This document shows positions 1 through 64,000 of a DNA stretch of 64,000 nucleotides, in pieces; position 1 is the first letter of the stretch, and the number at the start of each line of letters is the position of its first letter. Source of the stretch: Minisyncoccota bacterium (GTDB lineage Bacteria > Patescibacteriota > Minisyncoccia > Phycocordibacterales > UBA9973); the NCBI GenBank assembly GCA_041650615.1, contig JBAZKU010000001.1, positions 249,216-313,215 on the forward strand. Direction: 5' to 3'. The notes under the pieces are model-generated. The model was not told the origin of the DNA and ran no database searches. It saw only the letters and a list, made by a program, of their open reading frames with translations. Both the position numbers and the translations under genes were made by a program.

Positions 1-1842
1 TATCCTTACAATATAGGCGATAGAATTTCTAAAATGATTCCAATGGGTTCGCAAGGAATGCCTATGACCATAGACCATGCCATGGAAATCGTTCCCGAAT
101 TAAAAGATGCATACAAAACCGAGAAAGATACAAAAATAATAATAGATTTGGCAAAAAAATTGGAGGGATGCGTTAGGCATATTTCGGTGCATGCTGCCGG
201 AGTGGTGATTGCCCCGAAACCTCTTTATGAATATGTGCCTACCCAATTTGACCCCAAGGGCGGAAAAATAATTACTCAATATGATATGTACAGCGTTGAG
301 GACGCGGGACTATTAAAATTTGATTTTCTGGGCATTAGAAATTTAGCCATATTGGGAGATGCCATAAGTTTGGTAAAAAGATTCTATGATATAAATATAG
401 ATATAGAGCGTATCCCGCTTGATGATAAAAAGACTTTTGCCCTGTTGGCCTCCGGTCAAACGGAAGGGCTTTTTCAATTAAACGGAGCCGGAATGACAAG
501 ATATTTAAAGGAACTCAGGCCCACTTCTATTCATGATATCAACGCCATGGTGGCGCTTTATCGTCCCGGACCGATGGAATCAATTCCGGAATATATTAAG
601 CGCAAGCATGACAGAAAACTTGTAAAATATTTGGACCCGCGAATGAAAAAATTCTTGGGTGAATCATATGGATTAATTGTCTATCAAGATGACCTGCTTT
701 TTTGCGCCATAGAACTGGCCGGTTACAACTGGGAAGAAGCAGATAAATTCCGCAAGGCCGTCGGAAAGAAAATTCCAAAAGAAATGGCAGCGCAGAGAGA
801 AAAATTTACCAAAGGTATCATTTCAAACGGGCAAACTCCGGAATTTGCCGAAAAGCTCTGGAAAATTTTTGAACCGTTTCAAGCTTACGGTTTCAACAAA
901 GCGCATGCGGCCAGTTATGGCAGAGTTGCCTATCAAACAGCTTATATGAAAGCGAATTATCCCGTTGAATATATGACCGCCATTCTTACTGCTGAGTCCG
1001 GGGATGTGGAAAAAATATCCGAGATAATTAATGAATGTAAAAATATGAATATTCCGGTTCTGCCCCCAAATATCAATGAAAGCTATGGCGGTTTTACGGT
1101 GATAAGAAATAATACAAAATCGGAAAAAATACGATTCGGCCTTTACACCATTAAAAATCTGGGTACCGATATTGCCGATTCTATCATAGCCGAGAGAAAG
1201 ACAAACGGAAAATTCAAATCAATCACTGATTTTCTGAACAGAATCAAACATAAAAATTTAAATAAAAAATCCATGGAAGCGCTGATTAAATCAGGCAGTA
1301 TGGATGAATGGGGTGACCGAGGAGTTTTTCTCTTTAATCTTGAAGATATGCTTTTGTATCATAAAGAATCTTCCAATAGAAATGAAAATCAGACTTCTCT
1401 TTTTGGTGAATTGCCTCAATCTCAAATTTCATCTTTCAAATTAAAAGACGCCCCTTCGGCAACTCAAGCTGAAAAATTGCTTTGGGAAAAAGAGTTATTA
1501 GGGCTTTATATTTCAGGACATCCGTTGGATCGCATCCGCGAAAAATTGGAAAGCCGTGACATAAATATCAAAAAAATAAAAGAAAAAATCGGTAATGGTA
1601 TGCAAATAACCATCGCCGGAATAATAGAAACTTCAAGACCAGTTATTACCAAAAACAATGACCGAATGGCATTTTTAAAAATCTCGGATTTGACTGGTTC
1701 TATAGAAGCTGTGGCTTTTCCAAATATTTTTAAAGAATCCATTGACATTCTAGTTCCCGAAAAATGCATTGCTTTTTCCGGCAAAGTCTCTCTCCGCAAC
1801 GGTGAAAAAAGCATTATTATAGAAGCAGTGAAAGAGATATAG
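1..1842 (+). CDS. dnaE: DNA polymerase III alpha subunit, C-terminal portion (5' end lies outside the window)
   Basis: ORF 34..1842 translation contains the DnaE signature GLFQLNGAGMTRYL...ALYRPGP and an OB-fold tail; the reading frame is open back to position 1. Confidence 0.85.
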   Translation, partial: YPYNIGDRISKMIPMGSQGMPMTIDHAMEIVPELKDAYKTEKDTKIIIDLAKKLEGCVRHISVHAAGVVIAPKPLYEYVPTQFDPKGGKIITQYDMYSVEDAGLLKFDFLGIRNLAILGDAISLVKRFYDINIDIERIPLDDKKTFALLASGQTEGLFQLNGAGMTRYLKELRPTSIHDINAMVALYRPGPMESIPEYIKRKHDRKLVKYLDPRMKKFLGESYGLIVYQDDLLFCAIELAGYNWEEADKFRKAVGKKIPKEMAAQREKFTKGIISNGQTPEFAEKLWKIFEPFQAYGFNKAHAASYGRVAYQTAYMKANYPVEYMTAILTAESGDVEKISEIINECKNMNIPVLPPNINESYGGFTVIRNNTKSEKIRFGLYTIKNLGTDIADSIIAERKTNGKFKSITDFLNRIKHKNLNKKSMEALIKSGSMDEWGDRGVFLFNLEDMLLYHKESSNRNENQTSLFGELPQSQISSFKLKDAPSATQAEKLLWEKELLGLYISGHPLDRIREKLESRDINIKKIKEKIGNGMQITIAGIIETSRPVITKNNDRMAFLKISDLTGSIEAVAFPNIFKESIDILVPEKCIAFSGKVSLRNGEKSIIIEAVKEI

Positions 1843-1891
1843 AAACGAAAAAATCCACTTGCGCAGATTTTTTCGTTTGCAATAAGTGGAT

Positions 1892-2299
1892 TTAATATCC
1901 TCTAATATATTTTTTAAACATGAGTTTCATCTCAATCATGCTTAAATTGTTAAACTCAGCCGGTACTAATTTTATTAGATACTGTTGCATTTTAATCCTT
2001 TGTTTCAGATTTAAACGAAGAATTAAAGAAGCTAAAAAAGACCCACCGAGAAAAAACAACATCATACTTACAAACATAATTACAAATTTTGTTGTTGTCT
2101 CGCTTTCTAAAGTTAATTTAAAACAAAAAGCAACAATCAAAAAAAGAAAAAGTGAAAAGAAAATTTGTAAATCCATAAAAAACGGATTCCAAAATTTTTT
2201 TTCAAATAATTTATCTTTGCCCCAAAAAAGGCAGACAAGAGACCCCAAAGAAAATAAAAAGGATGCTCCATATAAAAGACCGAAGAAAAAATTAAGCAT
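1892..2299 (-). CDS. hypothetical multi-pass membrane protein
   Basis: Hydrophobic segments (FLFSLGSLVCLFW, FFSLFLFLIVAFCF, FVSMMLFFLGGSFLASLIL). The overlapping + strand ORF is lysine-rich low complexity and probably spurious. Confidence 0.35.
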   Translation of the reverse strand: MLNFFFGLLYGASFLFSLGSLVCLFWGKDKLFEKKFWNPFFMDLQIFFSLFLFLIVAFCFKLTLESETTTKFVIMFVSMMLFFLGGSFLASLILRLNLKQRIKMQQYLIKLVPAEFNNLSMIEMKLMFKKYIRGY

Positions 2300-2427
2300 G
2301 ACGACTCTCCTCTAGTTAGTGAAAATATGTTTATTTCAATATACTAAATCATGTTTAGTATAACATATATAAAATAAAATATCAAGCAGAATTAGTGGTC
2401 TTCTTATTTCCTGTAACGTATAACCCT

Positions 2428-3159
2428 ACCCCATAGGTCTTGCCTATGGGGTACACCTCTGCTATATTTATATTATGTCTATAAGAAAAGTAGATTTTTC
2501 AGTAAATGAGTATTATCATCTCTACAACCGTGGGAATAGTAAACAAATAATTTTCAAAGACGAACAAGATTATAATCACTTTATGAAGTTACTTTTTTTG
2601 TGCAATTCTCAGAAAAGTATTGTGTATAGAGATATTTCAAAAAATACTTTTGATTTTGATCGAGAAGAAACTTTAGTTCATATAGGCGCGTATTGTCTTA
2701 TGCCAAATCATTTTCACCTACTAGTTAAAGAAGAGGTGGAAAATGGGATAAGCAGATTTATGCAAAAACTCACAACCGCTTACGTAATGTATTACAATAA
2801 AAAATATAAAAGAACTGGTGCACTATTTGAAGGAAAATTTAAATCTCAACATATTAGTATTGACAGATATATGAAATATTTATTTTCATATATACATTTA
2901 AATCCTATAAAACTAATTGAATCTGGTTGGAAAGAAAAAGGAATAAAAAACACAGAAAATGCTCTCAGGTATTTAAAAGCCTATCAATACTCAAGTTATC
3001 TAGATTACTTAAAAGAAGATCGTATTAAAAGAAAAATTCTTAATAAAAAAGAATTTCCTAAATATTTTTCATCTAAAAATTCTTTTGAAAGAGAGATCTT
3101 AGATTGGCTAAAATATAAAAAACAATAAGCCTTACCCCATAGGCAAGACCTATGGGGCT
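2428..3159 (+). mobile_element. RAYT/IS200-like unit: transposase gene flanked by inverted REP-like hairpins (ccccatagg-tcttg-cctatgggg / ccccatagg-caaga-cctatgggg)
   Basis: Perfect 9-bp stems at 2430..2452 and 3135..3157. The right hairpin is the reverse complement of the left one. Confidence 0.5.
2475..3128 (+). CDS. IS200/IS605-family Y1 HUH transposase (RAYT-like)
   Basis: HuH motif in 'CLMPNHFHLLV', a Tyr-rich segment 'AYVMYYNKKYKRTGALFEGKF', and the N-terminal 'YHLYNRGN' typical of the Y1_Tnp / REP-associated tyrosine transposase fold. Flanked by inverted hairpins. Confidence 0.6.
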   Translation: MSIRKVDFSVNEYYHLYNRGNSKQIIFKDEQDYNHFMKLLFLCNSQKSIVYRDISKNTFDFDREETLVHIGAYCLMPNHFHLLVKEEVENGISRFMQKLTTAYVMYYNKKYKRTGALFEGKFKSQHISIDRYMKYLFSYIHLNPIKLIESGWKEKGIKNTENALRYLKAYQYSSYLDYLKEDRIKRKILNKKEFPKYFSSKNSFEREILDWLKYKKQ

Positions 3160-3194
3160 ACATAGAGGCAGTGAAAGAGATATAAAGAAACTAA

Positions 3195-3467
3195 CTAACT
3201 TTCTAATTTTATTCGCGTAGCCAATTCATTATCTATTCCATTGATTTGTTTTTTTAAGACTAAAATTTTATTTTCAATTTCTTTTTTAGTTTCTTGATAA
3301 TTCATTTGCTGTCCCCTAATTACTGTATCTGATTGTTTACTCATAAGACTTTCAAGTTGCATTTGCAGAGCATTAAGTTCTTCTGAGAGTTTATCTTTTT
3401 TTTTACTTAATTCCTCAAACTCATCAATATTTCTATCTTCAATTCCTAATACTAGTCCTTCACTCAT
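3195..3467 (-). CDS. hypothetical small coiled-coil protein
   Basis: 90-aa ORF, charged heptad-like sequence; no recognisable domain. Confidence 0.3.
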   Translation of the reverse strand: MSEGLVLGIEDRNIDEFEELSKKKDKLSEELNALQMQLESLMSKQSDTVIRGQQMNYQETKKEIENKILVLKKQINGIDNELATRIKLES

Positions 3468-3480
3468 ATATTTTTAAAAA

Positions 3481-4011
3481 TTAATTATAAAGACTCATCG
3501 CTTTTTCTTTACCTTCGGTAAAAATAACTTCCAAAGCCTCGACGACTTTTTTGGAAAGTTTTTTCAATGTTTCCAGTTCATTTTTTTTATATTCGCCAAG
3601 TAAGAATTTCAACACTGCTTTTTCCCCTTTCGGTTTTCGTATTTTCCCGGACGGAGTAGCCGGTGAGGTGCCAATCCTGATGCGCAAGAATTCTTCTGAT
3701 TTCAGAGCTTTGATAATAGAACCCAAACCATTGTGTCCCCCGGAAGATCTATTAAAAGAAATTTTCATTTTTCCTATTGGTAGATCAATATCATCGTAAA
3801 TCACAACAAGATCTTTTAAATCTTTCTTGGATTTTATCAAGGGGGCAATTACCTTGCCTGAATTATTCATAAATTTATCCGGAAACACAAACTTAACCTT
3901 ATCTTTAAGTTTTAATTTTTTCTCAACCATCCCAAGCATAATAAAACCGGTATTATGCCTGGTATTTTCATATTCTTTGCCTGGATTTCCCAAACCAACG
4001 ACTAATTTCAT
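3481..4011 (-). CDS. pth: peptidyl-tRNA hydrolase
   Basis: MKLVVGLGNPGKEYENTRHNTGF... is the canonical Pth N-terminus; size about 176 aa. Confidence 0.85.
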   Translation of the reverse strand: MKLVVGLGNPGKEYENTRHNTGFIMLGMVEKKLKLKDKVKFVFPDKFMNNSGKVIAPLIKSKKDLKDLVVIYDDIDLPIGKMKISFNRSSGGHNGLGSIIKALKSEEFLRIRIGTSPATPSGKIRKPKGEKAVLKFLLGEYKKNELETLKKLSKKVVEALEVIFTEGKEKAMSLYN

Positions 4012-4132
4012 ATATTGTAAATAATAGCACTAATAGTCCTCTCCTGCCAAGAGGAGAATTTGGGAAAGGTTTAATTTACTAAAAAACAATTATCTCCTTC
4101 GTGTCAAGACTTTTCTGTGTTAAAATACATAC

Positions 4133-4729
4133 ATGAATGAAGAAAAAACAAAGCCTGCCTCGCCAAGTCAAGGCGGAGATAAATTCACTAAACAGTCGTT
4201 TTGGGAGCTTGTGCGTTTTGTGTTAATAGCCATAGCTATAGTCATTCCTATCCGTATGTTCATAGCTCAGCCTTTTATAGTCTCAGGTTCTTCTATGGAC
4301 CCCACGTTTGAGGACGGACAATATTTAATAATAGATGAAATATCTTACAGATTAAACAATCCGCAAAGAAATGACGTTGTAGTTTTTAGATATCCGAACG
4401 ACCCGACAAAATTCTTTATCAAAAGAATAATTGGACTGCCGAATGAAACAGTAGATATAAAAGGCACAGTAATTACCATAACCAATAAGGAAAATCCGGA
4501 GGGATTTATTCTTGACCAATCTTATATAAAAAATGCCGTGGAAAGTAATACGCATCTTGAACTGAAAAATGACGAGTATTTCGTGATGGGAGATAATAGG
4601 TCTGCCAGTTCCGATTCAAGATATTGGGGCGCAGTACCCAAAAATCTCCTGATAGGAAAAGTATTTTTACGCTTATTGCCAATAAGTGAGATAGGTATAT
4701 TGCCGGGCGATTATAAAAAAACTGAGTAA
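4133..4729 (+). CDS. lepB: signal peptidase I (bacterial LepB type)
   Basis: SGSSMDPTF (Ser box), RIIGLPNETV, GDNRSASSDSRYWG boxes; N-terminal TM. Confidence 0.85.
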   Translation: MNEEKTKPASPSQGGDKFTKQSFWELVRFVLIAIAIVIPIRMFIAQPFIVSGSSMDPTFEDGQYLIIDEISYRLNNPQRNDVVVFRYPNDPTKFFIKRIIGLPNETVDIKGTVITITNKENPEGFILDQSYIKNAVESNTHLELKNDEYFVMGDNRSASSDSRYWGAVPKNLLIGKVFLRLLPISEIGILPGDYKKTE

Positions 4730-4733
4730 AGAT

Positions 4734-6035
4734 ATGAAAACAAAAAATACTAAAACTAAGACAAAAAATCTGTCATCGCCGAAAGGAATGCGGGATATTA
4801 TTAATGAAGAATATTACAACTTTCAAGGTTTTTTTGAAAAGGCGCAAGAGGTAGCCGTGTATTATGGTTTTAAGCCTATTGAGACTCCAATGTTAGAGCA
4901 TACAGAAGTCTTTACTTCAGGTATCGGCGAAGGGACAGATATAGTGGATAAAGAAATGTATACGCTTAAAACTAAAGGCGGAGACCATTTGGCGCTAAGG
5001 CCGGAACATACAGCGTCATTAATACGTTCTTATATTGAACATGGGATGCAAAATATGCCTCAACCTGTAATGTTTTATCAATATGGCCCTGCTTTTCGGC
5101 ACGACAATCCCCAGCGCGGACGCTACAGACAATTTTGGCAATTTGACTTGGATTCTTTGGGAAGCGATAAAAGTATCGTGGATGCGCTTGTAATAAAGGT
5201 GGGTATGAGTATTTTAGAAGAAGCCGGAGCTACTAATCTATCTGTGGATATTAATTCCATTGGCGACAAAGAATGCAGACATGCGTATATTAAAGAACTT
5301 ACCAGTTATTATAGAAAACATATAAATAATTTGGCCCATATTGACCGTGAACGCTTAAAAACGAATCCCCTTCGCATCTTGGATTCAAAAGAAGAAAAAA
5401 CAATGGAAGTAAATGTAAATGCGCCGGATTCCATAAGTTTTCTCTGTCCTTCTTGCAAAAAGCATTTTAAGGAAGTATTGGAATACTTGGAAGAAATGAA
5501 TATTCCCTACAATTTGAATAAAAATTTGGTGAGAGGACTTTCCTATTATACTCGCACTGTTTTTGAGGTAATTGAAGAAAAGGGCGGAGAAGATGGAACG
5601 ACATTAACCTTAGCTGGTGGCGGACGTTATGATTATCTCGCTCATCAACTCGGCAGTAAAAAAGATGTGCCGGCAGTGGGTTTTTCAATCGGAGTAGATA
5701 GAATTATTTCAGCTCCTTGGTATAAAAAACTCTGCCCTCGCATAATAAAAAAGCCAAAAATCTATTTTATTCAGTTGGGTTCTGAAGCAAAACTTAAAAG
5801 TTTGAATATAATAGAAATATTGCGCAAGGCGCATGTTCCTATTGCTCAGTCTATTTCAAAGGATAGTCTTGGCTCTCAATTAGCAATCGCTGAAAAATTA
5901 AATATCCCTTACGCGCTTATCTTTGGAGCAAAAGAAGCTATTGATAATTCGGTAATCGTGCGTGATATGTCTAATAGGTCTCAAGAAACCGTAAAATTAA
6001 ATAAACTTTTGGAATATTTAAAAGAGATCAAATAA
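4734..6035 (+). CDS. hisS: histidyl-tRNA synthetase
   Basis: LRPEHTASL, YQYGPAFRHDNPQRGRYRQFWQFD, GGGRYD class II HisRS motifs. Confidence 0.9.
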   Translation: MKTKNTKTKTKNLSSPKGMRDIINEEYYNFQGFFEKAQEVAVYYGFKPIETPMLEHTEVFTSGIGEGTDIVDKEMYTLKTKGGDHLALRPEHTASLIRSYIEHGMQNMPQPVMFYQYGPAFRHDNPQRGRYRQFWQFDLDSLGSDKSIVDALVIKVGMSILEEAGATNLSVDINSIGDKECRHAYIKELTSYYRKHINNLAHIDRERLKTNPLRILDSKEEKTMEVNVNAPDSISFLCPSCKKHFKEVLEYLEEMNIPYNLNKNLVRGLSYYTRTVFEVIEEKGGEDGTTLTLAGGGRYDYLAHQLGSKKDVPAVGFSIGVDRIISAPWYKKLCPRIIKKPKIYFIQLGSEAKLKSLNIIEILRKAHVPIAQSISKDSLGSQLAIAEKLNIPYALIFGAKEAIDNSVIVRDMSNRSQETVKLNKLLEYLKEIK

Positions 6036-6043
6036 AAATGAAT

Positions 6044-6152
6044 CCCGTTAGAGGCCGCGGTCGCATACGGGAACAAAGAGATAAAAATATATTATAAGAT
6101 TAATTTATAGACAGGAAAGGTTTTAAGGCGAACGCGACCTGCCTCTAACGGG
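6044..6152 (+). mobile_element. MITE-like inverted-repeat element (TIR CCCGTTAGAG ... CTCTAACGGG) inserted exactly at the def start codon; flanking 6-bp direct repeats ATGAAT / ATGAAA
   Basis: 13-bp near-perfect terminal inverted repeats plus inner stem; the same TIR family occurs at 11839..11956 and 63665..63741. Confidence 0.45.
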
Positions 6153-6686
6153 ATGAAAGAAATAGTTCAAAAAAATGATAAAGTTTTGCGCAGGAATGTA
6201 AAAGAAGTGCCGATAGATGAAATCAAAACTCCTAAAATAAAAAAAATATTAAAAGAGATGTCGGATGCGTTAAAAGACCAAAGCGATGGTGTAGCCATTG
6301 CAGCGCCGCAAATAGGATATTCCTTGGCGATTTTTGTTGTCTCGGGGAAAATTTTTTATAAAGATTTTATTAGAGGAGGAATAGAGTTTGAAAAAATACC
6401 CAAAAGAGAAATTCCCAAGGATTTGATTTTTATTAATCCGAAAATTTCAAAATTGTCCCGTGAAAAAGATTGGCTATTGGAAGGCTGTCTTTCCGTGAGA
6501 TGGTTATACGGAAAAACCCATAGATCAAAAAAGGCAATGATTACGGCTTATGACGAAAATGGCAAAAAATTTCAAAGAGGCGCCTCCGGTCTTTTAGCTC
6601 AAATTTTCCAACATGAAACAGACCATCTAAAAGGTGTGCTTTTTATAGACCACGCCAAGGAAATAAGGGAAGAATTACCTAAATAA
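6153..6686 (+). CDS. def: peptide deformylase
   Basis: GVAIAAPQIGY, EGCLSV, QHETDHLKG metal-binding motifs. Confidence 0.9.
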   Translation: MKEIVQKNDKVLRRNVKEVPIDEIKTPKIKKILKEMSDALKDQSDGVAIAAPQIGYSLAIFVVSGKIFYKDFIRGGIEFEKIPKREIPKDLIFINPKISKLSREKDWLLEGCLSVRWLYGKTHRSKKAMITAYDENGKKFQRGASGLLAQIFQHETDHLKGVLFIDHAKEIREELPK

Positions 6687-6687
6687 A

Positions 6688-7620
6688 ATGAATAATAAAA
6701 TAAATTTTGTATTTTGGGGAACACCGGATGTAGCATCAGAAACTCTGGAAATTCTTAAAGAAAATGGCTTTATGCCATCGCTTATTATTACTTCGCCTGA
6801 TAAACCACAAGGGCGTAAAATGGTTATAACTCCCCCGCCGGTAAAAGTTTGGGCAATTGAAAATAAGATTTCATATTTACAACCGGAGATCCTATCCGGC
6901 AAGGATTCTACTTTTATCGGGTCGCTGTCTGTGCCTACTGGCACAGCGCTGCCTCTCGGCTCGTCAGCCTGCGAGACACCCGCTAAAAGTAAATCCTTGC
7001 CGGATTTGTTTTTGGTTGTCGCCTATGGGAAAATAATTCCGGAAGATATTTTGAATATACCCAAACTAGGTTCTATAAATATTCATTATTCATTACTGCC
7101 AAAGTATCGCGGAGCTTCACCTGTGGAATCGGCTATTTTAAACGGAGATACAGAAACAGGCATTTCTATTCAAAAAATGGAATATAAAATGGACACCGGT
7201 CCGATTATTGCCCAAGAAAAAGTAGAAATAGGGCCGGACGAAAAAGCGCCTGAACTGCGCAAACGCCTAATAAAAATCGGGGGAGAACTTTTAGTAAAAA
7301 CTTTGCCGGATTTTATAGATGGAAAAACTAAATTGATTCCGCAAAGCGAGAACGAAGCCACTTATTGCAAGAAAATAAAAAAGGAAGATGGGCTTGTTGA
7401 CTTGGAGGCCTTGCCTCCAAGTGAGCTATATAACAAATTTCGCGCTTATGCCACTTGGCCCAGAACTTTTTTCTTTAAACCTGCCCGCAATGCTTCGCAT
7501 AGCGATGCAGGCGGGAATGGAAAAAGAATAATAATTACCGATGCTAAATTAGAAAATGGAGAATTTAAAATTCTAAAAATCATTCCTGAAGGAGGAAAAG
7601 AGACAAAATACGAAGGATAA
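6688..7620 (+). CDS. fmt: methionyl-tRNA formyltransferase (carries a 36-aa in-frame insertion)
   Basis: FWGTPDVA..., VVAYGKIIP, NIHYSLLPKYRGASPV, C-terminal Fmt domain. Confidence 0.9.
   Translation: MNNKINFVFWGTPDVASETLEILKENGFMPSLIITSPDKPQGRKMVITPPPVKVWAIENKISYLQPEILSGKDSTFIGSLSVPTGTALPLGSSACETPAKSKSLPDLFLVVAYGKIIPEDILNIPKLGSINIHYSLLPKYRGASPVESAILNGDTETGISIQKMEYKMDTGPIIAQEKVEIGPDEKAPELRKRLIKIGGELLVKTLPDFIDGKTKLIPQSENEATYCKKIKKEDGLVDLEALPPSELYNKFRAYATWPRTFFFKPARNASHSDAGGNGKRIIITDAKLENGEFKILKIIPEGGKETKYEG
6896..7003 (+). repeat. 108-bp GC-rich palindromic element inserted in-frame in fmt (outer stem CCGGCAAGGATT/AATCCTTGCCGG); paralogous copy in tgt
   Basis: Core gggtcgctgtct...agcgctgcctctcg...gcgagacaccc is shared with 56921..57028; both copies are exactly 108 bp and encode FIGSLS...ALPL...CETP. 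Confidence 0.6.
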
Positions 7621-7628
7621 TCCTTCGT
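7610..7628. terminator. hairpin acgaaggat-a-atccttcgt between convergent fmt and hpf, overlapping the fmt stop; a second copy lies at 20489..20507
   Basis: Perfect 9-bp stem; U-rich on the minus strand side. Confidence 0.4.
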
Positions 7629-7633
7629 AAAAA

Positions 7634-8032
7634 CTAGTATTTAGAGGTAAAAGGATTCCTGTTTGAAAGACCTTTTAACATTTTTTTAACGCTAGAAGCT
7701 CCCCTTCTGAATAAAGTTTGCCTGCGGTCTTTGTTTTTCCTAATTTCATTAAAAAGACTTTCTTTTATTTCATCAATCGCTTGATATAAATCTTCTTTAT
7801 CGGAACTGGCATAAAATTCTTTTCCGCCTATTTTTATCAAGCAGTCTGAATGAAAAACAACGCCTGACTTGTGATGTTTGGTGCTTTTCCCAACTTCAAA
7901 ATTAACCATTGCTTCTCCTCCGCTTGCCTCCATTGAAGAAAGCAGTTTTTCCAGATTAGTGACCCTTTTTGAAACATAATCCTTGATAGCCTCTGTAAGC
8001 TCAAAATTTTTCCCTTGTAGATTTATTTTCAT
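7634..8032 (-). CDS. hpf: ribosome hibernation promoting factor / RaiA family
   Basis: MKINLQGKNFELTEAIKDYV...EVGKSTKHHKSGVVFHSD is a typical sigma-54 modulation / YfiA fold sequence. Confidence 0.8.
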   Translation of the reverse strand: MKINLQGKNFELTEAIKDYVSKRVTNLEKLLSSMEASGGEAMVNFEVGKSTKHHKSGVVFHSDCLIKIGGKEFYASSDKEDLYQAIDEIKESLFNEIRKNKDRRQTLFRRGASSVKKMLKGLSNRNPFTSKY

Positions 8033-8149
8033 CCCAGTACTAAAATTTTAATTAATAATCTTTATCTTTATGCCCCGTAATCAAAAATTTAGTACGGGAC
8101 AGGTATATTTATACTATCATAAAACATATTACATGAAGTATTGATTAAT

Positions 8150-10081
8150 TTAATATTTCATTCCATGAAAAAGGGCTTTTAAAATAACATCCAATTTCAT
8201 TGTCGCTACGCCTATAACTCTATCTCCTCCGCCGTAGTAAATATAAAGCAATTTATCTTTTACAACCATCCCGCAAGGGAATACCACATTATTAACAATT
8301 CCGCTTTTTTCATATTCTTCCACTGGTTCAAAAATCGGCTCGGTACTGCGCGCCAGCACTATGGCAGGATCTTTTGCGTCAAGCAAAACGCATCCCATAC
8401 GATAAGTATTATGACTTTTAGATACACCATGATAAAGCAATAGCCAGCCATATTTGGTTTTAATCGGCGGGGCGCAAATACCAACCTTAGAACTATCCCA
8501 AGTATTTGTTCTGGGTCCGATAATTCTTATGCATTTTTTTACCATTTCGTGCTTAAAATCCAGGGTTGATAAATAGTCGCCACAAACTTCATTACCTACG
8601 CGATGCAAAATAAAATAGCCCAAAGGAAATTTCTTGGGGAAGAGACAGGTGTCTTTATCATCAATCCCTTGCGGAGTAATGAGAAAAGGTTTTTCCCACT
8701 TCCAATTATGAGCAAGAAAATCTTTTTCCCCAATGGAAGAAATAGCTGCCCTCGGGGGACCAATACTGTCAAAAGCCGTATAACACATATAAATATTTTT
8801 ACCGATTCTAGTTAAACGGGGATCTTCACAACCTGAATTTTGATTATTGATTTTTTTATTTTCAAATTCCTCGCGCGGAACGTAAATAGGCGCAGATAAT
8901 CGTTCAATAATATCAATACCATTTTCCGTCATCGCATATCCCAAAACGGATGTATTATCCTGGGACATAGCGCGATATACTATGTGAATTTTCCCGTTTA
9001 GGGCAATAGAGGCTGGATTAAAAGTTGCTTTTTCTTCCCATTTATTTTCTGTTTTCGGAAGAATAATCGGATTTTGGGGAAAACGTTTGAAACTAAAATC
9101 GCTTTTGTATTTGAAATGTATACTGAAAATAAGGTCGTTTAAATTAACCCGAGCCAAACATACTGTCGTATCGGCTGCGCCGTAATATATGGTAAGCGTA
9201 TCTTTTTCAACCAAAGTTCCGGTTGGAAAAACTATATTTCCGACGTAGCCGGATAATTCGTAAAATTCTTCCGGCACAATAATAGGTCCGCCGGTCCGAC
9301 CTAATATTTTTTGAGAATCTGCTAAGTCAAATAAAACCGCTTCAATACCAAAGATCCTGTCAAGATTATTGGCTGAGGGAAAATAATTTTGAATATGGGA
9401 ATAAAGAAATAGCCAGCCATATTTGGTTTTAATTGGCGGGGCTCCGACTTCTATATGGTCATATGGCGAACGTTTTAAATCAATCATGCAACTATCCACA
9501 TTCTTTTCCCATTTTTCCCAAAATGACGGAGACCATAATTCTTCTATTCTATCCAGTTTGGCAATAACCACTTTAGCCGGAGGAGAATCGGTATGATATG
9601 AAAACATCACCACAATTTTTCCATTTATTCGTTCGGGAAACAGCGTCATGGCTTTGGCATTAAAGGGGGTGACCAAATGGCGCTCATCTATTTTTTTTAA
9701 ATCCTTGGAAAGAGCTACCGCTACTCTGATACCATCGGAGCTGAAAGGGTATTTGGAAAGCGCTGTATAAAAAGTGTAAAAAACACCCTCAAAATACGTT
9801 ATTCTAGGGTCTTCACAACCGAATTTTTCCCATTCTTCTTTGGGAATAATAAACGGCGCACGATCTTTGAAATGCACTCCATCTTTGCTTTTTCCTATGC
9901 CAATAGTTGAAATTTGGCTGGGATTTTGTAATTTATCCACCGCCGAAATAGCGCGATAAACTCCGTAAATATTTTTGCCGTATTTGATTGGGCAAAGATT
10001 AAAACTAGCAAATTTCTCCCAATAATGGTCTCCATCGGGAATTAATATCGGGTTGTACTCGGATTTTTTGACAACAAACAT
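8150..10081 (-). CDS. tandem two-domain GH130-family glycoside hydrolase/phosphorylase (beta-mannoside phosphorylase-like)
   Basis: Two repeats, each with 'GCEDPR' and 'APPIKTKYGWL(F/L)LY' motifs. Confidence 0.65.
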   Translation of the reverse strand: MFVVKKSEYNPILIPDGDHYWEKFASFNLCPIKYGKNIYGVYRAISAVDKLQNPSQISTIGIGKSKDGVHFKDRAPFIIPKEEWEKFGCEDPRITYFEGVFYTFYTALSKYPFSSDGIRVAVALSKDLKKIDERHLVTPFNAKAMTLFPERINGKIVVMFSYHTDSPPAKVVIAKLDRIEELWSPSFWEKWEKNVDSCMIDLKRSPYDHIEVGAPPIKTKYGWLFLYSHIQNYFPSANNLDRIFGIEAVLFDLADSQKILGRTGGPIIVPEEFYELSGYVGNIVFPTGTLVEKDTLTIYYGAADTTVCLARVNLNDLIFSIHFKYKSDFSFKRFPQNPIILPKTENKWEEKATFNPASIALNGKIHIVYRAMSQDNTSVLGYAMTENGIDIIERLSAPIYVPREEFENKKINNQNSGCEDPRLTRIGKNIYMCYTAFDSIGPPRAAISSIGEKDFLAHNWKWEKPFLITPQGIDDKDTCLFPKKFPLGYFILHRVGNEVCGDYLSTLDFKHEMVKKCIRIIGPRTNTWDSSKVGICAPPIKTKYGWLLLYHGVSKSHNTYRMGCVLLDAKDPAIVLARSTEPIFEPVEEYEKSGIVNNVVFPCGMVVKDKLLYIYYGGGDRVIGVATMKLDVILKALFHGMKY

Positions 10082-10087
10082 AAATTT

Positions 10088-11251
10088 TTATTTGAATTCC
10101 AATGATTTATTTTTCTCTAATTTTACTGCGCCATTTTTCTTCATACTGTTTATTAAATCTGAAAGCATTATAGAGGCAATACCTATATGCTTGTCTCCCC
10201 CGCCATAATAAACAAACAGTTTGCCATTTTTTACAACAGCCCCACTGGCGTATATAATCCCTTTTTTCCAGTCATTTTCATACCATTCATCCGGCTCAAG
10301 AATTGGATTCTGCGCCCGATAAAGAACTTTCTCCGGATTTTTTAGGTCAAGCAGAAGTGCTCCTAATTTATAGCGGCCGGAATCATCTTTATCCATAGCA
10401 TGATAAAGCAATAGCCAGCCATCTTTGGTTTTAATCGGTGGCGCAGCGGCGCTGCGGGTGCGTTTATGCCAAGCCACTACATGGTCCGGCAAAGATTGAG
10501 GATCAGGCGCATCTTTTCCTCTGGGTGTTTCTGATGTATCCAGTTTGTTTACAAAAGCAATAGCCACTCGTGCCGGGTCTCCTTTATCCAGATTATGAAA
10601 AATTGCAAACTTGCCATTTATTTTTTCCGGAAACAAAACCCAATTTTTTTGCCTGTCTCCCTCGTGGGAAAGATAAGAAAAATTTTCCCAAACCCATTTC
10701 TTGTTTAATAAATTTTCTTCCTTAATTGAAGTTACCGCCACTCGCATAGAATCCCATCCATTGAACATATTAAAAGTCATATATACATAACCATCTATCA
10801 AAACTGTACGCGGGTCTTCGCAACCGCCCCAGCCACCCCCGGAAGCATAAAGTACCGTATCATAGCGCGCGGGAGAAGTGTAAGGCCAATGTTTTTTCAT
10901 TTCTTCGGCATTTTCCACGAAATAAACCGGATAAGAAAGTCGTTCATCAAAGTTTATGCCATCTTTGCTGGAAGCATACCCAATGCGAGATATCCCATCC
11001 GCTCCCAATGCTCGGTAAAAAAGATGTATTCGTCCGCTGGAAGAAATAACAGCCGGATTAAAGACAGCATGAGATTCCCAATAATATGGTCGAGGTTCAA
11101 TAATTGGATTGCGAGGAGATCTTACAAGTTTCGGAGTTTTAGTTAGTTTTTTGCCTTTTGGCCGCCCTGTTTTAGAGACAATTTTAGTTTTTCTCTTTTT
11201 AACTATGATTTTTTTCTTTATTTCCTTTGATTTTTTCAATACTTTTTTCAT
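10088..11251 (-). CDS. GH130-family glycoside hydrolase/phosphorylase with a basic Lys-rich N-terminal extension
   Basis: GGCEDPR, APPIKTKDGWLLLYHA; N-terminal KKxKK low-complexity region. Confidence 0.65.
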   Translation of the reverse strand: MKKVLKKSKEIKKKIIVKKRKTKIVSKTGRPKGKKLTKTPKLVRSPRNPIIEPRPYYWESHAVFNPAVISSSGRIHLFYRALGADGISRIGYASSKDGINFDERLSYPVYFVENAEEMKKHWPYTSPARYDTVLYASGGGWGGCEDPRTVLIDGYVYMTFNMFNGWDSMRVAVTSIKEENLLNKKWVWENFSYLSHEGDRQKNWVLFPEKINGKFAIFHNLDKGDPARVAIAFVNKLDTSETPRGKDAPDPQSLPDHVVAWHKRTRSAAAPPIKTKDGWLLLYHAMDKDDSGRYKLGALLLDLKNPEKVLYRAQNPILEPDEWYENDWKKGIIYASGAVVKNGKLFVYYGGGDKHIGIASIMLSDLINSMKKNGAVKLEKNKSLEFK

Positions 11252-11309
11252 AGTTTTCGAACCAATATAGTATAAATATGATTATATCACTAAAAAAATC
11301 AATAGCCAG

Positions 11310-11789
11310 TTATTTTTCCTTAATTTTCTTGGAATATTCCTTTAAAAGCTCGGAGGAACTGCGAATTTTGCCTCCGTGGCCTACATTAAAAACCATTTCA
11401 ATGCCAAGCTTTTTACAAACTTTGTGCTCTGAAAAAGGGATATCCACATCTTCCGGCTTTCTATCCCCGCCATTGGCAAAAATATGAGGCTTGATTTTTA
11501 ATAATTCCCTACTGACACTTATATCCTTTGTATTTTTTTTATGACTTGAAATAACGACTTTGTCCACGCATTCCAATGCTTCTATAATCTCTTTTCTCTC
11601 GTCATGAGACATAAAAACCGGCTTTCCTTTCACTTTAAACCAATTATCATTATTTAAAATTACAATTAACTTATCACCTAACTTTTTTGCCTCTTGGAAC
11701 ATCCGAATATGCCCAATATGCAGCGGATCAAATCCCCCGCTAACCGCTACTATTTTTCTTCCTTTCTTGTTTTTCGTCTTGGAATTCAT
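11310..11789 (-). CDS. cytidylyltransferase-like nucleotidyltransferase (TagD/RfaE domain II-like)
   Basis: VSGGFDPLHIGHI (HxGH motif), about 159 aa. Confidence 0.55.
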   Translation of the reverse strand: MNSKTKNKKGRKIVAVSGGFDPLHIGHIRMFQEAKKLGDKLIVILNNDNWFKVKGKPVFMSHDERKEIIEALECVDKVVISSHKKNTKDISVSRELLKIKPHIFANGGDRKPEDVDIPFSEHKVCKKLGIEMVFNVGHGGKIRSSSELLKEYSKKIKEK

Positions 11790-11838
11790 TGATTCATTAT
11801 ACCAAAAATAATAAATCTGGTATAATTTATTTATGTAT

Positions 11839-11956
11839 CCCGTTAGAGATTAAATAGTTAAAATAAATTTCTCGGGGAAATGGGTATAAAAAATGTGTCG
11901 AAATTATAATGATTAAATTAAGAACGAAAATCTAAAAATTTTCTATCTCTAACGGG
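11839..11956 (+). mobile_element. MITE-like element (TIR CCCGTTAGAGAT ... ATCTCTAACGGG) inserted at the start codon of the EamA gene; perfect 6-bp target duplication ATGTAT
   Basis: 12-bp perfect TIRs; ATGTAT at 11833..11838 and 11957..11962; an extended -10 (TGGTATAAT) sits immediately upstream of the left duplicate. Confidence 0.45.
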
Positions 11957-12379
11957 ATGTATATAATATATGCATTGTTGGGAGCAATTATGGCAAGCGC
12001 GGGAACGATTTTTGCCAAATTGGGGCTGAAGGGAGTTGATGCGAATTTACTCACCGCCATTCGTGGTATTGTTATGGCTTTGATTGTTTCTATTGCCGCT
12101 TTATCTTTTGGAAAACTTACCATGACATCAATGTCGGCACTTTCCGCCAAGCAATGGATTTTCGTAATTCTTTCCGGACTGGGTGGGGCTTTATCTTGGA
12201 TTTTCTTTTATCAAGCTCTGTCTGTCGGACCGACAGTAGCTGTAACGGTTATTGATAAATTATCTTTGGTATTTACCGCTATTCTTGCTTTCGCAGTTTT
12301 GTCGGAAGGAATTACCCTCCAATCAGGACTAGGACTTGCCCTTGTGGTAGCTGGGACATTGCTTGTCGCTATACGCTAG
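11957..12379 (+). CDS. EamA/DMT-superfamily small membrane transporter
   Basis: 4-TM 140-aa protein, EamA-like sequence (GLGGALSWIFFYQAL). Confidence 0.5.
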   Translation: MYIIYALLGAIMASAGTIFAKLGLKGVDANLLTAIRGIVMALIVSIAALSFGKLTMTSMSALSAKQWIFVILSGLGGALSWIFFYQALSVGPTVAVTVIDKLSLVFTAILAFAVLSEGITLQSGLGLALVVAGTLLVAIR

Positions 12380-12400
12380 AAAAAAAAGGGCTCTTTTTTT

Positions 12401-12850
12401 TTATTTTTCCTTTTTTCCTAAATCTTTCTCTATCTCATCCAAATGGCGTGAGATTTCTTTTACTTCTTCTTTTATTTCTTTTATTGCCCCCGCTTCGGCT
12501 TTGACTTCTTCCTGGGTTTTTTCGGCTAGTCTTTTTTCACCTTTCAATCCGGAGATTATCGCTTCACTACCGATAAAACCAAAAACAAACAAACCGGTTG
12601 ATAAAAGCAAAATACCTCCCACTATAATAGATAAAGGTCCATCCCACCAAGGAAGCGCGCCTAAATTGACAGACCCATTCGTTTGAAAAGAAAAAATAAT
12701 TTCCGAAATCAAATCCGCCGTATGCCAAACACCTCGCCAAAAAGCTACTATCCCTACCCCCCCTATAAAAGCATAAAGGATGGGGTAATGGCTTAGTCTG
12801 CCTCTGATTTTATCTTCAAGTTTATCAAAAAAGTTAATAATGGATTTCAT
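12401..12850 (-). CDS. hypothetical membrane protein with charged coiled-coil tail
   Basis: Two TM helices then a KE-rich C-terminus; the overlapping + ORF is judged spurious. Confidence 0.35.
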   Translation of the reverse strand: MKSIINFFDKLEDKIRGRLSHYPILYAFIGGVGIVAFWRGVWHTADLISEIIFSFQTNGSVNLGALPWWDGPLSIIVGGILLLSTGLFVFGFIGSEAIISGLKGEKRLAEKTQEEVKAEAGAIKEIKEEVKEISRHLDEIEKDLGKKEK

Positions 12851-12884
12851 ACTATGATTGTATCAGAAAAATAATTTTTTAGTA

Positions 12885-13832
12885 CTATTTTATTTCGTTT
12901 GAATAATCAATGCTTTCTAAAATGGTCATATTGTGTTTACTAAGATAATTATTGACCACAAAAATAGCTCCGATAATAGCAAGAGCAATCAATCCATTTG
13001 TTATTAAATCGGGATGTTGGTGTTTGATTTTAATAAAAATATTTAACAATAGGGCAAAAATAATTATTCCAAAAATAACGTAAAGAATCGTGTTTGTAGA
13101 ATTGCGAGGCGAAGCAAAAATTTTCTGCCAAAATGCGACTTTTTGATCTTGGTCGGCAGGAGTATTTATTTCAGCCCCAAGAACATCAGATGACTTTTCC
13201 GCATTTGCAACACCGGGAGTTGTTTCCGCTTCCGTTTCCTTAGACTGAATTCGCTTTGTTGTGTTTTTAATAGGATTTGCGTAGACTTGCGCCACAAATA
13301 CTGTTTCTCTTCCTTTGTAAATGCCGGTAGCCACGCCAGTGCCGATTTCTGTATAATTTCCTTTTACAATATTCGCTTTATGAGTAGGACTTGCCATCCA
13401 GGCCTCTGTAACATCTTTTGAATCGCTGAAATTAATGGCAAGGTTTTCTCCCGCATACTGATATTCATATCCCACTTTTTCCAGCCAATACCAAGGAGTT
13501 TTCCCTTCCGGACTGGTATGGGCAAAATAACTTTTTGCCGCCATATCTTCCGCTTTCATTTCTGCCGCTTCATTTAAAATCGGATTAACTACAAGGGTTT
13601 GAAGGTTTTGCTCCTTACGCTCTTGGTTGGTAAGTTGAGCCAAGACTGCCGGCAACACAGTTGCCATACCTCCTGTTATATTTATGCGAGTAAGAGTCGG
13701 TATTAAAAAAGCTAGTGTCTCCAAAAAGATTACGACAATGACAATGTTGCGAATATTACTGCCGCGCAAGATGTGCGGTCGATGCTCGTTGCCTTCATGA
13801 GGAATAAAATGTTTTTTAAACCAAGAAATCAT
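12885..13832 (-). CDS. CAP/SCP (cysteine-rich secretory protein-like, YkwD-type) domain membrane-anchored protein
   Basis: YFAHTSPEG...AGENLA...AWMASPTHKANI motifs of the CAP domain; N- and C-terminal TM segments. Confidence 0.6.
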   Translation of the reverse strand: MISWFKKHFIPHEGNEHRPHILRGSNIRNIVIVVIFLETLAFLIPTLTRINITGGMATVLPAVLAQLTNQERKEQNLQTLVVNPILNEAAEMKAEDMAAKSYFAHTSPEGKTPWYWLEKVGYEYQYAGENLAINFSDSKDVTEAWMASPTHKANIVKGNYTEIGTGVATGIYKGRETVFVAQVYANPIKNTTKRIQSKETEAETTPGVANAEKSSDVLGAEINTPADQDQKVAFWQKIFASPRNSTNTILYVIFGIIIFALLLNIFIKIKHQHPDLITNGLIALAIIGAIFVVNNYLSKHNMTILESIDYSNEIK

Positions 13833-13895
13833 TATTTTATATTATATATAATAAAACCCCATTTGTAAAGATGAGGTTTTATTTGTCAGTTTATA

Positions 13896-14687
13896 TTATT
13901 TATTTAAAATTGCGCGAGTGAGCGTTCCCACGATTCCGTCAGCTTCTAATTCATTTGCAATCTGGAATTTGATAGTAGCTGTTTTAGTCAGAGAACCGAA
14001 TTTTCCATCAGCAATTCCGCAATCATAACCGGCCGTCTTTAAGAATTTCTGAAGTTCCATAACTTCATTTCCTTGGGAACCTTCTTTAAGCAACGATGTA
14101 AAGTTAAATTTCTCAGTACCAAGCACTTGTCCGGAAACTACTTTTAAAATATAAGTGACAACGGTTGGATTAAGCGCAGTGTCATGAATCGTGCCTGTTA
14201 GAGTGTATGTTCCAACAGGATAATTGCCAGGGATCCTCATATCGGTACTGATATTGGCTAAATATTTTTGCGCGCCATCCAAAACTTTTATGGCAGTCGT
14301 GCCATTGGTTTCAATATAAGCGAAAGGTTTATTGCCACTGGCAACATCTTTGAAAAAAGATTCATAAGCCGCCGGATAATTTACTGAATAATAATTCTGC
14401 AAAGAAACAGTTTGCCCTGAAGCAGGCAATAATTTCAATTCAACGATTTCAGCCTTAAGATTTTCTGAAGCTGTTGACCCTGAAGAAAACTGAATTGCAT
14501 AATGTGTACTCGCACTACCGCTAGTGTTTAGAATATAAGCGCCACCACTCTGGGTCATCGAAACGCCATTAGCTGTGAAGCCGGAAATATTGAGAGTCGG
14601 AGATGTAGTACTGGTTGCAAAAGCAGATCCCATAGAAACAAAAAAACTGCCAAAAATAAACACTGCGATAATGAAATATTTTTTCAT
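13896..14687 (-). CDS. secreted protein with C-terminal peptidoglycan-binding (PG_binding_1) domain
   Basis: Signal peptide; C-terminus GSQGNEVMELQKFLKTAGYDCGIADGKFGSLTKTATIKFQ. Confidence 0.55.
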   Translation of the reverse strand: MKKYFIIAVFIFGSFFVSMGSAFATSTTSPTLNISGFTANGVSMTQSGGAYILNTSGSASTHYAIQFSSGSTASENLKAEIVELKLLPASGQTVSLQNYYSVNYPAAYESFFKDVASGNKPFAYIETNGTTAIKVLDGAQKYLANISTDMRIPGNYPVGTYTLTGTIHDTALNPTVVTYILKVVSGQVLGTEKFNFTSLLKEGSQGNEVMELQKFLKTAGYDCGIADGKFGSLTKTATIKFQIANELEADGIVGTLTRAILNK

Positions 14688-14741
14688 AATAATAAATTTA
14701 AATTATTTAATACCTCTAGTGTATATTAAATTAAAATTTTG

Positions 14742-16028
14742 TCAAATTAATTTTCTATAAGCGTAAAGACAGATAGAAATTACAAGAGCTATTAGGAAAA
14801 CCGGAATAGGACAATATTCATTTAAGACCAAAAGCACAAGTATAGCCAGAAGAGAAGAACTTCCAAAGAAAAGATAAAATCTATTTTTTATTTCTTCCTC
14901 CCCCACTAAATCTCTCTCGTATTTTTTTCTAAGCCACAATCGCCAAATTAAATAAATTACCAAAAGTACAAGCAAGGCAATCAAAGTGCAAATGGACAAT
15001 ATATCGCCCCAACCTGAAACAATAGCGGTAGCTAAATTATTATCCAAATTCGGAGTTTCTTCCGCAACCGTAGTGCTTTCTCCTAATACAGCTCCCTCAG
15101 AAGAATTTCCCAATCCAGACCCGTTATTATTTTCAGTAGAAGCTCCAAGCACTAAGCCAGCTTGAGCAAGTAAAGGCATTGTGAATTGATGTTCAACACT
15201 TACTGTTGGTGGCGAAGCGCGTGAGACAACACGATATAAATAAGTTACTCCGGGAGTTAAACCAGTCAAAACCATTTCGTGATTCATAACTTTTCCTGGG
15301 TCTTCAATATTAGAAAATGGGTAACCAAAATTTGTAGCATTTAAATCAAGATTATAAGGTCCAGGCATTGGCCCATAAACCACCTGGCTAGTAGCTAATT
15401 TATTTGTATTCCAAGTTATTGTAGCTGACCCAGTTCCTTCTACATTTGTTAAGTTAAGTGCTTGTTCATTAAATACAATAAGTATTATAGTAGATCCCCC
15501 ACCCCGGGAACCATGAGAAGACCCGCTAATTGAAGTAGTTTCATCTGTGGTCGTTTCATCGCCCTCAAAACCAACTTGCAAATTAAAGCTCATTGATTTG
15601 TTTTGATATTCATTTCCAGATTCATTATCAAATGTTGCCACAAAATCAAAGGTGGTACTTTCTCCAGCTGGAACTTGCGATAAAATTACTTCTGATTTAT
15701 TAAAGAAATTAGAAAAAGTATCATTATATAGAATATTCTCACCTTGTTTTATTTTAATGTGTACTACGTCTCCTAAACCATCATCATTTACCACATTTAA
15801 AGCGCGAGTTATGACACTATGTGGAACAGAAGTCTTATTGTTTAATATTACAAAACGACTGACAGAAGCGCCCGGAGCAAAACTTGCTTCACCGAAAAGA
15901 GGCGCTGTTTCAAATTGAACAGTTGGTACTTCAGCATTTGCCTGCCCGCAAAAACTTGCAAATATTGCTGTTATTATTGTGAGATATATTAATTTTTTGA
16001 AAATTTTGTTCATAATATTTTTATTCAC
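14742..16028 (-). CDS. hypothetical secreted surface protein with C-terminal membrane anchor
   Basis: Signal peptide, Thr/Ser-rich linker, two C-terminal TM helices. Confidence 0.4.
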   Translation of the reverse strand: MNKNIMNKIFKKLIYLTIITAIFASFCGQANAEVPTVQFETAPLFGEASFAPGASVSRFVILNNKTSVPHSVITRALNVVNDDGLGDVVHIKIKQGENILYNDTFSNFFNKSEVILSQVPAGESTTFDFVATFDNESGNEYQNKSMSFNLQVGFEGDETTTDETTSISGSSHGSRGGGSTIILIVFNEQALNLTNVEGTGSATITWNTNKLATSQVVYGPMPGPYNLDLNATNFGYPFSNIEDPGKVMNHEMVLTGLTPGVTYLYRVVSRASPPTVSVEHQFTMPLLAQAGLVLGASTENNNGSGLGNSSEGAVLGESTTVAEETPNLDNNLATAIVSGWGDILSICTLIALLVLLVIYLIWRLWLRKKYERDLVGEEEIKNRFYLFFGSSSLLAILVLLVLNEYCPIPVFLIALVISICLYAYRKLI

Positions 16029-17493
16029 TTATTACAGGTTCACTTGCCGGAGCTTCTACTGGAGCTTCTACCGAAGGCTGACCAACCTCTGGCCGTGGTT
16101 CTTCTGAAACCACTGCTTCTTCTGCAACTGGTACTGATTCTATTTCTGGAACTATTGTTTCCTCTATAACTGGTTCTTCTTGGCTTGTTTCAGGCGTGGT
16201 AGACTCTTCTGTTACAACTTCTTCAACAACTTCCGTATCTGAAGCCGGAGGTGTTTCCTCAGGCGCTATTGTTTCTGTTGTTTCATTTGTAGCTTCTTCT
16301 TGTTCTGTTTCTGTGCCACTAGCCAAAACTTCTTCCGGTTGTTCCTCTTCTGTAATAGCTTCTTCAATCACAGTTTCCTCTTTTGTGTTTTCTTCTGTAA
16401 CAGTTTCATCTTCAACTACTTCACTTGCTACGGTTTCTTCTGCGATAATAGGTTCTGTCAGTGTAAGTTCTACAATCGGTTCTTCTTCAATAATTTCTTC
16501 CACTAATTCATTTGATACGCCCGGTGTTGGTATTGGGTCAACCCAAGATCCGACTCCATCCGGAATTCTGGCATATGAATATCCCTCCGGTTTTTCTTCC
16601 GTATAAGAATAAGAATCAACAACAATACTGGAAGCTATAGGATAACCGGTCGCCAATCTGACACTATCCGCATCATTATTCAAATTAAAATCAGGATCTC
16701 CGTTTCTATATACAACTAGAAATCCATGAGCTCCGATTACAGTCCCGCCTGTATTAGTATTGGAATTTTGAATATAAAGCTTGTGAGAATCATCATTATC
16801 ATAAATTGCCCAACCGGATAAATCAAAAGCTACACTGCTATTATTATAAAGTTCTACCCATTCACCGCCGGGCATTAAAGCATCATCCAAACCACTTGGA
16901 TTTGAAATAAATTCATTAAGAACTACAGCTTTGCCGATTCTTATTGATCCTAATTTTTCTTTTGTACTGCTAAATCCGCTAGAGGCATCAGGCAAATTAT
17001 CTTGCCAAGTTGTGAAAGTCCATTTAAAGAAACAGGTCTTGCCCCAGACACTGGGCGGGGCATCGGAAGCAATCGTAAAATTAAAATTCCAAGCAGTATC
17101 AACTGTAGCCGTCGCTACCGAAGTGAATCCTTGTATTGGTCCTGTATAAGTATCCGTAGGACTAGTAGCTGTCATTGTTATATAATCACAAGCCGAGGTA
17201 CTGCTTCCTGAAAGAGTGGTTTGGACTGTATACTGAGAATCCAAACTGCCGGTGTTAGAAATATGTATGGAAGTTGAAGTAGTATCAGTCGGATACATCA
17301 GACCGGAAGTAAAGTTACTCATGGAATCTAGACCAATATCTAAAATTCCAGCAGAAAGAGAATTATCGGTTAAGCTGTCGGTATCACTGAAATAAGCATT
17401 CGTTGCGCCAATATTGAGATTGAAAGTAATCAAGCTTAAAATAAGAGCAAGAGCAATAAAAATCTTATTTTTTTGTAATATCAGATTATACAT
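16021..17493 (-). CDS. lamin-tail-domain (LTD) surface protein with SipW-cognate signal peptide and long acidic E/T/V/P-rich tail
   Basis: N-terminus ...GATNAYFSDTDSLTDNSLSAGILDIG; LTD core NEFISNPSG...EWVELYN...DLSGWAIYD; about 170-aa polyacidic C-terminus. Confidence 0.55.
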   Translation of the reverse strand: MYNLILQKNKIFIALALILSLITFNLNIGATNAYFSDTDSLTDNSLSAGILDIGLDSMSNFTSGLMYPTDTTSTSIHISNTGSLDSQYTVQTTLSGSSTSACDYITMTATSPTDTYTGPIQGFTSVATATVDTAWNFNFTIASDAPPSVWGKTCFFKWTFTTWQDNLPDASSGFSSTKEKLGSIRIGKAVVLNEFISNPSGLDDALMPGGEWVELYNNSSVAFDLSGWAIYDNDDSHKLYIQNSNTNTGGTVIGAHGFLVVYRNGDPDFNLNNDADSVRLATGYPIASSIVVDSYSYTEEKPEGYSYARIPDGVGSWVDPIPTPGVSNELVEEIIEEEPIVELTLTEPIIAEETVASEVVEDETVTEENTKEETVIEEAITEEEQPEEVLASGTETEQEEATNETTETIAPEETPPASDTEVVEEVVTEESTTPETSQEEPVIEETIVPEIESVPVAEEAVVSEEPRPEVGQPSVEAPVEAPASEPVISE

Positions 17494-18073
17494 TTTCTTC
17501 TATTTTATTTTCTTCTTTAGGTTTCTCGCCCTGAGCCTGTCGAAGGGTCTTCATTCTTTTCGCTTCAACAATAATTTTTTTTACTTCATCAAATATAATT
17601 ATAGCTGACGGAATGACAATTAACACGACAAAGCCCGCGGGTTTTTTAGCAACATCTACGGCATAACCGACATAAGGTATTTTTAAATACATTTTACCGA
17701 TTATATCTTTTCCTAAAATCTCGCGCGTGTCGTTGGAATTATTAGCATCTCCTTTGGTAATGTAAACTATAGCTCCGTTTTGCACCCGCGTTTCCACAAT
17801 ACGGTGCGTGACTGGCGGTTTGATTTTACTATAAGGTCCGAAGGTTACGATGTCGTCAATTTTATATTGCTCCGATGGTTTAACTATAATCATGCTGCCT
17901 GTTTTGATAGTCGGTTCCATTGAACCGGATAAAACGACATATGATTTAAAACCTCCCGGAATCGGCAAAATGGAAATAAGAAAAAACACAATCACCAGGA
18001 GAATTAAAATTCCCAGAACGCGATAAGCTATATTTCCTATTTTGTTTAAATTTGTTTTCATTTTATTATTCAA
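17486..18073 (-). CDS. sipW: signal peptidase I, SipW (archaeal/eukaryal-like) type
   Basis: TM anchor then VLSGSMEPTIKTGSMIIV, typical of SipW/S26B peptidases. Confidence 0.7.
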   Translation of the reverse strand: MNNKMKTNLNKIGNIAYRVLGILILLVIVFFLISILPIPGGFKSYVVLSGSMEPTIKTGSMIIVKPSEQYKIDDIVTFGPYSKIKPPVTHRIVETRVQNGAIVYITKGDANNSNDTREILGKDIIGKMYLKIPYVGYAVDVAKKPAGFVVLIVIPSAIIIFDEVKKIIVEAKRMKTLRQAQGEKPKEENKIEENV

Positions 18074-18144
18074 CCCTTATTCGCCCAGCCCTTTTGAAAA
18101 AGAGCTGGACTGAAAGGATTGAAACTAAAGCTTGGATGTTTTAA

Positions 18145-19263
18145 CTATGGATTCTGTTCAAGAACAAAATCAATATTAAACGTTGTCCCATCGCTTTGAG
18201 CTTGGTTGATACCAGTTGCATCTGGGAATGACCAACTTAGATATACTTGCCCATTATCACCTCCATCTAATGGTCCTAAATCAACACCTGTTGCTAATTG
18301 AGCAAAAGTTTCTGGTGTTCCATTTACGAGCAATTTCAAATATTGGCTCATCTCTCCTTCTGTTGCTCCACCTGTTAGATCACCAGCTACAGATTCAGGT
18401 GAGTAAAGAGTATTTTCATTATCAACAACATTGCTGACTTTTAGCTTTAATGTTCCATTAATATTACCCTCATTTTGGTATTTAATTGTGGCAGTAGTCC
18501 CAGTATCAGTAGGTTTAATGTTTGTAATGTTAAACTGACCAGTTAAACCATCATCACACCAATAAGGTGCACTAGTAGTTGTATAACTTGCATTAACTTC
18601 TACTAAATCATGCTTTGTTTTAGAATTAACATCATTTTGATTCCAACTACCATCTTGTGTTGCTTGGAATTGAATCCTAAGAGCATCAATTTTAGCTTTA
18701 GTTGTAAAACCTAATGTATACAAATTAATATTTTCAATTACATCAGTATTAGCTGTTGGTAAAGCTAAATCAACAGTCTGCCAAGTAGAACCATCATAAA
18801 CTCTGATTCTTGCATCGTTTACACCAGTTCCTCGTTGCCATTCAAATTTAAGAGAAGCATCAGTTACGGTTGCTCCAGTTGGGATGTCTGCCATTGCAAA
18901 ATCTATAAATTCAAGCATATGCCAACCATCGTCTTGGGGGCCATCAGTAGGAGCTCCAAAAGATGTATACCAACCATAGTTACTTGTATAACTACTATCA
19001 TCACTAGCTGATAACATAGCTAATTCAGTAGGAGTTAGCTGATCTGTAACTGTACCCGTTGTATCTATAGTAACATCCTCTGGGTGTAGAGAATCCATAT
19101 CAGCTGTGGTTGCTTCAGGGCATTCTAATTGCAAGTTTAGGGAACCAGCGGTAATAGTGTTGCCTGTTGAAGTTTCAGTGTCACTGAAATATGCCAACGT
19201 TGCTCCTGTAGCAATTGCTCCAACAACTACCAATACCGCTAGACTTTTAATAATTTTTTTCAT
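18145..19263 (-). CDS. TasA/camelysin-like secreted protein with SipW-cognate class signal peptide
   Basis: N-terminus MKKI...ATGATLAYFSDTETSTGNTITAGSLNL. Confidence 0.5.
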   Translation of the reverse strand: MKKIIKSLAVLVVVGAIATGATLAYFSDTETSTGNTITAGSLNLQLECPEATTADMDSLHPEDVTIDTTGTVTDQLTPTELAMLSASDDSSYTSNYGWYTSFGAPTDGPQDDGWHMLEFIDFAMADIPTGATVTDASLKFEWQRGTGVNDARIRVYDGSTWQTVDLALPTANTDVIENINLYTLGFTTKAKIDALRIQFQATQDGSWNQNDVNSKTKHDLVEVNASYTTTSAPYWCDDGLTGQFNITNIKPTDTGTTATIKYQNEGNINGTLKLKVSNVVDNENTLYSPESVAGDLTGGATEGEMSQYLKLLVNGTPETFAQLATGVDLGPLDGGDNGQVYLSWSFPDATGINQAQSDGTTFNIDFVLEQNP

Positions 19264-19288
19264 AATAATTTATTCGTTAAGCGGTTAA

Positions 19289-19855
19289 TTATATTTGTGT
19301 AAGAGTAGCTGTTATACCAAAACCACAGCTATCACCTTGAATTTCATTTCCGACTGTATCAGGAATTTTATAACTCAATGTATAGTCTGCATCAGCTCCT
19401 GCACTAAGAGATCCTAGAGACAAGGGTGTAGAAAGACCAGCCAAAGAATTCCAACCATAAACAGTCACTGAATTATAATCAACTTTTACTTGCATGGTAG
19501 CACATAAATCACCTTCACCAGGACCACCAGTTGAGTCTCCCCCGGTTTGCTCAGGCTCAGTTAAACCATTATCATCATTTGATGTTTGAGTAACAGCAAA
19601 AGTTAAACTACCATCAATAGAACCAGCATTAGTAATTGTACCACTTACATCTTCACTACCACCTGGGACTACATTTGCAACTGTTATCACAGCAGTACCT
19701 GCTAAATCATTGTCATCAATTTTCAAATCCAAAGTTCCAGCAGAAATTGTATTTCCTGTGGAAGTCTCTGTATCACTAAACAAAGCTGTTGTTGCACTTA
19801 CTGCTACTACGGCTACAAGTGCGATAGCGCTCAAACTTAATATAATTTTTTTCAT
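19289..19855 (-). CDS. small TasA/camelysin-like secreted protein with SipW-cognate class signal peptide
   Basis: N-terminus ...SATTALFSDTETSTGNTISAGTLDL. Confidence 0.5.
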   Translation of the reverse strand: MKKIILSLSAIALVAVVAVSATTALFSDTETSTGNTISAGTLDLKIDDNDLAGTAVITVANVVPGGSEDVSGTITNAGSIDGSLTFAVTQTSNDDNGLTEPEQTGGDSTGGPGEGDLCATMQVKVDYNSVTVYGWNSLAGLSTPLSLGSLSAGADADYTLSYKIPDTVGNEIQGDSCGFGITATLTQI

Positions 19856-19871
19856 GATTTATTTATTCTTT

Positions 19872-19892
19872 GCGTTAGGCAAGACCTAACGC
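19872..19892. repeat. REP-like hairpin gcgttagg-caaga-cctaacgc sharing the 13-nt core TAGGCAAGACCTA with the hairpins flanking the RAYT-like gene
   Basis: Direct sequence comparison with 3135..3157. Confidence 0.45.
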
Positions 19893-20025
19893 ATAATTAA
19901 TTTAATAATAATTTTTTGTTTTTTAACCCTCGACCTTTTTTTTTGCTTTTAAAGTGCAAATGGAAACTTTTTATTGTTAAAAAGCTTGCATAAGTATTCT
20001 AAAAGCATTAATTTTTAAAAAACAA

Positions 20026-20066
20026 AAACCGCAAACCGAAAAAACTTTCGGACTGCGGTTTTTGTT
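20026..20066. terminator. bidirectional Rho-independent terminator (aaaccgca-aa-ccgaaa / tttcgg-ac-tgcggttt + T-run)
   Basis: 14-bp interrupted stem followed by TTTTGTTCTT; A-run on the other side. Confidence 0.5.
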
Positions 20067-20488
20067 CTTGTTGAGCAAACATTGATTTGTAAAATTTGCT
20101 TTTAACATAAATCAAATTCTTTATTTTTTTGTTCTTATCCTGGTATCTTCGCGTATTCTTGGCTCCCGGCAAGAATTTTGATTTATTCCCATACTTAATT
20201 ATATGGGTCTAACATTACCTGCTACCCTTAAATATGTCAAACGTGCATCTGTGAATAAAAAGTGGATAAAAAGAGGCTATAATTACAAGGGTAGAAAGCT
20301 CAGTAATGGACACTAAATAAGGGAACTACTTTATAAAAAAGTAATTATTTAGTGTCCATTGCCAAGCTTTCAAAAATCTTTTAGCAGTCTAGCACAAACT
20401 AGACACACTGTCAACAGTGTGTGCTAATAAAAAAACTAGAAAAACAACTTCCCTCTTTTGAAGTTGAAATGATACTTCATGAAAATTT

Positions 20489-20511
20489 ACGAAGGATTAT
20501 CCTTCGTTTTT
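20489..20511. terminator. hairpin acgaaggat-t-atccttcgt + TTTTT just downstream of the dinD-like stop; second copy of the 7610 hairpin
   Basis: Perfect 9-bp stem, T-run on the + strand. Confidence 0.45.
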
Positions 20512-20517
20512 ATTTGA

Positions 20518-21555
20518 TTATGTTAAAAGTTTTTTATTTTTTTCTTTCTTTAATTCTTTAATATGCTTTTCAGGTAATAAGTTTTCTGGAGTGGTTCCAC
20601 CAATATCTTTGATAGTTTGCCTAACTTTACCACCAACCATAAAATGAGCCCTTGATGCTTGGTCATCCCCTTTTATATTATCTTTTTTAATTTTTTCGCC
20701 AGTTTGTGTAATGCGAAATAAATTAGCAGCCAATTCGGTTGTCCCAGCTCTATCTAAAAGTTCTCCCTTTCTAATACCTTTCTTTGTTTCAATTTCATTT
20801 AATGGCATTCCATACAATCCCTTATACCCAGCATCATTAAATGATCCAAATTTAGTGACTCCTGCTCTTTTGGCAGTGCTAAAAAGTTTTTTATTTTCTA
20901 CTGTTACTTCGTCACGAATAAAAAGTCGCTTATTGGAAGCAGAAAGTTTTTCAAATACTTCTTGTTTCCTTGTTTGAACAGCAAAATACGTTTGAGCTAG
21001 TGCAATTTCTTGTTTATTTGGATCACCATTTTGTGCGATCAAATAACAAGCAAAACGGTCTAGTTTCCAATCTCTTACCTTTCTTATTGTTTTTGAGCCA
21101 ATTTCTACCATTTTCCCCAAAAGGTGAAAATGGTTATCCACATTCTGACCACTATTGACACATGCCCTTGCAGCTCTACCAATAACTTCCTCGGCTTTTT
21201 CCCATTTTAGATAACCCAAAAGAGGCATTAATTCGCGAGCTTGCCAATACTCAATGCCATTTTTATCAACTTTTTTTATATTTTCAAAACCCTTATTCAA
21301 AGAAACTTCTATAATTTTATCATTCATATTATTTAAATTTTCTCTTTGTAGCTTTTTTGGCCAGCATAAGATGCTTGATTGCCAATCTCTTTTTGGTTTT
21401 ATGAGAATGTCTTGATTTATTTTTTGGACTAAGGGTTGTTCCTCTTTTTGCCATATAATTATATTTTTGTTATTGAAATAATAATATTCATTATAACTTA
21501 AATTAACAAAAATTGCATTATTTGTTATATTTAGATAAATTGTTCTTTTTAACAA
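20518..21555 (-). CDS. DinD-like (DNA-damage-inducible protein D / BRO-N family) protein
   Basis: YWQARELMPLLGYLKWEKAEEVIGRAARACVNSGQ...KLDRFACYLIAQNGDPNKQEIALAQTYFAVQTRKQE closely parallels E. coli DinD. Confidence 0.6.
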   Translation of the reverse strand: MLKRTIYLNITNNAIFVNLSYNEYYYFNNKNIIIWQKEEQPLVQKINQDILIKPKRDWQSSILCWPKKLQRENLNNMNDKIIEVSLNKGFENIKKVDKNGIEYWQARELMPLLGYLKWEKAEEVIGRAARACVNSGQNVDNHFHLLGKMVEIGSKTIRKVRDWKLDRFACYLIAQNGDPNKQEIALAQTYFAVQTRKQEVFEKLSASNKRLFIRDEVTVENKKLFSTAKRAGVTKFGSFNDAGYKGLYGMPLNEIETKKGIRKGELLDRAGTTELAANLFRITQTGEKIKKDNIKGDDQASRAHFMVGGKVRQTIKDIGGTTPENLLPEKHIKELKKEKNKKLLT

Positions 21556-21738
21556 TTTTCCCTCCCAGAAGATAAGTGAATACTACCTCGTTGCACGGCT
21601 TCCCCTACTCTCCTAAAGGGAAGCCTTTTTATTTTTTCTTTCATCCCTTGCTATTAATAATTATATATGTTATTATTAATACAATATAGTTCATTGTTAT
21701 AATCAAAAAAATCCATAACCAATAAGGAGAAAACACCC

Positions 21739-23556
21739 ATGGAAAAAAATTTTCCTGGATTAATTTATCTGTCTGCATTTATAGTTATATGGCTTATTGA
21801 TGGCCTTAAATTACTTATTGAATCATTTTGTCATGGTTCTCAACATAACGAATATGCTGGCGAACATAACAAAGTGACGGTAATTGTTGCCGCGCATAAC
21901 GAGGAGAATACAATTCTTAATACGATTAATTCTCTCTCTCACATTATTCCCCTACAAAATATCATTATTGTAGATGACGGTTCAAAAGACAAAACTGCAG
22001 AATTAGTGCGTACGCGTGCCCCGGAGATACTTCTAATCTTGACCACAAATAATGGCAAAGTAAAAGCTATTAATTATGCATTGAACCATGTCAAAACTCC
22101 GTATGTTTTATTAATGGATGCGGATACGGAATTTGAACCGGGATTTATTATCCCGACAAAGGCGCTTGAAGATAAACACGCTACAGCGGTTTCGTTTAAT
22201 GTTGTACCAACAGTAACTGGAAAAAGTTTTATGAACCGTTTTTGGCTGAATTTTCAATCTCACGAATATGCAAAATCCATGCAAATTGGAAAACGATTCA
22301 GTCATCCTACAAAATCTATTCACTGTATAAGCGGGGCAGCCGGACTTTTCCGGACAGAAAGATTAAAAGAGCTGGCTAAAAAACACACAACAATATTTCC
22401 AGGGGAAGATCTTGAGCGTACTTTACTTGAACTTTCTGCAAATGGCGATGTGATTTTTTCAGAAAATACTGTTTTTACAGACGTGCCTCAGACATTCTTT
22501 CAATTATGCCGGCAAAGGATTATCGGTTGGTGGCCGGGGCTATGGCGCAATATGTGGCTGTTTCTTAAGCTTATTATTAAACGCAAGGAGCCTTTTCGCC
22601 TCCGTTATGAATTAATTTATGAAATTTTTGCATTATTTACTAATCCCCTAAAAATTATTTCACTTGTTGTGATGATTTTAAAAGAGGAATGGTATTTAAT
22701 GTTTTTCATTTTCTGCAATTATCTTTTTTTAGAAATTTTTGTCTTTTTTAGGATAAAAAAACTAAATGGAAAGTATATGAAAATGGAAAGTCTTATAATA
22801 GGATCTTTTGCTCTTTATTCCTTGTTGCAAATGTTTTGTGTTGTGTGCGCATTTTTTGTATTTCTACACAAAAAACTTTTTTCCAAAGACTGGAAGAAAG
22901 TTGTGATGATAATGGTATTATTAATACCTTTTTTTTCACAAGCACAGGAGAAGGAAAAAGATTGGACTATTGATTATGGATACTCCCATATAAATGATCC
23001 CGGAAAAGACCGATCGTTTGAAAATCAACAATTATATGTTGGCTACAAAAATTTCTATATTGTTCATTCAACAATGCCATATAATATCGTAAATATTGGC
23101 GGATATTTTGGTTCTTTTATTGTTGATACTAGATATCAATGGCAAAGCAATGGAATTGCTGTAAAAGTTCAGTATGAACATTGGTTTGGAAATATTGTTC
23201 CGCATATTATTGCAGGATATGGAGTATCTGAACAAACGCCTTCGGTTTCTAACCCTTCGTTTCCCACCATAGGACTGGGCATAAACTATTACCTTGAAAG
23301 CGAATCAAGTATAGGTATTGATGCTATTAAAGAATTTGGTCGGGTATATGGATTAACATATATTGCTAAGGCTAAATTTGTAAAAAAACCTGTATGGGGA
23401 ATATTCGGCGTTTCTATTACAAACTCCGGACATACTGGGGTCTTTGGTCAAGTTGGGTATGAATGGTTTTATGTACATACAAACTACTATCAGCATTTTG
23501 ATTTCAATATATTTGATCGAAAAAGTGTTGGAATAGGATTAAAATTTGGTTTTTAG
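21739..23556 (+). CDS. processive family-2 glycosyltransferase fused to TM segments and a C-terminal aromatic-rich β-strand domain ending in Phe
   Basis: GT2 motifs VTVIVAAHNEE, IIVDDGSKD, LLMDADTEF, QLCRQRIIGWW (QxxRW-like). The C-terminal 200 aa begin with a signal-peptide-like stretch (VMIMVLLIPFFSQA) and end in GLKFGF. Confidence 0.55.
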   Translation: MEKNFPGLIYLSAFIVIWLIDGLKLLIESFCHGSQHNEYAGEHNKVTVIVAAHNEENTILNTINSLSHIIPLQNIIIVDDGSKDKTAELVRTRAPEILLILTTNNGKVKAINYALNHVKTPYVLLMDADTEFEPGFIIPTKALEDKHATAVSFNVVPTVTGKSFMNRFWLNFQSHEYAKSMQIGKRFSHPTKSIHCISGAAGLFRTERLKELAKKHTTIFPGEDLERTLLELSANGDVIFSENTVFTDVPQTFFQLCRQRIIGWWPGLWRNMWLFLKLIIKRKEPFRLRYELIYEIFALFTNPLKIISLVVMILKEEWYLMFFIFCNYLFLEIFVFFRIKKLNGKYMKMESLIIGSFALYSLLQMFCVVCAFFVFLHKKLFSKDWKKVVMIMVLLIPFFSQAQEKEKDWTIDYGYSHINDPGKDRSFENQQLYVGYKNFYIVHSTMPYNIVNIGGYFGSFIVDTRYQWQSNGIAVKVQYEHWFGNIVPHIIAGYGVSEQTPSVSNPSFPTIGLGINYYLESESSIGIDAIKEFGRVYGLTYIAKAKFVKKPVWGIFGVSITNSGHTGVFGQVGYEWFYVHTNYYQHFDFNIFDRKSVGIGLKFGF

Positions 23557-23618
23557 AAACCAAAAGGAAAACGAGGCTGTCACTTCATTGTGACAGCCTT
23601 TTTATTTTAATCCCCTAT

Positions 23619-24041
23619 TTGCCCAAATTTGCCCTTTGGGGTATAATATGGGGTATGAAAAATAATATAGAAGGAGTGCAAGAACCTATTAAAAAACCCG
23701 AAGAAAAAGAGGCTGAAATAAATGAATACGCCAGAATAACAACAACTCTTTTCTTTGAGAATTTCTTAAAGGAAAATACCTCAAATATGGAAACTGAAAA
23801 TTTCGGAGCGGTTCATGTTAATTTAAAAAACGGAGTTAAGAAAATTGTTTTTGACTCGGAAAAAGAACTGGGAAGAGAATACTCGGAAAAATTGGCTGGC
23901 AGTATTTTATCTGTATTGAATTTCTATTTATGGCTTGTTAAAGAAGATGAAAAAAAGGATTCGGGAATTAAAGAAGGAGTAAAAGAATTTCTTTCGGAAT
24001 ACATAGCGGGAAAATCAACTGGTCTTGATTATAAATTATAA
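23619..24041 (+). CDS. hypothetical protein
   Basis: ORF only. Confidence 0.3.
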   Translation: MPKFALWGIIWGMKNNIEGVQEPIKKPEEKEAEINEYARITTTLFFENFLKENTSNMETENFGAVHVNLKNGVKKIVFDSEKELGREYSEKLAGSILSVLNFYLWLVKEDEKKDSGIKEGVKEFLSEYIAGKSTGLDYKL

Positions 24042-24060
24042 TCAGGCACTAAAAAATAAC

Positions 24061-24152
24061 AAATAAAAAAGTCCTCCGATTTAAGTCGAAGGACTTTTGC
24101 TTTTTTGACATTCCCCCTTTTAAACTGCGGGAACTTTTTCTTTTTCCGATAA
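24061..24152. repeat. 92-bp segment (3' end of response regulator gene plus terminator hairpin) identical to 25616..25707
   Basis: Direct base-by-base comparison; includes hairpin agtcctccga/tcgaaggact. Confidence 0.8.
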
Positions 24153-24521
24153 GACCCGATCAATTGTGGCTAAAAGATCAACAAGATCATACGGTTTGGT
24201 GATCATATCTCTAGCTCCTAATTTTTTTGACTCACAACAGTTTTTCAGGTCGCCAAAACCTGTTAACATAATGACTTTAATTTTAGGATTTATCAATTCT
24301 TCCTTGGAATTCTGAATAAATCTCAAAACTCCAAATCCATCAACCTTAGGCATCTTGATATCTAGTATTACCAAATCGAATGCCTCTCGTTTGAGGAAAT
24401 CAATCGCCTCTTCTCCATCGGCTGCCATTTGAACATAAAACCCCTCCGGAGAAAGTTCCGCTTCCAATATCACTCTTACATCTTCTTCATCATCCACAAC
24501 AAGAATCCTTGCGTTTTTCAT
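24120..24521 (-). CDS. single-domain response regulator (CheY-like receiver)
   Basis: VVDDEED, LVILDIKMP (phospho-acceptor Asp), IMLTG, ITKPYD. Confidence 0.8.
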   Translation of the reverse strand: MKNARILVVDDEEDVRVILEAELSPEGFYVQMAADGEEAIDFLKREAFDLVILDIKMPKVDGFGVLRFIQNSKEELINPKIKVIMLTGFGDLKNCCESKKLGARDMITKPYDLVDLLATIDRVLSEKEKVPAV

Positions 24522-24663
24522 GATTTTCTCTTCCTTTTGTTTAATTTATGAAAATAACTTTATTTTTATTCATTTTAACAACAAACAACCGCCAAGTCAA
24601 TTAACTTGTTTGGAATTGAAGAATAAAAATAACTTACTTCCACTCTTTCAAACTTAAATCCGT

Positions 24664-25521
24664 CTAATTTTTTGATTGATGAATAACTCTTTGAGGAAAG
24701 GGAATTTCTATATTTTCATTGTCAAAAGCCATCTTCAGGCGTTTTCTGAGTTCTCCGGCAACATCCCACTGTTTAATCGGTTTTGTCTCCCCGAGAATTT
24801 TTATAATAATTGCCGAATCGGCAAAATCATCAACTCGCAAAAATTGCGGCGGCTTGGTTATAAAATCTTTCCATTCCGGATCTTCACTAAGCTCTTTGCC
24901 CACTTTATTTACAACTGCGATAACCTTTTCCAAATTTGAATTATAAGCGATTCCAATATTTAAATTTACCCTTGAATAGTATTTGGTCAAATTTGAAACC
25001 TTTTTTATTTCTCCATGAGGCACGTGATGGACTGTTCCGTCCAAATCCCGAAGAGAAGTCATTCGCAGGCTGATATCTTCCACCAATCCGCAAGTCTGAT
25101 CAAAACAAACCACATCTCCTATTCTATATTGGTTTTCCAAAATAATAAAAAGGCCGGAAATAATATCACGAATCAAATACTGGCCTCCGAATCCAAAAGC
25201 AAGACCGGCAATTCCGGCAGCCGCCAAAATCGGACCTATTTCAATACCCAGTTCTTGGAGAATCATCAGCCCGGCTATCAAAAAGACCAATACGCTCACC
25301 GTACTGTTAATTATTTTTATAAGAGTATCCCCTCTTTGTTTCTCGGAATTCTTTGATAAAAACCGATTTGAAACAACCATTTTCCTTATGAATTTTTCTA
25401 TAAAAATATGACTGAATTTCCGTATTAAAAAAGACACGATAATAATACCCGCTATTTTTAAACCACTGGTTAAGACCCAAGCATTTATCGTATTTAATGA
25501 AATATTGTCAAATTCCGGCAT
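24664..25521 (-). CDS. small-conductance mechanosensitive channel (MscS family)
   Basis: Three TM segments then the MscS β-domain RIGDVVCFDQTCGLVEDISLRMTSLRDLDGTVHHVPHG. Confidence 0.75.
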   Translation of the reverse strand: MPEFDNISLNTINAWVLTSGLKIAGIIIVSFLIRKFSHIFIEKFIRKMVVSNRFLSKNSEKQRGDTLIKIINSTVSVLVFLIAGLMILQELGIEIGPILAAAGIAGLAFGFGGQYLIRDIISGLFIILENQYRIGDVVCFDQTCGLVEDISLRMTSLRDLDGTVHHVPHGEIKKVSNLTKYYSRVNLNIGIAYNSNLEKVIAVVNKVGKELSEDPEWKDFITKPPQFLRVDDFADSAIIIKILGETKPIKQWDVAGELRKRLKMAFDNENIEIPFPQRVIHQSKN

Positions 25522-25674
25522 TTGTTCATTATAACTTTATATTTGTATTTAACAACAGCTGAGTTTTCCACTGACTCTGAATTCAGGAGAGATTCCGGTT
25601 TATATTCCGGCAGGAAAATAAAAAAGTCCTCCGATTTAAGTCGAAGGACTTTTGCTTTTTTGACATTCCCCCTT

Positions 25675-26079
25675 TTAAACTGCGGGAACTTTTTCTTTTT
25701 CCGATAAAACTCGTTCAATTGTGACCAAAAGGTCAAGGGAGTCATATGGTTTATAGAGAATCTCTGCAACCCCTAAATTTTTCAAGGTTGTTACATCTTT
25801 CTGATTAAGGCAATAATAGCTTGACAGTATGATGGCCTTAATTTTTGAGTTTTGAAATTCTGTTTTGTTATTTTGAATAAACTCCAAAACTTCAAACCCA
25901 TCAACCTTTGGTAAAAAAGCTTCCAATATAATCAGATCAAAGGTCTCTTGTTGAAGAACATTAATCGCTTCTTCCCCGTCAGCTGCCATTTGAACCTTAT
26001 ACCCCTCACGAGAGAGTAAGGCATTTAATACTACCCTTATCCCTCCTTCATCTACAATAAGAACCCTTGTATCTTTCAT
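25675..26079 (-). CDS. single-domain response-regulator paralogue with atypical active site (phospho-acceptor Asp replaced by Glu; DD pair replaced by DE)
   Basis: Aligns along its length with 24120..24521; LIILEAFLPKVDG versus LVILDIKMPKVDG; identical C-terminus EKEKVPAV. Confidence 0.7.
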   Translation of the reverse strand: MKDTRVLIVDEGGIRVVLNALLSREGYKVQMAADGEEAINVLQQETFDLIILEAFLPKVDGFEVLEFIQNNKTEFQNSKIKAIILSSYYCLNQKDVTTLKNLGVAEILYKPYDSLDLLVTIERVLSEKEKVPAV

Positions 26080-26204
26080 GATTTTTTCTTCCTTTTATTT
26101 TATTTATGAAAATAACTTAAATTTAACTTACCTTAGCAACAAAAAATAAATTAGTCAATCAGACTATTTTAGTACAGCGCGCATAGCGTTTGGTTTCAGG
26201 AATT

Positions 26205-28886
26205 TTACTTAAAAATCCTTTGAATTCTGCGGGCAAAGAATTTTCTAATTTCTTCAACAAATATAATAGATAATGCGATTGAAATAATGATAAGCCAATC
26301 AAACCGCCCTAATGAAACGGTGTGCAGTATTTTTTGCAGAACCGGCGTATATACTGCCAACAATTGCAAAACGATAACAATAAAGGTTGCCCCTAATAAA
26401 AATTTGTTTGAGAAGGGATTTGATTGAAAAATTGATTTTGAATCCGATCGGCAATTCCATGCATTAAACCATTGAAATACTGCGAGAGTTGTAAGGGAAA
26501 TGGTCCATGCTTTCTCTGTGTCTATATCAATATATTTCTGAAAGAGGAAAAGCGTGCCAATCATCATAGGGATAGCCATTAGAATCATTCTTTGCAACAT
26601 CAGTTTATCAATAAGGTATTTTTTAGGTCGCTCAAATTTGCCGGATAAAAGCCTGTCCTCTTTTGGTTCCATAGCAAGCGACACATCCAAAAAGCCATCT
26701 GTCACAAGATTGAGCCAAATAATCTGAGCAGCCAGTATCGGCAAGGGCATTCCAAAAAGCAAAGCTCCGATTATGGTGAATACTTCTCCGATGCTGGTTG
26801 AAAAAAGATATAGGATTACTTTCTTTATGGTTTTATATATGCTTCTTCCTTCTTCAACAGCAGAAACGATACTGCCAAAATTATCATCAAGAAGCACGAT
26901 ATCAGCCGCTTCTTTCGCCACTTCGGTGCCAATATTCCCCATCGCTACGCCGAGATCGGCAGCGACAAGAGATGGAGCATCGTTGACTCCATCTCCGGTC
27001 ATTGCGATAATCTCCCCGCGTTTTTTGAATGCATTAATAATTTTTAATTTGTGCTCGGGTGTTACTCTGGCAAAAACTGTGGTTTGGGATAATTTATCTG
27101 AAAGCTCATAATCGTTCATTGCATCAATTTCGCTTCCAGTGAGTATTTCATCTCCATTATGATAGATGTCGGCTTCGCGGGCAATAGCCATAGCAGTAAT
27201 CTTGTGGTCGCCGGTAATCATGATAACTTTTATACCTGCTTCTTGGGCTCGATCCATTGCCTCTTTAACTTCAAGACGCAAGACATCCTTCATAGCCAAA
27301 AAACCGATAAAAGTAAGATTAGAAATTGATTGCGGATTGGATAGGTCTTTAGTATTTTCATCAGTACCAACTGCAACAACCCGCTGTCCCAGCAAGGACA
27401 TTTTTATTAATATTTCTTCCAGTTTTTTTCTATCTTCTTCCAATATTAAACGCGTCCCTTCTGCGCTTATTATATTTTTTGAAAGTTTAATAATATTTTC
27501 TGGCGCGCCAATTACCGTCAATAGATTTTTATTTTCAATGGAGTTAATAACTGCATGATATTTGAGTTTATAGTCAAAAGGCATTTCTTGCAAAAGTGGC
27601 GATTCGGTAAGTAAATCTTCTTTATTAAATCCAATTTTTCTCGCAAAGACTATCATCGCCGCTTCGGTCGGATCGCCTGCAATATTCCATTTTTTTTCAT
27701 TATCAGAAGATATGATGAGACGAGCGTTGGCGCACAAAGCGGTAGCTTTAGCAATCATAAGCAATTCAGGGTGATTTACGGCATCAATAACATTATTTCC
27801 AAATGTTATATTCCCCGTAGGTTCATAACCCACACCGCCGACATCAAACAATTTATCCGCAACCCACACTTGCCGTACAACCAATTCATTTTTTGTAATA
27901 GTGCCGGTTTTATCCACAGCGATAACTCGCGCCTGGCCAAGCGCTTCTACTGCTTGAAGTTTTTTTACTAATGCATTGCGTTTGGACATCCGCCAAACTC
28001 CGGTTGCCAACACTAAAGTCATGACGATAGGCAATCCTTCAGGGATAATAGACACCGAAAGCGATACAACGATGGTAAACATCGTTCGTATTGATTCTCC
28101 GGTTGCAATACCGATCCCAAATAACACTGTGCAAATTATTCCCACTGCAATAATAATTGCCCGAGTTAAATATCTGATGTTTGCCTTCAGTGGAATTTCT
28201 GTATCAATAGAAGAGATTTCTTTAGCTATTTTGCCAATAGCCGTGAAAGACCCTGTTCCTACGACAACAGCCCTTCCGTTTCCGGAAACAATATGCGTGC
28301 CCTTGAACAGCATATTTTTTTGATCAGCGGTAGAAACTTCTTGTTTAAGCGCTTCTGCTGTTTTGTAAACGGGCTCTGATTCTCCGGTCAGCGATGCTTC
28401 ATCCGCCTTAAGATTTTGCGATAAAATGACTCGCGCATCCGCCGGGATTTTTTCTCCCTCCTCCAGATTTATAATATCCCCCGGCACTACTTCACGATCC
28501 GAAATAATGGATTCTGTACCGTTACGTAATACTGTTGCTTTTGTTTCAACAAACTTTTTCAGAGCATTAAGGGTATTCTGAGCTTTGCCTTCTTGGATTG
28601 TTCCAACAATTGCATTGAAAACAAGCACAGCGAAAATAATGCATGCATCTGTCGTTTCACCTATGAGATATGTAATAATACTGGCTCCAAGCAATACGAA
28701 AATAAGGGGACTATTGAATTGCCCAAGGAAAATTTGAAATAGAGAAATTTTTTTCTTTTCCGGTAAAGTATTTAATCCATATTGTTTAATTCGATTTTGG
28801 ACCTCATTAAAAGAAAGCCCATGCAATGATGTATTGAGTTTTTTAAATATTTGTTCCTGCGATAATAAATGCCATTCTGTCTCCAT
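26205..28886 (-). CDS. P-type cation-transporting ATPase (type IIA/IIB Ca2+/Mg2+-like)
   Basis: DKTGTIT, TGDHKITAMAIA, GDGVNDAPSL, ten TM segments. Confidence 0.85.
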   Translation of the reverse strand: METEWHLLSQEQIFKKLNTSLHGLSFNEVQNRIKQYGLNTLPEKKKISLFQIFLGQFNSPLIFVLLGASIITYLIGETTDACIIFAVLVFNAIVGTIQEGKAQNTLNALKKFVETKATVLRNGTESIISDREVVPGDIINLEEGEKIPADARVILSQNLKADEASLTGESEPVYKTAEALKQEVSTADQKNMLFKGTHIVSGNGRAVVVGTGSFTAIGKIAKEISSIDTEIPLKANIRYLTRAIIIAVGIICTVLFGIGIATGESIRTMFTIVVSLSVSIIPEGLPIVMTLVLATGVWRMSKRNALVKKLQAVEALGQARVIAVDKTGTITKNELVVRQVWVADKLFDVGGVGYEPTGNITFGNNVIDAVNHPELLMIAKATALCANARLIISSDNEKKWNIAGDPTEAAMIVFARKIGFNKEDLLTESPLLQEMPFDYKLKYHAVINSIENKNLLTVIGAPENIIKLSKNIISAEGTRLILEEDRKKLEEILIKMSLLGQRVVAVGTDENTKDLSNPQSISNLTFIGFLAMKDVLRLEVKEAMDRAQEAGIKVIMITGDHKITAMAIAREADIYHNGDEILTGSEIDAMNDYELSDKLSQTTVFARVTPEHKLKIINAFKKRGEIIAMTGDGVNDAPSLVAADLGVAMGNIGTEVAKEAADIVLLDDNFGSIVSAVEEGRSIYKTIKKVILYLFSTSIGEVFTIIGALLFGMPLPILAAQIIWLNLVTDGFLDVSLAMEPKEDRLLSGKFERPKKYLIDKLMLQRMILMAIPMMIGTLFLFQKYIDIDTEKAWTISLTTLAVFQWFNAWNCRSDSKSIFQSNPFSNKFLLGATFIVIVLQLLAVYTPVLQKILHTVSLGRFDWLIIISIALSIIFVEEIRKFFARRIQRIFK

Positions 28887-28928
28887 AGTAATTATTATAA
28901 CCGATAGATTAAAAAATGGCTTGTTTTT

Positions 28929-29762
28929 CTAATTCACAAAAGATAATAACCAATCAAGGAAAGAATTCATTTCTGATTGGTTGCGAAGATGCCATTTCGC
29001 CGAACTTTTATTATTTTTACCCACGCGAATAGTTATTCCGCTTTTTCGAAGAATAGAAAAGGCATCTTCGTCTGTTTGTCCATCGCCTACATAAATAGGC
29101 ATTACTTTTCTATCCAATTTATTTTGTATAATTTTTAGCGCCAAAAGACAGGCAGTTCCTTTATTTACTTTTATTTTGGGAAGCAATTCAAATGTCTTTT
29201 TATCCAAACGTGTTTCAAGCAATCCATCTCTTTTTATATCTTTTTGAATTTTTCTAAAAATAGATTCCAAGCGCTTAATTTTATTTTTTTTGACAAAACG
29301 ATATCCCAAAGCGAATACGTATTTTTTGTCTTCAAAAATTATTTCCGGATATGCTTCGCATTTTTTTATTAATTCTTTTTTTGCTTTTAGTAATGCTTTT
29401 TTTGTATCAACGGACAAAGACATAAATTCATACTTTTTATTTAAATTATGTTCCAATCCGTGATTCCCCACATAAAGTATATTTTTTATATTCACTCTTT
29501 TTTTTATATCGCTTAATTTTCTTCCAGAAATAATAACAACAGGGATATGGGAGACAATTTCTTTTAATTTTTCTTTAGTATCTTTTGGTAAAAATGCACT
29601 ATTGGGATTTTTAGCCAAAGGTGAAAGGGTTAAGTCAAAGTCAAAAAATAGCGCCAATATGTTAGAGCGCAATTTGCGCGCAATTTGTGTTTTGTAATCA
29701 AAAATATATTTCATTATAGTTTTGATTATACATGCAGGCGCAAAAATGTAAACTATCTTCAT
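28929..29762 (-). CDS. HAD-family phosphatase, trehalose-6-phosphate phosphatase-like
   Basis: LFFDFDLTLSP (DxDx(T/V) motif I), GDGQTDEDAF motif IV; same locus as otsA. Confidence 0.5.
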   Translation of the reverse strand: MKIVYIFAPACIIKTIMKYIFDYKTQIARKLRSNILALFFDFDLTLSPLAKNPNSAFLPKDTKEKLKEIVSHIPVVIISGRKLSDIKKRVNIKNILYVGNHGLEHNLNKKYEFMSLSVDTKKALLKAKKELIKKCEAYPEIIFEDKKYVFALGYRFVKKNKIKRLESIFRKIQKDIKRDGLLETRLDKKTFELLPKIKVNKGTACLLALKIIQNKLDRKVMPIYVGDGQTDEDAFSILRKSGITIRVGKNNKSSAKWHLRNQSEMNSFLDWLLSFVN

Positions 29763-29795
29763 TGAATTTTTTGAAAAAATGTTATAGCATTAGGT

Positions 29796-30452
29796 ATGAA
29801 ATATTTATTTCTTGATTTAGATGGCACGATTTCTAAAAGTAGACAAAAGGCGGAAATTAATATGCTTAGAGAATTACAGCGTATAAGTAAAAAATATAAG
29901 ATATTCATTGTGTCTGGCGCAGAATATTCAAGAATGCTTTTACAGGCTCCAGTAAAAAATGTTGTTTATATGGCGCAAAACGCAAATGATGTCCGTAAAA
30001 ACGGAAAGGTTTTATGGACCAATCAACTTTCAAACAAAAAAGATATTTTGGAACACATTAAGTTAATAGCAAAGAAATTCGGGTTCAAATTAGGTGAAGA
30101 CAATATAGAAGACAGGGGTTCTCAAATAGTTGTTTCATTTACAGGTTTTCGTGCCCCGCAAGAATTAAAAAATAAATTTGATCCTGATAGAAAAATAAGA
30201 ATGGAAATGTTGCGAAAATTCCCTCACCCTAATGCTTATGTGGCAGGTCTTACAGGTATTGATTTTATACCAAAAACCAAAGGGGAAAACATACAAAAAT
30301 ATCTTAAATTAATGAAAATAAAAAGTTCTGATTGCCTATATATCGGAGACGCATTAGAAAAAGGCGCAAATGATGAGTCGGTTTGCGGAATAATTCCAAC
30401 TTTTGCGGTTAAAAACCCAAAAGACACATTGCAATTTATTAAACAAATATGA
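29796..30452 (+). CDS. HAD-IIB family hydrolase (phosphomannomutase/sugar-phosphatase-like)
   Basis: FLDLDGTIS motif I; IGDALEKGANDESV motif IV. Confidence 0.5.
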   Translation: MKYLFLDLDGTISKSRQKAEINMLRELQRISKKYKIFIVSGAEYSRMLLQAPVKNVVYMAQNANDVRKNGKVLWTNQLSNKKDILEHIKLIAKKFGFKLGEDNIEDRGSQIVVSFTGFRAPQELKNKFDPDRKIRMEMLRKFPHPNAYVAGLTGIDFIPKTKGENIQKYLKLMKIKSSDCLYIGDALEKGANDESVCGIIPTFAVKNPKDTLQFIKQI

Positions 30453-30880
30453 TAAAAGGATTTACTTGCGGGGCTATGGATTTACTGCACGCGGGCCACG
30501 TGCTGATGCTGAAAGAATGCAGAGAACAATGCGATTATTTGATAGTTGGTCTTCAGGATGACCCATCAATAACTGATGTATCATATCGTGGCAAAAAGAA
30601 AAATAAACCAATAGAAACCCTAGAAGAAAGAAAAATACGACTTGAGGGTTGTAAGTATGTGGATCAAATTATAGTTTACAAAACAGAAGAAGATCTGTAT
30701 GAATTGCTTAAAAATCTTAAACCGGATGTTCGTTTTGTGGGAATGGATTGGAAAGGTAAACATGTAACCGGGGATAATTTAATAGATATTAAAATTATTT
30801 ACAATAGTCGTGGACACAATTATTCCAGCAGTGATTTGCGACGAAGAATTGCGGACGCGGAGAAAAATAAAGAAGAATAA
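30449..30880 (+). CDS. cytidylyltransferase (glycerol-3-phosphate cytidylyltransferase-like)
   Basis: GAMDLLHAGH (HxGH), RxxxR C-terminus; overlaps the upstream ORF by ATGA. Confidence 0.6.
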   Translation: MIKGFTCGAMDLLHAGHVLMLKECREQCDYLIVGLQDDPSITDVSYRGKKKNKPIETLEERKIRLEGCKYVDQIIVYKTEEDLYELLKNLKPDVRFVGMDWKGKHVTGDNLIDIKIIYNSRGHNYSSSDLRRRIADAEKNKEE

Positions 30881-30894
30881 AATATAGATTTAAA

Positions 30895-33135
30895 TTACCT
30901 AAGATTGATAACCGCTCGGATAAATTCAGCAGACCAGCGGAAAACATTATAACTTTTTACAGATTCGCGCATCTTTTTCATCCTTTTGTGCTGTTCAGGC
31001 AATGGCATGCTTAAAGCGACATTCAGGGCTTCAGATGTTTCCTCGGCGCTATATGGGTTTATAACAATAGCCCCCCTAAGATCCCTAACAGCGCCGGTAA
31101 ATTTGCTTAACACTAAAACACCTTTTTCATCATCTCGCGCCGCGACATATTCTTTGGCCACTAAATTCATACCGTCATGAAGCGACGTTACCATACAGAC
31201 ATCCGCAACTTTGAAAAGGGCGCCTAGTTCTTCATGTGTATGATATTCTTTCAATAAAACAATTGGTTGCCATGTTTTTGTCTGGAACTTTTCATTAATA
31301 CGCAGAGCTTCTTTTGTCACTTCTTCACTAAATTGTTTGTATTTCGGCACACTCTCGCGAGAAGGCGATGCTATTTGCAAGAATGTAAAATTATTTTTAT
31401 ATGAAGGATAAGTGTCCAGAAAAAATTCTATCGCTTTAAATCTTTCAAGTAATCCTTTTGTATAATCCATCCTGTCAACTCCCAAACCGATATACTTGCT
31501 ATGGATATCAAGCTTTTCTAAAAACTTTTTCCCAACTTTTTTATCATACAATACATCATTGCCGCTATCAGTGAAAGCAATACTGATTGGAAACGATTTA
31601 ATGTAACTCGTGTGATTTTGATAAGTCACGGTAAACTGCTCAAGGTCGCACAAAGATTCTAATTCTTTACTAACAGTATCTATAAAATTATTACAGAATT
31701 GCTGAATATGGAAACCGACAATATCCGCGCCAAGCATTCCTCGCAGTATTTCCTTGCGCCAAGGACAAACACTAAAAGCTTCAGAACTCGGCCATGGTAT
31801 ATGCCAAAAGATACCTGTCTGCGCGTCCGGTCTGCTTGCTTTTATCATCTGTGGAATTAACGCAAGGTGAAAATCTTGGACCAAAATAATAGGATTTGGC
31901 ACAGATTTTATTTCAGCTAGAATGCTTTCAGTAAACTTCTCATTTACATGGCAGTACCTCAACCAATCATCCTTACGAAAAATAGGACGATTGTGCACCA
32001 TATGACAAAGCGGCCATATGGCTTCATTAGAAAATCCTTCATAATATCCCTTAACTTCTTGATCGGAAAGCCAGATTCTTTTTAAGATATATTTTGGTTC
32101 TTGAGGGGGTACTTTAATCTTATTGTCTTTATCAACAGTTTGTTTATCTGCGTCTCCGCTACCCCAAGCAATCCAGGTACCTCCGCAAGCTTTTATGACT
32201 GATTCAATAGCAGTAATCATTCCACTTGCAGGTACTTTGTAATTTATCTTTCCTTTTGAATTGAAATGCTCATAAGGTTCACGATTAGACACAACAAAAA
32301 CGGGTCTGTCTTTTAGATGTGCTTTGGTAAATTCAGACAAGCGTTCAGCTGTCCACGGAGTGTCAAGTTTTTCCAAACGCATTCGGGCCTCCTCTCGAGC
32401 TGATAAACGTGCTTGAAGTAAACTTTTAGTAATATGAGTAATTTCTTTTGCCAGCGGAGTAAAAAAGGAATATTTCCCTTCGTCTTTAAAACTTTCTTTG
32501 CTTTCCCCCATTCTGATTTTTTTCACAGATTCTACTAGACGAATAACTTGGCGAAAAACAAAAAATCTCAAAATTATGAAAATAGTGATTGAAAATATTA
32601 TTATCTGAATAAATAATCGTAATAAATTACCCTTCCAAATTTCTCTGATACTGGTATTTATATACCCCGCGTTTTGCACTATCATAAGGGCGCCTACTAT
32701 ACTTTCATTATTATGTAATGGGTCAACATGCACATAGCGTGTTTCTCCCTCGGCATCAAAAAAATCATTATTTGAAGTATTACTATCCATTGCTTCAGCA
32801 ACAATTTTAGTATTCTCAATTATAGTTTTTGGCAAGCCAGAAGAAGTGGCCAGGAGTGTCCCTTTATTATCATAGAGAGCGATCCCTGCCAATCGTTCGC
32901 GGTTAGCAAATTTATTTACAACTTTCTGGAGAGAATTTTGGAAAGAGGGCTGTGAAGAATTAGCATAATAAGGTTCAACAGATTCTTTCAAGCTATCAGC
33001 AAGCAGAGAAGCTCGTTGCTCTAAATTAGTCGTTAGGGTTGCTCTTTCTTCATCCACTTGACTGAGGTTGAACCCAAGAGCGACTGAACTTACAGCTATA
33101 ACAACACTACCAATAATGACAAAAATATATTTCAT
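30895..33135 (-). CDS. otsA: alpha,alpha-trehalose-phosphate synthase (GT20) fused to an N-terminal TM-bounded extracytoplasmic sensor-like domain
   Basis: C-terminal 460 aa: VVSNREPY, GGTWIAWGSG, LVQDFHL, GADIVGFH; N-terminal about 280 aa with TM1 (aa 5-25), a about 150-aa extracytoplasmic segment, TM2 (aa 170-195) and a juxtamembrane helix. Confidence 0.75.
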   Translation of the reverse strand: MKYIFVIIGSVVIAVSSVALGFNLSQVDEERATLTTNLEQRASLLADSLKESVEPYYANSSQPSFQNSLQKVVNKFANRERLAGIALYDNKGTLLATSSGLPKTIIENTKIVAEAMDSNTSNNDFFDAEGETRYVHVDPLHNNESIVGALMIVQNAGYINTSIREIWKGNLLRLFIQIIIFSITIFIILRFFVFRQVIRLVESVKKIRMGESKESFKDEGKYSFFTPLAKEITHITKSLLQARLSAREEARMRLEKLDTPWTAERLSEFTKAHLKDRPVFVVSNREPYEHFNSKGKINYKVPASGMITAIESVIKACGGTWIAWGSGDADKQTVDKDNKIKVPPQEPKYILKRIWLSDQEVKGYYEGFSNEAIWPLCHMVHNRPIFRKDDWLRYCHVNEKFTESILAEIKSVPNPIILVQDFHLALIPQMIKASRPDAQTGIFWHIPWPSSEAFSVCPWRKEILRGMLGADIVGFHIQQFCNNFIDTVSKELESLCDLEQFTVTYQNHTSYIKSFPISIAFTDSGNDVLYDKKVGKKFLEKLDIHSKYIGLGVDRMDYTKGLLERFKAIEFFLDTYPSYKNNFTFLQIASPSRESVPKYKQFSEEVTKEALRINEKFQTKTWQPIVLLKEYHTHEELGALFKVADVCMVTSLHDGMNLVAKEYVAARDDEKGVLVLSKFTGAVRDLRGAIVINPYSAEETSEALNVALSMPLPEQHKRMKKMRESVKSYNVFRWSAEFIRAVINLR

Positions 33136-33346
33136 AACTTTTTATTGATGTTTAAATGAAACAAATATAAGACAAAAGCCCAAAATATGCATATAATCCT
33201 TAAAAATTTTCATAAATTCATTATATCATAAGATTAACTTATTGCCTGAATTAATAAAAAAAGAAGAAAGGTGGCAATTTATTGATAGAATAATGTGAAA
33301 TACAATAACTGGCAAAAAGTAAACAATAAGTTTAAAATAAATATAT

Positions 33347-33685
33347 ATGGAAAAAGTCCCAAAATTAAATAAAGGAGAAAAGGTTCCAATTAATTGGAGT
33401 CAATTTTTGATTGATAAAATGGATAAAGTCACCGAAGAAGAAATAAAAAAATTCAATGCTTTGCGCATTAAACCCGAGTATAAAGGAATCTTTGAAGAGG
33501 AGCCAACAGATATGCAAATAGGGTTGGTGGCTTTAGACAAGCTTACAGACAACGAGTTGAAAGCGTTAAGCGCTTATCAGAATGAAATATCAAAGAAAAA
33601 AGAATCAAGGGCTTTTCTTGTGGGATTTCATGATGTAGCCAGTAAATTAGCCGCCTTACGTGAAATTACCGGCCGTAAATTTTAA
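33347..33685 (+). CDS. hypothetical protein
   Basis: ORF only. Confidence 0.3.
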   Translation: MEKVPKLNKGEKVPINWSQFLIDKMDKVTEEEIKKFNALRIKPEYKGIFEEEPTDMQIGLVALDKLTDNELKALSAYQNEISKKKESRAFLVGFHDVASKLAALREITGRKF

Positions 33686-33792
33686 AGTGAGAAGTCGTTC
33701 AGACTCTAAAAGTCTTTTGGCTCGAATGAGATGTGTGAATAAGTTTGACAGGAAAAAAGTAAAAATATTTTTAAAAAGACCCGAATCGTAAA

Positions 33793-34773
33793 CTACGACT
33801 CGGGTTTCTTTTTTGATTTTTCTTGAATAATTCCTGCTATTGCTCTACGAAGGAGATTAAGATCCTCTTCTGCATCTTGAAGAATCATTACAATGGACTG
33901 CATTTCCTTGGTAGAACGTTCTTTAAAAATTCGTTCAACTTCTTGCTGTTTCATATCCAATATGGTTTCTGTATCAGTGCGAAGCCTATTAATTACTCTC
34001 ATAAGGATTTCATAATCTTTTGACGGCGACCTTCTATTTTTGGAGGTTCCCGCAAGTGATTCAGCTGTTCTGTTTGAACGGATATAATGGAGTGCTTTCC
34101 GTAACGGTAGTTTGTGTTCTATGATATAAGATGCTTTTTCTATCTGGGCTTCAGGAGTAAAATTAGAAAGTGCCACTCCTATTTGGAAAGATATTTTCCT
34201 CTCGTTCATAAAATCTTGCACCGTTTGGCAGAGACGCGTAAATCCGAGATATTGATATACCCAACTTTTTGAATGGGCGACTATTATTGCTACCTTTTCT
34301 ATGGCCGCACTATTCTCTATTTTCTCTTGTCGCATCAAGAAATCTCGAATATAGGCAAGAGCGAAAGTTATTTCAAGCGGTGTGTGAAGTTCACTTCCAA
34401 AGTTTGCTACAACTGAACAGATAAATTGTTCTTCTTTGGACTTTACATCCATCACATAAGCTAGAATAGTTGGTATATTACCAAGAAGACAAGAACGATA
34501 ACGGCGTTCTCCGTCTATCAATTCAAAACAATATTGTCCATCAATTATAGGACGCACCCATATAGGTCTCTTCTGTCCGACAGCTTTCATACTTTCCATG
34601 AGCGCTATTAAACCATCCTTGTTAAAATATTTTCTGGGTTGATCAGCAAAAGGACGGATAAGCCCTATGGGTATTTCGCATATTTTCGCTTCTGAAACAA
34701 CTACCTTAGATTTTAGATCTGAAATCGAATTTGTATGCAAAAGATCAAGCGCCACTTCCTGTTCAGGCTTCAT
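33793..34773 (-). CDS. ParB/Srx-like nuclease-domain protein
   Basis: ELIDGERRYRSC (GERRxR ParB box II). Confidence 0.5.
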   Translation of the reverse strand: MKPEQEVALDLLHTNSISDLKSKVVVSEAKICEIPIGLIRPFADQPRKYFNKDGLIALMESMKAVGQKRPIWVRPIIDGQYCFELIDGERRYRSCLLGNIPTILAYVMDVKSKEEQFICSVVANFGSELHTPLEITFALAYIRDFLMRQEKIENSAAIEKVAIIVAHSKSWVYQYLGFTRLCQTVQDFMNERKISFQIGVALSNFTPEAQIEKASYIIEHKLPLRKALHYIRSNRTAESLAGTSKNRRSPSKDYEILMRVINRLRTDTETILDMKQQEVERIFKERSTKEMQSIVMILQDAEEDLNLLRRAIAGIIQEKSKKKPES

Positions 34774-34945
34774 AGATATTCCCTTTCTTTATATTAATTT
34801 TATTGATTTATCATTGCCTTTGAGTGGAAACAAAATAATCCAACAAGTTTATTTTCAAAGACCAAAAATACTTGTATACACACTACAGTTTTAAAGTAAA
34901 AAGTCAAGAGCTCCGAATACGGAAAATACTATCTGGTCTTTTTAT

Positions 34946-35278
34946 TCACAAATTCCTTTTATACCCGTCTATTAAATATAAAATTCCCGGAATAATAGGA
35001 ACAGCCAAATTGACGCTAAGATTTGCTTCCGTCAAAAGTCCGACAACAAAACCGATTACGATTGAAATAACTATAAGCCACCCTCCGACTTTAGGATATT
35101 TCCAACCCAAAGCCAGGCCGATAAAAACCAATGGCATCATAGCCAGTGCGACATTTTCCCATAGAGAATAATTCGGATTAGCAAACGGCAAGGGATTGCC
35201 GTAACCGAAATAAAACGGCAAAGCAAAAATTAAAATGCATAATGCGAGTACTCGAGCAAACCATTTAATTGTTTTCAT
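34946..35278 (-). CDS. small 3-4 TM membrane protein
   Basis: Hydrophobicity only. Confidence 0.35.
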   Translation of the reverse strand: MKTIKWFARVLALCILIFALPFYFGYGNPLPFANPNYSLWENVALAMMPLVFIGLALGWKYPKVGGWLIVISIVIGFVVGLLTEANLSVNLAVPIIPGILYLIDGYKRNL

Positions 35279-35643
35279 ATACTATTATTATAGAATAATA
35301 CCAGATATAACTCAAACTAACTGGCTCCGGGGGTAGGGATATCTCCCTCGACTAAAATTTTTTCGTCAAAAAATTTTGTCTGGGCACCGACTCATGGATT
35401 TTTACTGCTGTAAAAATCACATTCCGTCGTTCGATCACCTACACGCACGACAAGCAGTTGTCGTGCTCGCCCGGAAGCATGAAACAAAAAGCCCATACGA
35501 AAGTATGAGTTTTTGTTTTTGCTCCCCTTACTGGACAAGTTCAGAACTGCAAACTGGACTAGAATTAAAAGCGATTTAGAGTTTAGTGGGATATTAGGGC
35601 TATTCCCTAAACTTTTACTTCAGAACTAATAAATAAATTATAC

Positions 35644-36090
35644 TCAAGTTCCTCTTCTAATTTTATTAGTTTCGTAGTGATTTTCAGTTATAGCAACTAC
35701 ATATAAAATCCTTTTTGGCTCAATATCAAAATAAAAAATACGACCAGTGCTTTGTAAAAAGAGTTCTCTTATTTCAATACCTTCATCAATCTTACTATAA
35801 AGCTTTTTATAATCACCCGAGTTTTCTACACTTTCATTTCTTATATTATTTCTTTGAAAATCAGCTCGTGTGTAAACCTTGGTTCCAATTTCTCTTAAAA
35901 TAGAAAGAGCTTTATTCCCTTTATTTTTACCAAGTATGTCTATTTCACAACAATTTTTGTTGTATTTTGAGAAAGATATTAAATAAGGTTTAGTTTCAGG
36001 TTCTTCTGTCTCTTGGGATACTTCGGTCACTTTCTGAGGTATCTCATTATAACTCTCAACCTGTGTAACCTCATCAGGAATTTCTGGCAT
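35644..36090 (-). CDS. hypothetical protein; C-terminus resembles a RelE/ParE-fold toxin (putative toxin partner of the Panacea protein)
   Basis: C-terminal GRIFYFDIEPKRILYVVAITENHYE pattern; 5-bp gap from the upstream Panacea gene. Confidence 0.3.
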   Translation of the reverse strand: MPEIPDEVTQVESYNEIPQKVTEVSQETEEPETKPYLISFSKYNKNCCEIDILGKNKGNKALSILREIGTKVYTRADFQRNNIRNESVENSGDYKKLYSKIDEGIEIRELFLQSTGRIFYFDIEPKRILYVVAITENHYETNKIRRGT

Positions 36091-36095
36091 AAGAG

Positions 36096-36596
36096 TTATT
36101 TTTTAGCTATTTCTAGTTTTTGAGAATAAAAGCTTTTCATTGTTTTGGGAGAAATTTCATTTTCTGAATTTTTAGAACTCTCTAGTCCTTCTCTAGCTTC
36201 TTTCCACGGTGTCTCATTATGTGTAAGCATTTCTAAATAATCAGCATCTAATCCACCATACACAGACCAAATCTCATCTAAAAGCTTTTTAGCTTCAGTA
36301 GGGATTGTTTTTATTAAAGTTGCGTCCGCTTCTTTTTGTATATAATTAAATCCAAAATCTTTGTATTTAACATACAAACTTTTGATTGCTGGTCCGTGAA
36401 CCCACGCTTCAATTTTTTCATTGAAAAGTTTTTGATTATTAAACACCAAAAACCAAGCTTGTGCATAGTAGACAAGTTTCTGAAGCTTTTTATTAGTTAT
36501 TCCTTTCTTATCTTTATTAGCTTTATCTATAAAGTATTCTGCGACAGTCAAAGCACTTACTTTTTTAGTGACTAAACTCATAATTGTATTATACAC
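36096..36596 (-). CDS. Panacea-domain (DUF4065, SocA-like) putative antitoxin
   Basis: KLQKLVYYAQAWFLVFNNQKLFNEKIEAWVHGP is characteristic of DUF4065. Confidence 0.5.
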   Translation of the reverse strand: MYNTIMSLVTKKVSALTVAEYFIDKANKDKKGITNKKLQKLVYYAQAWFLVFNNQKLFNEKIEAWVHGPAIKSLYVKYKDFGFNYIQKEADATLIKTIPTEAKKLLDEIWSVYGGLDADYLEMLTHNETPWKEAREGLESSKNSENEISPKTMKSFYSQKLEIAKK

Positions 36597-36661
36597 TTTT
36601 CTACTTAAATTTACAAAGAGGTGTTGATAAGTATTGTAAACTAAAGTAAACTATATAATAT

Positions 36662-38311
36662 ATGGCTTTTGAATTAGATACAGAAAATAAGAGCAAAAAT
36701 TATTTAGATGAAAAAGAGCTTTTTATTCTATATTATTTATCAAAAAATAAACACATTTCAACACAAGGAAGTAATGTCTTTAGACCTAATGAAAAAACTA
36801 TTTACCATAAACCTGACGGTCTTAATGACGTAGCTGAACTAGAAAAAAATCTTAATAAACATATATTGGAAGCTGAAGAAAAAAGAGAAAAAAAATTACA
36901 ATCTTCAATTGTAGCTAATTATTTAATTGGATTAGGTAGAACTTTTGATGAAAAAAGTTTTGCTGTCTTCGGAGATGCTGATTATAGTTTGGTTGAAGGC
37001 GGATTTTTGACAGATGATTTTCATAAGGAAATGTATGATTATTTAGCTTTATCAAAAGAAAAAAGAGAAAAAGATAAAAAATTAAACAAAGAACAAAAGA
37101 TATTTCTTGAGAATATAATTTCTAAAAAATTAGACCTCAATGACATAGAAACAAGGGTTAGATTTACTAAATTAGCTAACCCACCTATTAAATCTTATCA
37201 GGAAGCTATATTAAATAAAAAAGCAGAAAAAGAATTTATTGAGTTAGTAAATAAGTTAATCAAAGAACACGATGGCGGTAAATGGAATACCGAAGATGTT
37301 GAAAAATTTTTAGAGATATATTACAAGCACAACAAAGAACAATTTAAGAAAAATGTTACTACTCCAAGAACGTGGCTTTTTGAAGACAACCAAACCAAAC
37401 TTGCCAATCTTATTTTTGCACATACTGATTTTCATTTATTTATAAAAGATAATACAAAATTAAATAATTACTTAAAAGAATATATAAAACTTTTCAAAAA
37501 AGATGAGCTTGATAAATTAAGTAATAAAGGTCTAACTGGAAGCTTTTTTACAACAAGTAGATTGATACCTCTAAATAATCAACTTTGGGGCTTTGAAAAA
37601 CAAAAGGAAATTTTAGTACAACATATTGAAAAAAACTTTAATGAGTATAAAAAAAGTAGCTTACAAATAAGCCATCCATATTTTGAACCTGTTTATGAAG
37701 GCGATACAGAAGAAGGAATAACAGAGATTACTATATCTCCTAAAAATGAAGATGAGGCAGACCGATTTTTATTTGTGCATACAATAATAGCTCTTGAATA
37801 TAAGAAATTTCTTGAGATTAAAAGTTTATTTTATGGATATATGGATTTGTTTGATTTATATGACAGAGGTTTTGTATTTCAAATTAAATTACCTAAAGAA
37901 GTAAATAATAAAGATGAAGAAATAACAGAAATTTCAAAACCAGTTAAAAAATCAAACATTAAACCTTTCTTGGTAACAAAAAACAAAAAGGGTTATCTAA
38001 AGTTTGCAAAAAATAGCCCCAATATATTTATTGGGAGTATAACAACTCGGAAATTTAGACTACTACAAGCACTTATGGAGCCAATAGAAACCATTGGTAC
38101 AGCCAGAAAAATAGACAAAGTTTTTGAAGCAATTAAATTACCAAGAGATAACAATGACCCAAAACTAAAGGATAATTACCTTAGTCGTGACAGGAAGCTG
38201 TCAATTATTCAATACACAATAAAAGAAATACAAAAGATAAAAAAACTACAAAGAAAAATACACTTTTCGTTTGGTGAAAATAACCAAATAATCTGGGCAG
38301 ATTTTACTTAA
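36662..38311 (+). CDS. large hypothetical protein (549 aa), island cargo
   Basis: No recognisable motif; Lys/Glu-rich. Confidence 0.35.
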   Translation: MAFELDTENKSKNYLDEKELFILYYLSKNKHISTQGSNVFRPNEKTIYHKPDGLNDVAELEKNLNKHILEAEEKREKKLQSSIVANYLIGLGRTFDEKSFAVFGDADYSLVEGGFLTDDFHKEMYDYLALSKEKREKDKKLNKEQKIFLENIISKKLDLNDIETRVRFTKLANPPIKSYQEAILNKKAEKEFIELVNKLIKEHDGGKWNTEDVEKFLEIYYKHNKEQFKKNVTTPRTWLFEDNQTKLANLIFAHTDFHLFIKDNTKLNNYLKEYIKLFKKDELDKLSNKGLTGSFFTTSRLIPLNNQLWGFEKQKEILVQHIEKNFNEYKKSSLQISHPYFEPVYEGDTEEGITEITISPKNEDEADRFLFVHTIIALEYKKFLEIKSLFYGYMDLFDLYDRGFVFQIKLPKEVNNKDEEITEISKPVKKSNIKPFLVTKNKKGYLKFAKNSPNIFIGSITTRKFRLLQALMEPIETIGTARKIDKVFEAIKLPRDNNDPKLKDNYLSRDRKLSIIQYTIKEIQKIKKLQRKIHFSFGENNQIIWADFT

Positions 38312-38628
38312 TTTCCTTGATGCCTAGAGGGAAAAATTAAAATGGCTTTTGATATGCACAGAGGGATATTATAAACCCTCTTATTTTTTTTATTTATAAA
38401 TAATAAATAAAAACAAAAAACCCTCTCGTCCCCTCTAGCTGATTTTTGCTTAGAGGGTTCTTCATAATGCTTTTATGCAGGATAAGAAAGAAACAAAAAA
38501 AGAATTAAATCCAAAACTATTGGATTTATCGCCTGAAGATAGTCGTGATTTAGGTAGTTTCTTTACCTTGCTTATAAAAATAGATAAGCGAGTAAATCCT
38601 GCAAATTATCAACTTAATAAAAAAGAAT

Positions 38629-39747
38629 ATGATTGATACAGTCCGTCTCTTAATACCAAAAGAGAAAATGAGTTTCTTGTCTAGTGTGTCAAATTGGGAA
38701 CTTTATTCAAAAACAGAACAATACTCTAAATTTGTTCGCAATCCAAGTAAGGCAGAAAAAGAAACTGGAAATTACTTTCCTAGATTAACAGGATATAAGA
38801 GAAAGTATTCAATGGATGCAAATGTAATACTTGAGTTCTCTGTGCCTAAGCTACTATATCTAAATAATCTTGATGAACTAACAGACAAAAATTTTAATAT
38901 GGTCATAGAAGCTCTACAAGATAGATTAAAAGATATGGGAGTATTACTGACAAAATATGTCATAGAAAACGCCTCAGTTAGCTCGGTTCATTTCTCCAAA
39001 AATATACTTCTCAAAGATGGATATACAGCAACACATATTATATCCGAATTAGGAAAAATAGATTTAAGAAAAAGTTTTGATTTTGCAAAAACTAGATTTC
39101 TAAATGACGGACAGAGTATCTATGCTCACACAAACGCACACGAACTTGTTATTTACGACAAGGTTGCTGACTTAAAGAAAGATAAAAAACGAGCAATAGA
39201 TAAAGACCAAACCCTATATCAAAGAAGTTTGTTTGCTGAATTAAATAAAGATAAAGAATTAAAGGAAATTCTTCGCATTGAAATTCGTCTAAATCAAAAA
39301 CAGAAAATGAATAAAATCTTGGAAAATTTAGGATATGAAAAAAATCCGAAATTTAAGGATGTGTTTAATTCAGAGATGAGTAAGAAAGTAGTAAATGAGT
39401 ATTGGAAGAAATTGATATTAGACAGAAACTCTGGACTGTTTTCAATCAATCTTAGTATTAAAGATACACTGCAAGTTATGTTTTTAACGGATAAAAAATT
39501 AAAACCAAACAAAGCAGTTTATTTATTAGGACTGTATATACTTGCTAAAGATGAAAACGGTATTAGACAATTAAGAAGTATTGTTGAAAAACGAGTACAC
39601 GAACGAACTTGGTATCGTATGGCAAAAGAATTAAGATACGCAAACGAGATTATAACCAAAAATAACCTTAGAGATTGGGTTAAACAAATCAATAAAACCC
39701 TTGACGACTTCAAGCCATATAGGCATAAAGAGTTGTTCACTGATTAA
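38629..39747 (+). CDS. hypothetical protein (372 aa), island cargo; possibly a replication-initiator-like protein
   Basis: No firm motif; the replication-initiator guess is weak. Confidence 0.3.
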   Translation: MIDTVRLLIPKEKMSFLSSVSNWELYSKTEQYSKFVRNPSKAEKETGNYFPRLTGYKRKYSMDANVILEFSVPKLLYLNNLDELTDKNFNMVIEALQDRLKDMGVLLTKYVIENASVSSVHFSKNILLKDGYTATHIISELGKIDLRKSFDFAKTRFLNDGQSIYAHTNAHELVIYDKVADLKKDKKRAIDKDQTLYQRSLFAELNKDKELKEILRIEIRLNQKQKMNKILENLGYEKNPKFKDVFNSEMSKKVVNEYWKKLILDRNSGLFSINLSIKDTLQVMFLTDKKLKPNKAVYLLGLYILAKDENGIRQLRSIVEKRVHERTWYRMAKELRYANEIITKNNLRDWVKQINKTLDDFKPYRHKELFTD

Positions 39748-39785
39748 AAGTTGCTATGTAAAGTATTGTCAAGTATAATATAAAT

Positions 39786-39998
39786 ATGAAATATAAAATA
39801 TGTTCACAAAAATTAAGAGACGGAAGATGGAAACCTGCATATTTACCTCCTATCAAACAGGTTGGAACAGAAAGTTTGGAATTTTCTGAACCTACAGAAA
39901 TTGATAAACATTTTCAAACTAAAGAAGATGCCGATAGTTGTGCATTATTACACTTAACCAAAAAAGGAATTAAAAATGAAGAAATTGAATACAATTAA
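39786..39998 (+). CDS. small hypothetical protein
   Basis: 70-aa ORF. Confidence 0.25.
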   Translation: MKYKICSQKLRDGRWKPAYLPPIKQVGTESLEFSEPTEIDKHFQTKEDADSCALLHLTKKGIKNEEIEYN

Positions 39999-40164
39999 AG
40001 AATTTTATAAAGCTGAAGATTTAGCAGAAAAATTAGATGTAAACATTATGACTATTTATCGCTATATCAAAGCTGGCAAATTAAAAGCGTACAAAATTGG
40101 TCGGGAGTATAGAATTGATAAGGTTGAATTTAATGCTTTTCTTAAAAAAGTAAGCACAAGATAG
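39976..40164 (+). CDS. excisionase-family HTH DNA-binding protein (candidate recombination directionality factor)
   Basis: IMTIYRYIKAGKLKAYKIGREYRI matches MerR/Xis-type HTH_17. Confidence 0.55.
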   Translation: MKKLNTIKEFYKAEDLAEKLDVNIMTIYRYIKAGKLKAYKIGREYRIDKVEFNAFLKKVSTR

Positions 40165-40167
40165 GTT

Positions 40168-42162
40168 ATGAATACACTTACAAACTCAATTGAATACTTA
40201 GATATAAATGAAACAGTTTCAATACTAGGAGTGTCTTCAGCAACAATAAGAAATTGGATTAAATATAATTACATAACACCAAAAGAAACACCAAACAAGA
40301 AACTGGTATTTCATTCCAACCAAATCAGAGAGCTTAAAGAAAGAATTGCTTCAGGAGAAGTAAATCGTTTGAACAAAAGAGCTAACAAAAAGAACTCGTG
40401 CAACACTTTTATACCTGATGAATATGCAGATAATCAAGAAGTAATAAAACTAGTTCAGGAAATCCTAGAAAATCATAAAATAAACAAACTACAGATAGAT
40501 AAAGTATTACTAGTCCTAGCAATAAACCTACTAAAAAATAATAACCTCGTTAATTATAAAAAGTTATCTAATCTAGCAGAATTAGATTACAAGAACGAAA
40601 TAATTAAGAACGAAATAAATTGGTGGTTAGAAAAAATAGAAGATAAAACAATAGATAAAAATTATGCAGAATTATTGAGTATTACTATCCCTAAAATAAC
40701 AGATATTCTAGGGTTAGTTTATCAATCCCTATCAACAGAAGGAAGTAAGGCAGAAGGCGGTTCATATTACACACCAAAAAAAGTGGTTGATGAAATTATT
40801 GATAATTATGTAGAAAAAAATCACACAGTATTAGACCCTTGTTGCGGTACAGGACAATTTATACTTTCAATTGCAAGAAAAGTAAAAGACCCAACTAAAA
40901 TATGGGGTTTTGATATTGATGAAAAAGCTGTAAGATTAGCCAGATTAAATTTAATACTTCATTTTTCTAATGTTGATTTTGAGCCACATATTTATCATAA
41001 AAACACCTTAACTGAAATAAACTCTTCTGGTCTATTTTCAGAAAACAATATACCAATGTTTGATGTAATTGCTACTAATCCGCCTTGGGGTGTACATTTT
41101 TCAAAAAGTGAAACTTATGAATTACAAAATCTATTTCCTGTAATTAAATCAGGAGAAGCATTCTCTTACTTCATATATAAAGGTCTTGAACTGCTAAAAG
41201 AAAATGGTATCCTATCCTTCATACTTCCAGAGTCAATACTTAATATAAAAACACACAGAGATATTCGTGAAGTACTTGTAAATAAGACAACAGTAAAAAA
41301 AGTAAAATACCTAAATCGTGTATTTAAGAATGTATTTACTCCAGTAATCAGACTTGATGTTATAAATAAAAAACCTCATTTCACAAATAAAATTAAAGCA
41401 GAAAAAGATGGTTCTACATACGAAATTGAACAAACGAGAATACAGAACAACCCTGACCGTATTCTTAATGTTTTTACAGATACAGCAGATATATCCCTGT
41501 TTGATAAAACTTATGAAATACCACATACAACACTAAAAGATAAGGCAGAATGGGCTCTAGGGGTTGTTACGGGTGATAACAAAAAACATTTATCAGACAA
41601 AAAAACAAAAACGAATGAACCAATTTTGACAGGAAAAGACATTAAGAAGTTTACCGCAATTTCAGCTTCAAACTTTATTGAGTTTAATCCTGATAATTTT
41701 CAACAAGTTGCTCCTGAATACAAATATCGTGCTAAAGAAAAATTGATTTATAAGTTTATATCAAAGGAACTTGTTTTCTCCTATGATGACAAACAAACGC
41801 TAACATTAAACAGTGCAAATATACTTATACCCAAAGTTGATAACTATCCTATAAAAACCATTTTAGCATTATTCAATTCTTCTTTATATCAATTACTTTA
41901 TCAAAAAAAGTTTGGGGCAATTAAAATACTGAAAGGAGATATTGAACAACTACCACTTCCAATAATAGACAAAGGAAAGCACAAAGACATTGAAAGAATT
42001 GTAAACAAACTGCTAGATAATACAAAACCTACCGAAAATAGAAAAAGAGTTTATCTGGAATTAGATGATTATATAATGAATTTGTTTAGTTTGAAGAAAG
42101 AAGAAAAAGATTATATAAGAAAATCAATTAAAGTGTCGGACAAATTATTAAATAATATATAA
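40168..42162 (+). CDS. N6-adenine DNA methyltransferase (gamma class, Eco57I/TaqI-like) with N-terminal HTH
   Basis: Motif I VLDPCCGTGQF, motif IV NPPWG; N-terminal ATIRNWIKYN HTH; C-terminal target-recognition region. Confidence 0.7.
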   Translation: MNTLTNSIEYLDINETVSILGVSSATIRNWIKYNYITPKETPNKKLVFHSNQIRELKERIASGEVNRLNKRANKKNSCNTFIPDEYADNQEVIKLVQEILENHKINKLQIDKVLLVLAINLLKNNNLVNYKKLSNLAELDYKNEIIKNEINWWLEKIEDKTIDKNYAELLSITIPKITDILGLVYQSLSTEGSKAEGGSYYTPKKVVDEIIDNYVEKNHTVLDPCCGTGQFILSIARKVKDPTKIWGFDIDEKAVRLARLNLILHFSNVDFEPHIYHKNTLTEINSSGLFSENNIPMFDVIATNPPWGVHFSKSETYELQNLFPVIKSGEAFSYFIYKGLELLKENGILSFILPESILNIKTHRDIREVLVNKTTVKKVKYLNRVFKNVFTPVIRLDVINKKPHFTNKIKAEKDGSTYEIEQTRIQNNPDRILNVFTDTADISLFDKTYEIPHTTLKDKAEWALGVVTGDNKKHLSDKKTKTNEPILTGKDIKKFTAISASNFIEFNPDNFQQVAPEYKYRAKEKLIYKFISKELVFSYDDKQTLTLNSANILIPKVDNYPIKTILALFNSSLYQLLYQKKFGAIKILKGDIEQLPLPIIDKGKHKDIERIVNKLLDNTKPTENRKRVYLELDDYIMNLFSLKKEEKDYIRKSIKVSDKLLNNI

Positions 42163-42167
42163 AACTT

Positions 42168-42905
42168 ATGGAATACTTAAAAGAAAAATTAAATAAACTT
42201 ATTGATGAACTTTCATCAGACAAAAGAGATATAATAAGGTCTCGTTTATCTGATTTGGTTTCTGTTTATCCTTTTAATGAATATGAATATATAATTTCAT
42301 CCTTAATGGGTTTTGGAAAAATAACACTAGATGATTACTATGAGATTAGAGACGACTATGTATCTCGCAATATGTATCTATATATCTTTGAGATAGCTTC
42401 CCCAAGAGGATTTGGAGAATTATGGGCACAAGGTCATATTAAAGAATTAGAACCTGATTTTATAAAACCTACTAAAAAGGTGGATGAAAATTATAGCGGA
42501 CAATATGATTTAGCTTTACCAATAGAAAATAAATTTATCACAATAGAAGTTAAAGCATCTAGGGCTGTTGATGGTGGTAGTTCTGAACCATTGTTTGTTA
42601 AAGCCCTTTCTTATGAATGCAAGAGCCCTTTTTGGATGAACTTTCAACAAATTAAACCAGCTTGTGCTGATGTGTTTTTATGGGTTGCTGTTTGGAGAGA
42701 TGTTATAAAATACTGGGTTCTATCTTCAGATGAAGTTAAAAACAATAAATACTATTCAAAAGGTCAACATCGTGGAAATAATGGTGAAGGTCAGTTGCAT
42801 ATAAAAGAAGATAATATAAATGAGTTCAAAAAATATGAGGTTAAATCTAATAAACTTAAAGAAGCAGTAATAGATGCTTACAAAAGACAAAAAGGGATAA
42901 AATAA
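42168..42905 (+). CDS. hypothetical protein, candidate PD-(D/E)xK restriction endonuclease partner of the methyltransferase
   Basis: ...YDLALPIENKFITIEVKAS... fits D-x(n)-ExK; 5-bp gap after the methyltransferase gene. Confidence 0.3.
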   Translation: MEYLKEKLNKLIDELSSDKRDIIRSRLSDLVSVYPFNEYEYIISSLMGFGKITLDDYYEIRDDYVSRNMYLYIFEIASPRGFGELWAQGHIKELEPDFIKPTKKVDENYSGQYDLALPIENKFITIEVKASRAVDGGSSEPLFVKALSYECKSPFWMNFQQIKPACADVFLWVAVWRDVIKYWVLSSDEVKNNKYYSKGQHRGNNGEGQLHIKEDNINEFKKYEVKSNKLKEAVIDAYKRQKGIK

Positions 42906-42908
42906 ATT

Positions 42909-44426
42909 ATGAAAGCAATAATCGTAGCAAGAGTATCAACAGACGAACAAAAAGAGAACTCCCCAAGTGCTCAACTATTCAGAATGCAACATTATTGTGA
43001 AAATCGTGATTTTATAATTTCTAAAGAATTTAGTTTTATAGAAAGTGCTTACAAAATAAAAAGAGATGAATTTGATAACATCATTGAGTTTATTGAGGAT
43101 TGTATAAAGAGAAAAGAAAAAATAGCTGTATGTTTTGATAAAGTAGATAGATTATCAAGAAACATTTTTGATAAAAGAGTGGCTTGGTTATATGAAAAAG
43201 CAATCAATAATGAAATTGAACTTCATTTCGTATCAGATAGCCAAGTCATTAACGATAAGATGAATGCAGGCGATAAATTTGCTTTTGGAATGAAACTAGG
43301 GCTTTCTAAATACTATTCTGATGCTATTAGTGATAATGTAAAACGTGCCTTTGAGCAAAAACGAAGAAATGGCGAATGGACAGGTGCAGTTCGCTTGGGC
43401 TATCTTAATGTACCTGCTGATATAGAAAAACGATTGAGAAAAGACATAATCATAGACCCTGAACGGGGATATTTAATAACTAAAATGTTTGAAATGTATG
43501 CAACTGGTAATTATTCACTAGAAACTATAAGAAAAGAAATTACTGATTTAGGATTACGAAGTTTGAAAGAATTTAAGTTGTCAAAAAGTTGCGTAGAAAA
43601 TATACTAAAAGACCCATTTTATTGTGGAATAGCAACTTCAAAGAAATATGAGCAAACTTGGGTACATAAATATCCTCGTTTAATAACTCAAGAACTATTT
43701 GAGAGATGTAAAGAAATCAGAGAAGGTAAAAATAAAAAACGCTCTAAATTTGTTTCAAAAGAATTTATATTCAAAGGACTTCTTACCTGTAAAAATTGTG
43801 GTTGTATGTTAAGCCCTGAAATACATAAAAAGAAAAGTGGTTTGACCTATGTTTACTATTCCTGCACTAATTCTAAAGGTATATGTAAACGCCAGTATGT
43901 ACCTGAAACAGCCCTTCTTAAGCCAATTTACAAGGTTTTAGACCAGTTTGAAGGTATTACAGAAGAAGCCCAGAATACTATCGTTAAAGAGCTTAGGGAA
44001 ACTACAGAAGCAGAGGTCACCTTTCATAAAGCCCAAGTAAATCGTATTAGAGCAGAATACGACCAGTTAAAAAAGAAAGATGATAGGTTGCTTGAAATGT
44101 ACCTTGAAGAAGATAAGAGTATTACTAAGGACATCTATGACAAAAAACATCAAGAGTATCACGACAAGATACAACTTTTGGAAATTGAATTATCAGAACA
44201 TACAAATGCCGATTATGACTATCAAACCACTGTGGCTACAGTACTTTCTGTCGCTCGCAGAGTAAAGGAAATCTTTGAAAGTTCTGAACCATACGAAAAA
44301 AGAGCAATTTTGAATTATTTACTTCAGAACCCTGTTGTAAATGAGAAAAAGCTAGAGTTTACAATACGTTCTCCATTTAATTTAGTGCTTGAACTAGCTA
44401 CTAGTCCTAACTGGCTCCGGGGGTAG
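42909..44426 (+). CDS. large serine recombinase (integrase)
   Basis: N-terminal resolvase domain IIVARVSTDEQ (catalytic Ser), recombinase domain, Zn-ribbon CKNCGC...CTNSKGIC, coiled-coil; the 3' end overlaps the tRNA-Asn 3' end. Confidence 0.8.
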   Translation: MKAIIVARVSTDEQKENSPSAQLFRMQHYCENRDFIISKEFSFIESAYKIKRDEFDNIIEFIEDCIKRKEKIAVCFDKVDRLSRNIFDKRVAWLYEKAINNEIELHFVSDSQVINDKMNAGDKFAFGMKLGLSKYYSDAISDNVKRAFEQKRRNGEWTGAVRLGYLNVPADIEKRLRKDIIIDPERGYLITKMFEMYATGNYSLETIRKEITDLGLRSLKEFKLSKSCVENILKDPFYCGIATSKKYEQTWVHKYPRLITQELFERCKEIREGKNKKRSKFVSKEFIFKGLLTCKNCGCMLSPEIHKKKSGLTYVYYSCTNSKGICKRQYVPETALLKPIYKVLDQFEGITEEAQNTIVKELRETTEAEVTFHKAQVNRIRAEYDQLKKKDDRLLEMYLEEDKSITKDIYDKKHQEYHDKIQLLEIELSEHTNADYDYQTTVATVLSVARRVKEIFESSEPYEKRAILNYLLQNPVVNEKKLEFTIRSPFNLVLELATSPNWLRG

Positions 44427-44486
44427 GGATCGAACCTACGACCAATCGCTTAACAGGCGACCGCTCTACCGCTGAGCTACCCCGGA
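44412..44486 (-). tRNA. tRNA-Asn (GTT), CCA encoded
   Basis: Manual fold: acceptor TCCGGGG/CCCCGGA, D arm GCTC-AGCGGTA-GAGC, anticodon loop CTGTTAA, T arm GTAGG-TTCGATC-CCTAC. Confidence 0.8.
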
Positions 44487-44728
44487 ATATTTACTATTTT
44501 GTTTTTTATAAACTTTCTTCCCGCACAACTTTTAAAATACTTTTCTCTTTTTCTTGCATCGCTTATATTTGCTAATTCTTCTGTATAAATTATACTCCAC
44601 GGCATATATTGTTTTGTATAATAACTTAACCCTGAATTGTGTTCCAATAAACGACGTTTCAAATTTGTTGTACTACCAACGTATAATTTTGGATATTTTA
44701 AGCTTTTTAATATATAAACATAAGCCAT
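44477..44728 (-). CDS. small GIY-YIG nuclease-superfamily protein
   Basis: YVYILKSLKYPKLYVGSTTNLKRRLLEHN; its stop codon lies within the tRNA-Asn 5' end. Confidence 0.7.
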   Translation of the reverse strand: MAYVYILKSLKYPKLYVGSTTNLKRRLLEHNSGLSYYTKQYMPWSIIYTEELANISDARKREKYFKSCAGRKFIKNKIVNIPG

Positions 44729-44894
44729 ATTGACAATGAGTTAAACTACCCCCGCCTCGACTCGCAAAACTCGTCGACGCGAGGCGGGCCGGAATTTATT
44801 TAATTTAATTAAAGAACTTTTATAATCTTAACAGAAAACGAGTAAAAAACAACTACGAGTTATTTTTTTATCTTGGTAAAAGTTCAAACCTATT

Positions 44895-45701
44895 TTAAGA
44901 AAGTTTTTTGTAGAAAAAAGCTAAAGCAAAAAATAAAGCATTTATCATTACAATGATTGCTCCTGTTGGCAAATCCAAGAAAAAAGAAAGGGTAATTCCC
45001 AGCAGTACAGAAATAAGCGAAACAATACTTCCGATAGCCATTGCCATTTTAAAACCCTTTGCAAATTGCAATGCCGTAGCAGCTGGAAGGATTAAGAGCG
45101 CAGACACTAACATTATACCAACCATCTTTACTGACAAAACAACAGTGATAGCTGTAAGCAAGGTAAGGATCATATTTATAAAATTTGTTCTTATGCCTGT
45201 TGTTTTTGCATATTCTTCATCAAAAGTGGCAGAAAATAAATCCCAATAAAACAAGTAGATCACAGCCAAAACAACTAACGATAATACTATGGATAAAATA
45301 ACTTCAGTATTACTAATAGCTAAAATACTACCAAAGAGATAACTAAATAAATCAACATTGAACCCGCTAGATACACTGGCAAGAATTACCCCTCCCGCAA
45401 TACCCACGGCAGATATTATCCCTATGGCTGAATCACCATAGACTTTGGCTTTCTCGCTAATTTTTAAGATTAAAATAGAGGCAATCATGACAACGGGAAC
45501 AGCTATATAGAAAGGATAGATTCCAAAGAATAATCCTAATGCTATTGCTCCAAAACTTACATGGGAAAGACCATCACCAATTAAAGACATTTTTCTTAAT
45601 ACTAAAAATAAACCGAGGACTGAACACACAATGGCAACAAAAGAACCAGCAAAAAAGGCTTTCTGAATAAATGAATATTGTAAAAAATTTAATATATCCA
45701 T
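44895..45701 (-). CDS. znuB: metal (Zn/Mn) ABC transporter permease
   Basis: 8-TM ZnuB/TroCD-like permease. Confidence 0.7.
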   Translation of the reverse strand: MDILNFLQYSFIQKAFFAGSFVAIVCSVLGLFLVLRKMSLIGDGLSHVSFGAIALGLFFGIYPFYIAVPVVMIASILILKISEKAKVYGDSAIGIISAVGIAGGVILASVSSGFNVDLFSYLFGSILAISNTEVILSIVLSLVVLAVIYLFYWDLFSATFDEEYAKTTGIRTNFINMILTLLTAITVVLSVKMVGIMLVSALLILPAATALQFAKGFKMAMAIGSIVSLISVLLGITLSFFLDLPTGAIIVMINALFFALAFFYKKLS

Positions 45702-45703
45702 AA

Positions 45704-46471
45704 TTAATTATGTTGATGCCAAATAATATGCTGGCCACTTCTTTCAAAAGAATGATTGTCTTTGTCAGATAAACAAAATCCCGAAATCTCTCCAAAATAT
45801 TTTAATTCATGATCTAAATACATAAGTTTATTTGCATAGCTTCCAATATAGCCGGTATCGTGAGTAATTAGAATAATAGATATGCCATTTTCTTTATTTA
45901 GTTTTTGAACCAATTTGAAAAAAGATTCTCTTGAGTTAGGATCAAGAGCTGTTGACGGCTCATCAAAAATTAAAATTTCTGGATTTGATATTAATGCGCG
46001 AGCCAGTAATACTTTTTGTTGTTGCCCTCCGGAAAGCTCTGAAAGCATTTTATTCTTCAGATTACTAATTCCCAAATCATTTAAAATATTAGCTACTTTT
46101 ATTTGGTCATTTTTTGTGATTCTCTTTGGTAATTTTTTTTGAGATAAAAGTCCAAGTACTACAATCTCATCAACCGTTGCAGGGAAAAGAGCGTTTATTG
46201 TAGAAGATTTTTGAGGCAAATAGCCGATTTTACTCCAATTATTGAATCTTCCTATTTTATTTCCCAAAATATCAATACTTCCAATTGATACCGGGATTAG
46301 ACCTAATATTGCTTTTATTAATGTGGTTTTCCCCGCCCCATTTGGTCCAGCAATGCCGATGAAATCGCCTTTCACTATTTTAAAAGATATATCTTTAAGC
46401 ACTTCATTCTGCCCATACGAGATAGATACATTTTTTGATTCAATTATTGGTTGCATAACTATTCGTTGCAT
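45704..46471 (-). CDS. znuC: metal ABC transporter ATP-binding protein
   Basis: Walker A GPNGAGKTT, signature LSGGQQQ, Walker B ILIFDEP. Confidence 0.75.
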   Translation of the reverse strand: MQRIVMQPIIESKNVSISYGQNEVLKDISFKIVKGDFIGIAGPNGAGKTTLIKAILGLIPVSIGSIDILGNKIGRFNNWSKIGYLPQKSSTINALFPATVDEIVVLGLLSQKKLPKRITKNDQIKVANILNDLGISNLKNKMLSELSGGQQQKVLLARALISNPEILIFDEPSTALDPNSRESFFKLVQKLNKENGISIILITHDTGYIGSYANKLMYLDHELKYFGEISGFCLSDKDNHSFERSGQHIIWHQHN

Positions 46472-47442
46472 TCAAGCCCTGTTTTTAGATTAGCTAAATT
46501 TTCTTTCATAATTGAAAGGAAAGAAATATTCTTTTCGTAATCTTCTTTTGTCAAATTATGGGCTGCGTTTAGTAGAAGCATTTTGGCCTCTGTTTCATTT
46601 GCTAATGTTTCAGCGATCTTTGGAGTTGTTAATTCCTCATAGAACACATATTTAATGTTACTCTTTTTTATTTGATCCACCAAATCAATGAGGTCTTTGG
46701 CCGTTGGTTCGGCATCGGGCGAAAATCCTTGGGCAGATACATATTCCAAACCATATCTTTTTGCCAAATAGCCAAAAGCGTAATGACCGCCGTAAATAAT
46801 TGTTTTCGATTTACAGACAGATAGAGTATTTTTATACGTATCGTCTAATTCAGTGAGCTTAATCTGGTATGATTCCAAATTATTTTGATAATACTCGGCA
46901 TTTTGGGGGTCAATTTCGACAAGCGCTTTAGTGATGTTTTCAGCCATTATTTTGGCATTATTAAAATCAAGCCAAATATGCGGATCAACTCCGCCGTGGT
47001 GGTGTGCTTCTTCTGATTCATGATGGTCAGCCTCTTCGTGCTCATGTTCTTCCTCATGTTTATAATCTCCTTCCTCCATCATTTCAATACCGGTACTGGC
47101 GTCAACAACTTTTACTTTTTTGTCAACACTTTCAATAATATCATGCGCCCACGGCTCCATAAATTCGCCAGTATATATAAAAATTTGGGTGCTGTTGATT
47201 TTGACTATATCACTTGGTTTGGGCTCATAGGCGTGCGCCTCGACTCCGGGCGGAAGAAGAAGAGTGACATTAACATTGTCTCCTCCAATTTCTTTAGCAA
47301 AGTCATACAAAGGATAAAGTGTTGAAACAATAGATATTTTATTTTCTTTTATCTGACCATCTTTTTTAAAACTTAAACCAAAAAAAACAGCACCTATAAC
47401 TACAACTAAAATAATAACTGGAATAATAATATTTTTTTTCAT
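46459..47442 (-). CDS. znuA: metal ABC transporter substrate-binding protein with His/acidic-rich loop (ZnuA/TroA family)
   Basis: Signal anchor; HEEEHEHEEADHHESEEAHHHGG loop is typical of ZnuA. Confidence 0.75.
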   Translation of the reverse strand: MKKNIIIPVIILVVVIGAVFFGLSFKKDGQIKENKISIVSTLYPLYDFAKEIGGDNVNVTLLLPPGVEAHAYEPKPSDIVKINSTQIFIYTGEFMEPWAHDIIESVDKKVKVVDASTGIEMMEEGDYKHEEEHEHEEADHHESEEAHHHGGVDPHIWLDFNNAKIMAENITKALVEIDPQNAEYYQNNLESYQIKLTELDDTYKNTLSVCKSKTIIYGGHYAFGYLAKRYGLEYVSAQGFSPDAEPTAKDLIDLVDQIKKSNIKYVFYEELTTPKIAETLANETEAKMLLLNAAHNLTKEDYEKNISFLSIMKENLANLKTGLECNE

Positions 47443-47566
47443 ATTTCTTATTTATTAATTTACTTGATAATTGACCTTTATAGTTGTTAATGATTTGCAT
47501 TTACGATTATATATCATGCAAGTTATAATTGCAAATAGTTAACATTTAGTATAATATATAGATATT

Positions 47567-47998
47567 GTGATAAAGGATTTTAATAATATTCTCAAAGAAA
47601 AAGGTTTTAAGGTAACTCGAACTCGCCTGGATATTCTTGGTATTTTTTCAAATGATTGCAAGCCGATAAACGCTGAATATATTTATAAGATACTTAAGAA
47701 TAAAAAGATAAATTTAGTCACTGTTTACAGGACCCTTCTCTCTTTTGAAAAAGCAGGCATTCTTAAAAGGGTTGATTTGCATCAGGAATCAGTTTTTTAT
47801 GAACTTATAGGAGATCATCACCACCATCATATTATTTGCCTGCAATGTAAAAAAGTTTCTAATTTTAATGGGTATAAAGCAGATTCGGATTCTCTTATAT
47901 CAAAAGCCTTAAAACAAAATAAAGATTTTGATTTTATCTCTCACCACTCTTTTGATTTATTTGGTTTGTGTAAAAAATGTTCATCTATGATGAAATAA
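47567..47998 (+). CDS. zur: Fur-family metalloregulator (likely Zur)
   Basis: DNA-binding helix VTRTRLDIL...VYRTL, metal sites HHHHHIICLQCKK...C; divergent from the znu operon. Confidence 0.7.
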   Translation: MIKDFNNILKEKGFKVTRTRLDILGIFSNDCKPINAEYIYKILKNKKINLVTVYRTLLSFEKAGILKRVDLHQESVFYELIGDHHHHHIICLQCKKVSNFNGYKADSDSLISKALKQNKDFDFISHHSFDLFGLCKKCSSMMK

Positions 47999-48026
47999 AA
48001 AAGTAATTCAGGAAAATATATAAATT

Positions 48027-48992
48027 ATGAGCATATTTTATCCAATACAATTACTGTCAGATTGGCTTACATATTCTATTTTTGCCGTTGCACCTAAAAC
48101 TCTCTTGGCAGAAACGGTTGGTTTTTTTATTTATGACACCATAAAAATATTTATTCTTTTAGCTATTATTATCTTCGCGGTATCAATAGTCCGTTCATAT
48201 TTGCCACCGGAGAAAATAAGAGCAATACTCTCACATAAAAATAAATATGTTGGCAATGTTTTAGCTTCACTTCTTGGAATAATTACTCCCTTCTGTTCGT
48301 GTTCTGCTATCCCATTATTTTTAGGTTTTATTCAAACTGGCGTTCCATTAGGAACTACTTTTTCTTTTCTTATAGCTTCGCCGATGATAAATGAAGTGGC
48401 GCTTGTTTTACTCTTAGGAATGTTCGGTTGGAAAATTGCCCTAATCTACATAATAAGCGGACTGATTATTTCTATATTATCGGGAATAATCATCAGTAAA
48501 ATGAAAGTGGAAAAATTAGTTGAGTCATTTGTTTATCAAAATATTATAAATGGAAATATTGATTTGCCGACAATGACTAAAAAAGAAAGAATTGTTTATG
48601 CAAAAGATTACACTCTAGATATTTTCAGGAAAGTTTGGATTTATGTCTTGATTGGTGTTGGAATCGGAGCCTGGATACACGGATATATCCCTACTGATTT
48701 TCTAGCGCAATATGCGGGGAGCGATAAATGGTATGCTGTGCCTTTAGCTGTGCTTATTGGCATTCCTCTTTACTCTAATGCTGCTGGGATTATTCCTCTT
48801 GTTTCCGCCTTAACTGAAAAAGGAGTAGCAATGGGTACTACATTAGCATTTATGATGGCAGTCACTGCCTTATCTCTGCCAGAGTTTATGATTTTAAAAA
48901 GGGTAATGAAAATCAGATTAATTTTGATTTTCGCTGGAATTGTAACTTTAGGTATTGTTTTTACGGGATATTTATTTAATGCAGTAATATAA
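48027..48992 (+). CDS. DUF318/ArsP-like permease
   Basis: TPFCSCSAIPLF motif, 8 TM. Confidence 0.55.
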   Translation: MSIFYPIQLLSDWLTYSIFAVAPKTLLAETVGFFIYDTIKIFILLAIIIFAVSIVRSYLPPEKIRAILSHKNKYVGNVLASLLGIITPFCSCSAIPLFLGFIQTGVPLGTTFSFLIASPMINEVALVLLLGMFGWKIALIYIISGLIISILSGIIISKMKVEKLVESFVYQNIINGNIDLPTMTKKERIVYAKDYTLDIFRKVWIYVLIGVGIGAWIHGYIPTDFLAQYAGSDKWYAVPLAVLIGIPLYSNAAGIIPLVSALTEKGVAMGTTLAFMMAVTALSLPEFMILKRVMKIRLILIFAGIVTLGIVFTGYLFNAVI

Positions 48993-49084
48993 AAATTTTT
49001 TGAGTTAAAAATAAAAAATCACCTGAACGGGCGATTTTTTATTGATGCATTTTATTTAAAGCCGAATTGTTGATTAGCTGTTAA

Positions 49085-49483
49085 TTATTTCATCAACTTT
49101 TGCAACTCTTCTGCATACTTTTGAGCGATTGCTTGAGCGCGTGTAGGATCTTTACTTAATGCTTCACCATAAGCGGTTATGTTCTCTTCAGTTATGCCAT
49201 ATTTCTCGTACAAATTCTGCATAGTTGATGCGTAAGAAGCCGGATCCTTTTGTGCTTGATAAGCGGCCTGAGCGATCAATTCTACATAAATGTCGTCAGT
49301 CATTTTACCAATATCTCCACTCCCTGTTTGTTCACTAGTTTGTCCCTCAGCTCCAGGCTGTGACGTTTCTCCGGTCAATGGAGTAGAGACAGGAGCTGTT
49401 CCAACCCCTTTCCATAAATACCAGCCAGCAATCAAAACAATAATGATTACTATAACTGTGATTAAAGATTTTTTTGAGCTCAT
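49085..49483 (-). CDS. hypothetical secreted / TM-anchored small protein
   Basis: N-terminal TM; Q/A/E-rich. Confidence 0.3.
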   Translation of the reverse strand: MSSKKSLITVIVIIIVLIAGWYLWKGVGTAPVSTPLTGETSQPGAEGQTSEQTGSGDIGKMTDDIYVELIAQAAYQAQKDPASYASTMQNLYEKYGITEENITAYGEALSKDPTRAQAIAQKYAEELQKLMK

Positions 49484-49684
49484 AATTTAAATTATTGATT
49501 ATTTTAGTTAATAAATTATTTCGACCTTTTTATATTATAACACAAAATTTCATCAGTATGAGCTATCCCCTACTTCAAAAAGTGCAAAAGATGCACTATC
49601 CCCTAAAGAAGAGGAGGTATTTTACTTTTTTTCCTGAAACATGGTAAAATTAGAGAATTATAAGCTCAATTTAAACTAATAAAT

Positions 49685-50824
49685 ATGAATAAAAAAATAT
49701 TTTTGGGTGTTTTGGCGACAATTTTAATAATCGCACCGTTTTCTTCTTTCGGTGCCACATTTAAAGCGGAAGAGAGTCTTTTTCTAGACCCAACAACAAA
49801 GATAAATGGCAACCTTTATGCTGCTAGTTCTAATGTAAATATTTCCGGTCCAGTTGGTGGCGACTTATTTGCTGCTGGGGGGACGGTAATGATCTCTGGC
49901 CCAGTTAGCGGAGACTTGCTCTCTGCAGGAGGAACACTTATTCTAAATGGAAAAATCTTAGGTGATATGAGAGTTCTGGGTGGCAATGTTACTATTTCAA
50001 ATTCCGTAGATGGAGAATTGATTGCCTTAGGTGGACAATTGAGCGTATTTAATGGCGTTTTGATAGCTAAGGATGCAGAACTTCTCGGGGGTAATATAAA
50101 TTATAGCGGTGAAACTGGAGGAAACTTGGATGTAAAGGGGGAAACAGTTTATATAAACGGTGTAATAAAAGACAACCTTACAATCAAAGCGCGTGAAATA
50201 AAACTTGGTCCAAATGCATCAATCGGCAAAAATTTTGAATATTATTCTCCTAAAGAGGCAGTAGTGGAAACCGGCGCGACAGTAAAAGGAGAAACAAGCT
50301 TCCATCAAGTTGACATGCCAAGCAAAAACAAAAATGCTGAGAGGGTATTTCTCGGATTTATAACTACGGTTCTTCTCTTAAAATTATTGACGATTATCGC
50401 TATAACCTTGCTCGCATTTTATCTATGCAAAAAGCAAGCGAGTTCAATTGTTGGAGAAGTAATGACTAATTTCTGGAGAGAAACAGGCAGGGGCTTTATT
50501 TTGCTCGTAGTTGTACCAATAGCATCTATTTTGAGCTTTATAACAATACTTGGTGCACCACTTGGATTTATAGCGATGCTTTTGTATGTGGCACTTATTA
50601 TTGCTTCAATATTTATTACGGTGCTTGTCTTCGCTAAACTTGTTGTAAAATATATCTTTAGACGAGCAAGTTATGAGCTTAATTGGTGGGTAATTGTCCT
50701 GTCTGCTTTAGTACTCGCAGTTATTTCCATTATTCCAGTAATTGGCTTTATTTTTACTTTTATTCTCTTCTTATCAGCCTTCGGCAGTTTGACAAATTAT
50801 GTCTATAAAAAATTGAAGGAATAA
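49685..50824 (+). CDS. membrane protein with bactofilin/DUF583-like β-helical G-D-L repeats
   Basis: Repeats GPVGGDLFAAGGTVMISGPVSGDLLSAGGTLILNG...; signal peptide; three C-terminal TM helices. Confidence 0.35.
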   Translation: MNKKIFLGVLATILIIAPFSSFGATFKAEESLFLDPTTKINGNLYAASSNVNISGPVGGDLFAAGGTVMISGPVSGDLLSAGGTLILNGKILGDMRVLGGNVTISNSVDGELIALGGQLSVFNGVLIAKDAELLGGNINYSGETGGNLDVKGETVYINGVIKDNLTIKAREIKLGPNASIGKNFEYYSPKEAVVETGATVKGETSFHQVDMPSKNKNAERVFLGFITTVLLLKLLTIIAITLLAFYLCKKQASSIVGEVMTNFWRETGRGFILLVVVPIASILSFITILGAPLGFIAMLLYVALIIASIFITVLVFAKLVVKYIFRRASYELNWWVIVLSALVLAVISIIPVIGFIFTFILFLSAFGSLTNYVYKKLKE

Positions 50825-50868
50825 GAAAATTTCTGTAAGAAATAAAAAACTATATTGGAAAAATAAAA

Positions 50869-50945
50869 TGGTGGACCCTACAGGACTCGAACCTGCCACC
50901 TCCTCATTGCAAATGAGGCGCTCTAGCCAGATGAGCTAAGGGCCC
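50869..50945 (-). tRNA. tRNA-Ala (TGC), CCA encoded
   Basis: Manual fold: GGGCCCT acceptor with G3:U70, anticodon loop TTTGCAA, T loop TTCGAGT. Confidence 0.8.
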
Positions 50946-51043
50946 AATATTTATACAGACCTTATTCTATCTTATTTTTCTAATAATGCAAATTTAGCCA
51001 ATAATATTTGTATTTTTTTATGTTTCAGTTATTATTTTTATAA

Positions 51044-51114
51044 GGGCCTGTAGTATAGTAGTAACACGCGTCCATGGCATGGACGAATCGGGGGTGCGAT
51101 TCCCCCCAGGTCCA
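51044..51114 (+). tRNA. tRNA-Ala (GGC), atypical D and T loops
   Basis: GGGCCTG acceptor with G3:U70, anticodon loop ATGGCAT; D loop AGTAGTA lacks the G18G19 pair, T loop TGCGATT has G at position 55, and the D stem has one mismatch. Confidence 0.55.
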
Positions 51115-51198
51115 CATTAAAGGGCCTATATCAAAATCCGATATAGACCCTGCGTTCGGACGAAATGAAATTTTCATATTTCATTTCGCTCCTCACTT

Positions 51199-51269
51199 GG
51201 GCCTATAGTAAAGTGGTATTACGCGGCATTCGCATTGCCGAGGCGCGAGTTCGATTCTCGCTAGGTCCA
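51199..51269 (+). tRNA. tRNA-Ala (CGC)
   Basis: GGGCCTA acceptor with G3:U70, D arm GTAA-AGTGGTA-TTAC, anticodon loop TTCGCAT, T loop TTCGATT. Confidence 0.75.
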
Positions 51270-51312
51270 CATTAGACGATTTCTAACTTTATCTAAAATT
51301 GACCACCAAAAC

Positions 51313-51338
51313 AAAAACCCGCCTTACGGCGGGTTTTT
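51313..51338. terminator. Rho-independent terminator aaaaacccgcc-ttac-ggcgggttttt after the tRNA-Ala pair
   Basis: Perfect 7-bp GC stem flanked by an A-run and a T-run. Confidence 0.65.
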
Positions 51339-51538
51339 GGGCACTTATGTTGTTTACGATAAATGTGAATCTTACCTCACACTCACAAAACGAGTATAGC
51401 ATACCTCAAATAAAAAAGCAAGCCCCCACGCCCTTTTTTATGACGTGCCTTTGGCACATTGTATTCAATATCATAAAAATAGGTGTGGGGGCTTGCTTGT
51501 TATATTTACTTTTCTGGCCATTTGTTCTATACTCCAGG

Positions 51539-51844
51539 TTGGTCCTGTATTGGATAGTTGCGTCTCGCCTTGGCGGGATGAGGAAAGTCCGAACACATAG
51601 TTTCGACTCAGGTCGAGACAAACGTAGCGGGTAACACCCGTCAGGAGCAATCCTAGGGTTGAGAACAGTGACGAACCGATTAAGTTCGGGTGAAACGGCA
51701 AAATACCTACGCGTGTGCAAGATCGTGCTCCGACCTCGGTTGGAGAGAATCGCTTGAGCCTGAAAGTGATTGAAGGCCTAGATAAATAACTATCAATCTG
51801 ACTTCGGTCAGATTACAGAATTCGGCTTATAGATACAAGACCAA
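51539..51844 (+). ncRNA. rnpB: RNase P RNA (bacterial type, reduced)
   Basis: P1 pairing TTGGTCCTGTAT / ATACAAGACCAA; conserved regions GAGGAAAGTCCGAACAC, GGGTGAAACGG, ACAGAATTCGGCTTATAG. Confidence 0.7.
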
Positions 51845-51852
51845 GAATATGA

Positions 51853-51886
51853 AAAATCCTCTCGCAAGAGAGGATTTTTCTTTTTT
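51853..51886. terminator. bidirectional terminator aaaaatcctctc-gcaa-gagaggattttt + T-run between rnpB and the convergent reductase gene
   Basis: 10-bp perfect stem; T6 downstream and A5 upstream. Confidence 0.7.
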
Positions 51887-51890
51887 AAAT

Positions 51891-54263
51891 CTATTGTATA
51901 TCAGAAGGTTCTTCGGTTTTTTCTTTTTTAGCTTCTTCTGCCAAAATATCATCAATGGAACAAACTCCGGAAACACAAGCATATTCTTTTGCTCCAACAG
52001 TGTTATCCTCCTGTTCGTAATAAACGAGTTTGGAAAAATCAATATGTTTTATTTCATTAATTCTTTTTTCATACTCTTCTTTTGAAATTTCTTCATAAGG
52101 GGCAAGTTGATAAACATGTTCGGAGCGAGGCAAGAAAGAAAGTCCGCCGATAATATCCCAATTTTCATAAATAAAGTTTGCAACTTCAATCCATTCATCA
52201 TTGCCCACATAAATAGTTACAGAAGGATTGTGTTCAATATAATTAATTTTTAATTTCTTCCACTCATTCAGTAAATCAATAGCAGAAACTTGATCGCGAG
52301 TCACAGCTCCTTCAGGCGCTTTTATCGGAAACTCAACTACCGCGACAGTAGAATTGGCGGTAGAATATCCGACTTCCGCTTTAAAAGGAACTCCTTGATC
52401 TTTAATCAATTGATAGAGCGGATCATTTGTGGAAATACGAACCCGGCGAATATAATATTTGGCATACCAAGGATGCATACCTGAACCAACATAAAGAAGC
52501 TGACCGGAGTTGCCATGAGGTTTAATCGTAGTGATGCAAGAGGAATGATTAATACCAAACTTTTTGGCATATTCCTTATTTACTTTAATAGATTCTTCGC
52601 GGAGCTCGGACAAAACTTCATCTTTCCTGATTACTTTATTGTCATAATATCCGGTAATAGAAACGCCGAGCAATGCTTCATCCTCGCAATTTTCTTGCCA
52701 CTCTTTTGATAAATAACCGAAATGAGTCAGAGTTGCTTGATAAGTTCCCAATATTGTGGAAAGTCTGACTTTTCTTTTTAAATCTTCTACTGTGTCTTTC
52801 GGGCGAACCACTATGGAAGTAAGATTGCAAAATTGTTTGGAACGAAGAGTAATTTCTCCGCAAGGGTTTGAGCCCGGCAATCCGACAATGACATTTTGGT
52901 CATCTATAATTCCGGCTTTTTTCCAATTATCAATTCGGCGTTTTGGCAACTGAGTCATCAATCCACCCCTATTAAATATGCCTCTTTCCCCTGTCCCTGA
53001 TTTTATTAATTCTATCCATTCGTTTAAAAATTCCGACGCGGATGGCTTCTGGCTGTATACAGCAGAGTTATTGGCCATTGAACGCTGTCCGTTATCAATC
53101 CAAAACTGTCCTTGTTTTGATTTGCGCATAGATTCATCATCAATATCAGATAGAGAGATAAGGGCGCTGCGACGAACACCTCCGGCCACAACAATAAGGC
53201 CAATTTGGCAAATTATATCGTGAAGGTCTAAATTGGTAAGACGCTTCGCTTGCCTTGCCAATATTTTTTTCTTAGCAAAATTAATCAAATCAATAAGAGG
53301 TTGGGGTCCGGAAGCGCGACCACCGGCAGTTTTTAAGCGAGCTCCTGATGGACGTATTTTGCTGTAATCAAAATCTATATCATAACCATCAGTCCAAGTT
53401 TTACAGGCCAGGACAAATGCATCTGCCCATCCTTCTTTGCTATCTTCTACAACATGAGTGGCAAGTTTTTTCCCTGTTTGTCTTCTGATTTGCGGAAATT
53501 TTTGTACAGTTTCCGATTCAACAGAAAAACCTAAACCTGCTCCAGACATTAATATGAACATTATCTCGCCCAAATCTTGCCAACATGAAGGCGCGACATA
53601 AGAACAATTGTAAGCCCACACATTTGATTTTTTACACGCTTCTCCGGCAGACCAAAGCAATCTCATCGATGGACAAACTTCTTGTTTCAAAATTGCTTCT
53701 CTTACTTCAGAATAATCTTTTGAAGACAATTTACTGCCAAGATTTTCTTTCATATAAGCCATGAAGCGATCAATCGTTTCTACCCATGTCTCGCGTCGGC
53801 CTAAATTATCCTGCCATTTTGAATATGTTCGATAAAAAATAAATTCTTCATAAGAACTTATAAAATAGGAACTGGATTCGTCAAAAATTTTCGAGACTTC
53901 AGCAGGTATCGTGCCTACTTCGCGCCTAAGCTCCGCTCTTTTTGACCTATATAAAATATAGGATTTCGCCGTTTGGTGATATCCCTCATCCATCAGCTCG
54001 GCTTCTACTAGGTCTTGGATCATTTCTACAGTCGGAATAAATTTTTTTTCATTGCTTTTTGCCTTAATTTGAAGCAATCGATTAAAAACTTTCTTGGCTA
54101 TATCCTTGGCTTCTTTTTCTCCTCCTTCATTTGTCGCTCCGAAGGCTTTAATAACAGCGTAAACAATTTTATTTAAATTAAATTTAATAATTTCCCCTTC
54201 GCGGTTTCTGATACTCTTTATTTTGCTAACTTCTTTCTTGTTTAAAATATCATCCTCTTTCAT
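51891..54263 (-). CDS. nrdJ: ribonucleoside reductase, probably class II (adenosylcobalamin-dependent) with N-terminal ATP-cone
   Basis: ATP-cone-like N-terminus; active-site SNPCGEI; C-terminal Cys pair; no nrdB-like gene nearby. Confidence 0.65.
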   Translation of the reverse strand: MKEDDILNKKEVSKIKSIRNREGEIIKFNLNKIVYAVIKAFGATNEGGEKEAKDIAKKVFNRLLQIKAKSNEKKFIPTVEMIQDLVEAELMDEGYHQTAKSYILYRSKRAELRREVGTIPAEVSKIFDESSSYFISSYEEFIFYRTYSKWQDNLGRRETWVETIDRFMAYMKENLGSKLSSKDYSEVREAILKQEVCPSMRLLWSAGEACKKSNVWAYNCSYVAPSCWQDLGEIMFILMSGAGLGFSVESETVQKFPQIRRQTGKKLATHVVEDSKEGWADAFVLACKTWTDGYDIDFDYSKIRPSGARLKTAGGRASGPQPLIDLINFAKKKILARQAKRLTNLDLHDIICQIGLIVVAGGVRRSALISLSDIDDESMRKSKQGQFWIDNGQRSMANNSAVYSQKPSASEFLNEWIELIKSGTGERGIFNRGGLMTQLPKRRIDNWKKAGIIDDQNVIVGLPGSNPCGEITLRSKQFCNLTSIVVRPKDTVEDLKRKVRLSTILGTYQATLTHFGYLSKEWQENCEDEALLGVSITGYYDNKVIRKDEVLSELREESIKVNKEYAKKFGINHSSCITTIKPHGNSGQLLYVGSGMHPWYAKYYIRRVRISTNDPLYQLIKDQGVPFKAEVGYSTANSTVAVVEFPIKAPEGAVTRDQVSAIDLLNEWKKLKINYIEHNPSVTIYVGNDEWIEVANFIYENWDIIGGLSFLPRSEHVYQLAPYEEISKEEYEKRINEIKHIDFSKLVYYEQEDNTVGAKEYACVSGVCSIDDILAEEAKKEKTEEPSDIQ

Positions 54264-54383
54264 AAGAAAGATTATACTTCTAAAAAATAATTTTCGCGAG
54301 TGAAAATCAAGAAAAAAACAATAAAGGAAACAATTTAAAATAGCTGTAAATAGCTACCTCTTTAAAAGCTGAAATAGCAAGCC

Positions 54384-54869
54384 CTAGGAAGACAAAAATT
54401 CCACCTTGTCCCCCTCTTTCAAATTATTCTTTTCCGAAAATTGAGATAAAACCTCTAAAACATATTTCGCATCCCGGTCAGGGGCAAAAGCTTCCGGATA
54501 TGACTCCGGTCTTGCATCTTTTTTTATATAAACCACCCGTAAGTCCTCTCCAATCCAAATAATATCTATGGAAAAATTCATATCTTTCATCCAAAAAGAA
54601 TATTTGCCTGTATAGTTAAAAACGAAAAGCATTCCTTCGTCTTCTTTCAAAGTGTTCCTGCCAGAAAGTCCTTTTGCTTGTATTTCGGAAGTCAAAGCTA
54701 AATCAATTTTCAAGGTTTTGCCGGCAATTTTTATGTAATTGATTTCACTAATTTGCCTCGCTTGTTGAACTGGTTGTACGGAATTTTTTTTATTGCTTCT
54801 GCTAATTCCCAAAATAATTAAAAATATAATTATCAAGAGTAGAAAATATTTTTTTTTGGAATTTTGCAT
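54384..54869 (-). CDS. DUF192 (COG1430) secreted protein
   Basis: LALTSEIQAKGLSGRNTLKEDEGMLFVF...MKDMNFSIDIIW. Start placed at the internal Met (cat at 54867..54869) that precedes a signal anchor, which avoids overlap with the upstream gene. Confidence 0.55.
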   Translation of the reverse strand: MQNSKKKYFLLLIIIFLIILGISRSNKKNSVQPVQQARQISEINYIKIAGKTLKIDLALTSEIQAKGLSGRNTLKEDEGMLFVFNYTGKYSFWMKDMNFSIDIIWIGEDLRVVYIKKDARPESYPEAFAPDRDAKYVLEVLSQFSEKNNLKEGDKVEFLSS

Positions 54870-54897
54870 AAAATAAAATATTATTTCCAGAAAAAAA

Positions 54898-56292
54898 TTA
54901 TTTATGATCTCCGTTGGTCCAACCAAAAAGTTTTCCGATATTTTCTGCAGTCTCACGTTTGCGAGCAATTTTTATTTCTCCGTCTTGCGCAATAATTTTT
55001 GCCGGAAGAGAAAGTAAGCAATGATGGGAAGCCAAACCATCTTGACACCATCCAGTATCAAAAATTGTGATGTATTGATCTTCCCCATTTATTTTTGGTA
55101 GAAGAATATAATCTCCTCCTGCGGTATATTTATCATCGGAATCACAAGTACTTCCCGCCAACCAAACTCTTTTCAACGGACTCACCATATTATTTACCGG
55201 AACAACATGCCATTTTTGATGTACTGCCCAAGTATCTTTGAGATCATTCATAAAACTGCCGTCAATAACATACCAAGCTCTGGCATTCGCTTTTTCAATA
55301 TATTTTTTAGAAATAATTTTATAGATTGTTATTTGCGCCGGAGCGACTATATACTGACCCCACTCAATGGCAAGATTGGGGTGCTTGATTCCCGCTTTAT
55401 CCGATAAATTTTTCAGAATCTTAATTATTTTACTGGAAACGGCTTTGGCTGTATAAAATTTCTTTTTTTCATAAGGAATACCAAATCCACCGCCAATATC
55501 CAAGGTATCCAAATTTGGGTGTATTTTTTGTAATGCAACATAAATACTGAAGGCGTATTTTATTCCTTCCAAGATGCTTTTTCGCGTTTTTATCTGCGAA
55601 CCTAGATGATAATGCATTATTTTTAAATTTTTCATTTTAGTTAAAGAAAATAACTCTTTTTCCGAAAGACCAAAACGGTCAAATTTTTTGTCCCAATGAG
55701 TATCGGCTTTAATAGCTAAATCTACTCGTACCCCTATATCACCCTTGTATTTTAAGAGTCTTTCTATTTCCTCCGGCCCTTCTATTATCGGAACTATATT
55801 CATTCCCTTGGTTCGTAATTCTTCTATTAAATCCAAGTACTGTTCGGTTTTTGGACCGTTACAAAGAATACATATTTTATTATTAAATTTTTCCCCTTCC
55901 CAGAGTTTTTTTACAATCCAAAGTTCATTGGAAGACGTTACTTCCAAATTAGCTCCCTCGGAAAGAAGCGGTAAAATAAAATCTTTATTTTGGTTTACCT
56001 TCATTGGATAGTGATAAAAGAATTTACCTTTATAGCCGTAAATCTTCATATACGCCTGAAAGTAGCCAATGAGGTCTTTCAATCTATCTTCAAGCATGAA
56101 AGGAAAAACTACTTGAAGAGGCGTTCCATATTTTTGAGCAAGATTATGAATATTATAAATATGGTTACCTTCTGTAACCGTCAGATTGCCATCTTTACTC
56201 ATGCCAAAAAATTGAGTATTCCATTCTTCCACTCCGAGCTTCCAAAATTTTTTCCAATTTTTCTCCTGCTTTTTATTTTTTTTCTTGGCCAT
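54898..56292 (-). CDS. PLP-dependent Orn/DAP/Arg decarboxylase-family enzyme (arginine decarboxylase-like)
   Basis: YHYPMKVNQNK (PLP Lys), HYHLGSQ, DIGGGFG, WLAGSTCDSDD. Confidence 0.6.
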   Translation of the reverse strand: MAKKKNKKQEKNWKKFWKLGVEEWNTQFFGMSKDGNLTVTEGNHIYNIHNLAQKYGTPLQVVFPFMLEDRLKDLIGYFQAYMKIYGYKGKFFYHYPMKVNQNKDFILPLLSEGANLEVTSSNELWIVKKLWEGEKFNNKICILCNGPKTEQYLDLIEELRTKGMNIVPIIEGPEEIERLLKYKGDIGVRVDLAIKADTHWDKKFDRFGLSEKELFSLTKMKNLKIMHYHLGSQIKTRKSILEGIKYAFSIYVALQKIHPNLDTLDIGGGFGIPYEKKKFYTAKAVSSKIIKILKNLSDKAGIKHPNLAIEWGQYIVAPAQITIYKIISKKYIEKANARAWYVIDGSFMNDLKDTWAVHQKWHVVPVNNMVSPLKRVWLAGSTCDSDDKYTAGGDYILLPKINGEDQYITIFDTGWCQDGLASHHCLLSLPAKIIAQDGEIKIARKRETAENIGKLFGWTNGDHK

Positions 56293-56330
56293 TAAATTAA
56301 AAGTTAGTCAAAAAATAGTATATCAAGTAC

Positions 56331-57665
56331 TCAAAATTTGTAAAGGGTATCATGCGAAGCAAACTTAGTTAAAAATTCTTTCTTAAACTCAAAAAATTTA
56401 TCATCTAAAATTGACTGGCGAATATCATCCACCAGATGAGTGATAAAGTATAGATTATGAATTGAAGCAAGTGTTCCGGCTAACATTTCCTTGCCGTGAA
56501 AAAGATGCGCGATATAAGCTTTTGTGTAGTTCTTGCAAGAATAACATTCGCAATCCTTTTCAATTGGCGAAAAATCATTTCTGAATTTTGTATTCATAAT
56601 GCTTATTTTCCCGTTTTTGGTATAAATTGTTCCATTTCTGCCAAGTCGGGTCGGTAAAACACAATCAAAAAGATCCACTCCGTTTTCTATTCCCATAAAT
56701 AAATCTTCCGGTTCCCCTATGCCAAGCAGATGGCGAGGTTTTTCTTCCGGCAAAATTTCATTCACCCATTTCACGGCCGAAGACATATCTTCTTTGGCAA
56801 ACGAACCACCGATACCAAAGCCGTCAAAACTTCTTCCATTCACATTTATTTCCGAAATAATTTTAGCGGATTTTTTTCGTAAAGATTCCTCGCGTCCTCC
56901 TTGCACGATACCGAATAATGCCGGAGAAAAATCTCTTTTAGAGGGTGTCTCGCAGCGCGACGGCGCGAGAGGCAGCGCTCCGTCAGCAGACGGAGACAGC
57001 GACCCTATAAAAGAGGAATTTTCTCCGGCGCTAGAAAGCAGCAATTTCTGATGCTCCTTTAAACTCCTCTCCGCCCAGCGATGTGTGCGCTCCAGGGCTT
57101 CTTTCTGATATTTTAGGTCTTCGGTGGGACTGGTGCATTCATCAAAGGCAAAAATAATATCCGCGCCCAAATTGTGTTGGATTTGAATAGATTTCTCCGG
57201 AGTGATGTAATGAATGCTGCCATCTAAATGAGATTTGAAGGAAACTCCATCTTGTCCTATTTTTGCCAGTCTGGGAGCATCAGAATCATCAAATCGTTCC
57301 GGAATTAAAAGTGAAGGGTCAATTATTTTTGTAATTTTAGAAATGTCTTTTCCATAAGCAGCGCCCAAAGAAAAAACTTGAAAACCTCCGGAGTCTGTCA
57401 TCGTAGGTCCTGCCCAATTCATAAACTTACCGATACCTCCCGCGTCACGCACTATTTCATCTCCTGGTTGTAAATATAAATGATAAGTATTACCAAGTAC
57501 CACTTGCACGCCAATATCTTTTACTTGCTCTGGGTTTAAAGATTTTACCGTTGCTTTCGTCCCCACCGCCACAAAAGCCGGGGTTTTTATTTTTCCATGC
57601 GAAGTTGTTATTATTCCCACTCTTCCTAAACTATTTTTTAATTTTTTTTCAATTTTAAAATTCAT
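56331..57665 (-). CDS. tgt: queuine tRNA-ribosyltransferase (tRNA-guanine transglycosylase), with a 36-aa in-frame insertion
   Basis: GRVGIITTSHGKIKTPAF, VVLGNTYHL, DGFGIGGS, LLGIGEPEDL, Zn site CECYSC. Confidence 0.85.
   Translation of the reverse strand: MNFKIEKKLKNSLGRVGIITTSHGKIKTPAFVAVGTKATVKSLNPEQVKDIGVQVVLGNTYHLYLQPGDEIVRDAGGIGKFMNWAGPTMTDSGGFQVFSLGAAYGKDISKITKIIDPSLLIPERFDDSDAPRLAKIGQDGVSFKSHLDGSIHYITPEKSIQIQHNLGADIIFAFDECTSPTEDLKYQKEALERTHRWAERSLKEHQKLLLSSAGENSSFIGSLSPSADGALPLAPSRCETPSKRDFSPALFGIVQGGREESLRKKSAKIISEINVNGRSFDGFGIGGSFAKEDMSSAVKWVNEILPEEKPRHLLGIGEPEDLFMGIENGVDLFDCVLPTRLGRNGTIYTKNGKISIMNTKFRNDFSPIEKDCECYSCKNYTKAYIAHLFHGKEMLAGTLASIHNLYFITHLVDDIRQSILDDKFFEFKKEFLTKFASHDTLYKF
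56921..57028 (-). repeat. 108-bp GC-rich palindromic in-frame element in tgt (outer stem CCGGAGAAAAAT/ATTTTTCTCCGG), paralogue of 6896..7003
   Basis: Shared core on the coding strand: gggtcgctgtct...gagcgctgcctctcg...ctgcgagacaccc; encodes FIGSLSPSADGALPLAPSRCETPSK. Confidence 0.6.
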
Positions 57666-58474
57666 TATCTCTCCACTTCCACAAATTTCAATTCTTGAAT
57701 ATTCACCGGACTGGCAAACAATGCTTTTTGGAAAGCATCGCGCGGGTCAGAAATTATTGTTTGCACTGTCGCGACTAAATACGGCGTGATTCCGGGCAAA
57801 ACTGCTTCAACCCCTTTTTCTAAAATAAAATCTCTCGGTAAAATCATTTCAAAATTTCCTCCGCCCCGCCCGATTAATTGCATAAAAATATCCTCTCCAG
57901 TTATGACTACTTCGGTTTTTTCTCCCGGATTTGAATACAAAATAACTTTAGAAGAACTTGTATTGATTTCTGCAACACGTCCGATCGGTATATTTCCCAA
58001 AGCAAAAACTTTTTGTCCTGACAATATTCCATCTTCTGTACCCACATCAATAACCAGCGTGTCATAGGGAGATTTATTCGGTTTAGATAAAATATTGGCT
58101 AAAACCATATTTGTTTTTTCATTTTTCCCTGCCTGCGCAGGCAGGCGTCCCAAAATTTCTTTTATTTTAAAATTCTCATCCAAAACGGAATTATAATTTG
58201 TCATTCTCGCTTCTTGCTCATTTAATTTTGATTTTAAACTTTCATTTTCTAAGAGAAGAGATTTTTTAGAATAAAAATAGGAACCGATATTTGATAATTT
58301 TTCACTAATATTATTTCCTAAAATTAAAACGGGGTGGAAAATAACAGATGAGAGATAAGAAAATCCTTGAAAAATGGGGCTTCTAAAATAGATTAAGGTA
58401 AACAAAACTATAATAAAAATTATATATTTAAAATATTTATTTCTTTTTATCTTTTTATCTAGGAGGTAATTCAT
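57665..58474 (-). CDS. mreC: rod shape-determining protein MreC
   Basis: N-terminal TM, coiled coil, β-barrel region DTLVIDVGTEDGI; lies downstream of mreB. Confidence 0.7.
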   Translation of the reverse strand: MNYLLDKKIKRNKYFKYIIFIIVLFTLIYFRSPIFQGFSYLSSVIFHPVLILGNNISEKLSNIGSYFYSKKSLLLENESLKSKLNEQEARMTNYNSVLDENFKIKEILGRLPAQAGKNEKTNMVLANILSKPNKSPYDTLVIDVGTEDGILSGQKVFALGNIPIGRVAEINTSSSKVILYSNPGEKTEVVITGEDIFMQLIGRGGGNFEMILPRDFILEKGVEAVLPGITPYLVATVQTIISDPRDAFQKALFASPVNIQELKFVEVER

Positions 58475-59501
58475 CTTGATTCCTAATTAAAATTTCACTA
58501 TAGGATGGAATATCATCTAAAATAACACCTGTTCCGCGAGCAACAGCGGTAAGTGGATCATCTACCACAAAAACTGGAATTTTGAGAGTATTTTGTAAAA
58601 GCTCTCCGAGCCCTCCCAATAAGGCTCCACCACCAGAGAGAGTAATACCTTTGTGCATTATGTCGGATAAAATTTCAGGAGGTGTTGTTTCCAATAAATC
58701 TTTTACCCCTTCTACAAGCCCTTTGATTGATAATGAAAACGCCTCACGAATGTCGGAATCTGTCACTACCACTTCACGAGGAAGACCTGTCAACAAATCA
58801 CGTCCGCGGACTTCTGTTTCCATATATTCCCCGGGAAGAACAGAGCCAATAACTATTTTTACCATTTCAGCCGTGGTTTCGCCGATTAAAATTTTAAATT
58901 CATCTCTCATATAGGTGATGATGTCATTATTAAATCTATCGCCAGCCACCTTCAAATTTTTTGATTTAACAATTCCACCCAAAGAAATAACTGCAATATC
59001 TGTCGTTCCCCCTCCAATGTCTATAATCATAGAACCGACAGGATCTTTGATAGGAAGTCTTACACCAATAGCTGCTGCCATAGGCTCTTCCACTAAAAGC
59101 ACTTCCCGCGCACCGGCTGAACGAGCAGCATCATAAACAGCGCGAGTCTCCACATTGGTCGTGCCAGACGGAACACCAATCAAAACTCTTGGTCTGGCAA
59201 GTTTTTTAGACATTTTATCCGCCTTGTTTATTAAATATGAAAGCATTTCCTCCGTAACTTCAAAATCCGAAATAACCCCGTCTACAAGCGGAAGAACAGC
59301 TTTGATGTGCCCCGGAGTTCGTCCAAGCATCTCTTTCGCTTTTTCACCCACTGCTAAAATTTGATTGGTTTTAATATTTACCGCTACTACTGAAGGTTCA
59401 TTTATGACAATGCCATGACCTTTCAAATATACCAAGGTAGTTGATGTACCTAAGTCTATACCGATGTCATTGGAAATTAATTTGTAAATTTTATCAAACA
59501 T
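58455..59501 (-). CDS. mreB: rod shape-determining protein MreB
   Basis: DLGTSTT, IGVPSGTTNVE, IDIGGGTTD actin-fold motifs. Confidence 0.9.
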   Translation of the reverse strand: MFDKIYKLISNDIGIDLGTSTTLVYLKGHGIVINEPSVVAVNIKTNQILAVGEKAKEMLGRTPGHIKAVLPLVDGVISDFEVTEEMLSYLINKADKMSKKLARPRVLIGVPSGTTNVETRAVYDAARSAGAREVLLVEEPMAAAIGVRLPIKDPVGSMIIDIGGGTTDIAVISLGGIVKSKNLKVAGDRFNNDIITYMRDEFKILIGETTAEMVKIVIGSVLPGEYMETEVRGRDLLTGLPREVVVTDSDIREAFSLSIKGLVEGVKDLLETTPPEILSDIMHKGITLSGGGALLGGLGELLQNTLKIPVFVVDDPLTAVARGTGVILDDIPSYSEILIRNQDELPPR

Positions 59502-59516
59502 AAAATAATTCGCGTT

Positions 59517-60809
59517 TTAATTTTTTGATTTTCGAATATTCATTATCTCGTCCAAGGTGACAATCTTTCCTTTTTCCTCTGTCCTTTTCTTTAGTTCTAT
59601 GCCCCCTTCTTTAATGCTTCTTTCTGAAACAACAGCGCGATAAAAAATACCCAGTAAATCGGCTTCGGCAAATTTTTCTCCGGCAGAAATTTCTTTTCTG
59701 TCGTCAAAAAGCACCTCATGAACTTTGGAAAGGCTTTCATAGATTTTCTCTGCTTCGGCTAAAACTTCTTTATTGTCCCCTAAAACAAGCAAGTGAAAAT
59801 GGAAAGGAGTAATAGATTCAGGCCAAATTATCCCTTTATTATCAGATAACACTTCTACAACTGTACCCATCAATCGGCCGAGTCCAATACCATAACTGCC
59901 CATTATTACTGGCTTTTCTTCGCCATTTTCGTCTTTATATTTCAAATCAAAAGGAGCTGAAAATTTTGTCCCGAGCGAAAAAATATTTCCTACCTCTATC
60001 GCTCTTTTTTCAACCAAATTTTTTTTCTCCAAATTCAGTTTTTTCAAAGTTTCATCATTCAGAACTTCCTTATTGACAGCTATATTTTTATTTTCATCAA
60101 CATAGATTGTATCTTCACCAGTACTGGTAATTGTTTGAAATTCATGAGAAAACTTTGAAAAATTTCCACCAGAAGCAAAAGTTAAATAAGTTAGGTGACC
60201 AATTCCAGTTCTTCTGAAAATGTTTTGATAAGCAATTTTTGATTTTTCATAAAATTCGTTATGTTCTTTTTCATCTCTTGAAAAAGAATAAAGTGCTTTC
60301 CAGTAAAATTCTCTCCCCCTTAAAATTCCGGATTTGCTCCTCGCTTCATTCCTAAAAATATTTTTAAAATCATAAGGATACAACGGCAGATCTTTGTAAG
60401 AACTTATGTACTGCTTTAAAATATTTGAATAAGCTTCTTCGTTAGTAAAAGACAAACCAACCTCTCCTCCATTTTTTAATTTAGTTTTAAACCAGTTATC
60501 TACTATCTTATCATCCCATCTATTTGATTTTTCCCAAACTTCTTTATTTTGGAGAACGGATGTTCTCATTTCTATTCCGCCAATTTCGTTCATTTCCTCA
60601 CGAATGATATTTTCAATCTTATTTAAAACACGCAAACCAAGGGGTAAATACGAATATACTCCAGCCATTTCTTTATGAATAAAACCTCCACGGATAAGAA
60701 GTTCCGCGTTTTTTGACACTTCGTCCGAAGGAACTTCTTTCTTGGTTTTAGTAAAAAGTTTAGATTGTCTCATAACCTTCATCTTAACCGAAAAAGGTCT
60801 TTTGGTCAA
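59517..60809 (-). CDS. proS: prolyl-tRNA synthetase (short form)
   Basis: ELLIRGGFIHKEMAGVYSYLPLG, class II motifs; 430 aa. Confidence 0.65.
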   Translation of the reverse strand: MTKRPFSVKMKVMRQSKLFTKTKKEVPSDEVSKNAELLIRGGFIHKEMAGVYSYLPLGLRVLNKIENIIREEMNEIGGIEMRTSVLQNKEVWEKSNRWDDKIVDNWFKTKLKNGGEVGLSFTNEEAYSNILKQYISSYKDLPLYPYDFKNIFRNEARSKSGILRGREFYWKALYSFSRDEKEHNEFYEKSKIAYQNIFRRTGIGHLTYLTFASGGNFSKFSHEFQTITSTGEDTIYVDENKNIAVNKEVLNDETLKKLNLEKKNLVEKRAIEVGNIFSLGTKFSAPFDLKYKDENGEEKPVIMGSYGIGLGRLMGTVVEVLSDNKGIIWPESITPFHFHLLVLGDNKEVLAEAEKIYESLSKVHEVLFDDRKEISAGEKFAEADLLGIFYRAVVSERSIKEGGIELKKRTEEKGKIVTLDEIMNIRKSKN

Positions 60810-60847
60810 AGTTGCAAAAGAACGAATCTTCTGCTAGAATAACCCTT

Positions 60848-61576
60848 ATGCAAAAAGTAGAAAATAGAAATACGGGCGATTCCGTAAGTGTGGAAAAGAT
60901 GTTTGAGGCAGGGACGCACTATGGTTATGGAAAATCAAGAAGGCATCCTTCCGTTTCTTCACATATATATGCCACCAAAAATAATGGAGATATAATAGAC
61001 TTGGAAAAAACGAGTATTCAGCTTGCGCGCGCGGCAGAATTCGTTAAAAGTTTGGGCGCGCAAAATAAAACTATTCTTTTTGTCGGCACAAAGCCGGAAG
61101 CTAGAGAAGTGATAAAAAATACAGCCTTAAGTTTGAATATGCCTTATGTTAATGTGCGATGGATCGGAGGCACTTTAAGTAATTTTACGGAAATAAAAAA
61201 AAGAATTACTGAACTTGAAAATTACAATAAAGAAAATGCGGAAGGCGAACTTGAGAAATATACTAAAAAAGAAAGGGTGGTTTTGGCTAAAAAAATGGAG
61301 AAACTTTCAAAGTATTATGGGGGATTGCTTGGTTTAAAAAAGGTCCCTGATGTATTATTTATTATTGACTCTAAGGCGGAACATATAGCAGCTACCGAAG
61401 CTCAGAAATCAAGTATTCCCGTCATCGCATTGGCAAATTCTGATTCAAATATTAAAGATATTGATTATCCTATAGTCGGGAACGATTCCGGAATACCATC
61501 TATTAAACTTTTTACCGCTTCTATCGCCAGCGCCTATAAAGAGGGCACAATGTCTGTGCCTGTTAAAGAAAAATAA
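60848..61576 (+). CDS. rpsB: 30S ribosomal protein S2
   Basis: MFEAGTHYGY..., ILFVGTK, C-terminal S2 fold. Start chosen at the second in-frame ATG (60848); the ORF is open from 60812. Confidence 0.85.
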   Translation: MQKVENRNTGDSVSVEKMFEAGTHYGYGKSRRHPSVSSHIYATKNNGDIIDLEKTSIQLARAAEFVKSLGAQNKTILFVGTKPEAREVIKNTALSLNMPYVNVRWIGGTLSNFTEIKKRITELENYNKENAEGELEKYTKKERVVLAKKMEKLSKYYGGLLGLKKVPDVLFIIDSKAEHIAATEAQKSSIPVIALANSDSNIKDIDYPIVGNDSGIPSIKLFTASIASAYKEGTMSVPVKEK

Positions 61577-61580
61577 AAAT

Positions 61581-62360
61581 ATGTCTAAAGAGATAACTAC
61601 TAAGTTAATAAAGGAACTTAGAGATGCCACAGGCATTTCGGTAATGCAATGTAAAAATGCTCTAGAAGAGGCTTCTGGAGACATAAATAAGGCTCTTGCT
61701 ATTCTAAAAAAGACCAGTTCTGATATAGCCCTTAAAAAGGCAGACCGTAATGCTAAAGATGGAAGAGTTTGCATTAAAACAACAGGTAAAAAATCCATAC
61801 TGATTGCTTTACATTGCGAGACTGATTTTGTGTCTAGGAACGAAGACTTTGTAAATTTGCTTTCCAAATTAGTAGATATGGCACTTGAAGAAGGTATAGA
61901 GAAGATGAAAAAAAATGCCAAAGATATGATTGATCCTTTAATTCAGAAAACCGGAGAAAAAATAGAACTTGGCGATATATATGAGGTAAAAGGAGATATT
62001 TTAGGAAACTACGTCCATAACAATAAAATTGCCGTTATTGTTTCTTTAGATGGCGGGAATGAAGAACTTGCTCGTGATGTCGCTATGCATATTACCGCCA
62101 TGAAACCGGAATATATTTCTCAAGGTGAAATAACCGAAGATGCAAAAAGGATAATTACTGAAATTTTTCAGAAAGAAATCGCCGGTATAAATAAACCGGA
62201 AGAAATAAAGAAGAAAATGTTGGAAGGCAAAATAGCTACTTATTTCAGAGAGAAGACCTTAGTTGATCAAGCCTTTATAAAAGACCCAAACGAAACAGTA
62301 GGCAAACTTTTAGATAAAAATAAAGCAAAAATAAAAGAAGTAAAGCGTTACTCAATATAA
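61581..62360 (+). CDS. tsf: elongation factor Ts
   Basis: ITTKLIKELRDATGISVMQCKNALEEASGDINKA (UBA-like N-terminus), dimerisation domain. Confidence 0.85.
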   Translation: MSKEITTKLIKELRDATGISVMQCKNALEEASGDINKALAILKKTSSDIALKKADRNAKDGRVCIKTTGKKSILIALHCETDFVSRNEDFVNLLSKLVDMALEEGIEKMKKNAKDMIDPLIQKTGEKIELGDIYEVKGDILGNYVHNNKIAVIVSLDGGNEELARDVAMHITAMKPEYISQGEITEDAKRIITEIFQKEIAGINKPEEIKKKMLEGKIATYFREKTLVDQAFIKDPNETVGKLLDKNKAKIKEVKRYSI

Positions 62361-62366
62361 AATATT

Positions 62367-62780
62367 ATGTATTTTCCTTTAATTTTATTCTTCCTGTCTC
62401 TCATTGGTATCATTATAATGATATGGCGCGAATTGGTACTCGTCAGAAACGGTCAAGTCGCAACAGCGCAACATTCGCACCCTTTTGTTCCGGAATTACA
62501 AAAAATAAAACACCTAACTTTTAAGAATATAAGAAGATTAGGTTATTTAACAATCTTTGTAACCCTCAGATTTTTTATTAAATCCTCAAATTTCTTAAAA
62601 ATTACCAGTAAAATGCTTTTGGAAGAATTAAAAAATAAGCTCAAAAAAAATAAGAATAGCTCTTTAGATGGAACAATAGAAAAAAAAGAGGTTTCAAAAT
62701 ATTTGAGAATAATCTCGGAATATCAACAAAAAATAAGAAAAATGAAACACAAAATAAAAGAAGAAGAGGGTATAAAATAA
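62367..62780 (+). CDS. hypothetical membrane protein
   Basis: One or two TM segments; K-rich tail. Confidence 0.3.
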   Translation: MYFPLILFFLSLIGIIIMIWRELVLVRNGQVATAQHSHPFVPELQKIKHLTFKNIRRLGYLTIFVTLRFFIKSSNFLKITSKMLLEELKNKLKKNKNSSLDGTIEKKEVSKYLRIISEYQQKIRKMKHKIKEEEGIK

Positions 62781-62800
62781 GTGTGTTAATATAACGTTAT

Positions 62801-62873
62801 GCCACCTTAGCTCAGTTGGTAGAGCAACGCTTTTGTAAAGCGAAGGTCCTCAGTTCGAATCTGAGAGGTGGCT
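62801..62873 (+). tRNA. tRNA-Thr (TGT)
   Basis: GCCACCT acceptor, D arm GCTC-AGTTGGTA-GAGC, anticodon loop TTTGTAA, T loop TTCGAAT. Confidence 0.8.
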
Positions 62874-63259
62874 CATAAATTAAATTTTCTTTCAACTTCC
62901 TTTATCTTATCCACCATTTGCATAGGATTATATTGGCTTTTCACAAGATAAAGTACTGCACCTAAACTTAGGGCCTTTTCAGCATCCGCTTCCCCAGCTA
63001 GATTGGTAAGCATAACCACCGGCACATTTTTTAGTTTTTCATTTTGTTTTATCTGCCTTAAAACTTCAAAACCGTTTACTTTAGGCATCATTACATCCAG
63101 AAGTATTACACCTGGAGCTGTTTCCATTTTCCCCAACTTTGAAAGCGCTTCCTCGCCATCAAGAACCATTTCCGGAACATAGCCATTTGCCTTTAAAACC
63201 CGTTCATACATACGAGTCATCAAGGGGTCATCTTCAGCCATAAAGATTGTTGTTGCCAT
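62873..63259 (-). CDS. single-domain response regulator (CheY-like)
   Basis: MAEDDP, ILLDVMMP, VMLTN, YLVKS. Confidence 0.8.
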   Translation of the reverse strand: MATTIFMAEDDPLMTRMYERVLKANGYVPEMVLDGEEALSKLGKMETAPGVILLDVMMPKVNGFEVLRQIKQNEKLKNVPVVMLTNLAGEADAEKALSLGAVLYLVKSQYNPMQMVDKIKEVERKFNL

Positions 63260-63283
63260 AGTTTTGTGAGATTATAATCTCTT

Positions 63284-63664
63284 TTACTTTTTTATTTTTA
63301 TAACTTCTTCCAATTTTTGCACTATTTCTTTCGGAGTATTTTCCATTTTTACCAGATAAAGGCTTACCCCGAGTTCGGAAAACTCTTTTTCATGTTCTTT
63401 CTCAAAAGAATTGGTAAGCACCACCACCGGCACCTCTTTTAATTCTTTGTAAGTGCGAATTTTCCTAAGTAAATCCAAACCGTTCATTTTAGGCATCATT
63501 ATATCTAGGGCTATTAGATCAGGCGGTGGATTCATTACCTCTAAAAGTTTTATTGCCTCTTCCCCATCATGAGCTACTAGAACTTCGTGATTTTCAAGAC
63601 GAAAGATACGCTCATACATTCGAGTAATAAAAACATCATCATCAATAATAAAAATTTTACTCAT
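63284..63664 (-). CDS. single-domain response regulator (CheY-like)
   Basis: IIDDDVF, IALDIMMP, VVLTN, YLVKM. Confidence 0.8.
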   Translation of the reverse strand: MSKIFIIDDDVFITRMYERIFRLENHEVLVAHDGEEAIKLLEVMNPPPDLIALDIMMPKMNGLDLLRKIRTYKELKEVPVVVLTNSFEKEHEKEFSELGVSLYLVKMENTPKEIVQKLEEVIKIKK

Positions 63665-63741
63665 CCCGTTAGAAATTTATACTAATTAATAATACTGGAC
63701 CTTTATATCCCGTTTTCAATATTTTCATTATTTCTAACGGG
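63665..63741 (-). mobile_element. MITE-like element (TIR CCCGTTAGAAAT ... ATTTCTAACGGG) abutting the response-regulator start codon; 6-bp direct repeats ATGAGT (minus strand)
   Basis: actcat at 63659..63664 and 63742..63747; same TIR family as 6044 and 11839. Confidence 0.4.
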
Positions 63742-63775
63742 ACTCATAATTTTATTTGGTTATCTTATAATTTTA

Positions 63776-64000
63776 TCACGCATTGAAGGGTAGTGTAAAG
63801 GCAAAAGTGCTACCTTTCCCCACCTCGCTTTTTTCAAGACCAATAGTCCCGCCCATTTTAGAAATAAGCAAACTGGAAATATAAAGACCGAGTCCTGTGC
63901 TTTTGCTGACGTCTCTGGCCAAGGTTTGCTCCCCGGCAGGTTGGAATTTCCTGAATAACAAACTCTCATTTTGTTTGGATATGCCAAGTCCGGTATCAAT
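63776..64000 (-). CDS. sensor histidine kinase, C-terminal HATPase_c portion (gene continues beyond the window end)
   Basis: Frame of ORF 63776..63961: TGLGLYISSLLISKMGGTIGLEKSEVGKGSTFAFTLP (G2 box and C-terminus of HATPase_c). Confidence 0.5.
   Translation of the reverse strand: MDTGLGISKQNESLLFRKFQPAGEQTLARDVSKSTGLGLYISSLLISKMGGTIGLEKSEVGKGSTFAFTLPFNA

Follow-up and report, generated by a model that had tools for sequence, protein, structure and literature searches.

The dnaE-pth locus

The window, as the whole 64-kb stretch of DNA analyzed here is called, comes from a member of the Paceibacterota (Nomurabacteria-like) with a tiny genome. The 3' part of dnaE, the gene for the alpha subunit of DNA polymerase III, occupies positions 34-1842 of the plus strand and comprises the last 602 codons, with Pfam matches to DNA_pol3_finger, HHH_6 and DNA_pol3_alpha and an OB fold (the complete gene is contained in L001). 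Its working end (1819-1842, plus strand) reads IEAVKEI and closes with a TAG stop at 1840-1842. Directly after the stop, a 13-bp perfect stem-loop (1843-1878, no strand assigned, inverted repeat I19) separates dnaE from a convergent membrane ORF; its DNA fold has -10.9 kcal/mol (z = -4.8), and sequences resembling it are found 3' of dnaE in L005 and L007. This element is probably a bidirectional terminator. The membrane ORF (1892-2299, minus strand) would encode 135 aa, has no Pfam or NCBIfam match, and is preceded by a promoter-like site at 2385-2357.

Farther along, a REP-like hairpin at 2427-2453 (plus strand, TA-CCCCATAGG-TCTTG-CCTATGGGG-TA) forms the left limit of a conserved cassette, its 3' arm providing a -35-like TTGCCT for the gene that follows, a RAYT-like Y1 HUH nuclease/transposase gene of 217 aa (2475-3128, plus strand). 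The right limit is a second hairpin at 3133-3157 (plus strand, CCCCATAGG-CAAGA-CCTATGGGG), whose sequence is exactly the reverse complement of the left hairpin. Four nucleotides past it begins a second copy of the dnaE 3' end (3162-3191, plus strand), which reads IEAVKEI over 3162-3185 and closes with a TAA stop at 3183-3185. The match between 1819-1841 (ATAGAAGCAGTGAAAGAGATATA) and 3162-3184 (ATAGAGGCAGTGAAAGAGATATA) is 22 of 23 nt (blastn-short, E = 2e-6), and the 17-mer core of the repeat occurs exactly twice in 64 kb, versus 0.02 expected. An extension of the relic to 3191 ("...GAAAC") is weak and requires a 2-nt indel. The earlier note had identified this second copy as a dnaE end reading EAVKEI-TAA, and a genuine displaced gene end it is.

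The rest of the interval holds a coiled-coil ORF of 90 aa (3195-3467, minus strand), which lies downstream of pth and is lineage-specific, no homologue being found among the fetched loci, and pth itself (peptidyl-tRNA hydrolase, 3481-4011, minus strand; Pfam E = 3e-44), the ancestral convergent neighbor of dnaE. The 2.1-kb region is 100% identical across three independent assemblies (ENA, JGI and Logan), and therefore the arrangement is not an assembly artefact.

The RAYT-type gene and its hairpins

The 217-aa ORF had been described from its sequence as a Y1 HUH gene, and a Pfam profile search agrees, with Y1_Tnp matching at E = 1e-8, above the cut-off. Among 52 homologues, the HUH residues HFH 79-81 (H79 and H81) are invariant and Y139, which in the YIHLNP context is the probable catalytic tyrosine judging by sequence, is conserved in at least 90%. 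The AlphaFold2 model (pLDDT 93) finds its best fold match in the Protein Data Bank in 4ER8, the E. coli TnpA_REP (E = 7e-7, TM 0.64). However, the score against NCBIfam NF047646 (REP_Tyr_transpos, equivalog) is 43.9 bits, below the cut-off of 80, and the motifs reported as RAYT-specific, a conserved N-terminal Thr and NP(L/V)(R/K)xG adjoining the Tyr (PMC2817692), are incompletely present: the Thr is absent, with YHLYNRGN having Tyr or Asn there, and in YIHLNPIKLI the NP-I-K is kept and the Gly is missing. Only one copy of the gene is detected by tblastn in the window, while its relatives are numerous, with 19,539 clusters (50% identity) matching at E up to 0.001 and 352 at 1e-30. The gene belongs to a distinct RAYT subfamily that is abundant in Patescibacteria.

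The two flanking hairpins (2429-2453 and 3133-3157) are inverted repeats of 25 nt each and 100% complementary, in full agreement with the earlier reading, and their DNA folds have -11.1 and -10.0 kcal/mol (z = -5.2 and -3.9) for left and right, respectively. A third, solitary hairpin that had been noticed near 19872 is real and intergenic (19871-19893, plus strand, TGCGTTAGG-CAAGA-CCTAACGCA); it shares the GG-CAAGA-CC core, and its outer stem differs from that of the RAYT-flanking pair with full compensation. The window thus contains two flanking hairpins and one variant. In an exact-pattern scan, the same 23-mer hairpin appeared in 99 metagenome stretches, of which about 80% lack a RAYT; some have tandem clusters, and one 250-kb contig contains six exact copies. 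Also, the same hairpin brackets RAYT orthologues of 68-82% identity; compensated changes alter the stems while the GG-TCTTG-CC core stays constant, and in a loop/stem comparison control loops never bear stems. Across orthologues, the left loop is always TCTTG, whereas the right hairpin occurs in either orientation. Between genomes, sequence conservation breaks off precisely at the feet of the hairpins, which gives a conserved unit of about 0.73 kb. This is smaller than the 1.3-kb segment that had been taken for a single insert.

These features support a RAYT-type Y1 HUH gene bounded by cognate hairpins, a "REPtron" (approximately 2427-3157), as had been proposed. The term denotes a RAYT/TnpA_REP gene flanked by REP hairpins, as in E. 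coli yafM/RayT, Pseudomonas and Stenotrophomonas (Nunvar 2010, PMC2817692; Bertels 2017, PMC5581495; Quentin 2018, PMC6006769; structure 4ER8), the two hairpins being in inverted orientation (PMC2817692). The window shares with these systems the Y1 HUH fold with 4ER8 as top structural match, a single gene copy in 64 kb between two inverted GC-rich hairpins, the right one at or over the stop codon, and the occurrence of co-varying, compensated hairpins elsewhere, alone and in tandem clusters. It departs from them in the motifs and profile score given above, in a conserved C-terminal helical extension (YxYSSY) of the 217-aa protein, and in a low hairpin density (three per 64 kb; six exact copies in a 250-kb contig). 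Moreover, tnpA_REP genes are reported to favor larger genomes (PMC6006769), whereas the host here is a patescibacterium with a very small one.

Inheritance differs as well. RAYT groups 2 and 3 are vertically inherited and housekeeping-like (PMC5581495), a pattern that the gene found here does not follow, its phylogeny being incongruent with that of the host; it also has a strong positional association with dnaE-pth. Pairwise identities of RAYT and dnaE are uncorrelated (Spearman rho 0.06, 45 pairs), and between L084 and L087 the RAYT proteins are 82% identical versus 65% for dnaE, which indicates that RAYT moves horizontally.

A comparison with IS200/IS605 elements (IS608, ISDra2), where a Y1 TnpA and subterminal hairpins serve a single-strand "peel and paste" transposition, shows a common Pfam family, weak profile and fold matches to the TnpA of ISDra2 and IS608, a unit defined by its end hairpins, horizontal mobility, and no target duplication of fixed length. 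Nonetheless, the window protein is about 70 aa longer, its end hairpins are identical instead of distinct left and right ends, multiple identical copies are not seen (one in the 64-kb window), and no target tetranucleotide is shared beside cassettes or at gene-side joints.

Gene-end relics in related lineages

In the closest relatives, the stop codons of the two essential genes dnaE and pth overlap, which supports an ancestral state with nothing between the two genes. Among 69 relatives holding both, the gap is at most 10 nt in 23 and greater than 100 nt in 36, the spacers being filled with unrelated ORFans; the junction is a hypervariable hot spot. The membrane ORF is probably a resident of this spot and not RAYT cargo, given that L010 carries an equal-length homologue in the same place (28% identity, E = 7e-8) with neither RAYT nor relic. 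The earlier note had held that finding the 1.3-kb segment in relatives without the flanking duplication would speak against its insertion model. In L192, the architecture is indeed found without a relic (dnaE, minus-strand ORF, hairpin-RAYT-hairpin, minus-strand ORF, pth), but the homology is not, since the small ORFs of L192 and of the window are unrelated.

Of 16 RAYT contexts, 13 are at dnaE-pth, and in 8 of these 13 junctions the cassette adjoins a relic, whereas in L111, L141, L191 and L200, as in L192, the cassette is there and the relic is absent. Relics of the ends of dnaE, pth or gap, 17-85 nt long, are present in at least 15 further lineages, some of them without RAYT: dnaE relics in L027, L071, L083, L084, L087, L193 and L199, pth relics in L015, L036, L091 and L196, and gap relics in L013, L053 and L055. 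In all eight RAYT-cassette cases, a distance of 0-12 nt separates the start of the relic from a hairpin foot, while the point in the gene at which it begins ranges from -17 to about -60. Also, in L015 and L036, a REP-type hairpin precedes the relic without RAYT. The relics of L071, L053 and L013 have no hairpin nearby, and therefore a hairpin is not required.

The repeats do not support a transposase-type target duplication, as which the window copy had been interpreted: their lengths are 17, 23, 38, 46, 85 nt and others, and the copies are diverged. Relic and working copies differ by 8-18%, almost solely at synonymous sites. For dnaE, 20 of 22 codon differences between relic and working end are synonymous or replace one stop by another (P = 7e-7 against a duplication made in place that then decayed neutrally); these statistics come from other lineages, the window itself contributing one synonymous difference (GAA versus GAG) and the switch of stop codon. 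Another six cases have 15 non-synonymous changes, every one of them conservative, with frames and stops intact. Moreover, the L199 relic includes a diverged terminator copy of its own, and the L087 relic matches the diverged dnaE type of L087 itself, despite the horizontal movement of RAYT.

Origin of the displaced dnaE end

The segment 3162-3185 is best explained as the 3' end of another dnaE allele, now displaced, and it has the look of a scar left when related strains recombined. We infer, with a probability of about one half, that recombination between diverged lineages combined a homologous crossover in dnaE with an illegitimate joint past the hairpin, and that products with both genes intact survived. 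In such an event, DNA from a related lineage would recombine with the chromosome, a first crossover being homologous and within dnaE, and a second, illegitimate one leading from a few nucleotides past the right hairpin to position -23 of the dnaE of the other partner. The end at the joint may be set by the stable hairpin or by a RAYT nick beside it, and the surviving product would carry a working dnaE end and a short relic. Because the stops of dnaE and pth overlap ancestrally, survival would require a full dnaE end together with an intact neighbor. A search for an empty site in a close relative (at least 95% identity) found none, and a sliding-window comparison of dnaE gave no clear mosaic breakpoint; no donor or recipient genome was identified. 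In addition, transfer between clades with a dnaE identity of only 65% has no homologous anchors to rely on; a step independent of homology, possibly true transposition, must therefore also exist.

This reading resembles homology-facilitated illegitimate recombination, known from the naturally transformable Acinetobacter baylyi, Streptococcus pneumoniae and Pseudomonas stutzeri, where one homologous anchor and one illegitimate joint bring foreign DNA beside a conserved gene. One anchor plus one such joint would account for the allele-like copies, the variable lengths, the varied cargo and the multiple target genes. However, the experimental process usually deletes recipient DNA and leaves no short duplicate, in this respect differing from the window. 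To our knowledge, a preference of illegitimate joints for the immediate vicinity of a defined hairpin has not been described.

An alternative, which generalizes the idea of the earlier note and which we regard as unlikely, is an insertion of the cassette, with or without neighboring DNA, into the last dnaE codons with a long and variable target duplication, produced by widely staggered nicks or by a FoSTeS/MMBIR-like template switch at the hairpin with the overlap filled in. It would suit L027 and L087, where the insert is only hairpin-RAYT-hairpin between 46- and 38-nt local copies of the dnaE end, the L087 copy being of the local type, and also L141 and the relic-free outer boundaries of L084, which keep TTAA/TTAG, 4 nt of the overlapping stops, on both sides. 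Nonetheless, Y1 enzymes of the IS200/IS605 type make no target duplication (PMC2817692), and at 101 solitary-hairpin sites no flank duplication beyond chance was found. The almost purely synonymous divergence is unexpected for a neutral relic formed in place, and the second, diverged terminator within the L199 relic and the relics without RAYT or hairpin (L071, L053 and L013) also count against the model; a rescue by later homologous overwriting of the working copy adds an extra step. The foreign DNA bracketed by direct repeats of a gene 3' end also recalls a site-specific, Campbell-type integration of a small circle carrying a replacement gene end, with the dnaE end as attB. Such integration is known for phage 21 and e14 in icd and for islands in tRNA or tmRNA genes, where the 3' end of the gene is replaced, and there too working and displaced ends flank foreign DNA and differ mostly by silent changes. 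Frame and stop are good in both copies, as expected if either can serve, and the last 17-21 nt of the gene are common to all dnaE relics. However, no integrase or recombinase gene is present in or beside any insert of the window and the relic-bearing loci, the inserts range from 0.03 to 1.4 kb with unrelated contents, three genes are hit (dnaE, pth and gap), no two cases agree in repeat length or left boundary, and repeats of 17-24 nt are short for a RecA-dependent crossover, all of which makes this integration very unlikely.

A one-ended transposition by RAYT would instead involve a cut 3' of the right hairpin and another at a surrogate left site in the upstream gene, giving a single-stranded circle (gene end, cargo, hairpin) that re-inserts into the equivalent position of this gene's homologue in a new host and leaves donor end, cargo, hairpin and recipient end. 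It would predict the exact order observed, the precise joint on the hairpin side and the allele-like copies; moreover, the RAYT enzyme is intact and conserved, and the gene, although horizontally moving, still lands at dnaE-pth in most contexts. Against it, IS200/IS605 chemistry needs a fixed target tetranucleotide, whereas the gene-side joints follow TATT, ACCG, GGCA, AAGC, TTTC and CACC, with no common motif even where the hairpins are identical, and some relics lack both RAYT and hairpin. This mechanism is a long shot.

The cellular role of RAYT and the movement of REP sequences are open questions, with published evidence that is mostly comparative plus in vitro cleavage. If the joints are enzyme-made, they would be natural records of the RAYT cleavage and joining site and the first natural in vivo "footprints" of RAYT activity; if recombination between diverged lineages is right and RAYT is uninvolved, the relic of the window would be neat but unremarkable as a scar. 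Whatever the role of RAYT, the relics suggest that recombination between diverged lineages supplies accessory genes to genomes whose essential genes overlap, and they offer a countable marker of such events.

A bolder and quite unlikely proposal is that REP hairpin and RAYT constitute a device for gene capture and exchange, an HUH-driven counterpart of the integron. RAYT would cut on the 3' side of the hairpin, a few nucleotides away, and the end would be joined into the conserved gene tail of another lineage, so that cassettes with or without RAYT land behind essential genes with a replacement end and the recipient end is left as a relic. The differences from integrons are clear, there being no tyrosine-recombinase integrase and no attI, and the associated enzyme being an HUH nuclease. 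The likeness, as far as sequence can suggest it, would lie in the hairpin-separated gene arrays of L084 and L067, comparable to cassettes of an ORF and a folded attC hairpin: in these two loci, every gene of the dnaE-pth spacer is separated by the same hairpin, in four and five copies, respectively.

The hairpin-RAYT-hairpin cassette

The gene between dnaE and pth that the earlier note had assigned to the Y1 HUH class is a 217-aa ORF (2475-3128) with the motifs HFHLLV and YIHLNP, and the assignment is confirmed by its match to the Pfam Y1_Tnp profile. The protein family is very large, with 6,216 matches at 90% clustering; at 50% clustering, the matches come to 19,539 clusters at E ≤0.001 and 352 at 1e-30. 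Among the homologues, the HUH histidines do not vary and Y139 is almost invariant. The AlphaFold2 model is confident (pLDDT 93). In a structure search, E. coli TnpA_REP in complex with a REP hairpin (4ER8, E=7e-7) is its best fold match, ahead of every IS200/IS605 transposase. The sequence is remote from both TnpA_REP and the IS200/IS605 transposases and scores under the NCBI cut-off for RAYTs (REP-associated tyrosine transposases); a single-sequence search of the PDB gave no match, and a profile search gave weak matches only, to ISDra2 TnpA and 4ER8.

As had been described, a perfect 25-nt inverted repeat (2429-2453 and 3133-3157) brackets the ORF, each copy folding to give a 9-11-bp stem and a 5-nt loop. 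When the ends of 16 orthologous loci are aligned, conservation starts and stops exactly at the hairpin feet, and therefore the conserved unit is hairpin-RAYT-hairpin, of about 0.73 kb. In every case the left hairpin carries a TCTTG loop, in the same orientation and 22-27 nt before the RAYT ATG (the window and loci L027, L084, L091, L111, L141, and L192, among others), and the right one overlaps or follows the RAYT stop codon, being in either orientation across the 16 loci. Moreover, the 3' arm of the left hairpin, TTGCCT, is a -35-like box placed 17-18 nt from a TATAAT-like box (2440-2468 in the window), so the recognition hairpin may overlap the RAYT promoter, an overlap that could permit autoregulation.

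An exact-pattern scan located the hairpin in 99 metagenome stretches, about four-fifths of them with no RAYT nearby, several on one contig and some in tandem clusters. The stems (CCCCATAGG, CCCCAGAGG, ACTACATAGG, GCGTTAGG, CCCACAGG, CACTGAGG, and others) vary by compensated changes around a constant GG-TCTTG-CC core, and the control loops tested for stems never carry any. The RAYT/REP interpretation is supported by the TnpA_REP fold match, by the cognate hairpins bounding the gene, and by the solitary occurrence of the hairpin in metagenomes.

A RAYT gene with flanking REP hairpins is the same arrangement as the "REPtron" described by Nunvar et al. (PMC2817692). However, in comparison with classical RAYTs, the window protein is longer, with a conserved C-terminal extension, and the RAYT-specific motifs are missing; the hairpin density is low, the host genome is tiny, and the gene tree does not follow the host. 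For example, RAYT identity is 82% between L084 and L087, their dnaE identity being 65%, and the two identities are uncorrelated across loci (rho 0.06). The window RAYT represents a distinct and apparently undescribed subfamily in Patescibacteria; a search of the available literature for RAYTs in this group found no paper linking the two. The module itself is a variation on a known type, and what is new is the recurrence of displaced gene ends beside its hairpins.

Displaced gene ends beside the hairpins

In the window, dnaE ends at 1842 (...IIIEAVKEI-TAG), and the direct repeat previously proposed is present: positions 1819-1841 (23 nt) reappear at 3162-3184 with a single mismatch, the second copy reading IEAVKEI-TAA, also as claimed. 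Within the 64 kb, the 17-mer core of the repeat is found at these two places only (0.02 expected), and this count, together with a repeat search of dnaE ends, rules out chance. A dif/Xer site at the junction was considered and dropped, the repeat having no dif-like dyad. An assembly artefact is excluded by the identity of 2.1 kb around the locus in three independent assemblies (source samples ERZ27247363, JGI 3300037067, and SRR8542065).

The host is a Paceibacterota (Nomurabacteria-like) bacterium. Its nearest relatives have dnaE and pth in convergent orientation with overlapping stop codons (ATTTAATTATAC), leaving no intergenic base; insertion into the last dnaE codons correctly describes the location of the joint. 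The gap measures ≤10 nt in 23 of the 69 relatives that have both genes and >100 nt in 36, and filled gaps hold unrelated ORFs, mostly without family. The dnaE-pth junction is a hypervariable spot, and 13 of the 16 contexts obtained for close homologues of the RAYT sit there.

Downstream searches, first from each dnaE end and afterwards from 1,443 ORF ends across all compared loci, revealed that displaced gene ends (relics) recur. Relics of dnaE are found in the window (23-30 nt), L027 (46), L087 (38), L084 (17), L199 (about 75, including a second terminator), L193 (eroded), L071 (85), and L083 (about 40). In L013 (rc 8248-8461), L053 (rc 10494-10934), and L055 (rc 11311-11901), where gap (GAPDH) lies just upstream of dnaE, relics of the gap 3' end span 31-70 nt. 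The order is constant: working gene end, cargo, relic of the same end, and old neighbor. A mirror-image case is given by L015 (at the dnaE stop region), L036, L091 (3613-3640), and L196 (3143-3181), with a pth-end relic attached to dnaE and the working pth end beyond the insert; in L015, the pth relic and dnaE stops overlap as in the ancestral layout. The cargo is the RAYT cassette alone in L027 and L087, the cassette plus other ORFs in the window, L199, L196, and L091, unrelated ORFs in L071, L083, L015, L036, L053, and L055, and only 27 nt in L013. The relics range about five-fold in length, and no motif is common to their gene-side joints.

A relic is present in 8 of 13 RAYT-cassette loci, and in all eight it starts 0-12 nt from a hairpin foot (4 nt in the window). 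In L015 and L036, which lack a RAYT, a REP-type hairpin also immediately precedes the relic. The apparent relics of L112, L145, and L096 look on inspection like similar C-termini of neighboring ORFs and were rejected. A 34-nt ORF-end duplicate in L075 (rc 4957-5080) flanks a run of N and is a scaffolding artefact, a type of duplicate that any relic survey needs to filter out.

Origin of the relics

The earlier note took the repeat for a target duplication made by a 1.3-kb insertion. This reading is not supported, because IS200/IS605-type Y1 enzymes produce none (PMC2817692), the repeat has no set length, and its two copies are not twins that later decayed; no fixed target tetranucleotide of the IS200/IS605 type was found at the joints. 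Codons that differ between the copies number 22 in the dnaE set, and 20 of these are synonymous or TAA/TAG switches, whereas in-place duplication with neutral decay would give 39% (P=7e-7); the window itself contributes one silent difference and one stop switch. Six further cases show 15 replacements, every one conservative, with frames and stops intact, and the L087 relic is of that locus's own, very different dnaE type. By these comparisons, the two copies differ as alleles do. Insertion of the hairpin itself as the cause was rejected on 101 solitary hairpin sites, where flank duplication shows no excess over mismatched flank pairs. Phage 21 integrates at icd by an integrase-type reaction that carries a replacement gene end, and this anatomy fits; however, no recombinase is present here, and cargoes, target genes, and boundaries all differ.

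Recombination between diverged lineages, to which we give a probability of roughly one-half, would account for the length, cargo, allele-like, and hairpin-adjacent properties of the relics. One crossover would fall in a conserved gene and the other joint would be illegitimate, inside the gene tail of the other partner; such homology-facilitated illegitimate recombination is known from transformable bacteria. Any product harming one or the other of these adjoining essential genes would then be lost to selection. That the joints cluster so closely at hairpin feet suggests that the hairpin sets the DNA end; it could act passively, as an exonuclease block or replication stall, or actively, perhaps through a RAYT nick. 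The recurrent hairpin-adjacent relics are a new and testable clue to the function of RAYTs and REP hairpins. Comparison with the nearest relatives was uninformative on which copy is native; no mosaic breakpoint is detectable in dnaE, all relatives being only 70-89% identical at the nucleotide level, and none of the relatives with an empty site was close enough to settle the matter.

Other hairpins and contents of the junction

The third hairpin that had been reported, at 19871-19893, has the loop and inner stem of the flanking pair and a different, fully paired outer stem. It lies just upstream of a minus-strand gene start in a 660-nt intergenic region (19856-20517) that also holds a strong terminator-like stem near 20030-20060. 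Two further matches to GGCAAGACC or the hairpin, at 17035 and 7401, both fall within coding genes and were taken as chance. The latter (7401-7421, inside fmt) is a perfect 8-bp hairpin, CTTGGAGG-CCTTG-CCTCCAAG, with a REP-like loop and is probably fortuitous; true hairpins that flank the RAYTs of L196 and L200 also have a CCTTG loop. An Rfam search of 1500-4200 at E up to 1 gave no known RNA family. In L136, whose RAYT is 58% identical, the sequence right of the right hairpin, ggttgggatcgaaccaac..., looks like the opposite-strand 3' half of a tRNA gene.

Gene calls for the ORF at 1892-2315 conflict among the public assemblies carrying the window locus, being 131 aa on the plus strand in L001 and L003 and 135 aa on the minus strand in L002. 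L010 has an equal-length homologue in the corresponding place, which favors the minus-strand 135-aa membrane protein, and because L010 has neither RAYT nor relic, this ORF is probably not RAYT cargo. The 90-aa ORF beside pth has no homologue in the dnaE-pth gaps of relatives. Every spacer gene of L084 (4374-6053) is separated by the same hairpin, with four copies around a deaminase, the RAYT, and a small ORF, and in L067 (7860-9365), five copies of another hairpin, CCCACATG-TCTGA-CATGTGGG, separate the spacer genes, one being inside a RAYT-matching stretch; both layouts resemble an integron cassette array. Finally, L027 holds a threonine-synthase-like gene (4960-6267) between the dnaE relic and pth, by eye more GC-rich than its AT-rich genome, which would be either a foreign acquisition or part of a chimeric contig.

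Follow-up and report, generated by a model that had tools for sequence, protein, structure and literature searches.

What are the short inverted-repeat segments that lie directly at the beginning of several genes in this stretch of DNA? The window analysed here, the whole stretch of 64,000 nucleotides from a candidate-phyla-radiation bacterium, contains three short hairpin-forming insertions, each placed exactly on the start codon of one gene (Table 1). A preliminary description had reported a shared architecture at the starts of def, an EamA gene and a response-regulator gene, and we could reproduce its sequences and coordinates. The exact 9-mer CCCGTTAGA occurs six times in the 64 kb, solely as three convergent pairs, and each pair is flanked by ATGNNT and ATGNNN. 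The paired pattern gave 0 matches in 100 shuffles of the window, and no convincing further copy was found in the window with up to three mismatches allowed. Copy 1 can form a 13-bp closing stem, whose gene-proximal arm has a 4-nt bulge (ACCT), and additionally a second stem, GGTCGC/GCGACC. Copy 2 belongs to a subfamily with a local 3' hairpin (GAAAAT/ATTTTC, 11926-11943), which is followed by TATC-TCTAACGGG.

Table 1. Coordinates of the three copies and their parts in the 64-kb window.
Feature	Position	Strand	Remarks
Copy 1, core	6044-6152	+	ATGAAT-CCCGTTAGAGGC...GCCTCTAACGGG-ATGAAA; adjoins def (6153-6686)
Copy 1 with terminal T..A pair	6043..6153	+	'CGCG' subfamily
Copy 1, upstream TGAA of proposed 4-bp target duplication	6039..6042	+	A at 6038 is the original start-codon A
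Copy 1, downstream TGAA	6154..6157	+	terminal A (6153) plus TG forms the def start codon 6153-6155
Copy 1, internal box ACGGGA	6067..6072	+	can pair with 5' arm UCCCGU (6043-6048)
Copy 1, short upstream ORF MNPVRGRGRIREQRDKNIL (ends at stop)	6038..6097	+	opened by the retained original ATG
Copy 2, core	11839-11956	+	ATGTAT-CCCGTTAGAGAT...ATCTCTAACGGG-ATGTAT; adjoins EamA gene (11957-12379)
Copy 2 with terminal T..A pair	11838..11957	+	
Copy 2, duplication TGTA	upstream 11834..11837, downstream 11958-11961	+	
Native extended -10 box TGGTATAAT of the EamA gene	11818..11826	+	6 nt upstream of the original ATG (11833)
Copy 3, core	63665-63741	-	ATGAGT-CCCGTTAGAAAT...ATTTCTAACGGG-ATGAGT; adjoins response-regulator gene (63284-63664)
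Copy 3 with terminal pair	63664..63742	-	short 77-nt subfamily
Copy 3, TGAG duplication	63746-63743 and 63663-63660	-	
Copy 3, internal box AACGGGAU	63707..63714	-	pairs with 5' arm GUCCCGUU

Related genomes were compared at the sites of the three copies. It had been suggested to look for a hisS-def junction that lacks the insert, and copy 1 is indeed absent from this junction in five relatives (L126, L128, L129, L133 and L136); in L136 the empty site reads ...AAGTAATGAAAGAAATAG. The copy 2 site is empty in L154, where it reads tggtataatttatttATGTATATAATT, and likewise in L155 and L156. In L154 the -10 box TGGTATAAT and its spacing to the EamA start are the same as in the window, where copy 2 separates this box from the EamA ORF, as had been described. 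The empty sites carry one single copy of the duplicated sequence. Copies 1 and 2 are therefore insertions, and the earlier view of mobile, MITE-like insertions defined by their termini was borne out by these empty sites and by the presence of several copies per genome. The orthologous site of copy 3 is occupied in L159 with 4 substitutions in 77 positions (95% conserved) next to a response regulator that is 86% identical; the spacer upstream is not alignable with L159, unlike copy 3 itself. A gene spacing of 51 nt in one candidate contig suggests that the copy 3 site is empty there. Differences in presence are also seen in other lineages. At the dnaA start codon of related Saccharibacteria, different subfamilies are found in L016 and L046 and the site is empty in L028 and L065, and syntenic Saccharibacteria loci differ in copy positions. 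The Jorgensenbacteria locus L037 harbors three near-identical 78-nt copies, and nested and tandem copies both occur. Three copies are present in 64 kb here, and among the loci listed elsewhere there are up to three per 8-kb locus.

The copies listed, from more than 119 loci, are 62-133 bp long. The 9-nt core CCCGTTAGA was set by the search pattern and is hence invariant in the collected copies. The inverted repeat extends beyond this core to 13 bp, Y-CCCGTTAGA-NNN; its first base and its three last ones differ among copies, yet those of one arm remain complementary to those of the other. Repeat positions -1, 9, 10 and 11 are Watson-Crick pairs in 129, 129, 131 and 119 of 137 copies listed; in shuffles the same positions gave 51-67, and the observed values were reached in 0 of 5000. 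The inverted repeats noted previously include a further base outside CCC/GGG, and their length is not 12 but 13 bp.

The flanking direct repeat had been read as the start codon plus the second codon, 6 bp in total. Among 136 copies listed, the inner four positions of this 6-nt register match in 71-81%, the outer two match in 54% and 46%, and other duplication registers match in 3-41%. After these register statistics the 6-bp duplication was dropped for a 4-bp core, and statistically the conserved repeat appears to be the inner 4 nt. The duplication looks like 6 nt because the element's own terminal T..A or C..G pair adds to it. The cores seen are TGAA, TGGA, TAAA and similar, of the type TNNA or YNNR. 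Recurrent ATGAAC-...-GTGAAx cases can be explained solely by a 4-bp duplication together with a terminal C..G pair, and with the empty site of L136 this model explains copy 1 without any mutation. Four copies fit a 5-nt register instead (L005, L007, L044 and L089), and the tandem copies in L037 are without matching duplications.

It follows directly from the sequences that the terminal purine together with the duplicated TG rebuilds an ATG or GTG. A T..A-ended copy that enters the TGNA of an A-TGNA gene start leaves the original ATG upstream, the element's terminal A and the duplicated TG form a new ATG directly before the intact ORF, and C..G-ended copies give a GTG start. As the start codon is rebuilt from the element end and the duplicated target, even essential genes could survive the insertion. 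Every copy that retains the upstream ATG opens a reading frame M-x-P-V-R, because the 5' arm is read in frame from this ATG. These upstream ORFs are short and end at variable places, and in several copies (L079, L082 and L117) ATT or ATA now stands where the upstream ATG was. The interiors of the copies had been regarded as unrelated. This did not hold, as an oriented YGGGR box is shared and subfamilies recur in other genomes; the loops are highly variable across copies and have no conserved ligand-like core.

More than 119 loci carry the element among the matches listed from one scan, all of them in metagenome-assembled genomes. According to these matches, Omnitrophota, Desulfobacterota and Planctomycetota are hosts besides most classes of Patescibacteria, together with a few further phyla. 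Viral contigs also carry a small number of bona fide copies, and BLAST searches of plasmid and phage collections with copy 1 gave AT-rich chance matches only. An ATG or GTG that opens an ORF of at least 60 aa is adjoined by 67 of the 138 copies listed. Among the copies listed, this concerns 54 of 90 in Patescibacteria (60%) versus 5 of 34 in other phyla (15%). Start-codon targeting, as proposed in the preliminary description, is therefore an association far beyond chance and not an obligatory placement; the evidence that had been named there as speaking against it, copies away from start codons, is found in part, outside Patescibacteria. The remaining copies lie between the Shine-Dalgarno sequence and the ATG, farther up the 5' leader, or in frame inside ORFs. 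In L006 and L068 GGAGG or GGGG precedes the element, and an ATG follows 6 nt behind it. Patescibacteria copies have no Shine-Dalgarno sequence. In the window, a TAnnnT ends 5-9 nt before the start codon in 26 of 66 genes. Copies inside ORFs are a minority near the 5' ends of genes; they are in frame and stop-free, and their lengths are multiples of 3 (L042 (xth), L110, L038, L051 and L037 prepilin leader peptides). In L014 murC and L018 the downstream start is lost and an in-frame ATG inside the loop takes over; thus the loop and the 3' arm are translated.

The genes at start-adjoining copies belong to 94 Pfam families, including topoisomerase I, ATP synthase, Mur ligases, DnaA and PGK, among which no functional theme was found; in Patescibacteria they are often housekeeping genes. 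The window contains 672 ATGNA sites, namely 36 at gene starts, 49 intergenic and 587 intragenic, and after removal of the intragenic sites 42% are at gene starts. Probably, a target preference (including ATGRA) and the loss of copies that land inside genes jointly cause the start-codon bias in the gene-dense, mostly leaderless genomes of Patescibacteria. Arm-like sequences were not found in the target flanks.

In the proposed mechanism the element is transcribed as part of the mRNA, in which the two arms could close a stem of at least 13 bp that buries the first bases of the start codon. For full-length RNA the closing stem is the most stable predicted fold. Alternatively, the YGGGR box may pair with the 5' arm and leave the 3' arm and the AUG single-stranded. 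Pairing between box and 5' arm is possible on the sense strand of 31 of 66 copies versus 3 of 66 on the antisense strand (p = 1.5e-8), with G·U pairs in 11/31 and 9/31 at two positions, and the terminal Y covaries with the base that follows the box. About half of the start-adjoining copies are without a YGGGR box. Folding of truncated transcripts predicts the hairpin of box and 5' arm for copy 1 and for copy 3 (z = -2.6); in L159 the copy 3 box is AACGGGGU, by which a U-A pair becomes U·G. The orientation of the element relative to the gene is fixed, and strand-specific wobble in the closing stem showed no bias. Box pairing would, as judged from these predicted folds, free the start codon, and therefore the insertion may be tolerated or act as a switch. 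An outward promoter carried by the element, which had also been considered, received no specific support: neither strand of the copies is richer in -10-like hexamers (85 sense, 80 antisense), and a simple promoter scan inside the three copies detected none on the gene's strand.

Taken as a whole, the data are probably best explained by a family of non-autonomous, hairpin-forming miniature transposable elements of 62-133 bp. As expected for MITEs, the copies are short and non-coding, with only short variable ORFs from the retained upstream ATG, they share terminal inverted repeats (13-bp Y-CCCGTTAGA-NNN), they are flanked by a target-site duplication (the inner 4 nt, present as a single copy at empty sites), and they are dispersed and differ in presence and absence. 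The exact 9-nt core common to distant phyla is unusual for a MITE and counts against this assignment. No autonomous copy was detected in about 130 loci of up to 13 kb, and an all-against-all clustering of 1121 neighbouring ORFs from about 130 loci revealed no recurrent transposase or recombinase. Therefore, the transposition chemistry remains putative. Unpaired 9-mers in the loci are short copies with a mismatched partner and not the ends of long elements. For the three window loci, Rfam 15 gave no family at the gathering threshold, and relaxing the cutoff to E up to 1 added just weak matches to generic hairpins (plant miRNA).

Several known systems resemble the element in part. In Correia elements the repeats measure 26 bp, the duplication is TA, the promoters are defined and the known distribution is restricted to one genus, whereas here the repeat is 13 bp, the duplication 4 bp, the start codon is hit to the base and rebuilt, the same core is found across phyla and an internal decoy box is present. 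Like the Correia elements of Neisseria (CREE) and ERIC/IRU, the present element is short and non-coding, with terminal inverted repeats and a target duplication, and has many copies that lie mostly just upstream of genes (PMC10969869). Those elements are also co-transcribed and form an mRNA-leader hairpin that affects expression, a co-transcription that is proposed here as well (PMC10969869). A 2024 review of prokaryotic MITEs nowhere mentions start codons (PMC10969869). In the literature on MITEs, palindromic elements, start codons, leaderless genes and Patescibacteria we found no such element described, and the family is apparently undescribed. Rickettsia palindromic elements (RPE) are likewise palindromic, mobile and tolerated in genes as in-frame, stop-free insertions; they are about 100-150 bp long, Rickettsia-specific and not known for any start-codon association. 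The ends of the piggyBac / IS1380 superfamily begin CCC/CC..TAGA (piggyBac CCCTAGAAAGATA, ISEcp1 CCTAGATTC), the duplication is of the T..A type with 4-5 bp (TTAA in piggyBac), and precise excision is possible. The likeness in repeat ends and T..A-type duplication may serve as a lead. In contrast to this superfamily, one covarying base (Y/R) is located here between the 4-bp duplication and CCC, the target is not the TTAA of piggyBac, and no such transposase is encoded near any copy in the approximately 130 loci. The covariation from arm to arm points to a hairpin requirement, and we know of no such requirement in the piggyBac / IS1380 superfamily.

One alternative is a cis-acting 5'-leader RNA switch, responding to temperature, translation or a protein, that merely spreads by transposition. 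In such a switch the 5' arm would alternate between the internal box, with the start free, and the 3' arm, with the start buried or, in copies outside Patescibacteria, the Shine-Dalgarno sequence. The two mutually exclusive pairings, the G·U pairs on the sense strand and the fixed orientation relative to the gene agree with this, as does copy 3 with its 95% conservation in L159 beside an unalignable spacer. Some copies from other phyla and viruses carry CCTCC in the 5' arm and, at a distance of 9-11 nt from the following ATG, GGAGG in the 3' arm. However, half of the copies have no box, the variable loops offer no conserved ligand-like core, Rfam gave no match and the downstream genes, with their 94 Pfam families, share no functional theme. 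The empty sites of close relatives mean that the genes function in the absence of the element, and we regard a primary role as a switch as rather unlikely. At positions -1 and 9-11 selection acts on arm pairing and not on one particular sequence, which suggests a hairpin substrate and could also indicate that a folded single strand is moved by a tyrosine recombinase or HUH enzyme, as in integron attC sites, XerCD-dependent elements, REPINs or the IS200/IS605 family. The flanking repeat would then be a crossover or guide region and not a duplication made by a transposase. REPINs are likewise hairpin doublets of inverted short repeats of about 100 nt with conserved ends and a variable middle, and they are moved in trans by a single-copy enzyme, the RAYT. 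The polarity of the element and the tandem junction TCTAACGGG-N6-CCCGTTAGA, which resembles a core site of two arms separated by 6 bp (L037 and L049), would suit such a mechanism. Yet REPINs are extragenic, with a GTAG-type foot, no known target duplication and a lineage-specific distribution, none of which applies here. No GTAG-type REP signature and no recurrent integrase or RAYT gene was found nearby, the flanking 4-mer varies within one genome without covariation with an internal candidate guide, and the target flanks contain no arm-like sequence. An integron attC or gene cassette was rejected, because the arm order GTTAGAR...YTCTAAC (GTT...AAC) is the reverse of R'' (RYYYAAC)...R' (GTTRRRY) and the elements sit 5' of housekeeping genes without a recurrent integrase. 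Single-strand transfer thus appears quite unlikely.

Skipping of the hairpin at the RNA level was considered as well, either by splicing or by a hop in which the ribosome with fMet-tRNA jumps from the upstream AUG to the matching downstream AUG/GUG. In phage T4, genes 38 and 25 have split ribosome-binding sites in which a closed hairpin is looped out before the AUG, similar to the hairpin between Shine-Dalgarno sequence and AUG in L006 and L068. The compact hairpin is flanked by matching AUG...AUG/GUG codons, like the take-off and landing sites of the T4 gene 60 bypass, the upstream AUG would be the 5' end of leaderless transcripts, and a 5' exon would end in U and the element in G. The T4 cases are single fixed loci and not mobile families, and nothing here requires bypassing. 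Nearly all copies have kept an intact downstream start codon (67 listed with ATG/GTG), so skipping is not needed; where it is lost, in murC of L014 and in L018, the loop is translated. A group I or II intron would have to be longer than this element, which has no ribozyme or intron match either, copies inside ORFs are stop-free, in frame and multiples of 3, and the upstream ATG has decayed in the three loci named above, which makes skipping very improbable. The inverted repeat might also be a regulator operator or the boundary of an invertible promoter (phase variation), as its palindromic pair lies directly before genes and encloses AT-rich sequence with TATAAT-like hexamers. This reading is largely refuted and we consider it extremely improbable: sites are empty in close relatives, the same core precedes unrelated genes in distant phyla, copies also occur inside ORFs and no recombinase gene recurs nearby. 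Moreover, six conspecific contigs, which come from several samples, are identical and show a single orientation, and the half-sites, 60-110 bp apart, are too distant for one operator and enclose a segment too short for inversion.

Returning to the miniature transposable elements, it is tempting to speculate about a mobile 'start-site cassette' for leaderless genes, which would recognise the first codons, rebuild the AUG and carry an RNA decoy that neutralises the hairpin or makes a portable translational switch. In the extreme version, the ribosome would move from the 5'-terminal AUG to the rebuilt AUG. We give this reading, with these additions, a small chance; if true, mobile DNA would have a hitherto unrecognised means of rewiring translation initiation, by a module spread over Patescibacteria and other phyla. 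If the transposable element family is confirmed, a mobile element can occupy the start codons of essential genes (dnaA, topA, murC and def), among the most sensitive positions of a gene, without killing the gene, since its own end restores the codon. The small genomes of Patescibacteria (CPR) are thought to be poor in mobile DNA, and this would be among the first repeat families described for them. It would also offer a natural test bed for start-codon finding in largely leaderless, Shine-Dalgarno-poor bacteria, and the 13-bp ends give a starting point in the search for the enzyme responsible for its movement. Annotation is affected too, as gene callers may misplace starts or call spurious MxPVR peptides at element sites.

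The three elements of the window were found, on re-reading of the sequence, exactly where the preliminary description had placed them. In the 64 kb there are six occurrences of the 9-mer CCCGTTAGA, all of them in the three convergent pairs; the paired pattern did not occur in 100 shuffles. When mismatches were allowed, the search of the window yielded no additional convincing copy. Each element is predicted to fold as RNA into a long closed hairpin (z = -2.9 to -6.3) with a base extending to the flanking ATGs, and Rfam holds no family at the three loci.

Positions of the hairpin elements in the window and in comparison loci (L-numbers), and of other features of the window
Feature	Locus	Position	Strand	Context
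Copy 1	window	6044-6152		precedes def
Copy 2	window	11839-11956		precedes EamA-family gene, 140 aa
Copy 3	window	63665-63741	minus	precedes response-regulator gene
75-nt copy	L016	4321-4395		dnaA start codon
Roughly 130-nt copy	L046	about 6210-6345		dnaA start codon
Two copies in tandem	L037	2943-3104		prepilin-like gene
Single copy	L037	6122-6199		prepilin-like gene
Copy with GTA at start position	L014	2106-2220		murC
Copy with GTA at start position	L018	7008-7085		family 2 glycosyltransferase gene
92-nt element	L029	2167-2258		inverted relative to the next
92-nt element	L029	4942-5033		inverted relative to the previous
fmt hairpin	window	6894-7005		inside fmt ORF (6688-7620)
Palindrome	window	24067-24098
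Small gene	window	24120-24521
Palindrome	window	25615-25660
Small gene	window	25675-26079
tRNA-Ala cluster, then RNase P RNA	window	50869-51885
31-nt inverted repeat	window	51413-51501		between tRNA-Ala cluster and RNase P RNA

Empty orthologous sites in relatives identify copies 1 and 2 as insertions, as had been proposed. The element is absent between hisS and def in relatives whose HisS shows 87-92% identity; the two genes overlap there or are separated by 17-27 nt. The empty site reads ...AAGTAATGAAAGAAATAG in L136, and the occupied site of the window reads ...ATGAAT[element]ATGAAAGAAATAG. For copy 2, a relative with a 91% identical EamA protein has tggtataatttatttATGTATATAATT, where promoter and gene start match those of the window and the element is absent, and the site is empty in two more relatives. 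Copy 3 is present at the orthologous site of a relative (L159) with an 86% identical response regulator; 4 of 77 positions are substituted, and the upstream spacer cannot be aligned between the two genomes. Judged from this comparison, copy 3 is an older insertion. In conspecific contigs from several samples, the copies are identical and have the same orientation.

An unbiased scan of species-representative genomes for the two 9-mers spaced 51-111 nt apart detected at least 119 loci; the phenomenon is real and wider than the window alone could show. Among the matches listed, the loci derive from metagenome-assembled genomes throughout and belong to most Patescibacteria classes and to Omnitrophota, Desulfobacterota, Planctomycetota (including Brocadia), Edwardsbacteria and Stahlbacteria. 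Viral contigs gave 14 matches, a few of which are clear family members. Several observations are signs of mobility: copies can be nested or lie in tandem at a distance of 6 bp, the Jorgensenbacteria locus L037 has three near-identical 78-nt copies, and insertion sites differ between syntenic Saccharibacteria loci. Furthermore, the dnaA start codon carries copies of different subfamilies in two related Saccharibacteria (L016 and L046) and is empty in two other relatives (L028 and L065). One of these two copies has a 1-nt insertion in its right repeat (TCTAAACGGG), and at both occupied sites 7-8 nt separate TATAAT from the original ATG downstream.

Among the matches listed, 129 of 137 copies have complementary bases outside CCC/GGG (T..A 65, C..G 63), and 119-131 of 137 have them at repeat positions 9-11, with four pair types. 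The shuffle control gave 51-67, and the observed values were reached in 0 of 5000 shuffles. Since variable positions stay complementary far above shuffles, the inverted repeat comprises 13 bp, and it is the pairing as such that is maintained. The flanks were initially described as a 6-bp duplication of ATG plus codon 2. The direct repeat stands, but not its 6-bp extent: in the 6-nt register the inner four positions match in 71-81% of the copies listed, the outer two in 54% and 46%. Recurring flanks with ATGAAC on one side and GTGAAx on the other leave arm complementarity intact and disrupt both outer positions of the 6-nt repeat, and copy 1 is mutation-free if T-CCCG...CGGG-A was inserted with a TGAA duplication. 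Therefore, the element is read as a terminal Y..R pair flanked by a 4-bp target duplication, with an approximate stagger; a 5-nt register fits a few copies instead. The commonest duplications among the matches listed are TGAA/TTCA (34), TAAA/TTTA (16), TGGA/TCCA (11) and TGAG/CTCA (7). Thus, the terminal purine and the duplicated TG rebuild ATG or GTG.

Among the matches listed, 67 of 138 copies adjoin the ATG or GTG of an ORF of at least 60 aa. Contrary to the initial suggestion, start-codon targeting is not obligatory: 54 of 90 Patescibacteria copies and 5 of 34 in other phyla abut starts, and other copies lie in leaders or ORFs. The downstream proteins of the matches listed represent 94 Pfam families, many essential (topoisomerase I, ATP synthase, Mur ligases, DnaA, PGK, deformylase). 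Some copies lie a few nt upstream of the start codon, in L006 and L068 between the Shine-Dalgarno sequence and ATG. Others lie within ORFs, where they keep the frame and contain no stop codon (L042 (xth), L110, L038, L051). In L037, two type IV prepilin-like genes have the copies in frame within their leader peptides, directly before the G|FTLIE cleavage motif and with the GFT codons duplicated, so that the inserted peptide would be cut off together with the leader. In L014 and L018, the rebuilt start codon has decayed to GTA, a non-start codon, and an in-frame ATG in the element loop, 54 and 33 nt upstream, respectively, lengthens the ORF. Here the start site has apparently shifted into the element, and use of the loop ATG would imply both transcription and translation of loop and 3' arm.

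The window derives from a Nomurabacteria-like genome of Candidatus Paceibacterota, of which 91% is coding. A Shine-Dalgarno-like motif precedes only 13 of 66 gene starts in the window, and in 26 of 66 genes TAnnnT ends 5-9 nt before the start codon (e.g., tggtataatgaatcaATG), a leaderless arrangement. Many occupied sites in other genomes have the same kind of -10 spacing. Thus, this organism appears to initiate translation mostly in a leaderless or Shine-Dalgarno-independent manner. The window contains 672 ATGNA sites (36 gene starts, 49 intergenic, 587 intragenic). With an ATGNA preference and loss of intragenic hits, about 42% of the survivors are expected on start codons; a bare TNNA preference predicts only about 2.5%. 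We infer that the start bias reflects a target preference acting jointly with selection, in shares that are not distinguishable. The preference would include ATGRA for T..A copies and, likewise jointly with selection, GT(A/T)(A/T)AC for C..G-ended copies.

The interiors, at first regarded as unrelated, share subfamily stems or hairpins; an internal YGGGR box, 15-45 nt away from the gene-distal end, recurs across the subfamilies. In the copy 1 subfamily, the gene-proximal arm has a 4-nt (A/T)CCT bulge and there is a second stem, CGCGGTC/GACCGCG; the copy 2 subfamily has a local hairpin directly before the 3' arm. Among the matches listed, 31 of 66 start-abutting copies have a partner for the 5' arm YCCCGUU on the sense strand, and 3 of 66 have one on the antisense strand (p = 1.5e-8). 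In these matches arm position 4 forms G-C in 20 and G·U in 11 copies, and position 5 U-A in 15 and U·G in 9. The base following the box covaries with the terminal Y, and in the L159 orthologue of copy 3 the sole box change turns U-A into U·G. The restriction of G·U pairs to one strand points to selection at the RNA level. Predicted folds of transcripts ending before the 3' arm contain the box/5'-arm pairing in copies 1 and 3. Potentially, the box and the 3' arm compete for pairing with the 5' arm, and the AUG region thereby stays open, which would make the insertion tolerable in a genome relying on unstructured or 5'-terminal start codons. This competition could also serve as a switch. An outward promoter, the other role considered initially, received no specific support from a promoter scan of the copies and a comparison of -10-like hexamers. 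Some non-Patescibacteria and viral copies carry GGAGG in the 3' arm, 9-11 nt before ATG.

Neither a long copy nor a recurring neighbouring transposase or recombinase was present among the loci examined. Plasmid and phage collections contained no annotated relative, and no published description was found in the literature. Similarity of the ends to those of piggyBac and IS1380, CCC..TAGA with a 4-bp T..A duplication, is a possible lead. A hairpin element of the MITE-like type is the best classification; for this known kind it is unusual in its rebuilt start codon, its core common to several phyla and its proposed RNA-level decoy.

In L029, the two inverted 92-nt elements enclose 2.7 kb with one gene for a 686-aa secreted-looking protein. 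This layout resembles a composite transposon; L019 and L066 belong here too. Related phage contigs (L139, L140, L141, L143 and L145) have in common a hairpin of 91 nt that ends in the same 9-mers and has A..T flanks, with no target duplication and no adjoining start codon. This hairpin may be unrelated or may be a diverged relative. In the window, the GC-rich fmt hairpin has a perfect 14-nt inverted repeat (ATCCGGCAAGGATT / AATCCTTGCCGGAT, arms 84 nt apart), lies in frame within the Fmt linker and encodes SGKDSTFIGSLSVPTGTALPLGSSACETPAKSKSLPD; Fmt of L126 has an unrelated peptide at this position. It has the appearance of a palindromic insertion, in frame and from a different family. The palindrome AAAAGTCCTCCGATTT/AAGTCGAAGGACTTTT, possibly a terminator, occurs twice near two similar small genes. 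As both have the upstream motif aaaaggaag, they are probably paralogues sharing the palindrome. The three tRNA-Ala genes (anticodons TGC, GGC, CGC) are followed by an RNase P RNA of only 304 nt, compared with 367 positions in the bacterial type A model.

What the first reader, a model, noticed from the sequence alone, without database searches (positions are those of the whole stretch)
6896..7003. 108-bp GC-rich palindromic element inserted in-frame into two unrelated essential genes (fmt and tgt), with compensatory stem changes
fmt (6896..7003) and tgt (56921..57028, minus strand) each contain a 108-bp (36-codon) insertion relative to canonical Fmt and Tgt proteins. The cores are near-identical at the DNA level: gggtcgctgtct-[hairpin]-agcgctgcctctcg(g/c)...(c/g)ctgcgagacaccc. 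They encode FIGSLS(V/P)..G(T/A)ALPL(G/A)(S/P)S(A/R)CETP(A/S)K.

Both copies are about 60-65% GC in a roughly 33% GC genome, and both are bounded by 12-bp inverted repeats that differ between copies but stay complementary within a copy (CCGGCAAGGATT/AATCCTTGCCGG versus CCGGAGAAAAAT/ATTTTTCTCCGG). The internal hairpin also covaries (tgtgcc-tact-ggcaca versus ctccgtc-tgct-gacggag). Covariation that preserves pairing implies selection on DNA or RNA secondary structure, not on the peptide.

Orientation and frame relative to the host ORF are the same in both genes. The closest analogy I know is the Rickettsia palindromic elements (in-frame selfish insertions in protein-coding genes). I am not aware of these being described for this lineage.
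Basis: seen in the sequence. Interest (0 to 1): 0.85.

Follow-up and report, generated by a model that had tools for sequence, protein, structure and literature searches.

The report
In-frame palindromic mobile element in CPR genes
Two housekeeping genes of this tiny-genome (CPR/Patescibacteria) bacterium each carry, in frame, a copy of a GC-rich ~110-base palindromic mobile element that recurs at the same loops of at least 15 essential-gene sites in dozens of related genomes; it is a hitherto undescribed counterpart of the Rickettsia palindromic elements.

Summary
Window 6894-7005 (+, in fmt) and 56920-57029 (-, in tgt) are two copies of one repeat: a 63-nt GC-rich core with two internal hairpins, flanked by 23-25-nt arms that differ between copies but pair within each.

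About 80% of copies lie inside long ORFs, nearly always in one of two frame/orientation states. The same site in the same gene (tgt, fmt, tsaD, uvrD, uvrB) holds the element in either orientation, giving unrelated peptides. Insertion-free Fmt orthologues exist, so it is not a conserved protein loop.

Young intergenic copies in one genome carry 9-10-bp target duplications, so it transposes like a MITE. The stems diverge about as fast as host third codon positions yet stay 89-99.7% paired. The constant core outside the search pattern is 97-99% identical, with a caveat about how the copies were found.

Best reading: a non-autonomous palindromic transposon, tolerated in frame as a disordered surface loop. 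This is functionally like Rickettsia RPEs, in a new lineage and with a distinct architecture. Unexplained are a strand-specific wobble bias, genome-specific hairpin variants and the missing transposase.

The parts
6894..7005 (+). Copy 1: the full 112-nt palindromic element inside fmt. The core reads in the sense direction of the gene, in frame 0.
   Evidence: The arms are 25 and 24 nt and the core is 63 nt.
6894..6918 (+). Copy 1, 5' arm (ATCCGGCAAGGATTCTACTTTTATC). It has a bulged C at arm position 11, counted outward from the core.
   Evidence: The bulge in the 5' arm is shared by most copies that lie within genes.
6919..6981 (+). Copy 1, the 63-nt conserved core (GGGTCGCTGTCT, hairpin 1, AGCGCTGCCTCTCG, hairpin 2, CTGCGAGACACCC).
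   Evidence: The core is 63 nt in 109 of 116 copies.
6929..6946 (+). Copy 1, hairpin 1: a 7-bp stem of which 5 bp are hypervariable and covarying, with loop TACT.
   Evidence: Pairs 23:36 to 27:32 are 99.7% paired, with CG, GC, UA and AU swaps.
6958..6969 (+). Copy 1, hairpin 2 (GGCT-CGTC-AGCC).
   Evidence: Pairs 50:61 to 53:58 covary.
6982..7005 (+). Copy 1, 3' arm (GCTAAAAGTAAATCCTTGCCGGAT).
56920..57029 (-). Copy 2: the full 110-nt palindromic element inside tgt, in the same frame and orientation state (sense, frame 0) as copy 1.
56943..57005 (-). Copy 2, the 63-nt core. Hairpin 1 is at 56978-56995 (CTCCGTC-TGCT-GACGGAG) and hairpin 2 at 56955-56966 (GCGC-CGTC-GCGC).
6688..7620 (+). Host gene fmt (methionyl-tRNA formyltransferase). 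The element occupies residues about 70-105, between strand 62-64 and strand 107-111 of the N-terminal domain.
   Evidence: In the AlphaFold model, residues 79-101 have pLDDT below 50 on an otherwise confident fold.
56331..57665 (-). Host gene tgt (queuine tRNA-ribosyltransferase). The element occupies residues about 213-248, just before the conserved ALFGIVQGG motif.
   Evidence: The same site is occupied in 19 other genomes.

Best explanation
The two insertions are copies of a non-autonomous palindromic transposable element. It is MITE-like and behaves like the Rickettsia palindromic elements, and it is endemic to Paceibacteria/'Nomurabacteria'-type CPR bacteria.

The mobile unit is about 110-125 bp. 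It consists of a 63-nt GC-rich core with two internal hairpins, closed into a branched (three-way-junction) fold by two terminal inverted repeats of 23-31 nt (the arms).

Shown:
- It transposes, leaving 9-10-bp target-site duplications.
- It lands anywhere, but within genes it persists only where the reading frame stays open. That happens in two states, sense frame 0 and antisense frame 2, which are related by inverting the whole element in place.
- At several gene sites it is found in both orientations.
- All six frames of the core are free of stop codons.
- In the structure model of Fmt, the only host protein modelled, the inserted residues form a low-confidence loop.

Inferred:
- An unidentified transposase supplied in trans moves it.
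- The element is translated as a hydrophilic, disordered surface loop that the enzymes tolerate. Once inside an essential gene it is trapped, because only a precise in-frame deletion could remove it.
- Recombination between the arms flips it.
- Pairing of the arms and hairpins is kept by hairpin-templated correction at the DNA level, by selection for a foldable single strand needed for mobilisation, or by both.
- The near-invariant core is the part recognised by the mobilising machinery, and gene conversion between copies in a genome refreshes it.
For: Family and distribution:
- There are at least 113 true loci in 68 assemblies, nearly all labelled as CPR/Patescibacteria.
- There are none in viral contigs.

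Copies within genes:
- 90 of 116 copies lie in long ORFs in sense frame 0 (48) or antisense frame 2 (42).
- The hosts are Tgt (two sites), Fmt, TsaD, UvrD (two sites), UvrB (two sites), Def, IleRS, LeuRS, MnmA, CCA-adding enzyme, RsmA, MetK and a RecG-like helicase.

Not a protein feature:
- Both orientations occur at the same site: tgt 15 sense and 4 antisense, tsaD 8 and 11, uvrD 6 and 12, fmt 2 and 1, uvrB 1 and 1.
- Insertion-free Fmt orthologues of 267-275 aa exist.
- The two window copies share identical rare codons.
- The AlphaFold model gives pLDDT below 50 for residues 79-101.

Mobility:
- A subfamily with identical arms occurs at 10 or more places in one genome (MFVF01), mostly between genes.
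- Four of these copies have 9-10-bp direct repeats at their ends. For one of them, removing the element and one repeat restores a perfect 15-bp terminator hairpin.

Inversion of the whole unit:
- The bulged base stays in the arm 5' of the core whatever the host direction.
- The window's fmt copy and the Hainich contigs carry the element inverted at 96-98% identity, while the fmt genes overall are about 80% identical.

Structure maintenance:
- 95% of pairs are formed against 78% in shuffles, and against 35-51% when partners are slid.
- Stems are 48-76% identical between orthologous copies, against 45-56% for host third codon positions.

Conversion between copies:
- Hairpin variants are more alike within a genome than between genomes, 5.8 against 8.0 differences, with none of 5,000 permutations as low as observed (p<0.0002).
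Against: - No transposase or autonomous partner sharing the arms was found. There is none next to the young copies, and there is no half-element in the scan.
- Target duplications are visible only in four young copies of one genome, and not at the window's two copies.
- A search for the predicted empty site in metagenomes found nothing.
- The arms, which should be the transposase's recognition sites, are the variable part, and the centre is the conserved part. This is the reverse of a typical MITE.
- Between species, the fmt-specific arms are better conserved than the flanking coding sequence. Neither drift nor arm-to-arm correction alone explains that.
- Mismatches in the arms are strand-biased relative to the element, not relative to the host gene. 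A plain double-stranded DNA cut-and-paste model does not predict this.
- The copies were collected with an exact pattern covering 21 core bases. The 97-99% conservation of the rest of the core therefore applies only to copies whose core is still intact. Decayed, more AT-rich relatives exist at the fmt site.
Confidence: 0.62

Rival explanations
1. The element is a functional structured nucleic acid, either RNA or single-stranded DNA, and purifying selection keeps its branched fold. It could be an element-encoded small RNA. It could instead be a recognition module for a host or element protein, such as a recombinase or invertase, or for DNA uptake or nucleoid organisation. On this view its spread into genes is secondary.
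For: - It shows the classic signature of a structured molecule. The junction and loop nucleotides are near-invariant, at 97-99% outside the search pattern, while the helices change sequence freely and stay paired.
- The strand complementary to GGGTCGC... folds more stably in 110 of 115 copies, at -65.5 against -58.7 kcal/mol.
- That same strand carries the wobble-compatible pairs, 99 against 30, whatever the direction of the host gene.
- The element, including its fmt-specific arms, is 96-98% identical between species whose fmt genes are about 80% identical overall.
Against: - It matches no Rfam family.
- No promoter or transcript evidence is available.
- Stems evolving at a near-neutral rate with almost no G:U intermediates in hairpin 1 are unusual for selection-driven compensatory change.
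- Many lineages let the core decay at the same site.
- The conservation estimate depends on how the copies were collected, as noted above.
Confidence: 0.18
2. The element is moved as single-stranded DNA by an HUH/Y1 (IS200-like, RAYT-type) transposase, in the way REP/BIME sequences are thought to be moved, and not by a DDE enzyme.
For: - The wobble bias and the fold stability are both defined by the element's own strand, as expected if one strand's hairpin is the substrate.
- The window itself encodes a Y1_Tnp/RAYT-like protein at 2475-3128, flanked by perfect 25-nt hairpin-bearing inverted repeats.
- A second, 36-nt GC-rich palindrome in the same fmt gene was inserted with no target duplication.
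Against: - The young copies of the large element have 9-10-bp target duplications, which Y1 transposases do not make.
- The hairpins that flank the RAYT-like gene are unrelated in sequence to the element.
- At about 110 nt, and lying within genes, the element is unlike REPs of 20-40 nt that lie between genes.
- Co-occurrence of the element with the RAYT-like gene was not tested.
Confidence: 0.1
3. The hairpin is removed or skipped at the RNA level, so the enzymes never contain the extra peptide. This could happen by excision and religation, or by ribosomal bypassing as in T4 gene 60 or the mitochondrial 'byp' elements.
For: - The base of the long stem brings the two host-gene junctions together.
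- Two unrelated peptides are tolerated at the same site.
- In Fmt the element replaces a native segment.
- GC-rich palindromic inserts in AT-rich genes resemble the mitochondrial byps. That comparison rests on my own knowledge and was not tested here.
Against: - Every copy within a gene keeps an open frame, and 90 of 101 use only two of the six possible states. Neither would be needed if the element were removed.
- The measured palindrome lengths are not enriched for multiples of three, at 19 of 111. Excising the hairpin would therefore usually break the frame.
- There are no matching take-off and landing codons at the element's ends; this is from reading the two window copies only.
- No known bacterial machinery does this.
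Confidence: 0.04
4. The 36 residues are an ancient, lineage-specific protein loop conserved for its function in the protein, and the palindromic DNA is incidental.
For: The loop is present at the same site in many orthologues.
Against: - The same DNA occurs in about 15 unrelated proteins and between genes.
- It occurs inverted at the same site, giving an unrelated peptide.
- Close orthologues lack it.
- Synonymous positions are identical across copies.
- It is modelled as disordered.
Confidence: 0.01

Closest known systems
Rickettsia palindromic elements (RPE; Ogata et al. 2000, as summarised in PMC2229807 and PMC10969869)
   Same: - They are small (105-146 bp) palindromic repeats that fold into a long stem-loop with terminal inverted repeats of about 12 bp.
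- They are inserted in frame in many conserved housekeeping genes of a bacterium with a reduced genome.
- They are translated and tolerated.
- They also occur between genes, and no transposase is known for them.
   Different: - The lineage is unrelated (CPR/Patescibacteria, not Rickettsia). Sequence similarity to RPE families was not tested here.
- The element is GC-rich in an AT-rich genome.
- The invariant part is a 63-nt branched core, and the arms are the variable part.
- The same gene site is found with the element in both orientations.
- Several related families share the same hot-spot loops.
- Target duplications of 9-10 bp are visible here, whereas the RPE entry in Table 1 of PMC2229807 marks target duplication as unknown.
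Bacterial MITEs that can fuse in frame to ORFs (Correia/NEMIS, ERIC, Coxiella QMITE; PMC2229807, PMC5896051, PMC10969869)
   Same: They are non-autonomous, about 100-200 bp, with terminal inverted repeats, target-site duplications, many dispersed copies and stable stem-loop transcripts. Some copies lie in frame within genes.
   Different: - In those families the copies within genes are a minority; here about 80% of the copies found lie within genes.
- In typical MITEs the terminal repeats are the conserved part.
- No cognate insertion sequence was identified here.
REP/BIME elements and their RAYT (Y1/HUH) transposases (PMC3733652)
   Same: - They are GC-rich palindromes acted on as a single-strand hairpin.
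- A RAYT-like gene is present in the window.
- CGTC is the loop of hairpin 2, and CGTC is also the tag of one REP superfamily.
   Different: - REPs are 20-40 nt, lie between genes and make no target duplication.
- The hairpins flanking the window's RAYT-like gene are unrelated to the element.
Mobile GC clusters and 'byp' elements of yeast mitochondria, and T4 gene 60 bypassing (from my own knowledge; not checked in the library)
   Same: They are short GC-rich palindromic inserts that sit inside AT-rich protein-coding genes.
   Different: Those elements are skipped by the ribosome and need not keep the frame. The elements here always keep an open frame.

Membership tests
MITE (bacterial miniature inverted-repeat transposable element) | Small size (about 100-300 bp) with no coding capacity for a transposase. 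| tested here: met
   The element is 110-125 nt, made of a 63-nt core plus arms.
MITE (bacterial miniature inverted-repeat transposable element) | Terminal inverted repeats. | tested here: met
   The arms are 23-31 nt and 89-95% complementary. Read side by side, arms at different sites share a loose consensus, roughly CCGGrrAAAATTC-TCTTTT.
MITE (bacterial miniature inverted-repeat transposable element) | Target-site duplication flanking the element. | tested here: met
   Direct repeats of 9-10 bp flank four young copies (two in L093, one each in L025 and L076). One reconstructed empty site is a perfect terminator hairpin. No duplication is visible at the two window copies or at other old copies within genes.
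MITE (bacterial miniature inverted-repeat transposable element) | Many dispersed copies per genome. | tested here: met
   There are 2 copies in the 64-kb window and at least 10 loci in assembly MFVF01.
MITE (bacterial miniature inverted-repeat transposable element) | A cognate autonomous insertion sequence with the same ends. | tested here: inconclusive
   None was seen in the 8-kb windows around the copies. Whole genomes could not be scanned again.
Rickettsia palindromic elements (RPE) | Membership of the RPE sequence families, which are restricted to Rickettsia. | tested here: not met
   All true hits are in CPR/Patescibacteria assemblies. Sequence comparison with RPE consensus sequences was not run.
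Rickettsia palindromic elements (RPE) | In-frame insertion into conserved protein-coding genes, tolerated as extra peptide. | tested here: met
   90 of 116 copies lie in long open frames at about 15 gene sites. Translation itself was not testable.
REP/BIME (mobilised by RAYT transposases) | Imperfect palindromes of 20-40 nt, lying between genes, with a GTAG or CGTC tag at one end and no target duplication. | tested here: not met
   The element is about 110 nt, lies mostly within genes, and shows 9-10-bp duplications.
REP/BIME (mobilised by RAYT transposases) | An associated RAYT gene flanked by the same palindromes. | tested here: not met
   The window's Y1_Tnp gene at 2475-3128 is flanked by unrelated hairpins of sequence CCCCATAGG..CCTATGGGG.
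Curated RNA families (Rfam 15) | A match to a family covariance model at its gathering score. | tested here: not met
   There is no hit at gathering score. At an E-value up to 10 only a far sub-threshold mir-576 match appears, 26.6 bits against a gathering score of 99, and it scores on both strands.
Introns or translational bypass elements | Removal from the mRNA or skipping by the ribosome, so that the frame and stop codons inside the element are unconstrained. | tested here: not met
   The frame is always open and is restricted to two states. Palindrome length is a multiple of three in only 19 of 111 copies. Removal itself is not testable with these tools.

The most novel reading that the evidence does not exclude
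The element may not be merely selfish DNA. It could be a strand-specific structured module, single-stranded DNA or its own transcript, that is kept by purifying selection across CPR lineages. Its in-place inversion could then act as a switch between two alternative surface loops in core enzymes such as Tgt, Fmt, TsaD, UvrD and UvrB, or mark the chromosome for a conserved CPR process such as recombination, DNA uptake or replication.

The evidence that leaves this open:
- The junction is invariant while the helices covary.
- The element is more conserved than the host gene as a whole, even when it is inverted.
- The wobble bias follows the element's strand, not the host gene's.
- The hairpin 1 variants tend to be specific to a genome.
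Probability: 0.12. Interest if true: 0.85.

Novelty: new variant of a known kind. Interest (0 to 1): 0.66.

Why it matters
The Rickettsia palindromic elements have been the standard example of selfish DNA living inside essential proteins. This finding shows the same lifestyle, on a comparable or larger scale, in the Candidate Phyla Radiation.

Practical consequences:
- These inserts lengthen and break up protein alignments of CPR marker genes, which affects phylogenomics, annotation and structure prediction.
- They give a ready-made set of natural loop-insertion sites in about 15 core enzymes.

Conceptual interest:
- The family combines an invariant branched core with arms that covary freely.
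- It inverts in place.
- Several families re-use the same hot-spot loops.
- Its folding is biased towards one strand.

Together these make it a tractable case for asking how palindromes are maintained, by selection or by templated repair, and what mobilises MITEs in genomes that have almost no recognisable transposases.

Tried and rejected
- **Rfam.** Neither the gathering-score scan nor the permissive scan gave a real match.
- **Viral contigs.** The core pattern has no hits there.
- **Peptide searches to count host proteins.** The word-indexed search with a chimeric consensus peptide found only 8 candidates. The profile search of 1.84 billion cluster representatives found only 18 weak hits. 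Short queries and 50%-identity representatives make both uninformative.
- **Empty-site search.** The metagenome scan for the predicted empty site of the L093 insertion found nothing.
- **Recent inversion in the window's own species.** The second metagenome scan found only inverted copies in a species about 80% identical.
- **Transposase next to the young copies.** Pfam scans of 47 neighbouring ORFs gave only housekeeping families among the 25 families shown, and a lone arm-like match in L036 was a chance hit.
- **Orientation relative to strand composition or replication.** GC skew simply follows the direction of the host gene, with no overall bias, 59 against 52.
- **Hammerhead or other ribozyme.** The CUGACGA in the bottom strand lies inside hairpin 2, no GAA segment follows, and there is no Rfam support, so this was rejected.
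- **Copies inside RNA genes, as seen for RPEs.** None were found among 18 loci with intergenic copies. One copy lies about 300 nt upstream of a 23S rRNA gene.
- **Ungapped arm extension.** This method was replaced by a gapped alignment, because most copies within genes have a one-base bulge in the 5' arm.
- **One Pfam call** failed because I guessed the coordinates.
Full report
**Observation**

The two regions are as described. Window 6896-7003 lies in fmt (ORF 6688-7620, + strand) and 56921-57028 lies in tgt (ORF 56331-57665, - strand).
- They share three exact blocks: GGGTCGCTGTCT, AGCGCTGCCTCTCG and CTGCGAGACACCC. These occur nowhere else in the 64-kb window and are not expected by chance.
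- A covariance model built later also finds only these two copies in the window.
- Each region folds into a long stem closing a branched centre with two hairpins. The folds are far more stable than shuffles, with z-scores of -9.1 and -6.6.
- With a gapped comparison of the arms, the palindromes are 6894-7005 (112 nt) and 56920-57029 (110 nt).
- GC is 57-58% over the element and 68-73% over the 63-nt core, against 34.8% for the window.
- 15 of the 19 residues identical between the two peptides use the same codon, including codons used for only 6-13% of their amino acid in this genome. The similarity is therefore at the DNA level.

**A large family**

- Four were chance hits in GC-rich genomes of other phyla (L015, L059, L091, L094).
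- The rest are 113 loci from 68 assemblies, nearly all labelled Nomurabacteria, Paceibacterota, Kaiserbacteria, Vogelbacteria, Parcubacteria, Patescibacteria or 'uncultured Saccharibacteria'.
- The source contig itself carries a gene named as belonging to a Candidatus Paceibacterota bacterium.
- The core is exactly 63 nt in 109 of 116 full copies.
- A few copies carry a small extra palindrome nested in hairpin 2.
- There are no copies in viral contigs and no Rfam match.
- Searches of the held literature by topic and by the sequence itself found no description.

**Where the copies sit**

Ninety of 116 copies lie in long open frames, in just two states.
- With the core in the sense direction at codon phase 0 (48 copies), the peptide is GSLS.....ALPLG.SACETP.
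- With the core antisense at phase 2 (42 copies), the peptide is GVSQADGPRGSA.....DSDP.
- Inverting a whole element in place converts one state into the other. The reason is that the arm 5' of the core carries one extra, bulged base.

The hosts are Tgt (two sites), Fmt, TsaD, UvrD (two sites), UvrB (two sites), Def, IleRS, LeuRS, MnmA, CCA-adding enzyme, RsmA, MetK and a RecG-like helicase.

The same site carries both orientations in different genomes: tgt 15 sense and 4 antisense, tsaD 8 and 11, uvrD 6 and 12, fmt 2 and 1, uvrB 1 and 1. The bulge always stays with the core's 5' side, so the whole unit is what inverts.

**Not a protein feature**

Among 120 close Fmt homologues, the loop between QPE and VVAYG takes several forms:
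- this element in the sense orientation;
- this element in the antisense orientation;
- several related but more AT-rich inserts;
- no insert at all, in proteins of 267-275 aa.

At the DNA level the AT-rich inserts are still palindromes. At least two of them (L123, L124) keep the branched fold, the stretch CGCAGGCTGACGAGCCGAG and a hairpin with an AGCA loop. They are therefore decayed or sister families at the same hot spot.

Against solved structures, Fmt residues 74-104 face 9-13 residues and Tgt residues 203-245 face 10. The net gain is thus about 22-25 aa in Fmt and about 33 aa in Tgt. In Fmt the element has displaced most of the native segment.

An AlphaFold model of the window's Fmt has pTM 0.79. 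The insert at residues 79-101 has pLDDT below 50, and so does a second small insert at 271-275.

**Structure and rates**

The analysis used 107 distinct copies of 83 nt each.
- The proposed structure is 95% paired, against 78% in column shuffles and 35-51% when partners are slid.
- 19 of 33 pairs change on both sides.
- The five variable pairs of hairpin 1 are 99.7% paired, swapping among CG, GC, UA and AU with almost no wobble intermediates.

Between orthologous copies at the tgt, tsaD and uvrD sites:
- the arms are 50-70% identical and the hairpin 1 stem 48-76%;
- this is about the same as host third codon positions, at 45-56%;
- the constant parts of the core that were not in the search pattern are 97-99% identical.

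One caveat applies to that last figure. The copies were selected for an intact first half of the core, so it describes intact copies only.

The fmt comparison involved L021 and three Hainich groundwater contigs (L126-L128) retrieved with an arm-plus-core pattern. The element, inverted in the three Hainich contigs, is 96-98% identical to the window's over 112 nt. The fmt genes are about 80% identical overall (83% for L021), and the 30-nt windows next to the element are 83-90% identical.

**Mobility**

One assembly (MFVF01) has at least ten loci with a subfamily whose arms are identical. These copies lie mostly between genes or at gene ends.

Four of these copies are flanked by direct repeats of 9-10 bp just outside a 5-nt terminal extension of the form CA..A/G.

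For one copy, deleting the element and one repeat restores a perfect 15-bp terminator hairpin. This is the mark of a staggered-cut transposition.

No transposase lies nearby, and no solitary arm was found.

**Unexplained features**

1. Mismatches in the arms are strand-biased.
   - On the strand that reads GGGTCGC, A:C-type mismatches outnumber G:T-type 99 to 30.
   - The bias holds in sense copies (45:8), antisense copies (27:17) and intergenic copies (27:5).
   - The complementary strand folds more stably in 110 of 115 copies.
   - The strand whose fold is favoured is therefore set by the element, not by the host mRNA. In both window copies it is the strand antisense to the gene.
2. Hairpin variants are more alike within a genome than between genomes (none of 5,000 permutations as low as observed, p<0.0002). 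This holds even at old shared sites. It suggests conversion between copies, or re-colonisation of the same sites.
3. Element orientation shows no overall relation to strand composition.

**Interpretation**

The best-supported reading is a non-autonomous palindromic transposon that survives inside essential genes as an in-frame, disordered loop. That is the lifestyle of the Rickettsia palindromic elements (PMC2229807, PMC10969869).
- Maintenance of pairing at near-neutral stem rates without wobble intermediates fits hairpin-templated correction at least as well as selection.
- The invariance of the core calls for a sequence-specific partner, homogenisation between copies, or both.
- The better conservation of the locus-specific arms remains unexplained.
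- The rivals are a functional structured RNA or single-stranded DNA, mobilisation as single-stranded DNA by a Y1/RAYT enzyme, and removal at the RNA level. The report weighs each separately. The ancient-loop reading is refuted.

**Comparison and novelty**

The element works like an RPE and meets the structural definition of a MITE. It is not a member of the RPE families, because the lineage differs, and it is not a REP. It differs from known cases in several ways:
- the centre is conserved while the arms vary;
- it inverts in place;
- several families share the same hot-spot loops;
- its folding is biased towards one strand.

I rate it a new variant of a known kind.

**Caveats**
- All related sequences come from metagenome-assembled genomes, and some taxon labels are automatic.
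- Copy numbers per genome are lower bounds.
- Translation, transcription and inversion dynamics could not be tested here.

Noticed in passing
window 7480-7515 (+), inside fmt; also L129:1020-1150, L006, L013, L021, L065, L068, and nested copies in L014, L031, L036 and L074: A second, smaller GC-rich palindrome family of 36 nt (CCTGCCCGCAATGCTTCGCATAGCGATGCAGGCGGG) is inserted in frame in the C-terminal domain of fmt, where it encodes PARNASHSDAGG.
- The gene of the 83%-identical protein P0003 shows the exact empty site, with no target duplication.
- Members of the family occur in other loci.
- Members also lie nested inside hairpin 2 of the large element.
   Followed up: partly
window 2429-3157 (ORF 2475-3128 on the + strand; inverted repeats 2429-2453 and 3133-3157): A 217-aa IS200-like Y1 transposase is flanked by perfect 25-nt inverted repeats, each of which contains a 9-bp hairpin (CCCCATAGG..CCTATGGGG), an arrangement like a REPtron.
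- Pfam matches Y1_Tnp at E=1e-8.
- The best NCBIfam match is REP-associated tyrosine transposase, below that family's cutoff.
- The hairpins are unrelated in sequence to the finding.
   Followed up: partly
L122-L125 and proteins P0007-P0120 (the Fmt loop between QPE and VVAYG): This one loop of Fmt is a hot spot.
- It is occupied in different lineages by at least four other palindromic insert types. Their peptides include RTLGRSDGDGQRKFSAENF.., KSIAQADEPSIAIRQQADMCG.., TTSSQADEPRKAIFQQENMRE.. and LSRGSHGDLAGIGEGRREEKF...
- It is also occupied by apparent chimeras, such as P0012.
- In other lineages it holds no insert at all.
   Followed up: partly
window 57270-57359 (- strand; tgt residues 103-132): Tgt carries a further insertion of about 30 aa (AYGKDISKITKIIDPSLLIPERFDDSDAPR) that has no counterpart in solved Tgt structures. 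The GC-island scan did not flag it as GC-rich, and whether it is palindromic was not tested.
   Followed up: no
window 35317-35355, compared with the tRNA gene at 44415-44486: This is a 39-nt partial copy, 82% identical, of one end of a tRNA gene located 9 kb away. It could be the scar of an attachment site for an integrated element.
   Followed up: no
L041:4466-7449 and L041:5832-5905: A tRNA-like match at 62.6 bits lies inside a 23S rRNA gene of a CPR assembly. A copy of the large palindromic element sits about 300 nt upstream of that 23S gene.
   Followed up: no
L012:4318-4400 and 4823-4905; L020 and L083 (two copies each in uvrD): Single genes can hold two copies at different sites. Examples are tgt, at the usual site and again next to the zinc-binding CxC motif, and uvrD, at the STFHSLG site and the ILYRANFQS site.
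   Followed up: partly
window 24061-24601 compared with 25616-26159: Tandem duplicated coding segments lie about 1.56 kb apart and are 70-86% identical. They look like adjacent paralogous genes.
   Followed up: no
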